Below are positions 1 through 32,385 of a stretch of DNA of 32,385 nt, one piece after another. The translations under genes were made by a program, and so were the position numbers. Numbering within the stretch: the first letter of the stretch is position 1; the number at the start of each line of letters is the position of its first letter. The notes below the pieces were generated by a model. That model searched no databases and had not been told where the DNA came from. It saw nothing but the letters and a program-made list of their open reading frames with translations. Where the stretch lies: contig OLMU01003354.1 in NCBI GenBank assembly GCA_900291995.1, positions 1 through 32,385 of the forward strand, read 5' to 3'. The DNA is from Licmophora abbreviata. Its lineage: Eukaryota.

Positions 1-515
1 CCTACAGTGGCTCAGAGGGATCCAAAAAATAAGTCAGTACGTACGGCGTCCGTATCGAAAGACGGCGTCAATTTGTGGCGGCTCGGCATCACGACGGCAG
101 GCATGATTGATGTGCTTGAATGGACTGACTCTCGTTTTGGCACCACACAAGACGCTTCTTCCTTCGTTGTCGTCGGTGTAGTCTCTTGCACGATTCGATC
201 GAATAGTTAGGTAAGGCACAAGGGCTGGTAAAAGGCGGAGACGAGAGCTCCGTCCGCCTCCTCTAGCTTAGTATGCCTGCTGCTACGTAGAATCAGTACT
301 GCGATGTACGCCACTCGTTTGGTTGCCTTGCATGGGGTGTCCCGTCGTCGCGTTGCTTTCTTTTGCTCACTCGTGCATCATCTTGTTTCGACCTTGCATT
401 CATACGACTGTTCTTATTAGACGGAGACACGAAATATCGTTTGATCGACTAAAATCCGGAACTCAGATAGAAAGCGCAGGCCTGTCATTGCTATCCCTCG
501 TCTCGTAGCACCATC

Positions 516-3500
516 ATGTTCGGATCGTCCAATACGACCCCCTTTGGCAGTTCCGGGACTTCCAACACGCCCTTTGGCGGTGGCACCCCTGGAGGTGGCT
601 TCGGTGCGCCCGCTCCAGCCCCCTTTGGAAGTTCGAATACGACAGCCTTTGGTACGGGACCTACGACAACGTTTGGCGGCGCGCCCGCTCCTGCCGCACC
701 TACCTTTGGAGCGACGACGACGACTGGTGCCTTCGGCGCTCCGGCGGCCGGCGGTGCGTTTGGAAACACCCCCAACACCACCACGACTGCCTTTGGGGGC
801 GGCAGTGCCTTTGGAGCTCCCGCGACATCGTCAACGCCATTTGGGTCGCCGCCCGCACCGGCGCCGGGCCTGTTTGGGGCTCCGGCGCCAGCGGGAGGAA
901 TGTTTGGAGGTGCGACGGGTGGTTTTGGAGCACCGGCGCCAGCTCCCGCGAACTTTGGAGGCGGCTTTGGAAGCACGGCGAGCGCACCGACTTCGGCATT
1001 TGGAGCCCCGGCGGCAACCTTTGGGTCTCCGGCGCCAGGTTTGTCGTTTGGCAGTCCCCCCGCTGCGGCACCGACGTCGGCGTTTGGAGCTCCCGCGCCA
1101 TCGACGAGTATCTTTGGTGCCCCAGCTCCTGCGGGAGGTATGTTTGGAGCACCGGCTCCTGCCGCTGGCAATATGTTTGGTTCCCCGCCTGCGGCGGCTC
1201 CTGGAGGGACGGGAGGTACCAAGGTGGCACAGTATCAGGCGATGCAGAAAATGGACGGAACAAGCAACATTACATTCAATTCGACAGCGGGCATGCCTCA
1301 ATATGAAAACAAAAGGTTTGAAGAGTTGCGCGTCGAAGATTACCAGCAGGGAACGAGGAACAGCGGTGGAGCTGCGGCTTCGACGTTTGGAGCCGGTGGG
1401 TTTGGGGCGCCGGCACCGGCTGGAGGATTTTCAAGTACGGGCTTTGCACCGGCAGCACCTGCCCCTGCCTTTGGAACAACGGCTCCTGCTCCAGGTTTTG
1501 GTGGCTTTGGCGCTTCACCGGCACCGGCACCAGGCGGGTTTGGTGCTGCACCGGCGCCTGCAACAGGATTGTTTGGGGCTCCCGCACCAGCTCCGGCCAC
1601 GGGGTTTGGAGGATTTGGAACGGCTGCCAAGCCACCTGCGACGGGTGGGTTGTTTGGAGCACCGACGCCAGCGCCAGCACCGTCTCTTTTTGGAGCTCCC
1701 GCGCCAGCTCCGGGTGGCCTGTTCGGCGGCACTACGCCAGGTACGTAAAATGTGTCCTATTGACCGGTGGTTTGTATGACTGAGCAATTCTCACAGTGCT
1801 TAATTGTCGTGGTATCTGTCCAGCACCTGCACCTGGTTCATTTGGTGCGCCTGCTCCTGCAACAGGGGGCTTGTTTGGGGCGCCAGCACCCGCCCCTGGA
1901 GGACTTTTTGGTGCACCTGCACCAGCCCCGGCGGGAAGTAGTTTGTTCGGTGCTCCCGCTCCGGCACCCGCTGGAGGAGGTCTGTTTGGGACGTCAGCCC
2001 CAGCACCTGCATTTGGCGCTGCACCAGCTCCCAGTGGTTTCTTTTCTGGCGCTGCTCCGGCTCCGGGAACAAGCTTGTTTGGAGCGAAACCAGCGTCGGG
2101 TGGTTTGTTTGGAGCGCCCGCGCCGGCACCCGGGATGTTTGGGGCTCCCGCTCCTGCGCCGGCGGCAGCATTTGGGGCTCCGGCAGTATCGCAAGCGCAA
2201 GCGGCTCCGTCAATGGGAATGTTTTGGGGAAATATTGTTCCGCCAGCAGAAGACGCGGTTCTAGCACAGAAGCTTGCGGCTGTGGACAATCAGAAGAAGG
2301 AGCTGGAGCGCACGGATGTGTGGCGTGGACGGTCACCGAACGGATCGTCGGTGACTCCTACATCTCAAACAAATGCAGAGCTGGCTTTGCACATTTCGCC
2401 GTATAGCGCCTCCTCGGCTAGTCTCGTTTCCTATCGCGCATCCCCACGTTCTATGGTGAATATTCGACCACGTGGCTTCGGGACATTCTCCAAGTCTCCA
2501 GCGACGCCAGACATGAGAAACTTTGGTCGATCGATTGCATCGCCCATGAAATCACCAGAGTCGTATTTGGGATCGGCCCACAAGCATCTTGTGATCAAGC
2601 CGGACGCACACAAGCCTAGGCCGTCGATCCGCCTCGAGATGACCGATGTACCGCAGATAACCGATGGAGAAAGTAAAGAATCGCGCGAGGAAGTGATTCG
2701 TGCCCCGGCCACGACACCGCTACTGCGATCGTCAGCCCGTCCCAGTCCACCGCAAGCGATCCCCTCTCCGATTGGTATCACATCTCCTCCAGCAGAGACA
2801 GCCAATACGCTCCCTCCCCGATCGTCCAGAAAAGCAAATTCATCCGAAAAACAGAGAGAACCCGTGAATGATTCCGGCTATGACTTTTATCAGCAAATAA
2901 CTTCGCCGCCTGTGGGATCGGGCAGTAAGAAGCGAGCCGACAAGGCGAAAGGCAACGTTCTTCCCAAGTTGACAAAAACCGGCTACGCTGTGACACCGTC
3001 GCTTGAGGAAATGGCGCTCGCGTCCGAGGCTGATCTAGCGGCTGTAACTGGGTTTACTGTTACTCGAGCGGGGTATGCGAGCGTCTCCTGGGACGGTGCC
3101 GTGGATGTCAGAGGAGTGGATCTCGATACAATTGTTTGCATCGAGCAAGGCGACGTGGCAGTGTACGACGCCGAGGAAGCGAATGGCACGAAGCCACCCA
3201 AAGGACAGAAGCTGAATCGCCCCGCGATCATAACGATGCAAAATATGTTTCCATTGGGCGGGTCAGATGCTGACGAAGAAGCCAAGGATCGATACCAGCG
3301 GAAAATAGAGAAACTCACCATCAAGAAGCTCGGCGCGGAGTTTCTCATGTACAATAAGTCTACAGGCGAATGGAGCTTTCGAGTGCCTCATTTCAGTCGC
3401 TATCGCTTTGAGGACGACAGCAGCGACGACGAAGAAAACAGAGCGCCGTCGGACGTGGCTCACTCCGAGGACCAGTCCGCCCATTTTGGCTCGGGGGAAC

Positions 3501-5905
3501 GTGGAGGACGTTCCCAAGGGGCAAGCAAGGAAACAACGAAGGGGATAGCAAAGAAATCTGTTAGATTCCGGGAGTACTTGGAGTTTGAGAAAACGGACGA
3601 GTATCCTGTAGCCCTGGTGGCTGACGCTGAAATGGGCGACGTTGACTCGCGCGTGAGGAGCGCGGCAGCGAGTGCCTATTCAGCATTGTTTGAGGTCGCT
3701 CAAGAATTGCAAGAAAGCCCAGTCGCGCAAGCGCTGAGTAAAGATTCTTTCTTTGAAGATGAATTTGTCGACTGTTCGGAGTCGTTGTCGGAGCCGCTGC
3801 CTCTTGTCGGAACAGTTGTCCCTACGAACAGCGCTGGTGGTATCACGGCTCGGCTTGCGAAGAAGTGTGGGGTGACTTCCCCCTCGAATTCTGGGACCGA
3901 TTTCGGGTTGCGCATGGGGAGATCTTTCCGAGTCGGCTGGAGACCAGATGGCTCGCTAGTACAGATAGGACAGAGCAGCTCAGCTGACGCAACGGTTCTA
4001 CAGCAGTGCGTTCCGGAATTGGGACGGAAAGACGAAAGTAATACTGCGTTGTTGTCGCTTCTTCAGGTGCATCTGAAGCACTCGAAAAAGGAAAGTCGCC
4101 CGCCAACAGACTGTCCTGTGTTTTCTTTGCCGGGAGACTCTAGCATCGCTGAGATGATAAGTGCGCTGGCCGACTCTGAGGGCAAAAGGCAAACTATTCC
4201 GTCGGAGCAAGCGGACCCTGAGCAGGGTGTCATATTGCTACGTGCATTTTCGCTGCTCGCTTGTCTTGTTGAGGGAGAAATGATTGCTATCTCTCGGCGT
4301 GGCGAGCTGGTCGTGGCGGAGAAAGAAGGCACAGCCCAGTCACTGCTACGAGAGCAAGACAGCATCAACTCCTGCCGAAAATGGTTGGTCGAGGCATGTC
4401 AAGGGGACGTGCGCGTCGAAGTTCAGAACGCACTCAGTAAGAATGATGTCCATTCTGCTATTTTTGCCTCTCTGAGCGGGGGCGACCTGGAGCAGGCGGT
4501 GTCGATTGCAACTTCAAACGGCCATTCGCATCTCGCCACCTTGATCGCGACAGTACTTGGAAGCCCTTCGTGCATCCATGACCAAGTCCAACAATGGCGG
4601 AAAAATGGGTCCTCGCAGTACATTCCGTCGGAGCTGCTCCGAATATATTCATTATTGGGAGGAGACATGAGACTGGAGGAAGAGGCTTTCGCTCGTGGGG
4701 AATCAGCGCTCGACTGGCGACGCCGCCTCTGCATGCTCCTTTCGTTTGGCGAGAATAGAGAGAAAAGTATGTCATCCATTATGGAAAGGTATGACCAGGA
4801 TGTCGTGAATGGAGTTGCGCCGTACCCTGCTCCTCGGCACATGAACGCGAGAAAACCGGTACTGGATGGTTCCAAGTGTGTTCTGTACAAGATTCTTGAG
4901 CTGGTGCGAGGCAACGAAACACGCCACACTTTGTCCTCTATCAGTTCGCCGATTGGCATGACTGCATCGCAAAGCGACTTCGCTGGATCCTTTCATGTTT
5001 CCATGGCGATTTCTGCCATTGGATGCTGTCCGCCCATGCCGGCACACGACGAAGCGACTATCCTTGACAGCTACGCAGCACAGCTGTGCAACGACGGGAA
5101 GTGGGAATGGGCCGTTTACGTGCTACTTTGCTTGTTCGGGACGCATGTGACACCGGCACAGATGTATTCACGTGAACAGCAAGCGAAAGAGATCGTGATT
5201 CGAAACTTTCAATCGTCCACGGACCCTTCCAAGCGGGCCTTCTTGAAAGACAAGGTGGGCATACAATCGTCGTGGTTTGCTGAAGCGCTGGCTCATCACT
5301 GCGCCCACTTGGGAGACGTCAAAGGCTACGTCCAGCATCTCGCCGATGTATCACTGGAGCAGGCACGCGAAGCATTGGAAGAACTTGTCATTCCCAACCT
5401 GTTATTCCAGAGCACCGACGAAATCGTAAAAAGTCTGGATCTATTGGAGCCGTGTGCGGCAAGCAACGAGAATTCTCTTGCGGCAGCCACCATGCATTTC
5501 ATCGTTTTGGCACAAGATGTGATGGCTCTGACAAGTGAGGTAGAGAGCCATAAGTCTCCAACGGACTTGCTCCAGCTGGCGACCAGTGTCGAACAGCGTT
5601 TTGTGTCCTACCGTGCCCAACTTGGGAAACGCGCGGACACCTCTTGCGGACTGCGTGTGTACACGAACTACCGCGTCGTGCCGCAAGAAATGTTTCTTGC
5701 GGAAGCATTGGCGGGCGTGTCGTTTTTGAAACTTCAGTTGGAGGCGCTTCAGGCAGGAGGGACTGTCTTGGAGAGAGATACCAATGGCTCGGTGCACTTC
5801 AAGGTTGCGTCGCAGCTGGCTTTCTTGCGTTCCAAACGCGACGTCAGCATGGCTGTTGCTGCTACCGGTACTGCGAATGAGAGTATTCTTAAAGGGATGA
5901 TTTGA
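516..5905 (+). CDS. NUP98: Nup98-Nup96 nucleoporin precursor (2 exons: 516-1740, 1824-5905; about 1768 aa)
   Basis: FG/GLFG repeats; GLEBS motif (GTKVAQYQ...MPQYENKRFEELRVEDY); autoprotease domain with KLNRPA and the HF|S cleavage site (WSFRVPHFSRY, CAT TTC AGT at 3389-3397); Nup96 hallmark MGRSFRVGW. Intron 1741-1823 (GTACGT...CAG, 83 bp, phase 1) joins ORFs 516 and 1796 in frame. Confidence 0.95.
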
Positions 5906-6180
5906 TAGAGAAACTGAACTACTAACAAAAGGAAGATTGCGACCATTTTCTAAGAAGACTAGAGATCACTCCTCTCCGCTTTATCGTCGCTCTACTCGTG
6001 TATTGAAATGCCGCGCGCAATGATGTGATCCGCGCGATGAGGACACGACGCCGATGATGGATGCCGAATGAATGACGGGGCGCCGTCACTGAGTTGTCAG
6101 ATCGTCCGCTGTCTCTGCTGCCCTCTTGCGCCTCCTCCTTCTCTGTACTCTTCACTCTCTCCTTCCTCGTATCACAAAGA

Positions 6181-6588
6181 ATGTGGCAGAAGCTCGTTTC
6201 AAACGAAAATTTTCCAAAATTTGCCGTTGCGTGTCTCGCTGCATCCGGGGCTGTCGGCTGGTCTACTATGACTCTCGTGGGCGACAGAAACTCATTTAGA
6301 CAATCGCAAGAGCAAGAGATGAGTCATGACGAAGCCATGGTGCGAGCCATGATTGAGAATGCCAAGTCGTCGACATGGAAAGAGAATTTGGACAATGCCG
6401 TAGAGGCACAGAAACACTTTGTTCTGCCCAATCGACCCCTACAGGAACCCAAGTTTGTGGAAAAGATTGTTCAGAAAAGCGAAACTATTCGAACGGAGCG
6501 GAACACCGCGCTTGTAGAGAAACAGAGAAAGGATCAAGTCAGGAAAGAAATGGACGAAACTGAGATTTTCTCGACGTGGAAGAAGTAG
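6181..6588 (+). CDS. Small hypothetical protein with one N-terminal hydrophobic segment (135 aa)
   Basis: ATG at 6181 after a CT-rich leader; hydrophobic stretch FAVACLAASGAVGW followed by a charged helical region; no family recognised. Confidence 0.65.
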   Translation: MWQKLVSNENFPKFAVACLAASGAVGWSTMTLVGDRNSFRQSQEQEMSHDEAMVRAMIENAKSSTWKENLDNAVEAQKHFVLPNRPLQEPKFVEKIVQKSETIRTERNTALVEKQRKDQVRKEMDETEIFSTWKK

Positions 6589-6747
6589 AAGGTCGGCGAT
6601 CCAGATATAGACAGAGTCGTTGTCCATTTCAAGTTTCGTTTGAAATTTTTCGAAAACCAATTCGATGATGCCTCGCTGTCGAATGCATAGAACGCACCAA
6701 AGCAGTGCTCTATGGAACTACATCAATTCTGTTGAAACTCTCCCACC

Positions 6748-9700
6748 ATGAATACGGTTTCTGGTGATCCTCCGACATCCATTGGAAGCGGCGGGACCCC
6801 GAGCTGCAAGACAGACGGTGCACTCGATACGCTCATTGCTGCCACCACTGATCGGCGGCTTCTCTCGACAGAACACTGCTCAAAAAAGATCATCAAGTGC
6901 GTGTCTGCACTGGTCGATCTAGTCAATCCCTATTTGAACAATGTCTCGGACGAAACGGAGGCCTGCTTGGTAGCCATGCGTCTCGAGGAAGCCACACAAA
7001 TCATGCAGGCTGCGCGCTGTGGTTGGAAGCAGTCGATCACGATGGATCACAACAGCAGCGAAGGCGTGATCTCAGTGGCTACTAGACCGTCACCGCTTTT
7101 GAACGACTCGCAGCGCATGATGAGTGTGTCGTCGGGCATGTCTAGCAGCTACCCTCTAGAGCGATCTATTTCCATTCTGTCTGGACGCAGCAACCTCGCG
7201 GCAAGTGAACGGGGAACCTTCGTCGGAGGAGGCAGTCCCTTGGGGTCAACGTTTTCACTCATGAGCAATCAGATGAACAGTCCACCCGCATCGGGACTGT
7301 TTCCGTCGCGAGAGATCGAACACGAGGTATGTCTGTCGCGGTGCTTTCTTTGCTTGCTCGGCCGTGACACGTTGAAAGCTCACCGCAATGTCTTCCTCCT
7401 TCGTATTTCCACTCGAGTAGACTCACGAACGCCGTCAGCTCCTTCGCCACGTCATGACACCCAGCATGAACATGGATTTCACGTCGGCAACGTGGAAGTC
7501 TTTCGGTCCGCCTCGTTTGCAGTCGCCAGCCGACGTGGGTACAAGCAACGACTGGCGGGCCGTTGCACGAGAGGCCTTCCGAGTCATGGATGCCAACTCG
7601 GATGGGTATCTTCAGAAGCAAGAAGTTTTCTTGGCGATTGCATTGATCAAGGATAATCACGATGAGTTCGACGACAGTCACATTTCGGATCCGGCCCTGT
7701 TTGTTGAAGCGCTCATGGAAGAAGTAGACACGGATGGTGATGGACAGATTAACTTCGACGAGTTCATGGATATGATGGAGAAAGGATTGTTTGAGAAGAC
7801 GGCAGGGGGTGGTGGCGATTCATCAAATGGCAATGGGCTCCCCAACCAATTTCTGAAGATAACGCAGTTTGCCCGCAACGTATTTCTAGCGCAGCAGAAG
7901 AAGATTGAAAGCAACACGGTCGGCGACGACATGTGGCTCATTCATCCTATGAGCAACTTTCATTTCGCGTGGGATATTGTTGTGTCGTTGTTGATTCTGG
8001 TCGTTGTCGTTACGATTCCGTTGTCATTTGGATGGGAAGAATTTAACGAGAGCCTACTGCCTTTGAATCTCGCAACGGATTTTGTATTCTTGTGTGATCT
8101 CTGCAAGACATTCTTTACTGGCTTCGTTGACGATAGCGATGTGGTCATCATGGATGCAAAGGCGGTTCGATACCGGTATCTCACTGGATACTTCGCGTTT
8201 GACCTTGTCAGCAGCATCCCGCTCGACTTAATTTTTGACTTGGTACGTGCCTTCCACGACGGCTACGGGATGCGATTTAATACGGCGTTTTGTCTCACCA
8301 TGACTTTCGCTCCTTTTTAATATGCAGATCGGCTTGATGGACATGAGAAGCAGTGCGATTGCCGTGACGAAGCACTCGCTAAAGCTCCTGAAGTTATTTC
8401 GGATCGCCAAGCTTTTTCGGCTGCGTCGCGTGAGTCGTTTCTTTGAACTACTCAACGCTTTTGAAGTCTACGTGGAAGAAAAGCTCCATGTCCGTCTCTC
8501 CGATGGTGTCGCCAAGGTGTGTCGCCTGTTCGCTGGCGCGTTTGTCCTTGCTCACTGGATTGGCTGCTTTAACTTTATGCTGGTGCGTCTACACGAGTTC
8601 CCATCGGATAGCTGGGTAGTTTACGCTGGTCTATTAACTGAGAGCCCGACAACCCAATGGAGCTGGTCGTTCTTCAAGGCGCTTGCTCAGATGATCATGA
8701 TTGGATTCGAGACTCCGCCGTAAGTTCCTCGTTTTGTCTTTTATTGCGAATCGATAGCGAAGCCAGTCTTCTGATGTCAGCCCTACGTGTGCCCAATTTC
8801 AGATTTACCAACGCGTCTTGTGACAGCTTCACCACGTGGTGCCAGATCGAGCATTGGGTCACCCTGGGATGTCTCTACATTGGTGCAGTGTTCTATTCGA
8901 TGCTTATTTCATCGATACTGTCGATTCTCCAGACTACGTACCTTGCAAGTCGCCACTTTGAAGAGAAACTTATTCAGCTTGACGGATACATGAGAAGTAA
9001 GAATGTACCGATCGCGCTTCGAGCGAACATCAAAGACCATTTCCATTACCAGCACGCCAACCGGAATTTTTTTGACGAAGAGCAGGTGCTGAAAGCCATC
9101 TCGCCTATCCATCTAAAGGAAATCCGACAGTTTGAGGTAGCGAAACTCTCTTCAAAAGTACCACTCTTGGCGTCTTCAAACGATCAGGCTTTTGTTCACT
9201 CGTTGGCTAATTCGCTGGCACAGATCATTGTCTTTCCCAATCAGGTCATCTTCGAGGAACGCTCTACCGGTGACACGATGTACTTCATTAGCAGTGGGCT
9301 TGTAGAGCTTTTCCTGTCGTCTCGAGGTTCGGACGCGCCCTACTTGGCGATTGGAGATGGATGTGTAGGTGTACGCTCGAATGTGTGGACTGTTTCGCGT
9401 TTGTCTCTTTTGGCTTACCTGGTAAACTGCCTCTCTCTCATATCTCGACATTTCTTCAGTTTTTCGGTGAAGTCTCGCTCCTTCTTGGTGTGAAACGCAC
9501 CGCCACTGCACGGGCGAAAACACAGTGCGTCCTTTTTGAGATAGGAAAGCACGAATTGATCTCGACCCTTCGTGATTTTCCGCAGATGGCCTCGAATTTC
9601 AAGCGCATTGCAAAGCAGCGCCGACGTCGTGTTCAGCACTTCCTTCAGCCATCACGGTATTCGTTGCCCTCTGAACTCGAGCTCGACGACGAAGATCGAA

Positions 9701-9762
9701 AGACTGAACTCTTTGGGACCAGCGCGGCTAATCTGCGGCCACAGACCGACGAAGAAGCCTGA
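6748..9762 (+). CDS. EF-hand-containing, cyclic-nucleotide-binding-domain voltage-gated cation channel (HCN/KCNH/CNG superfamily; 5 exons, about 885 aa)
   Basis: Exons 6748-7326, 7421-8242, 8328-8719, 8803-9364, 9460-9762; all four introns are GT-AG and frame-consistent. EF-hands DANSDGYLQKQE and DTDGDGQINFDE; pre-S1 WLIHPMSNFHFAWD; S3 FDLVSSIPLD; S4 LKLLKLFRIAKLFRLRR; S5 HWIGC; pore FKALAQMIMIGFE; C-linker; CNBD with MYFI, FFGE and RTAT. Confidence 0.88.
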
Positions 9763-9977
9763 GTAGGATCAAACAAATGAATGAGTACTGGTAGCTCCTT
9801 TAGGTTATTCTAGCTCTCTAATTCTTACAAAGTCACTTGCAAATTGTGGCGATAGTCGCTCTCAAATCAGTGATCCCTTGTTGGCTGTACTATACCGCCA
9901 CCGGCACCGGTTGTATACGTATGCTCGGAATCAATCTGCCAGACTGAAAGTGTCATGATATTCTTTTATGATATTAG

Positions 9978-10050
9978 ATGTACATCACGAAAGAAGCCAT
10001 CTCAATTCACGTTTTGTGAAGAATTGACCGGCGGCGGCACAAAATCGCGA
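9978..10050 (+). repeat. Degenerate copy of the SGNH gene leader (11965-12046)
   Basis: atgtacatcacgaaagaagccatctcaattcacgttttg-tgaagaattg versus atgtacatcacaaaagaaactatctcagttcacgttttgatgaagaattg (45/50 columns by hand), then cggcacaaaatcgcga versus cggcacatcatcgcga. Confidence 0.85.
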
Positions 10051-10214
10051 CAGAATCCCGTCTGACCGCCATCTGATTTGTTGGCACCAAGTCAGGATTT
10101 CTAAATTCCTTGAAAGCAAACGAAACAAAGTAAGACTCTCGACAAACGAAACAAACCTTTGACGCACGCCATCAGGCCCTTCATCATTCTGCTATTGTAG
10201 TGTCTTTCCTCGCC

Positions 10215-11111
10215 ATGAATGTCAGTAAGATTGTCGAACCGGTTGATGAGGAAACGCCCCTAATGGACGGCGGCACGAGAGGGCAACGGCGAAACGATCA
10301 TTGCATCCTGTTGGCGCCTGTTGCCTGTTTATTAGTGATTGCTGCTCTCATTGGCTTTTCTACATGTGTACACCCGGCTTCAACAAAATCCAACACAAGT
10401 TTTAATCCATTGATACTGCCATCAACTATTCCGCACGACACCAGCAGCGAACAAGAAGCGCGTCACATTTTCCCGCATGTTATCGAACTGGCCCAATTCA
10501 AGCTAGTGGATGGCACTTCAATTGAAACGTTTCAATCGTACGCAAAACGACTCAAACCTTTCTTTATTTCAACCAACGATACAATCGAACGTTCACTCGT
10601 GTTGGACGAGACAACGGGCGAATGGAGTGACATTGTCTACTGGAGTACCATGAAAGCGGCGCTACAGGCTGCTCAGGATATTCTTCAATGGCCAGCGGCC
10701 CAACCCTTTTTGAGCTGCATCAATGACACCACACTTCGATTGTCGCATTCCTCAATAAAACTTGATTGGAAGCAAGTTCCCAGTCACAAACGCAGCGACG
10801 AGGGTCCGCTGGTAGAGATTGCTGCATTTTCCATTCGCGAAGATTCTGAGCAGTTCATCAAGGATGCAACTGCAACCACGCCATTTTTTCAAGGCATTGG
10901 AACTGCCAAGCGTAGAATCCTTTCTGAGGAATTGAACGGAGTGGTATGGTACGACTTTGTGTATTGGTCGTCAGTCAAGGCAGCTGTATCTGCAGCCAAT
11001 GCCATTCAAGAGGTTGCAGAGGCGCAGCCTTTTCTTAAGGCCATTGACGATGCGTCTGATGATTTTGAATTCACCTACTCAAGCGTCATTCTGAGACAGG
11101 AATTTGAATAA
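10215..11111 (+). CDS. Membrane-anchored protein with two tandem ABM-like (dimeric alpha+beta barrel) domains (298 aa)
   Basis: Intronless ORF; TM segment ILLAPVACLLVIAALIGF; internal duplication of IELAQF...PFF...WSDIVYWSTMKAA...QPFL as VEIAAF...PFF...WYDFVYWSSVKAA...QPFL. The pattern resembles small bacterial ABM-like proteins. Confidence 0.7.
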   Translation: MNVSKIVEPVDEETPLMDGGTRGQRRNDHCILLAPVACLLVIAALIGFSTCVHPASTKSNTSFNPLILPSTIPHDTSSEQEARHIFPHVIELAQFKLVDGTSIETFQSYAKRLKPFFISTNDTIERSLVLDETTGEWSDIVYWSTMKAALQAAQDILQWPAAQPFLSCINDTTLRLSHSSIKLDWKQVPSHKRSDEGPLVEIAAFSIREDSEQFIKDATATTPFFQGIGTAKRRILSEELNGVVWYDFVYWSSVKAAVSAANAIQEVAEAQPFLKAIDDASDDFEFTYSSVILRQEFE

Positions 11112-11475
11112 GGGACGTTTATTGATCCCTTACCCACCCCAGACAACAATCGTGTACGATCCTGTAAGCTTATCTTTCTTCTTTCACAGTTTTCTCAGAC
11201 TCGAGTACCCATAAGAAGCAGCGGACGAACAAGCACAGTTTTTGTTATGGGAACAAGAACTAGCACGCGCATCACTATCAAGATCAACTGTGAGAAGGAA
11301 GGTTGTCAACAAGATGCTTCATACGAGTATGCATCCCGTTGATTGGATCATGTCGAGCATCACAATTCGGCAGGAGAAGAGGGTATACTGTCTGCACTCT
11401 CGGCGTCTGCGGGAGACGAGTATTCTCTTGACAATATACAATGCAATATCTATATACCGAAATTCAATCACAGGT

Positions 11476-11547
11476 ATGACTTCTCTCCAGCTCCACATGT
11501 GACCCCTCCTGGGACCGCGAAAGTGCGATTCGCTCATGTCGCCGTAA
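11476..11547 (+). pseudogene. Internally deleted fourth copy of the 8-Cys secreted protein gene
   Basis: The 5' part caggtATGacttctctccagctccac matches caggtATGatggctctcaagccccac (15905). It is fused to gtgacccctcctgggaccgcgaaa...tgcgattcgctcatg (VTPPGTAK...CDSLM), which matches the family C-terminus. About 330 bp are missing. Confidence 0.8.
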
Positions 11548-11823
11548 GCAGACAAGGAGTGAAGGATTCGGTTACAGAAAAAGCGAGCGACTGAACAAGT
11601 GAAGATTGGAGAGATAACATGGAAGTATCGTTACTCTACCATGGTGTTTTGTTGGGCGTTTAGTCGTGGGTAGTAAGAAGTTCATGATCAAAACTACGAA
11701 ATACATGCACCCTCGTTGTAGTCTATGCTTATCAACTTTCGCCCCAGCTGCGCGGCACTTAGTCTTCCACGCATTTCATGTTTATCTGTACATTTCGGCA
11801 AAGATTGCAAGAACCCTCGACAT

Positions 11824-11923
11824 CTACATTTCATCCGAGTCATACAGTAGCCCACTTCCAAGAAGACGCCGGAGCAGAGACTCAATCTCTTCCAGGTCTG
11901 CACAGTCCACCATCAATGAAGGC
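11824..11923 (-). pseudogene. Relic of the 3' end of the JmjC gene
   Basis: The minus strand reads PSLMVDCADLEEIESLLRRLLGSGLLYDSDEM*, versus PSLVDCADRNEIESLLCRLVGLGLLYGSEEM* at 19552-19647. No upstream coding homology is visible. Confidence 0.88.
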
Positions 11924-12045
11924 TTCGCGTCGTCGAGTCTCGTACTGCGCGAGCTCCTCCCACAATGTACATCACAAAAGAAACTATCTCAGTTCACGTT
12001 TTGATGAAGAATTGGATTCGAAATGATGACCGGCACATCATCGCG

Positions 12046-13941
12046 ATGACCATGATGGCTGTGTGGAATACGCGGCAACGGAGTTCCCAAGAGCGCCATT
12101 CAGCAATTCACAACCATGGCTACCTGCTCATAATTCTGCTGGCGTTTGCTTTTGGATATTTTTTGGGAGAAAAGGAGAGCACACCTTCGACCATGACAAC
12201 TGTGGCACACAAGCTTACTGAGGCGGTGGGTGTGAGAGACGACGAAGTTTCCGTTGCCGAAGTGCTGGGAAGATTATACAAAGCGAAGCAAAGGATCAAA
12301 GAAAACGCTATTCAGAAGTATGGTGATTATTACGGACGCTTGTTCAACGATAGGTCGGCGCTAGAACACGTTTTCGTCATGAGTGAGGCAAGCAGAGCTC
12401 GACTGCGTAGGCGGCTCTTATCCAAAGTCCTCCGCAAGATGGAAAACCCAAAATCGTCGGTTTCATTCGTATGGGCTACTGCGGGCGACTCCTCTTCAGC
12501 TGGACACGGAAACTTATTCAACCAGAGCTTCACGGCCGTGTTGGAAGATACCGTCAAGGATGCCTTCGAGGCAGTTGGGGTAGAATTTGTGGCTCGTAAC
12601 TATGGTATGGGCTGGTACTCTTCTGCACCTGAGCTAGCACTATGTATGGAAGCAGTGTACGGTCTGGATGTGGATTTTCTCTTCTGGGACTTCTCCATGA
12701 TGGATAGAGACAGACTCAATCGGCTACAGCTCTTTGGAGAACGAGCAGGTCTTCATCCCAACAGTCCATTGCTCATGGTGTCTGCGAAAACTTCAGGTTG
12801 CTCGGATGTCGTTATGGAATTGGCAGACAAGGGCATTGGATCAATCTTTATGGACGAGATGGCAAGTTCCGCCTTGAGGGCTCGCATTCCCAACACGCAC
12901 GATCAATTGCCACCTGCGCTCCGCTACATGATCTGCAACGGCGCAGTCGAGGGTAGCGCTCCATGCGAAGATCCTATCCGCTTCTTTCAATGCGAGCAAG
13001 ATGGCACCGAAGAGTGTGTAACACACAAATACAAAACACACGCAGGGTGCGATCATGAAAAGTACCAAAAGAGCTTTCATCCCGGTTGGAAAGAGCATTC
13101 CTTTCGTGGGCAGATTCTGGCTCACTTCCTATTGGACTCTCTGGAGGAAGCTTTGATTGCACTGGAGGCACTTAAACTTCCTCAAAGAAGTAAGAGCGCC
13201 GTGCGAGCCCAAGAGATTCTCGATCGATTCAAGCAGGAAGAATTGGCGGATGTGAATCGGTTCGATGGGTCGGCCATCCCACAAAGCTACTCGGAACTAG
13301 ACGCGGAAACGGTAACGCTCATGACAACAACCACGTTGTATCGCGCGCCTGTCGTATGCCACACAGCCGTGCTGCCATCACAAAGTCGGTATCTGGGTCT
13401 CAGCACGGAAAGCGACAAACGCGGTGATTACAATGGAGGCTATGAATTAGGGCAAAACAAAGTCCTGTCGCGACCAGTCGACGGTGACCGCATGCCACTG
13501 ACGTACGATTCTTCGGATCGGCACCGTTGCTCATCACTCAAGATAGACCATCGTGACTATTTCTATTTGAAAGAGGCCGATGGTTGGCTACGGATGACTG
13601 TCCCCAACCACGCTGAACAAAAGGCGTATCAGCGAGAAAAGCCTCAAGGCCTTATTCTCATGTGTTTGCAGGTCTGTCCGTTGGATCGCTGCAGTGACGA
13701 CTTTGTAGGCTTTGGAGAAAATGGCAAACATCACGGCAATCTCGAAATCACTGTCGACGGGAAACCAGTCACTCATGTGAGACGTCTCGATGGATGCCAT
13801 TTTCTTGAGGGACATGACGGCATCCGATGGGGACCAGGAAGCGCCGGAAATATTGGTCAATACGAGATCCAGATGAAGCTCGACAAACCAAAGACCGGCA
13901 TTGTCCATTCAGTCAAGGTGTCCTCCATCATTGTATTCTAG
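12046..13941 (+). CDS. Type II membrane SGNH/GDSL hydrolase-like protein (start uncertain; ORF open from 11965)
   Basis: Long intronless ORF; signal anchor YLLIILLAFAFGYFLG; block-I-like AGDSSSAGHGN; block-V-like FHPGWKEH; Cys-rich C-terminal part. Confidence 0.7.
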   Translation: MTMMAVWNTRQRSSQERHSAIHNHGYLLIILLAFAFGYFLGEKESTPSTMTTVAHKLTEAVGVRDDEVSVAEVLGRLYKAKQRIKENAIQKYGDYYGRLFNDRSALEHVFVMSEASRARLRRRLLSKVLRKMENPKSSVSFVWATAGDSSSAGHGNLFNQSFTAVLEDTVKDAFEAVGVEFVARNYGMGWYSSAPELALCMEAVYGLDVDFLFWDFSMMDRDRLNRLQLFGERAGLHPNSPLLMVSAKTSGCSDVVMELADKGIGSIFMDEMASSALRARIPNTHDQLPPALRYMICNGAVEGSAPCEDPIRFFQCEQDGTEECVTHKYKTHAGCDHEKYQKSFHPGWKEHSFRGQILAHFLLDSLEEALIALEALKLPQRSKSAVRAQEILDRFKQEELADVNRFDGSAIPQSYSELDAETVTLMTTTTLYRAPVVCHTAVLPSQSRYLGLSTESDKRGDYNGGYELGQNKVLSRPVDGDRMPLTYDSSDRHRCSSLKIDHRDYFYLKEADGWLRMTVPNHAEQKAYQREKPQGLILMCLQVCPLDRCSDDFVGFGENGKHHGNLEITVDGKPVTHVRRLDGCHFLEGHDGIRWGPGSAGNIGQYEIQMKLDKPKTGIVHSVKVSSIIVF

Positions 13942-13988
13942 CTAGAAATGAAAAAAAAACAAGAACGTCCAGAACATACCAATCGTAC

Positions 13989-15225
13989 TCACGACAGTAG
14001 GTTCCCTGCGACAATCGAGCCAAAGACAATGGCGCCCACCGCGTGGTTGCTGCGAAATCGCGCAGCCAAGTTTTTAGGATCGTCCAGATCTGCCGTTTGT
14101 ATCTGCCACACGAGATGTGAGAAAGCAGCCGTGGTGCCTCCATAAAAGAGTGGAGATGACAGGTCCACGTGGTAGCCGGATGCCATCCAACCGAGCCATG
14201 ATATCGCGGCAAAGCCTTGGAGTATAGGTTTGGTGTTCTCACCAAAGTACAGTGCTGTCGATTTTAGTCCCAGCTTGGCATCATCCACCTTGTCCTGGTG
14301 AGCATATCTGAAACACGGAATGGACGCAAGCGAAGGAGTGAGAAACACACCCGCACTTTGTCCCTCCCGCGACCCCAACAATAACAGAGTCAACGTACAG
14401 TGTGTCATAGACTAGAGTCCATGTGATGCCCGATAGGTACAACGGTCCAACCGCCATGACATTCAGCGATCCATACGTCGCAGCCCATCCCATCAAGGCA
14501 CCCCAGTTGAAGGTCATGCCAAGCACGAGCTGTGGCCAGTTGGTATATCGCTTCATGAGCGGATATGCAACAACGAAGGGTAACGAGGCAGCACCAAGCT
14601 GAAAGCAGTAAAACGTGTGAGGGAGTGACACTAATACACCAAGTCCAGTCGAGAGCTGCAACGCCAAGAATCCCAGTGCTTGTCGCTGCGTCAGTTCTCC
14701 GCTCGCCAAGGGTCGGGTCGTGGTGCGTGTCACTCGTCGATCAAAATCTTGATCCCACATGTCGTTGATAGTACAACCTGCTCCGCGCATTACAAATGCA
14801 CCCACTCCGAACAGGGCGAGTAGACCTATATCTGGAAGAGTGTGCATCGGTGCTGCCAGGGCAGTGGACCACCAGCAAGGCCACAGAAGCAAAAAAGTTC
14901 CAATAGGCTTGTCCGCGCGGGCAAGACGAGCGTACGGCTGCCACCGAGCAGGCAAGTATTCGTCGACCCAAGTCACCATGGGAGGGTCGGATATTTGATA
15001 ACCCTGAACAGCCGTCGGCTTGCGATCTTCCAGTGGAGGGCCCTGCGATGACGACGACGACTGCTGTCGTGTAATCATCGCGTGATTTGACCCAGTGACT
15101 CGGACGACCCAATTTTTCCTTGAAACACATTCCGCACATAGTTTGAAACGATTTCCTCGGTAGAATGCTAATTCTACCATGCGTGTTCGCTGTGACAAGC
15201 TAAGAATGAGCCGTAGCGACGCCAT
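13989..15225 (-). CDS. COQ2: 4-hydroxybenzoate polyprenyltransferase, mitochondrial (2 exons, 381 aa)
   Basis: Motifs RADKPIGTFLLLWP, MRGAGCTINDMWDQDFDRRVTRTTTRPLASG, YPLMKR, FNWGALMGW and YDTLYAHQDKVDD. The last motif is restored by removing intron 14308-14398 (GTACGT...CAG, phase 2). Confidence 0.96.
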
Positions 15226-15909
15226 CGTTGTCCATCACAGGCCACACACTACGCAGTCTCGCGTCTCGTCACAGTATGTCGTGATGCATCAGAGTACGAG
15301 TAGGTGTGTGTTGAGTGTGCATGCGAGCTCCTCGCACGAGCTTTTCCCAAGTGGGATGTTGATGCGGTATATTTGACATACATGTCTGAAGAGATTATAA
15401 CAGCAGGCAGAAACGAGCATCTCGTGAGAGCAAAATGTCGACATTTTTTTCTCACAAAACACGGACGCTCACACGCAGCTGTGTCTTGCCATAACGCAAG
15501 ATCCATACGAGTCGTACGTCGCTGTACATGTACCATCTCGTTATGATCCAGGATCAATCGCGAGGAGACCGACTTTCAGATCGTAAACCTTCGTGTGATT
15601 GATAAAGTCAGAATCGTCATGCGGGAGAAAATCCAAAATACATCCCCTCGTACCAGGCATTCAAGCATACGAATCTGTCACGTGCTTACGAAACGTAATC
15701 ACGAGAGCCCGACTCATTGATTTCTATGTGCACATTCTACAAAAATTTAACAGCAGAGCCACATTGTTTGCGCAACGCTCTACATTCGTCCTTGTTTTGG
15801 TGAGTGTGGTGTCTTCTTGCCGCCAAAAGGATGAATCTTTCTACTGTGTCATAAATGATACATGTCGCTCATATAACCTTTGCTTTTCTGTCGTGCTATT
15901 GAGGCAGGT

Positions 15910-16314
15910 ATGATGGCTCTCAAGCCCCACCTCGTCCCTCTCTTGGCCCTCCTTCTCACCGGTTCGGTGGATGCCATTTGTTGCCTCAAGCAAGTGACAT
16001 CGAATGAGGCTCCGTTGGGACCACTTACGAACGGTACTGTCCCTGCTGGCTACTATGGATGTGCAAGTGAAGGGAATATGATCGGCTATGGCGAGATCAG
16101 GATCCCCAATCCAAAGCTCTGTACTGATACCTGTCCAGTTGTTGTCGATCCAACAAGTGGAGACGGGTACTACACCACTCCCGGCGCTAATAGCTGGACC
16201 GCAGTTGATCTAGAGTACCTGTGCTGTACCGAGCCGCCTCCGGTGACTCCTACCGGGAATGTGACAACGTGGCCGACGTGCGACTCGCTTATGTATTTGC
16301 GAGGTATGTCATGA
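15910..16314 (+). CDS. Small secreted 8-cysteine protein, copy 1 (134 aa)
   Basis: Signal peptide MMALKPHLVPLLALLLTGSVDA; CC-C-C-C-CC-C pattern; paralogous to 17336 and 18769; probable 5'UTR intron 15800-15907 (GTGAGT...CAG). Confidence 0.85.
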   Translation: MMALKPHLVPLLALLLTGSVDAICCLKQVTSNEAPLGPLTNGTVPAGYYGCASEGNMIGYGEIRIPNPKLCTDTCPVVVDPTSGDGYYTTPGANSWTAVDLEYLCCTEPPPVTPTGNVTTWPTCDSLMYLRGMS

Positions 16315-17335
16315 GACTCAAACCTCGTAAATGTTGAACCAATGAGCGAGAAAAGAATTGAAAGTCAAACGGCATGCTACTGTGGCGAACGAGTTAGTGT
16401 ATTGTTTAGGCAAAGTAGCGTCGTTGCAACTTGTGTAGTATTCATATCTTCTCTACAGTTGCTCCGATACACTGGTGACACAAGGAGCAATCTAACCGAA
16501 AAGCGAGCAACTGGACAGTGAGAGAATGAAAAGACAATGAGAAACATCGGTATGTTCTATTTAAGTACACAGTGTTCGTTGGGTGGTTCCTTGTTTTTGG
16601 AATCATAGACTAGAAAGGTTGCGACGAGAGTGGAACGTACCCCTTTATACGACCATGCGGATCGGAAGTGTGAGGAAACCCACTTCGTAAAAGAGCTACT
16701 ATCAGTCGCTGCTGTTGCAGAGAGAGCAACTGGGTCGTCCTGGTCCTCGCGTCTTGCGTGGAATGCGAGCTCCTTCCGCAAGCTATTATTTCTGTTTCGG
16801 GATGGCGAAAGGTCATAAGTAAAGTATACGACGCCATCTGATAGTGAAAAAAAACAGATCGAACGAGTGGGCGAAGCGAGAAACGCGAAACACAACGACG
16901 CGCATCAAGAACCATGGACGCTCACTCGTATTGCCAAAACGCAAGATACATACGATCCGTACGTCGCTGTGCATATGCAGTCTCGTTATGATGCGGAAAC
17001 TTTCGCGACGAGCCCGAATGCCAGATCTGAGAGAAGTGTGATGATCGTTGAACACGTTAGAATCACGCGGGAATAAATCGTCGCCGCTCCAGCAGTCGAC
17101 TCCGTCGTGTTCATCAAAGGTGAAGTTCTTGCGAAAGGTAATCACGAGCATCCGATGTAAATACACGGACTTCACCTATAATTTCGGTTGGCATCGTTCC
17201 CGCATTTTCCCGTATCGCTCTCCTTTTACATTCGTCGTTTGTCTGGTGAGTGTAGATTTTTCCGTCTTCCCACAAGGGAAACTCGATGCGTTACTCACAT
17301 CACCCTCTCTTTTCTCTCGCGCTATTGAGACAGGT

Positions 17336-17740
17336 ATGATGGCTCTCAAGCTCCTCCTCGTTCCCCTCTTGACCCTCCTTCTCACCGGTTCGGTGGATGC
17401 CATTTGTTGCCTCAAACAAGTGACTTCGACTCGACCCCCGACACCACGTACCGGCCCTGGCCTTGCAGGCCGTCCTAGGGGCTTTTATGGATGCGCAATT
17501 GAAGGGACGGTGATTGGTTATGGCGAGATCAGGACCCCCAATCCAAAGCTCTGTTCTGATACGTGTCCGTCCGTTGTCGCGCCAGGAAGTGGAGACGAGT
17601 TTTACACCACTCCCGGAGCTACTAACAGGAATCCAGTTGATCTCGAGTACCTGTGCTGTACCGATCCGCCTCCAGTGTCTCCTACGGGGACTGCGAAGAC
17701 GTGGCCGACGTGCGCCTCGCTGCTTCCAACTCTTCCGTAA
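17336..17740 (+). CDS. Small secreted 8-cysteine protein, copy 2 (134 aa)
   Basis: Same signal peptide and Cys framework (ICCLKQ, YGC, GYGEIR, LCSDTCP, DLEYLCC, TWPTC); probable 5'UTR intron 17246-17333; TATA-like ctataa near 17176. Confidence 0.85.
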   Translation: MMALKLLLVPLLTLLLTGSVDAICCLKQVTSTRPPTPRTGPGLAGRPRGFYGCAIEGTVIGYGEIRTPNPKLCSDTCPSVVAPGSGDEFYTTPGATNRNPVDLEYLCCTDPPPVSPTGTAKTWPTCASLLPTLP

Positions 17741-18768
17741 GAAACGTGGAGTTTGAGGAAACCTAACATGTGTAACACTGGCAGAGGCAACGAGCGAGAA
17801 AAAGTGAAAGTCAAACGGCCAGCGGTATGCTACTGTGGTGAATAAGTTTGTGTTTAGTATCATTGTTCCAGCTTTGAAGTGCGTAGAGCTACTCTAGAGT
17901 CGCTCGCTCCGATTACGGCGGTACCTCTATCCCCACTTTATACTCTGGCTATTCGTCGTCCGCATAGAAACGGGTTGCGGCGTACGGATGGCGTATTTCA
18001 GGAAGCCAGCCCTAAGAGACTGACTCCGGGATATGACATCGTGCACCATCATTTGGTCAGAAGAAGAGCGGTACAGACACGGGATTGCCACACCATTTTC
18101 GCATGTTAGAGGACGCAACGTCGATACGATACGATGCGCGCGAGTTTGCGCGATGAGATAGACGACCACATCTTGACATAAAACATTACGAGTATGTCAA
18201 GATGTGGTCGTCTATCATTGATCGCCGATTGCGACCAAACTCTCGTCGCGACGACGATGATGAGAATGAATCAATCGATATGCTCGCGGAACTAAAGGTG
18301 AACTGCAATAAGAATGCGAGATTCGATTCGCATGATATATCCTTGTGCCAGGATGTGTGCGTGATCCGTCGCGAGGAGCTCGGGGTCTTAAGTGCAACTA
18401 TGGGATGAAGAATCACGCGGGAACATAGTATGTCGCCCGCCCCACCCCCTACCTAGGATGCATGTAAGCGCCGCGATCTCACACCTCAGAGGATATGTCC
18501 GTTCTAAGAATTGTTTCTCGAGCATCTGATTCATGTAAGCTTCACCATATGGTATGACCTTCACCTGACTATTCGGTTGGCGTCTTTCACACACTCACAA
18601 TCTGCATTCGATCCAGCCAAGATCTGAAACAACAATCTAGACGGGTCTCCATAAAGCAGCAAGCTTCCATTGCCTAGTGAGTTCATTCTGCGCCGAGAGA
18701 TAAGTCTTGTGGTTGACCGTGGTCTGCTCATATTGTCACTTCTGCTCTGTCGTCCCTGTGTAATAGGT

Positions 18769-19168
18769 GTGATTTCTCTCAAGCTCTTCATCGTCCCTTT
18801 CTTGGCCCTTCTCTACTCGGGTTCGGCGGGTGCCGTTTGTTGCCTCAAACAAATGACTTCCACTGACCCTCCGACACCACGCTCTGGCCTTGGCGCTGCA
18901 AACGGTCCAAGAGGTTTTTATGGATGCCTAGCCGAAGGGGCAGTGATTGGTTATGGCGAGATCAGGACCCCATCCAAAGCTCTGTTCTGATACGTGTCCG
19001 TCCGTTGTCGCACCAGCAAGTGGAAACGAGTTTTACACCACTCCCGGAGCTACTCACGTGAATCCAGTTGATCTCGAGTACCTGTGCTGTACCGATCCGC
19101 CTCCAGTGTCTCCTACCGGGACTGCGAAAACGTGGCCGACGTGCAATTCGTTCATGCCACCAGTGTAG
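18769..19168 (+). pseudogene. 8-cysteine secreted protein copy 3 (start lost, frameshifted)
   Basis: ATG ATG is replaced by GTG ATT at 18769. A 2-bp deletion at about 18967-18973 (accccatcc versus acccccaatcc in copy 2) splits the gene into ORFs 18670 and 18947. All 8 Cys codons are still present. Confidence 0.8.
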
Positions 19169-19551
19169 GTACCTGTAGTGAAGAAACAAGTCCAATGGGC
19201 AAACGAGCGACTATACGGGTGAAGAAGAAAGACATACTCAGCAACTATCTGCACTCTGCCATGATGTATTGATGGGTACTTACTTGTATGCATAGGCGGT
19301 AAAAAAGTTTATGATTGAAACATTCAATAAAAAGTACGTAGATTGTCGCTGTATTATATGTCCAGCAACCCTTGCATTGACAGCAGCGTAACGAAAGCGC
19401 ATCGCTGCTTCTCGACCATTCAAGCAGTGGCGGACCCAGTCTTCCACGCATTTCATGCCGATGTCTCTAAAGTGCATACGTCTCATTCGATCGAGTGTGG
19501 CAGAATTGTGTGCCATGTCAGTGCACAGGTTCATGTAAACACCTTGGTCAT

Positions 19552-21099
19552 TTACATCTCTTCTGACCCGTACAGTAGCCCAAGTCCAACGAGACGACAG
19601 AGGAGAGACTCAATCTCGTTCCGGTCTGCACAATCTACCAATGAAGGTAGCAGCACATCCGACGTCAGAGCAGGTTCGTTCACAATGGCCGCAAGAATCT
19701 TAGACACGCCACCGCTCGTATCGGTCAGTTGGAGCTCAATCGTTTCTCCGTTGGCAAATAAACGGCAGATTTTTCCTTGAAGAACCGAGTATGCAAACGA
19801 TACCCCTTCCGCTCGAAACAACGCGCCGTTGCCGTTCAGAACTCTCTCGACTCCTCCCTTGCAGGAATGAGCTTCCGTCTCCTCTTCATCGCAATTCAAC
19901 GCAAAAGGGTAGTTGTCCCGAGGTCGGTTGGGCGCAGTGACGAGCTCTCCAACAAGTCGATCCAGCAGTGGGTCGTCTTTCAGAGCATGCTGCACAGCAT
20001 CCAACACCATGGTACGCATCTGCTCCCGTACTCGCGAGGTGAGACGCCCTTTCTCTGTACTGCCGTGGTGAAGGAACAGTTTCTCGTCCTGATATCGCCG
20101 TGTAGCCGAATTGTGTGTAGATTGCAGTAACTCCTGCGCCAATCGAGAACACAGATCCGCAGCCGACGGCGCCGTACACCCAACACTGAGCGTCATGCAA
20201 TCGTCCGACAGTGCCGTTCCACAGTGGACGTAGCGTGGAGGCAAGTACAAGGCGTCACCTGGTTGCAGTATATGGGGTGCAAGGGTTGGCGCGGCATTTT
20301 GCAATATCCGTACATCCAGCCCTTCGAGCAGATTGTCGTGCTCGTCTTGTACACTGAGTGGCTCGGCGCCAACGGACCACTCTCGCGTTCCCGCCATTTG
20401 AATCAAAAAGACATCGTAGTTATCAACATGAGGACCAATCCCGCCATTTTTACAAGCAATACTTATCTGTGCATCATCGCGCCTCCATCGTGGCAGAAAA
20501 CTAAATTCTTCATCCATCCAATCCGACAATGCTGGATAGAACTGTTCCACATCATTGACCACCAGTGTCCAAGCCGACGAAGCCGATGCCTCATGATTCA
20601 AGACGTCGTCTATTTCTTCCTCACAGAAGGGTCCAACTTGCAGTGTATAGGATGAGAGTCCCTCACTCGGAGTATGTCGAATCAGCCTCGTCACAGCATC
20701 GTCCTCCCACGCCAGTTCGACCACTTGTTCAAGGGAAGGCCAACTTTCAATGGGTGATTCCAGGAGTGTAGACGGGTCAAAGGCGTTTCGAATCAGCAAT
20801 GGTTTCGACTGCCAAGCCTCGCACGAACTAAAGAGCTTGGCAGAAAATGGTCCTTGAACTATTGGAATGGAGTCGCGTTGGTCGATGGATGACGGGGCAT
20901 CGTCGTGGCGCGCCTCCGGTTGTTGATGTAGGGACGACTTCCAGGGCCAACGTCTGTCTACGATGGCGCCCACTTCTCGCCATCCCCGTATTCTAGAAAC
21001 TGGCAAGAAAGTATAGGTGGCGTTTGGGATTAGGATGGCCGCACTGTAGACGACCACGAGAGCTGAACGGCCTCTGCAGCAGTGCGGTCGTTTCGCCAT
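19552..21099 (-). CDS. JmjC/cupin-4 2-oxoglutarate Fe(II) hydroxylase, RoxA/YcfD-like (515 aa), probable bipartite presequence
   Basis: Motifs WQSKPLLIR, WTLVVNDV, LPRWRRDDAQIS, GGIGPHVDNYDVFLIQMAGTREW (HxD) and LQPGDALYLPPRYVHCG (distal His) follow the bacterial YcfD pattern. The likely ATG is 21099. Confidence 0.88.
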   Translation of the reverse strand: MAKRPHCCRGRSALVVVYSAAILIPNATYTFLPVSRIRGWREVGAIVDRRWPWKSSLHQQPEARHDDAPSSIDQRDSIPIVQGPFSAKLFSSCEAWQSKPLLIRNAFDPSTLLESPIESWPSLEQVVELAWEDDAVTRLIRHTPSEGLSSYTLQVGPFCEEEIDDVLNHEASASSAWTLVVNDVEQFYPALSDWMDEEFSFLPRWRRDDAQISIACKNGGIGPHVDNYDVFLIQMAGTREWSVGAEPLSVQDEHDNLLEGLDVRILQNAAPTLAPHILQPGDALYLPPRYVHCGTALSDDCMTLSVGCTAPSAADLCSRLAQELLQSTHNSATRRYQDEKLFLHHGSTEKGRLTSRVREQMRTMVLDAVQHALKDDPLLDRLVGELVTAPNRPRDNYPFALNCDEEETEAHSCKGGVERVLNGNGALFRAEGVSFAYSVLQGKICRLFANGETIELQLTDTSGGVSKILAAIVNEPALTSDVLLPSLVDCADRNEIESLLCRLVGLGLLYGSEEM

Positions 21100-21273
21100 G
21101 GTGCAAGAGTCGATGACGGAAACAAAATCTAAAAGAATTGGATCTTTCCTCGCTGGCGAGGGACAGACCAAATAATCGATGCGGGATTTTAGTCGAAGCA
21201 GTCGAAATATCGTTCTGACGTCGGTCGCTCGTGTTTCATCAAAACAAACACCGCTTCGTCGTTGTCGTCCACC

Positions 21274-22263
21274 ATGGGCCATCATCACCAGTATCCGGAG
21301 CACCACACCGGTTACTCCTCTCCTCTCTCAACTGTCGCTGACCAATCATCGACGTCACCTTCCGAATATGTCTCTTTTTTCTGTGGCTTCCTTGCCGGAG
21401 TCGCTCAGGCTGGTCTGTTCAACCCCTACGACCGTGCGTTGTACCTAAGCGTCAAGCACAAGCGACGATTCCTTGAGGCAGCCAATTTTCGCACCCCATA
21501 CCAAGGGTTTCTACAGTCAGTGGGCGGAAGAGCCCTATCAGGGGGACTGTAAGTAAACTGTTTTGATTCGAGAGACATTTTGATTCAAGACGTGTCATAT
21601 GGTGGCGCGGGTCCTGCGTGTGCTTACACGACGCATTCTGCCCTCTCCCTCAGCTACTACCCTCTGGAGAACTTGTTTTGCAGCTGCGTACCAGACAGCG
21701 GAGGCCCATGGACAAAATTTGTAGCGGGGACTGCTGCTGGTGCCATGAATGCTCTTTTATTGAATCCTCTCTCTGCCCTCAAATACAAGACTTGGGGACG
21801 AGATGTAAGCCGTGGTATGAGGAAGGAAGCGCTCGACATGTACAATAAAGCCGGTCTTCGACCATTCTCCAACGGTCTTCATCCCACACTAGTGCGGGAT
21901 GTAGTGTTTGGGGGATGTTACACGTATCTGCGATATAAATGGCGACGAGACGACCATTCACTTGTCTGGGTCAGTGACATGGGGGCGGCGACGGTCGCGA
22001 CGATCGTGAGCGGACCCTTCAATTTGGCTCGCAATGTCCAGTACGCAACGCGTTCTCGCAAGGTAGCACCAACAATAAGGCACGTACTACGAAAGTTGGT
22101 GTATGATGTGTCGACGAAAGAGACAGGGTACGCAAAGTGGCGTCACGTGCAGAGTCGACTACGTATAGGTTGGGGGACCGCACGAGTCGCAGTCGGTATG
22201 GCGTTTGGACAGCTCCTGTACGACAGCTGTATGGATATCTTTCAGGTGGAAGATCCATTATGA
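21274..22263 (+). CDS. Divergent mitochondrial carrier (SLC25) family protein (2 exons, 294 aa)
   Basis: Three repeats with Pro-kink signatures NPYDRALY, NPLSALKY and GPFNLARN; PYQGF and GLHPTLVRDVVFGGCY; intron 21549-21653 (GTAAGT...CAG, phase 2). Confidence 0.85.
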
Positions 22264-22344
22264 CCTTGGCCTTGCCGTAATAAAAGCGACGCATAGAGTT
22301 CAGAATAACTTTCACGCTATCGTAATGCCATAGTAGGTCACTGC

Positions 22345-23127
22345 CTATACCAACAACACGGCATTGACACAACCGTCGAGCTCCGGGTTGTTTGTGACTT
22401 GGGCCATCTTACCCCACGCAACCTTTCCTGATGTGGTCACGAGTCCTAGATCACTCACGTTGACTTCGAGGATGGTGCCCTTCGTCATCACTCCCAAATT
22501 CGTGTAGAGTTGCGAGCTAGGATTCTTCTTGACTCCAAGTATATCCAGCTGGAAGCTTGCTTTCAGTTCTGGATGAGTCACGTTCGCCTTCTTCATACGT
22601 AGTCCCGTCGGGCGGATGAAGCGTTCGTACTTCGGTGCTTTGCGCGTAAAGTTGTCTCCCACAAATGTACACTTGGTCACAACACGCTTCCACGCCTTGG
22701 ATTTCTTCGATCCCGTCCTCATAACTCGAAACATTTCATCGTCTGCCACAGGCTTGACTTTGGGAATGGGAACTTCCCATCTGCCAGCCTTTTCTTTGCG
22801 CTTTTGTTTGACTGTATTACTCAAAACCTTTGCCCGACTGACGCCCTCCCGATCCAGCAAGTACGCAGGAACTGCACCTTCCGCCACAGCCTCATCGTTC
22901 GCATGCTTGTTGTTACGCTCATTGTGCTGAGAAATCGTCTTGCGCATGGTTGCTTTTTCCTTGAAGCGCCTCTCATTGTACAGCTTGGCACGGATGCCGT
23001 GCACCTTTTGGGAAAACTGCGATCGCTTGTGAACCATGCGCGCTTCCGCCTTGCGCTCGCGCTCTTCGGCATCGAGCCGACGGCCATGCAGCTTGCGATG
23101 CCGCTCCATGTGCTCATGTTGCGGCAT
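22345..23127 (-). CDS. NSA2: Ribosome biogenesis protein NSA2 (260 aa)
   Basis: Runs from [19 protein letters not shown] through [10 protein letters not shown] and [18 protein letters not shown] to [18 protein letters not shown]; typical length. Confidence 0.97.
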
Positions 23128-23481
23128 GATGGAAGCGAAATGTATAAAAAGGGACAAGAGGACAGAGGAGGACCGAAAACGGGGCCCAACAACGGCGACA
23201 ACAGCAACGCTAATGAAACCTCTGCTGTTATGTTGTGTTTCTCGTGAGAGTTTGGTTGGTTGTGTGTTTGTGGCTGAAATCGACTATACGCCCCATAACC
23301 TATGTTAAGTCGAGAGAGTCAATTGGGTCGGGGAAGTCGAATCGTGTGCCGTTTGGAACGCGTCCGGCTCGCGCGGCATAGATGCCGAATTTTTCGTCTG
23401 CTTTCTTCTCTCATATTTTTTTCCCGCGCCCTCCTCATTGTTTTCCTTGTCGGTCGCCGCGCTGTCACTATGTTCGCCAAG

Positions 23482-24015
23482 ATGTTGTTCCGTTTCGCTG
23501 CCTTGCCGCTTCTTTTCCTGTCACTGGTCTCGGGAGATGCCGACGAAGACTGGTTCTATGCCTGCTCTGGTGGAAAAGTCAAGGAGGTCGAGCGGATGCT
23601 GAAGGAGCGTCCCAACTACTACCCCCACATAAGCACGCCCGAAGGCGAGACGTGCTTGCACTTGGCGTCCATTCCGGGCGACGAGGACATCACGGAAGCG
23701 GTTTTGAAGCTCGGAGCCAATCCAAATGTTAGGACCAAGTTTCAGGGAGGTCTCCGCATGCATCCATTGAGCTGGAACATCTACGCTGGCCACGTTGAGA
23801 ATGTACGTCTGCTCCTCAAATTCAATGCAAACCCGAATGCGGATGTCGATAGCAGGGAGGGAGGCGATCCTGTCACGATGCTGGACATAATTGAAGAGTT
23901 TCTTGCTGTTAACAAGGAAGACAGGAAGTTCCTCAAGATGCGTGATCTTGTTATTAAATTTGGAGGCAAGAAGTACATGGACCTTACCTTGGCTGAGAAG
24001 TCCCGTATCGTCTAA
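23482..24015 (+). CDS. Signal-peptide ankyrin-repeat protein, copy A (177 aa; alternative ATG 23470)
   Basis: Signal peptide MLFRFAALPLLFLSLVSG; ankyrin motifs GETCLHLA, LGANPN, HPLSWNIYAGHVENVRLLLKFNANPN. Confidence 0.88.
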   Translation: MLFRFAALPLLFLSLVSGDADEDWFYACSGGKVKEVERMLKERPNYYPHISTPEGETCLHLASIPGDEDITEAVLKLGANPNVRTKFQGGLRMHPLSWNIYAGHVENVRLLLKFNANPNADVDSREGGDPVTMLDIIEEFLAVNKEDRKFLKMRDLVIKFGGKKYMDLTLAEKSRIV

Positions 24016-24447
24016 ATGGCGCGATCCATGTTTATTAATCCTAGTTTGTCCTGGAGTGATTCATTCAGCGGTTGTAGCATGCACTATGACCGTGATACGA
24101 TCGAACGAGAGGCAGGACGAGTTCTAGAAGGCGTGAGACAAGCAGCAAGAAGCATTCCTACCGGGAAAGTAAACGTTAGGTTGGTGTGTCCGTTCCTAGA
24201 ACATGACCATCTTCACGTTCCATAAGGCCGTAAGAACGATGGTTGTAGAGTGATTCTCTTCTTTAGACTAAAATATAAGTATGTGTAGCCCCCAATCCCG
24301 CCAAGCAAGGGGCGGGTTTTCTTTGTTCTTACGATTAAGGCGCGTGCCGCGCGGTCTAAAGCCGCCGACAGCCGTCGTCGCCGTCGCCGCCGCAAGAACA
24401 AACTCATTCATTTTTCACGGTCGTCGCTGCCATTTTGTTTGACTAAA

Positions 24448-24981
24448 ATGTTGTTCCGTTCCGCTGCCTTGCCGCTTCTTTTCCTTTCGTTGGTCTCTGG
24501 TGATGCCGATGAAGACTGGTTCTTCGCTTGCTCCGGTGGAAAAATCAAGGAGGTCGATCAGATGCTGAAGGAGCGTCCAGACTACTACCCTCACATTACT
24601 ACTCCCGAAGGCGAGTCGTGCTTGCATCTAGCCTCCATTCCGGGCGATGCGGACGTCACGGAAGCGGTCTTGGAGCTCGGAGCCAATCCAAATGTCAGGA
24701 CCAAGTTTCAGGGAGGTCTTCGCATGCACCCGTTGAGCTGGAACATTTACGCTGGCCACGTCGAGAATGTGCGCTTGTTGCTCAAATTTGGAGCCAACCC
24801 CAACGCAGATGTCGACAGCAAGGAGGGCGGCGATCCTGTGACGATGCTGGACATTATTGATGAGTACCTCGCGGTCAACAAGGAAGACAGGAAGTTCCTC
24901 AAGATGCGTGATCTTGTGCTTAAATTTGGAGGCAAGAAGTACATGGACCTCACATTGGCAGACAAGTCTCGTATCGTCTGA
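24448..24981 (+). CDS. Signal-peptide ankyrin-repeat protein, copy B (177 aa)
   Basis: Tandem paralog of 23482-24015 with a 966 bp offset, no indels and 17 aa differences by hand count. Confidence 0.88.
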   Translation: MLFRSAALPLLFLSLVSGDADEDWFFACSGGKIKEVDQMLKERPDYYPHITTPEGESCLHLASIPGDADVTEAVLELGANPNVRTKFQGGLRMHPLSWNIYAGHVENVRLLLKFGANPNADVDSKEGGDPVTMLDIIDEYLAVNKEDRKFLKMRDLVLKFGGKKYMDLTLADKSRIV

Positions 24982-25279
24982 ACCGCGCGACGATTCTTTC
25001 GTTGGTCCCTCCGCTCCTGAACCGGAGCTAGGTGTGTCGCGATGAAAGGACTTCGCCCAGTGTTACTAGATCTTATTAACCCGTGTTAAGAAAGAGCAAA
25101 GCGCAGTATATCTTAGCAGCAGTACAAGGTTGTCGCGCCCATTTCGTGAAGCCACAATTTGAGCAGTGATCTCTCCACGTGTGCTACAGCCCACCGCGAG
25201 GTCTATAGTAGACTGTGTAGTAAAGAATCTGACCTACCAATTGTTACAAACTACTTTTGACCTGTCTGAAAAGAGGGTC

Positions 25280-26458
25280 TCAATACGAAGGCATGTCATG
25301 AGATTGGCGCTTTCTGTATCGAATCACTGGAACGACCACGGCGAAGTACAGCAACGCAAACGGAATCGCCCATGCCGCCGCATACACGACCGTGTCGCCT
25401 AGGAACTCGCAGAATGCCCCCATGTGGTACCACGCCAACTTGGCCGTCGTTGCTGGAGTCCACCACATGGAACTCTCGTCCACGGCCTGTTTCGGGGACG
25501 TTTCTTGCAAATGCACCGACAATGAACTCAGCTCAGCTTGCGACTTGAGATTCAATGCCCGGCTCTTTTGACTTTCAAACTGTTGCGTCAAGCGATTCAA
25601 CTCACGCTGGACATTCATAATGTCGTTGACGTTCTGGGCCTTTTCCAGCAGCAGACGCAGCGCAGTGCGACTAGCATCCAACGTGTCGGCACGCGACGTG
25701 GCGTCGACATAGCTATCCGTGACGTCCCTCGAATTCAGCGACACAGCCTGTACCATATCGTCTCCCACAAGCGCTTGAATGCTCGAGACAACTTCAGCAA
25801 AGTCCTCACTCGCGATCCGGAGCTGCAAGTCCATGGAAAGCAACTTGTTCTCTTCTGTGCCCATATTGTAAGAAGAACGACTTTCAACATATCCACGAGA
25901 GCCCCGATCCACCAGCGCTTCCACCTTGTCAACGATACTGAGAAGATCGCCTTTCCATGTGAGCAGAGACACATGGCCGCTGTGGACTAACATGCGTTGT
26001 ACCTTCGCGGCGGTCTCGTCTTGCTTGTCATGAAGTTTCTGAACGTTTTCATCCCACACCTTGAGCATATCACTTCCCATGGAAGATGTTCCATGTCGAA
26101 CACCTCCGTCTGATTCCATTTGAGCTCGCATAACTTGCGGTTCCTCCATTTCCATCATGTCAGCATCCTCCACCGCCTCTTCCGACATCATGGCCATCAT
26201 CGTTTCAGGCATCGCAGCACGCGATGACGCCCCCGACCTATGCTTCATCCGTTTTTCACGACGTCCTCCGCTTCCAGAAAAGTCTTCTCCAAAGGTTTCT
26301 TGAATTTGTGTGCCCCGCACCACAATGGACGAGGCAACGAGCAAAAGACACAAGAGAATCTTCATCAGCACGATTGGGGCCACGGTGGATACTCTGTTTT
26401 TCGACTTGTTGCTTGTCTGCTTCGTTCTCGCCTTATTTTCGTTGGAGTCCGAAGACAT
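25280..26458 (-). CDS. DUF4349-domain membrane protein (start 26458 or 26365)
   Basis: Intronless; N-terminal hydrophobic segment; acidic/Met-rich linker; RMLVHSG...GYVESRS...LRI...DVTDSYVD...LLEKA..VNDIMNVQRELNRL coiled-coil pattern typical of DUF4349; C-terminal TM helix. Confidence 0.8.
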   Translation of the reverse strand: MSSDSNENKARTKQTSNKSKNRVSTVAPIVLMKILLCLLLVASSIVVRGTQIQETFGEDFSGSGGRREKRMKHRSGASSRAAMPETMMAMMSEEAVEDADMMEMEEPQVMRAQMESDGGVRHGTSSMGSDMLKVWDENVQKLHDKQDETAAKVQRMLVHSGHVSLLTWKGDLLSIVDKVEALVDRGSRGYVESRSSYNMGTEENKLLSMDLQLRIASEDFAEVVSSIQALVGDDMVQAVSLNSRDVTDSYVDATSRADTLDASRTALRLLLEKAQNVNDIMNVQRELNRLTQQFESQKSRALNLKSQAELSSLSVHLQETSPKQAVDESSMWWTPATTAKLAWYHMGAFCEFLGDTVVYAAAWAIPFALLYFAVVVPVIRYRKRQSHDMPSY

Positions 26459-26566
26459 GCTGGGGGCGGCACAGGTGATGGGGAGCAAATGAAGGCAGTG
26501 TTTTCAATCAAACGGACTGCTTGTTTGAGGCCATGGCTGCCACGGGTCTTTTGCCTTCGTTGATGT

Positions 26567-26581
26567 GAATCGAATCGAATC
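26567..26581. repeat. (GAATC)3 in a divergent promoter region
   Basis: gaatcgaatcgaatc read directly. Confidence 0.6.
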
Positions 26582-26705
26582 GTGACCGTCCGCGAGCTCT
26601 TCTCGGGTTTAGCCTCAAGCTGACCGCGCGGATAGAATCTTTCTCGACCACACCACGGCTACTGATGTGGTCTGTAGGAGCCAAATATAGACTAAACTGT
26701 CGACC

Positions 26706-27358
26706 ATGGTGCTCTTTTTGCTGTCCATCAAGGCCGATTTGGAGGGAGTTGGGTATGTTTGAGAGCAGACGTGCGAAACGTCAAGAAATTTCGACTCAAT
26801 GCGTTCATTTTTGACTCATATAGCGTACCACCGTGTGTTCACCCATTTCAAATTTCCTCGTCCTGCAGCAAACTGACGGTGAACAAGTCCTCAAATATTT
26901 GCATTTCAGTTCGCAATCCCCTCTCGGACTATGAGATAAGAGAAAAAGTTATTTTCAGCTTAACAGAGACAGTCGACCAAGATGAAAGCTCACGTGAACC
27001 ACCGCATCAGTTTGAGTTGAAATGGGAGGGCAATAAAAAGCAATCGGTTCTGAATGTGTTGGACCCGGCCGCCGCCAAGGCAGCACTGAAGAAGAAAAAG
27101 TACAAGGTGTCTCCGGTGAAAGAGGCGTATGAAAACGAGGATAGTGGGATCTATGTATCTATATTAGCTTTTGAATGCCGCGGTATGGAGCCGTATGCGT
27201 TCCATGCTCTGGGCGATGAATTCATAGTGGAGAGTGAAGGTGGAACAGTGTTTGAGGAAGATGTCGATCTGAGTGACGGAGATTGGGCTGACTATGACGA
27301 AGAAAACGATCTAGCTGTGTCCATATCTGAGTTTGAGGCCAAATTTGAGTCCATTTGA
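26706..27358 (+). CDS. CZIB/UPF0587 (DUF866) homolog (2 exons, 178 aa)
   Basis: Exon 1 26706-26752 MVLFLLSIKADLEGV; intron 26753-26868 (GTATGT...CAG, phase 2); FECRGMEP, SEGGTVFEEDVDLSDGDWADYDEENDLAVSI. Confidence 0.85.
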
Positions 27359-27364
27359 GGTGGA

Positions 27365-29851
27365 TCAATCCTTATAGAAATTCGGTGCCATTTCGTGCAA
27401 CCACTCTGCTCGTACCTGGGTCACACCTCGAATGTATGTCTTTTTCGTGGTCAATAGTTCCGTATATACAACACACTTGGGCGCTGGATTGCGTCCAAAC
27501 ATGGTCGAAGTTGGATGAACGGACACTTCACGATGTCCCACCTTGGTTCGATATCGTCCCCGCGACGAAGTGAGAGTCCCCGACCGGCCACGCGCATCCA
27601 CTTCGACGGTTGCTTTGACACGAGACGCTACCTGTAGAAACAGACCTGAACAAGCGCACTTATAGAAAAGCTCCATCTCTTGACCACATGATGTTTTTAC
27701 GTCCATCCCGAGCCCATGCTTCTCGACAGGTCGCCCGCAGATCTCCTCCAGCTGACGTCGGATATCGTAAGCTCGTGCCAGAGATCGGCCGCTCACAAAG
27801 TTCAGTGTACACCAATCGCCGTGAAGTAGTCTCCCCGAGCTGTCGGTCTTTTGTCGTTTCCTCTGTGCCTTACGCCCTCCCTGACCTGGTGGGATGTAGA
27901 TGGCCTCTCGCCGCCATGCTTGATAGACCGCCAGTACTGTCGGTAGGTCCCCTTCGTGACATGCGAACCGCTTATGCGCCGATGCCGCTTTGGCCGCTAC
28001 ACCTCCCTCTCCCCCAGGCCGGTAGAAGACGTTTTCGGTGCTGAGCATCGACACTGCCGTCAGTATCTCCGAGACGCAATCATACTTGGCGCTTTGGAGC
28101 AGTAAATGAGCAAAGACCGGGTCAAGCGGAAGCAGCGCCAGTTTCTTGCCGTAGTGGGTCAGGTTCATTTCGTCGTCAAAAGCACCCAGAGCGTAGAGTA
28201 GCTCAAAGGCCTTCAAGAGACTTTGATGGCTCGGTGGGGTTAGAAAGTCAAAAGTTCGAGGATCGTGTACGCCCAGCGCTTTGAGCTGCAACACGACCTG
28301 TGCCAGATTGACACGTTGAATCTCAGGGACGGCCACTTCGGCGAGGACGTCATAGGCATCCTCCGTGTACAGCCGGAAGCACACCCCCGACGACACACGA
28401 CCTGCACGACCAGTGCGCTGTGTCGCCTGAGCTCTGCTTATATCATGGACGGTCAGACTTTCCATTCCTGTAGCACTGCTGAAGTCACGTGTCTTGTGCT
28501 TGCCACAGTCTACAACATATCGAATTCCTTCAAGAGTCACCGATGTCTCGGCAATGTTGGTCGCCAAGATAATCTTGCGTTTACACCCTTCAGGTTTCGG
28601 CTGAAAGGCAAACATCTGTGCTTCTGGTGGCAACGCTGCATACAAAACACAGACCAGAACGCCGTTGACAATGTTGGACACGGAATTTCCTGAGAGTATG
28701 TCAGTTCCCATGCCTTTCACCGACTGAACAATGTCCTTATTCTCTGGTGTCGATAGTATGGATCGCCCCACGTCCTCGGCTTCCTTCAGATGTGTTCTCA
28801 GTAGCGACGCGAGATCTTCTATCTCTTCCTGTCCAGGCAAGAAAATGAGGACATCGCCTTCATCCGCGTCCGCATGAATCTGAAGCGCAGTCGAAAGAGC
28901 TCCATCAATGTAATCCTCTTGCGGTTCTCTCGTGTAGACGACTTGAACATCAAATTGACGACCCGGAATCTTGATGACAGCGGCCTCTGGGAAGAATTGC
29001 TTGAAAGTTTCGACCTCCAGAGTAGCCGACATGACCACGACACGAAGAGGAGGCAAACCCAAGAGTTTCGCCTTTTGCCGCATCTTCCTTCGTATCAGGT
29101 GATCTTTTGACTCGCTCTCTTGCTTCTCCTCACTAGAATCATGACTTAACACGCTGAGCCTCCTCCTCGCTTCCATGGCACGCTTGACAACACCAAAGAG
29201 GACATCCGTTTGCAACGAGCGCTCGTGCGCTTCATCCAGTACGACCACACCATAGCGTCGCAGCAGAGCATCGGACGTGGCTTCCCGCAACAACATTCCA
29301 TCCGTCTCATAGAGGATTCTCGTGGAGGCAGCATCACTGCAGTCATCGAACCGAACACGGTATCCCACCACTGTTCCAAGCAAGCACCCGACCTCTTCAC
29401 TCACGCGTCGCGCCACCGTCATGGCTGCGACTCGGCGTGGCTGCGTCACGGCAATGGTCCGAGCGAGCTTGTGGTGATGACCGGAAGCAGTCTTTTTGGG
29501 CCGCTTGAGCAATCCACACTCATAGAGATAGGCTGGAATCTGTGTAGACTTCCCGCTACCCTACGTCGCAATGAGAGGAGGGAAAGTGGAGATTTAGAGG
29601 GCGAAACTGACTTCGACACCACAGCACTTTTGCGAACTCACGGTTTCGGCTAAAACTAAGACGACATCGTTTCTGGACACCAAATCACAAATATCCTGTC
29701 GGCGCTGGTAGACAGGGAGCTTCTTTCGAGTCACAGAATGCTTTTGCTTGAGCCTTTGCTGTAGACTCGGGGTGTGCGGCGGCGCGGTAGCAGGAGACCG
29801 ATGATGCGTGCCTCCTAGTCCTGAATCTCGCCTCTGGCGCTTCTTTTCCAT
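27365..29851 (-). CDS. DEAH-box RNA helicase, DHX33/Dhr2-like (2 exons, 801 aa)
   Basis: RKKLPV; Walker A AETGSGKST restored across intron 29561-29641; TQPRRVAA, DEAH, MSAT, FLPGQEEIE, ATNIAETSVT and QRTGRAGR; HA2 and OB regions. The short N-terminus favours DHX33. Confidence 0.9.
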
Positions 29852-30311
29852 TGAACAGTCTTTCTATCAGTCGCAAGAGGCATAGGCATGCAGACTTGGA
29901 TCGTCCGACGAAAGACGGAGAAAGGTGAGGCGCTAGTGATGATGATGATCCATCAAGAAGTTGACGATGCTGTGTGGTGTGTTGGGACATCAAGCGCGGC
30001 GCGGCGACATCGGCGTCGGTCTGGTCGTCGGCTCGTCGGCCCATACTGTCGGTTAGCGCCGCTGCGCCCCTCTCATGTCATGAGTTCACCCCTTGGTCCG
30101 GTTTAAGTCCTGCTGTTGGTATCTGATGTTATACCATGTCGAATGTGATTCTGTTGTTGGATATAAGTCGTCAAGGAAGACGTTCGGCAATTCTGCTGGA
30201 CTCTCTACACTTTCAAAAGCCCGAGGCAACGAACTGCAGGCAATTCGTCAATACTATTGTTCTAGCAAGTTAGCGTAGCAGACGCCAAGCAACAATGCCC
30301 ATAGCTCAGGA

Positions 30312-31803
30312 TTACTCCGGCTCTTCACCATTCTGACTCTCCGCTGCCGTGTCGCCCGCTTGCCGTAAGTCCGCAAACGCCCCCAGAAGGCAGGCAGTCA
30401 TGATGAAGGCACCACCGACATACGAGGTACTATTGAGCCTTTCTTGGAGAAGCCAAGCACCAAAGAGGGACGCCCACACTGGCTCACTGGAAAATGTCAG
30501 CGCAGCTTCGGTTGCTGATGCGGTCTCCAGAGCAATCCCTTCGAGAAATATGGCAACGACAGTAGTCATGATGCCCGTCCAAGCAATGGCAGCGACGCGG
30601 TGAGGCTCCGACTAGAATGAAAAGAGGATAGCGGAAACAACAGATTAGAAAGTAGAACGAAGGACAAAATAACCCGTCATGGTTTTTGCTACTCACCATG
30701 TATCCAAAATCTGGTAATGTCCAGTTGTAATCATATAGTACCCACAAGAGACCAATAAGACCAACGGCAACGCACTGTGCAGCCGCAATGGTAAGAACGC
30801 GATTCTCCACGTTTTTGAATTTCTCCACATAGTGTTCGATCCGAAGAAAGCTCATTCCAAAACCAAACGGCTGTCCGAGAGCCAACAAATCCCCCTTTCC
30901 TAGTCCGAGCGAGTGCGTAGTAACGCCTAGAGCGCCTCCACTCGCGGCGAGAGTATTTGTCGTCTCCACCACCACTGCGTGATCTGCCACTGCCGGCTGG
31001 ATCCCCAAGATCGAATTGACATCGACCATACCTTCCAAGATACCCACGCCCGTCAGCGCAACAATGCCACTAATGATGTTTGTTTTTGTAATCTTCTTTC
31101 CGTAAAAGAGTGCCGAAATGACGGGTACGATCACAACCGTCAAGCTGCAGATGAAGGCACACTTTCCAGACGGAATTGTTTCGAGCGCCATAGCCTGAGC
31201 AATGTATCCCAGTGTAATCCATAGACCACATTCGAGTCCACCCAGGATAACATCCATCCGTTGATTGAACAAGAGCGGCAAACTCACAAGACCGGCCACA
31301 GAAAAGCGAGCAAAGGCAAACTCACTGGGTGGATGATTGCACGGAGGATGAAAGCACAAGGTTTCGAGATACTTGACAGACGCAAAGTTGGTTCCCCAGA
31401 GAGCCGCAACCAGCAGCAGCAAGCCACGAGCTGCCCAGATATTGATTTGTCCGTTATTTTCCTCTTCCTGGGTCTCCGTCAGTAGTTGATGAACATTCTC
31501 CTCGCCATTGTCGTCGACAATGTGGTGCGCGAGATGCAGAGGATCAAATATTTCTTCTGCGACGATGGCGACTTCCTTGTCCAAGTTGAAGGTGTCATCG
31601 TGCTCTTCGTCTGTCTTCACTTTATCTTCCTCGCTGGTGGGGAGTGGCGCCTGTCGAAAGTGAGGTCGCCGGCGGGACGGCTGATGATGTTGACTCGGTA
31701 GTTGGGAAAGAAGCCGGGGCGTAGGATGTACAAACGCAGTTGTACTCTCAGTAGACAAGCAGATCGCTATGGACAAGAGCAGAAATGTCGTAGGTCGGTC
31801 CAT
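30312..31803 (-). CDS. EamA/DMT-family transporter, probably plastid-targeted (2 exons, 468 aa)
   Basis: LLLVAALWGTNF, ARFSVA, AFICSLTVVIVP, GDLL, EPVWASLFGAWLLQE; intron 30612-30696 (GTGAGT...TAG, phase 0); signal peptide ending TTA-FVH followed by a transit-like segment. Confidence 0.88.
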
Positions 31804-31865
31804 GATGCTGACTCTAAAGGGAGAATAAAAACAAAATTGGGTGTGGAATAATGGTGTCAAGCGAT

Positions 31866-31885
31866 GAATCGAATCGAATCGAATC
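31866..31885. repeat. (GAATC)4 upstream of the EamA gene
   Basis: gaatcgaatcgaatcgaatc read directly. Confidence 0.65.
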
Positions 31886-32385
31886 TCTTGATCTTGACGT
31901 CGTGAATCCGAATCTTTCGAAACAAAAGAACGAACTTTTCTCCTCTTCTCAGATCTCAAGACTGATGACTTTCTGGTACTCTCTCTTGGAGAAGACTGCT
32001 GATAGAGCCAAAGACAAGCTTCAAAACGATGGAAGAAGGTGTGATGGGTGTCAGCTGGAACCGTAGATGGCGCGAAAAGATTGAGTGGACGCCCTTCAAC
32101 TTTCTGAGAAAATGCGAATGCCGTCCGTCAGTCGGCCGATGAGACGAGAGGAGGCGCGCAGGGCGCGCGACGACGATTGGAGATTGATGTCGACTGGCCG
32201 CCGCCCGTGATTGCGGCGCCTCACCTTACGACGGCGGCGACGACGAGACCATGAGATTCAAAGGAGAGGATTCATTTCGACTTGATTAGGAGTCACAACG
32301 CCGTTCCTATAACTCAGATGTCCTCCTCCTCTTCCTCTCTACCAAAAGAAGAGTCCCCAGACTGTCTTGTAACGCCCGTGTCTCT

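What the first reader, a model, noticed from the sequence alone, without database searches (positions are those of the whole stretch)
15910..19168. Unrecognised family of secreted 8-Cys proteins undergoing birth-and-death evolution
Seen: three tandem copies plus a relic; a signal peptide; a mature protein of about 112 aa with an invariant CC-C-C-C-CC-C frame and conserved IGYGEIR, YTTPGA, VDLEYLCC and TWPTC. I recognise no family. Inference: a disulfide-stabilised extracellular module with turnover typical of recognition, defence, mating, adhesion or cell-wall proteins. It is the best candidate for an undescribed system in this window.
Basis: partly seen in the sequence, partly recalled or inferred. 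Interest (0 to 1): 0.75.

Follow-up and report, generated by a model that had tools for sequence, protein, structure and literature searches.

The report
Diatom orphan secreted cysteine-protein array
A diatom carries two intact and three dead copies of a small, probably secreted protein with eight cysteines that matches nothing in the databases searched; the gene turnover is real, but what the protein does is untested, and such orphan arrays are common in diatoms.

Summary
Two intact 134-aa paralogs (70% identical) have a signal-peptide-like start and a CC-C-C-C-CC-C mature domain. A third copy lost its ATG and is frameshifted. A relic lies at 11470 and a fifth, decayed copy on another contig. 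The host is a diatom.

Purifying selection is modest (dN/dS 0.52, P=0.012), and non-coding blocks are conserved, so the genes are probably real. Expression could not be checked. Birth-and-death holds, with one addition: copy 2 is a mosaic, copy-1-like in flanks and signal but 92% identical to copy 3 in the mature core (permutation p<1e-4). That points to gene conversion, and it weakens 'invariance' as evidence.

No homologue was found in Pfam, NCBIfam, PHROGs, PDB, the 5.8-billion and 1.84-billion protein sets, the Atlas or the contig scans, but this organism seems absent from the protein collection. Structure prediction failed (pLDDT 36-38). Hydrophobin, PAN/apple, WSC, frustulin, adhesive-trail and PcF membership tests were not met. 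Positive selection was not detected.

Best reading: a lineage-restricted extracellular binding module. This scan noted a different diatom Cys-rich array before; no sequence link was found.

The parts
15910..16314 (+). Copy 1, intact CDS, 134 aa; signal-peptide-like residues 1-22; acidic mature domain (pI 4.1) with two N-glycosylation sequons
17336..17740 (+). Copy 2, intact CDS, 134 aa; mature domain pI 7.7, no sequon; mosaic (copy-1-like 5' part, copy-3-like mature core)
18769..19168 (+). Copy 3, pseudogene as assembled: start codon reads GTG, 2-nt deletion near 18970, all 8 Cys codons still present
11470..11549 (+). Relic: start region joined to the 3' tail of the gene, middle of the CDS deleted
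11550..11922 (+). Flank co-duplicated with the relic: matches the 3' flank of copy 3 and the last ~100 nt of the JmjC gene (11813-11922 vs 19541-19647, 77%)
15800..15907 (+). Candidate 5'-UTR intron of copy 1 (GTGAGT donor; AG at 15903 or 15907); splicing not shown
17246..17333 (+). Candidate 5'-UTR intron of copy 2 (GTGAGT donor; AG at 17329 or 17333); splicing not shown
18677..18766 (+). Candidate 5'-UTR intron of copy 3; removing it brings no in-frame ATG
15483..15582 (+). Conserved upstream non-coding block of copy 1 (79% to 16928-17027), candidate promoter element
16928..17027 (+). Conserved upstream non-coding block of copy 2
16340..16400 (+). Conserved downstream block of copy 1 (78% to 17788-17853), candidate 3'-UTR element
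17788..17853 (+). Conserved downstream block of copy 2
17410..17716 (+). Inferred gene-conversion tract shared by copy 2 and copy 3 (breakpoint between 17402 and 17416)
19552..21285 (-). Neighbour: JmjC_2 / ROXA-like gene; no functional link shown
14281..15225 (-). Neighbour: UbiA-family prenyltransferase, main exon; no functional link shown

Best explanation
A lineage-restricted family of small secreted, disulfide-stabilised, non-enzymatic binding proteins of a diatom.

Inferred route: each gene is transcribed from a conserved upstream block, a ~90-105-nt 5' intron is removed, the 22-residue signal is cleaved after VDA, four disulfides form in the ER, and the ~12-kDa domain is released to the cell surface or mucilage. 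There it binds an outside ligand, most likely a glycan or a surface molecule of the biofilm or of associated bacteria. The conserved Gly/aromatic motifs would form the scaffold. The Pro/Gly loop at residues ~32-48 and the surface charge (pI 4.1 vs 7.7) would tune binding.

History read from the sequence: a ~1.44-kb unit duplicated to give copies 1 and 2. The copy-3 locus duplicated together with the end of the JmjC gene to give the relic. Conversion then made the mature cores of copies 2 and 3 nearly the same, and copy 3, now redundant, was inactivated.

Shown: copies, lesions, mosaicism, modest purifying selection, no detectable homologue. Inferred: expression, splicing, secretion, disulfides, direction and order of events, and binding function.
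For: Coding constraint: two 134-codon ORFs are kept. The bins 16050-16249 have 0 gap columns and 82-84% identity, against 54-59% in unconserved flank bins and 55% for a shuffled control. dN/dS is 0.52 (Fisher P=0.012) and 0.44 in the core (P=0.02).

Targeting: the only hydrophobic stretch is N-terminal, followed by V-x-A; there is no ER-retention signal. An even number of Cys is kept in 3 of 3 full-length copies, and CC and YTTP are kept in the distant C3353 fragment.

Regulation: conserved non-coding blocks lie up- and downstream (79-80% vs background), and an intron-like GTGAGT..AG is present in 3 of 3 copies.

History: copy 2 matches copy 1 in 115/129 nt at the 5' end but copy 3 in 92/129; in the core it matches copy 3 in 211/229 and copy 1 in 193/231. 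Max-chi 38, reached by 0 of 10000 permutations. Flanks pair copy 1 with 2 (z 9.5 and 20.8) and copy 3 with the relic (z 11.5).

No enzyme family matches.
Against: There is no expression, localisation or ligand data, and no usable structure (pLDDT 38 and 36). The binding role rests on analogy with other small secreted Cys-rich proteins.

The selection signal is modest. The counting method ignores transition bias, several regions were tested, core differences by codon position are 7/15/19, and the comparisons with copy 3 are not significant (P 0.10-0.29 for whole and core). There is no sign of positive selection.

Three of five copies are dead, which also fits a dispensable family in decline. 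Secretion was not run through a trained predictor.
Confidence: 0.45

Rival explanations
1. A structural component of the organic coat, mucilage or adhesive trail, acting as a cross-linked or glycosylated filler and not as a specific binder.
For: P+T+S+G make up 41-46% of the mature protein. Diatom trail proteins are PTS-rich, contain Cys-rich repeats and are often species-specific (10.1101/2023.03.06.531300, passages). Frustulins and pleuralins are Cys-rich wall proteins (PMC4557024, passages).
Against: Those proteins are large, repetitive and modular; this is a single 112-aa domain with no GDPH or RXL motif, few Lys and only 7-9% D+E. Pfam gave no CAA or other hit.
Confidence: 0.2
2. A proteinaceous sexual signal or mate-recognition ligand, comparable in kind to MRP1 of Pseudo-nitzschia.
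For: MRP1 is an unannotated, signal-peptide-bearing, taxonomically narrow, mating-type-biased protein (PMC6261938, passages). Sex-induced genes with high piN/piS in Seminavis are mostly of unknown function (PMC7335047 section 8). No homologue was found here.
Against: MRP1 and those genes show signs of positive selection; here dN/dS is below 1. No mating-related gene was noted beside the array. MRP1 could not be compared by sequence.
Confidence: 0.13
3. A remote, rewired PAN/apple- or WSC-type carbohydrate-binding fold. This is compatible with the best explanation and would make it a variant of a known module.
For: GY-x-x-I...C-x3-C resembles the start of PAN modules (recalled). The best hhalign match to a bacterial PAN_4 profile falls exactly there, but is weak (16 columns, probability 0.6%, E 0.09).
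Against: Against a 33-sequence PAN_4 profile, 396 of 1000 (copy 1) and 193 of 1000 (copy 2) Cys-fixed shuffles score as well or better, while a PAN domain from the same genome is matched by 1 of 1000. The third PAN Cys, 4-7 residues after C-x3-C, is missing. hhalign to that own-genome PAN domain scored below 146 of 150 shuffles. Pfam gave no hit at E<=10.
Confidence: 0.15
4. An antimicrobial or anti-grazer defence peptide.
For: It is small, secreted-looking and Cys-rich, with tandem turnover. Oomycete PcF/SCR74 show that stramenopiles use such proteins in biotic conflict (PMC7327169, passages).
Against: It is not cationic (pI 4.1 and 7.7), not hydrophobic (GRAVY -0.1, -0.24) and shows no diversifying selection. 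There is no PcF Pfam hit.
Confidence: 0.1
5. A dispensable family in decay: copies 1 and 2 are barely expressed, and the array is ordinary local duplication debris. The lesions in copy 3 might also be assembly errors.
For: Three of five copies are dead. A second, unrelated tandem pair lies in the same window. Tandem duplicates are numerous and less constrained in Seminavis.
Against: Purifying selection, frame retention and conserved flanking blocks between copies 1 and 2. Copy 3 has two separate lesions about 200 nt apart, which makes a single assembly error unlikely.
Confidence: 0.1

Closest known systems
Small secreted cysteine-rich proteins of stramenopiles, e.g. oomycete PcF/SCR74 (Pfam PF09461; PMC7327169)
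   Same: Small, signal peptide, 6-8 conserved Cys around a variable loop, multi-copy with pseudogenes.
   Different: No sequence or Pfam match. PcF is 73 aa against 134 aa here, the Cys spacing differs, the host is a diatom, and positive selection is reported for SCR74 but not detected here.
Fungal hydrophobins (PMC3020181)
   Same: About 100-200 aa, secreted, eight Cys with two CC pairs.
   Different: Their order is C-CC-C-C-CC-C with 5-8 residues before the second CC; here it is CC-C-C-C-CC-C with 29. The mature protein has no strong hydrophobic patch.
PAN/apple (PF00024, PF14295) and WSC (PF01822) modules
   Same: Extracellular Cys modules with a C-x3-C pair preceded by a Gly/Tyr strand.
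   Different: The third core Cys is absent, and the profile score is no better than Cys-fixed shuffles while a positive control passes.
Diatom frustulins (ACR domains), pleuralins (PSCD domains) and adhesive-trail proteins (GDPH, CAA, six-Cys repeats)
   Same: Diatom extracellular proteins rich in Cys and Pro/Thr/Ser.
   Different: Those are large, repeated and modular, and often acidic; this is one short domain without their motifs.
MRP1 of Pseudo-nitzschia multistriata (PMC6261938)
   Same: Diatom protein with a signal peptide, unknown function and narrow taxonomic range.
   Different: MRP1 is mating-type-biased and under positive selection. Sequences were not compared, and no expression data exist here.

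Membership tests
Small secreted cysteine-rich proteins (operational class) | Short, N-terminal signal peptide, no other membrane segment or retention signal, several conserved Cys | tested here: met
   134 aa, 8 Cys, single N-terminal hydrophobic stretch with V-x-A, no K/H/DDEL; signal judged by hydropathy, not by a trained predictor
Small secreted cysteine-rich proteins (operational class) | Actual secretion and disulfide formation | not testable with these tools
   needs proteomics or a tagged protein
Birth-and-death multigene family | Intact and dead paralogs of different ages side by side | tested here: met
   2 intact, 1 recently broken, 2 decayed
Birth-and-death multigene family | Independent divergence of paralogs without homogenisation | tested here: not met
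   copy 2/copy 3 conversion tract, 0 of 10000 permutations; flank pairing differs from core pairing
Hydrophobins | Cys order C-CC-C-C-CC-C with 5-8 residues before the second CC | tested here: not met
   pattern from PMC3020181; observed spacing; no regex match
Hydrophobins | Self-assembly at interfaces | not testable with these tools
   a bench property
PAN/apple (PF00024, PF14295) | Profile match and core C-x3-C-x(4-7)-C...C | tested here: not met
   spacing range recalled, and consistent with the alignment printed
PAN/apple (PF00024, PF14295) | PAN fold | tested here: inconclusive
   models at pLDDT 36-38; Foldseek and VIA searches on them carry no weight
WSC (PF01822) | Profile match; GC...C-x3-C...C-x-C | tested here: not met
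   no Pfam hit; no C-x-C (pattern recalled); hhalign to one bacterial WSC domain gave probability 0.2%
Frustulins | Multiple ~50-aa acidic Cys-rich (ACR) domains, 30-200 kDa | tested here: not met
   definition from PMC4557024; single ~12-kDa domain, D+E 7-9%, no CxGDCD (motif recalled)
Pleuralins | Repeats of the 90-aa PSCD domain after a Pro-rich N-terminus | tested here: not met
   single domain, only 6 Ser and 4-5 Asp; no direct sequence comparison was possible
Diatom adhesive-trail proteins | GDPH or CAA domain in a modular PTS-rich protein | tested here: not met
   no GDPH, no Pfam hit; definition
PcF/SCR74 (PF09461) | PcF domain; positive selection in SCR74 | tested here: not met
   no Pfam hit; dN/dS < 1 between copies 1 and 2
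MRP1-like sexual signals | Sequence homology and mating-type-biased expression | not tested
   neither the MRP1 sequence nor RNA data were at hand

The most novel reading that the evidence does not exclude
The mature domain is a new four-disulfide fold and the first member of a class of diatom protein ligands for recognising mates or bacteria. Its specificity is reshuffled by gene conversion, which puts one paralog's mature domain behind another's promoter and signal peptide.
Probability: 0.12. Interest if true: 0.7.

Novelty: new member of a known kind. Interest (0 to 1): 0.3.

Why it matters
Proteins that diatoms use to recognise mates and bacteria, or to build mucilage, are poorly known, and many candidates are unannotated secreted orphans. 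This array offers a small, tractable protein with an unplaced Cys framework and a readable history of duplication, conversion and loss. Its value is limited for now: it is seen in one genome only, with no structure, expression or ligand, and species-specific tandem families of secreted proteins are already a recognised feature of diatom genomes.

Tried and rejected
Homologue searches, all blank:
- Pfam, NCBIfam and PHROGs at E<=10: 0 families for 2 of 2 mature proteins (Pfam on the full ORFs).
- 5.8-billion set: 0 of 70 candidates for copy 2, 0 of 517 for the alignment at E<=10, 0 of 121 among longer proteins.
- 1.84 billion representatives: 0 at E<=0.001.
- PDB sequences: 0 at E<=10. ESM Atlas: no usable hit, twice.
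- Contig scans: metagenome 0 of 158 and 0 of 75 pattern matches confirmed, viral 0 of 14, prokaryote genomes 0 of 126.
- Exact look-up: 0 of 5 sequences, including the conserved NSA2-like neighbour used as a control. The organism is probably not in that collection, so the blanks overstate novelty.

More copies in the own genome: protein, DNA and three motif searches found only the window copies and C3353. The 16 other motif matches (1, 15) were at chance level and none scored with the family profile (best E 1.4).

Structure: two AlphaFold2 runs with 4-5 sequences gave pLDDT 38 and 36 and disagreed on secondary structure. Foldseek found nothing at E<=0.001 and VIA nothing at Z>=2; these are uninformative. 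Homodimer prediction gave no verdict.

Expression: no RNA holder was listed, so no reads could be laid.

PAN/WSC idea: tested and not supported. WSC was not found in the own genome, but that search rang in no control either.

Rescue of copy 3 by an upstream ATG after splicing: none in frame. The branch count for copy 3 (6 synonymous, 15 non-synonymous changes) first looked like neutral decay. I dropped it, because most of the changes lie in the unconverted signal region and reflect older divergence.

Plastid targeting was set aside because residue +1 is Ile, not F/W/Y/L (rule recalled, not run).

Literature: nine searches showed no paper on this family. They are word searches and cannot exclude an unnamed entry in supplements, which I did not open.
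Full report
VERDICT. The array is real and the family has no detectable relative, but nothing here shows a function. It is best filed as a new, lineage-restricted member of a familiar kind, small secreted cysteine-rich proteins, with a clear record of duplication, gene conversion and loss.

OBSERVATION. Copy 1 (15910-16314) and copy 2 (17336-17740) are intact 134-codon ORFs, 70% identical. Each starts with a short basic, then hydrophobic, stretch ending in V-D-A. That is the only strongly hydrophobic segment; no trained signal predictor was available. The remaining 112 residues carry eight Cys spaced CC-x25/27-C-x19-C-x3-C-x29-CC-x17-C. Copy 1 is acidic (pI 4.1, two N-glycosylation sequons) and copy 2 near neutral (pI 7.7, none). 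They differ most in a Pro/Gly loop at residues ~32-48 (19 of 51 nt identical). Copy 3 (18769-19168) keeps all eight Cys codons, but its start reads GTG and a 2-nt deletion near 18970 ends the frame after three Cys.

RELICS AND HOST. The relic is at 11470-11549. It consists of the start region fused to the 3' tail, followed by the copy-3 flank and about 100 nt of the neighbouring JmjC gene's end, so it comes from a duplication of the copy-3 locus. A fifth, heavily decayed copy lies on G000:C3353 (E 2.1e-9; it keeps YTTP and VDLxYLCC and stops before the last Cys). Protein, DNA and motif searches of the 29-Mb assembly found no other copy; the tool gives lower bounds, and the assembly is in 7734 contigs. 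The host is a diatom: silicon-transporter matches reach E 2.5e-212.

ARE THE GENES REAL? Probably. Between copies 1 and 2, dN/dS is 0.52 (P=0.012) and 0.44 in the core (P=0.02). Coding bins are 82-84% identical, with no gaps in 16050-16249, while unconserved flank bins are at 54-59% and a shuffled control at 55%. Non-coding blocks about 400 nt upstream and just downstream stay at 79-80%. All three tandem copies have GTGAGT 84-108 nt before an AG that sits just ahead of the start, as expected of a 5'-UTR intron. Against this, the selection test is simple and modest, the comparisons with copy 3 are not significant, and no RNA run was listed, so expression is untested.

HISTORY. Flanks pair copy 1 with copy 2 (z 9.5 downstream, 20.8 upstream) and copy 3 with the relic (z 11.5). 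The coding region switches partner. Up to about 17410, copy 2 matches copy 1 in 115/129 nt and copy 3 in 92/129. In the core it matches copy 3 in 211/229 and copy 1 in 193/231. No permutation of 10000 reached the observed break. Synonymous distance agrees: copies 2-3 are at 0.11 in the core and 0.33 in the signal region. Gene conversion or unequal crossover is the simplest cause. The relic's tail is closer to copies 2 and 3 than to copy 1 (39, 40 and 35 of 51 nt). That hints that the copy-3 type overwrote copy 2 and left copy 3 redundant before it died; direction and order are inferred from few sites. The practical consequence is that the 'invariant' motifs reflect about two independent lineages plus one fragment.

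HOMOLOGUES AND FOLD. None was found in Pfam, NCBIfam, PHROGs, PDB sequences, the 5.8-billion and 1.84-billion protein sets, the ESM Atlas, or metagenome, viral and prokaryote contigs. A conserved neighbour was also absent from the exact look-up. The organism is therefore probably not in that collection, and I did not verify which diatom proteomes it holds; short genes are also often left unannotated (own knowledge). Both AlphaFold2 models were unusable (pLDDT 38 and 36), so the empty fold searches say nothing.

THE PAN/WSC LEAD. I built a profile from 33 bacterial PAN_4 matches, those of the 38 listed that lay in fetched loci with enough flank. A PAN domain from the same diatom genome passed (1 of 1000 Cys-fixed shuffles scored as high). 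Copies 1 and 2 did not (396 and 193 of 1000). The best profile-profile match covered only the C-x3-C region (probability 0.6%). Membership is not supported, though a remote fold likeness remains open.

HOW IT MOST LIKELY WORKS. A secreted four-disulfide module without a recognisable catalytic family, acting by binding a glycan or surface molecule at the cell surface or in mucilage, with the loop and charge differences tuning the two paralogs (0.45). Rivals are a structural mucilage or wall component (0.2), a remote PAN-like lectin (0.15, overlapping the best reading), a sexual signal (0.13), a defence peptide (0.1) and a decaying dispensable family (0.1). No region of copy 1 versus copy 2 has dN/dS above 1, so an arms-race reading lacks support.

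KNOWN CONTEXT. Hydrophobins have a different Cys order (PMC3020181, passages). Frustulins and pleuralins are built of repeated domains (PMC4557024, passages). Trail proteins carry GDPH or CAA domains, and several are species-specific (10.1101/2023.03.06.531300, passages). PcF/SCR74 are similar in kind but not in sequence family (PMC7327169, passages). MRP1 is a secreted orphan tied to mating type (PMC6261938, passages). The passages seen in a pheromone review (PMC12352721) describe the diatom pheromones as peptides and did not mention such a protein.

BASE RATE. Seminavis has 4594 tandem duplicates; tandem-driven expansions are largely species-specific, and tandem copies are less constrained (PMC7335047, passages and section 8). 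Four diatoms have 596-998 predicted secreted proteins each, with species-specific groups and unknown-function proteins among the most enriched in Nitzschia putrida (10.1101/2021.01.24.427197, passages and section 9). An orphan secreted array is therefore expected in such a genome. Nine word searches showed no paper on this family; supplements were not opened and could list it unnamed.

SCORES. Interest 0.3; novelty: new member of a known kind. The boldest reading not excluded is a new fold serving as a diatom recognition ligand reshuffled by conversion: probability 0.12, interest 0.7.

Noticed in passing
window 18157-18216: Perfect 24-bp inverted repeat with a 12-nt spacer between copies 2 and 3; single copy in the assembly; no role assigned.
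   Followed up: partly
window 23434-24024 and 24403-24990: A second tandem pair, 85% identical, encoding signal-peptide-bearing proteins that look ankyrin-like by eye.
   Followed up: no
window 9978-10026 and 11965-12014: A 50-nt duplicate at 90% identity next to the relic's duplicated block.
   Followed up: no
window 16304-16458: GTATGT...TCTCTACAG near the stop of copy 1, and GTAAG at the stops of copy 2 and the relic, could be splice sites that change the last residues or the 3' UTR; no RNA data.
   Followed up: no
L028 (G000:C5026): A bacterial contig in the diatom assembly: ABC permease 99% identical to a Roseovarius protein, i.e. co-sequenced bacterium.
   Followed up: partly
L027 1-1938 minus (G000:C4328): A diatom gene with an N-terminal PAN domain followed by a long Ser/Pro/Thr/Ala stalk, mucin-like.
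   Followed up: partly
G000:C845:1790-6079: Three silicon-transporter domains in a row on one contig.
   Followed up: no
window 15424-15455: Short imperfect palindrome upstream of copy 1.
   Followed up: no
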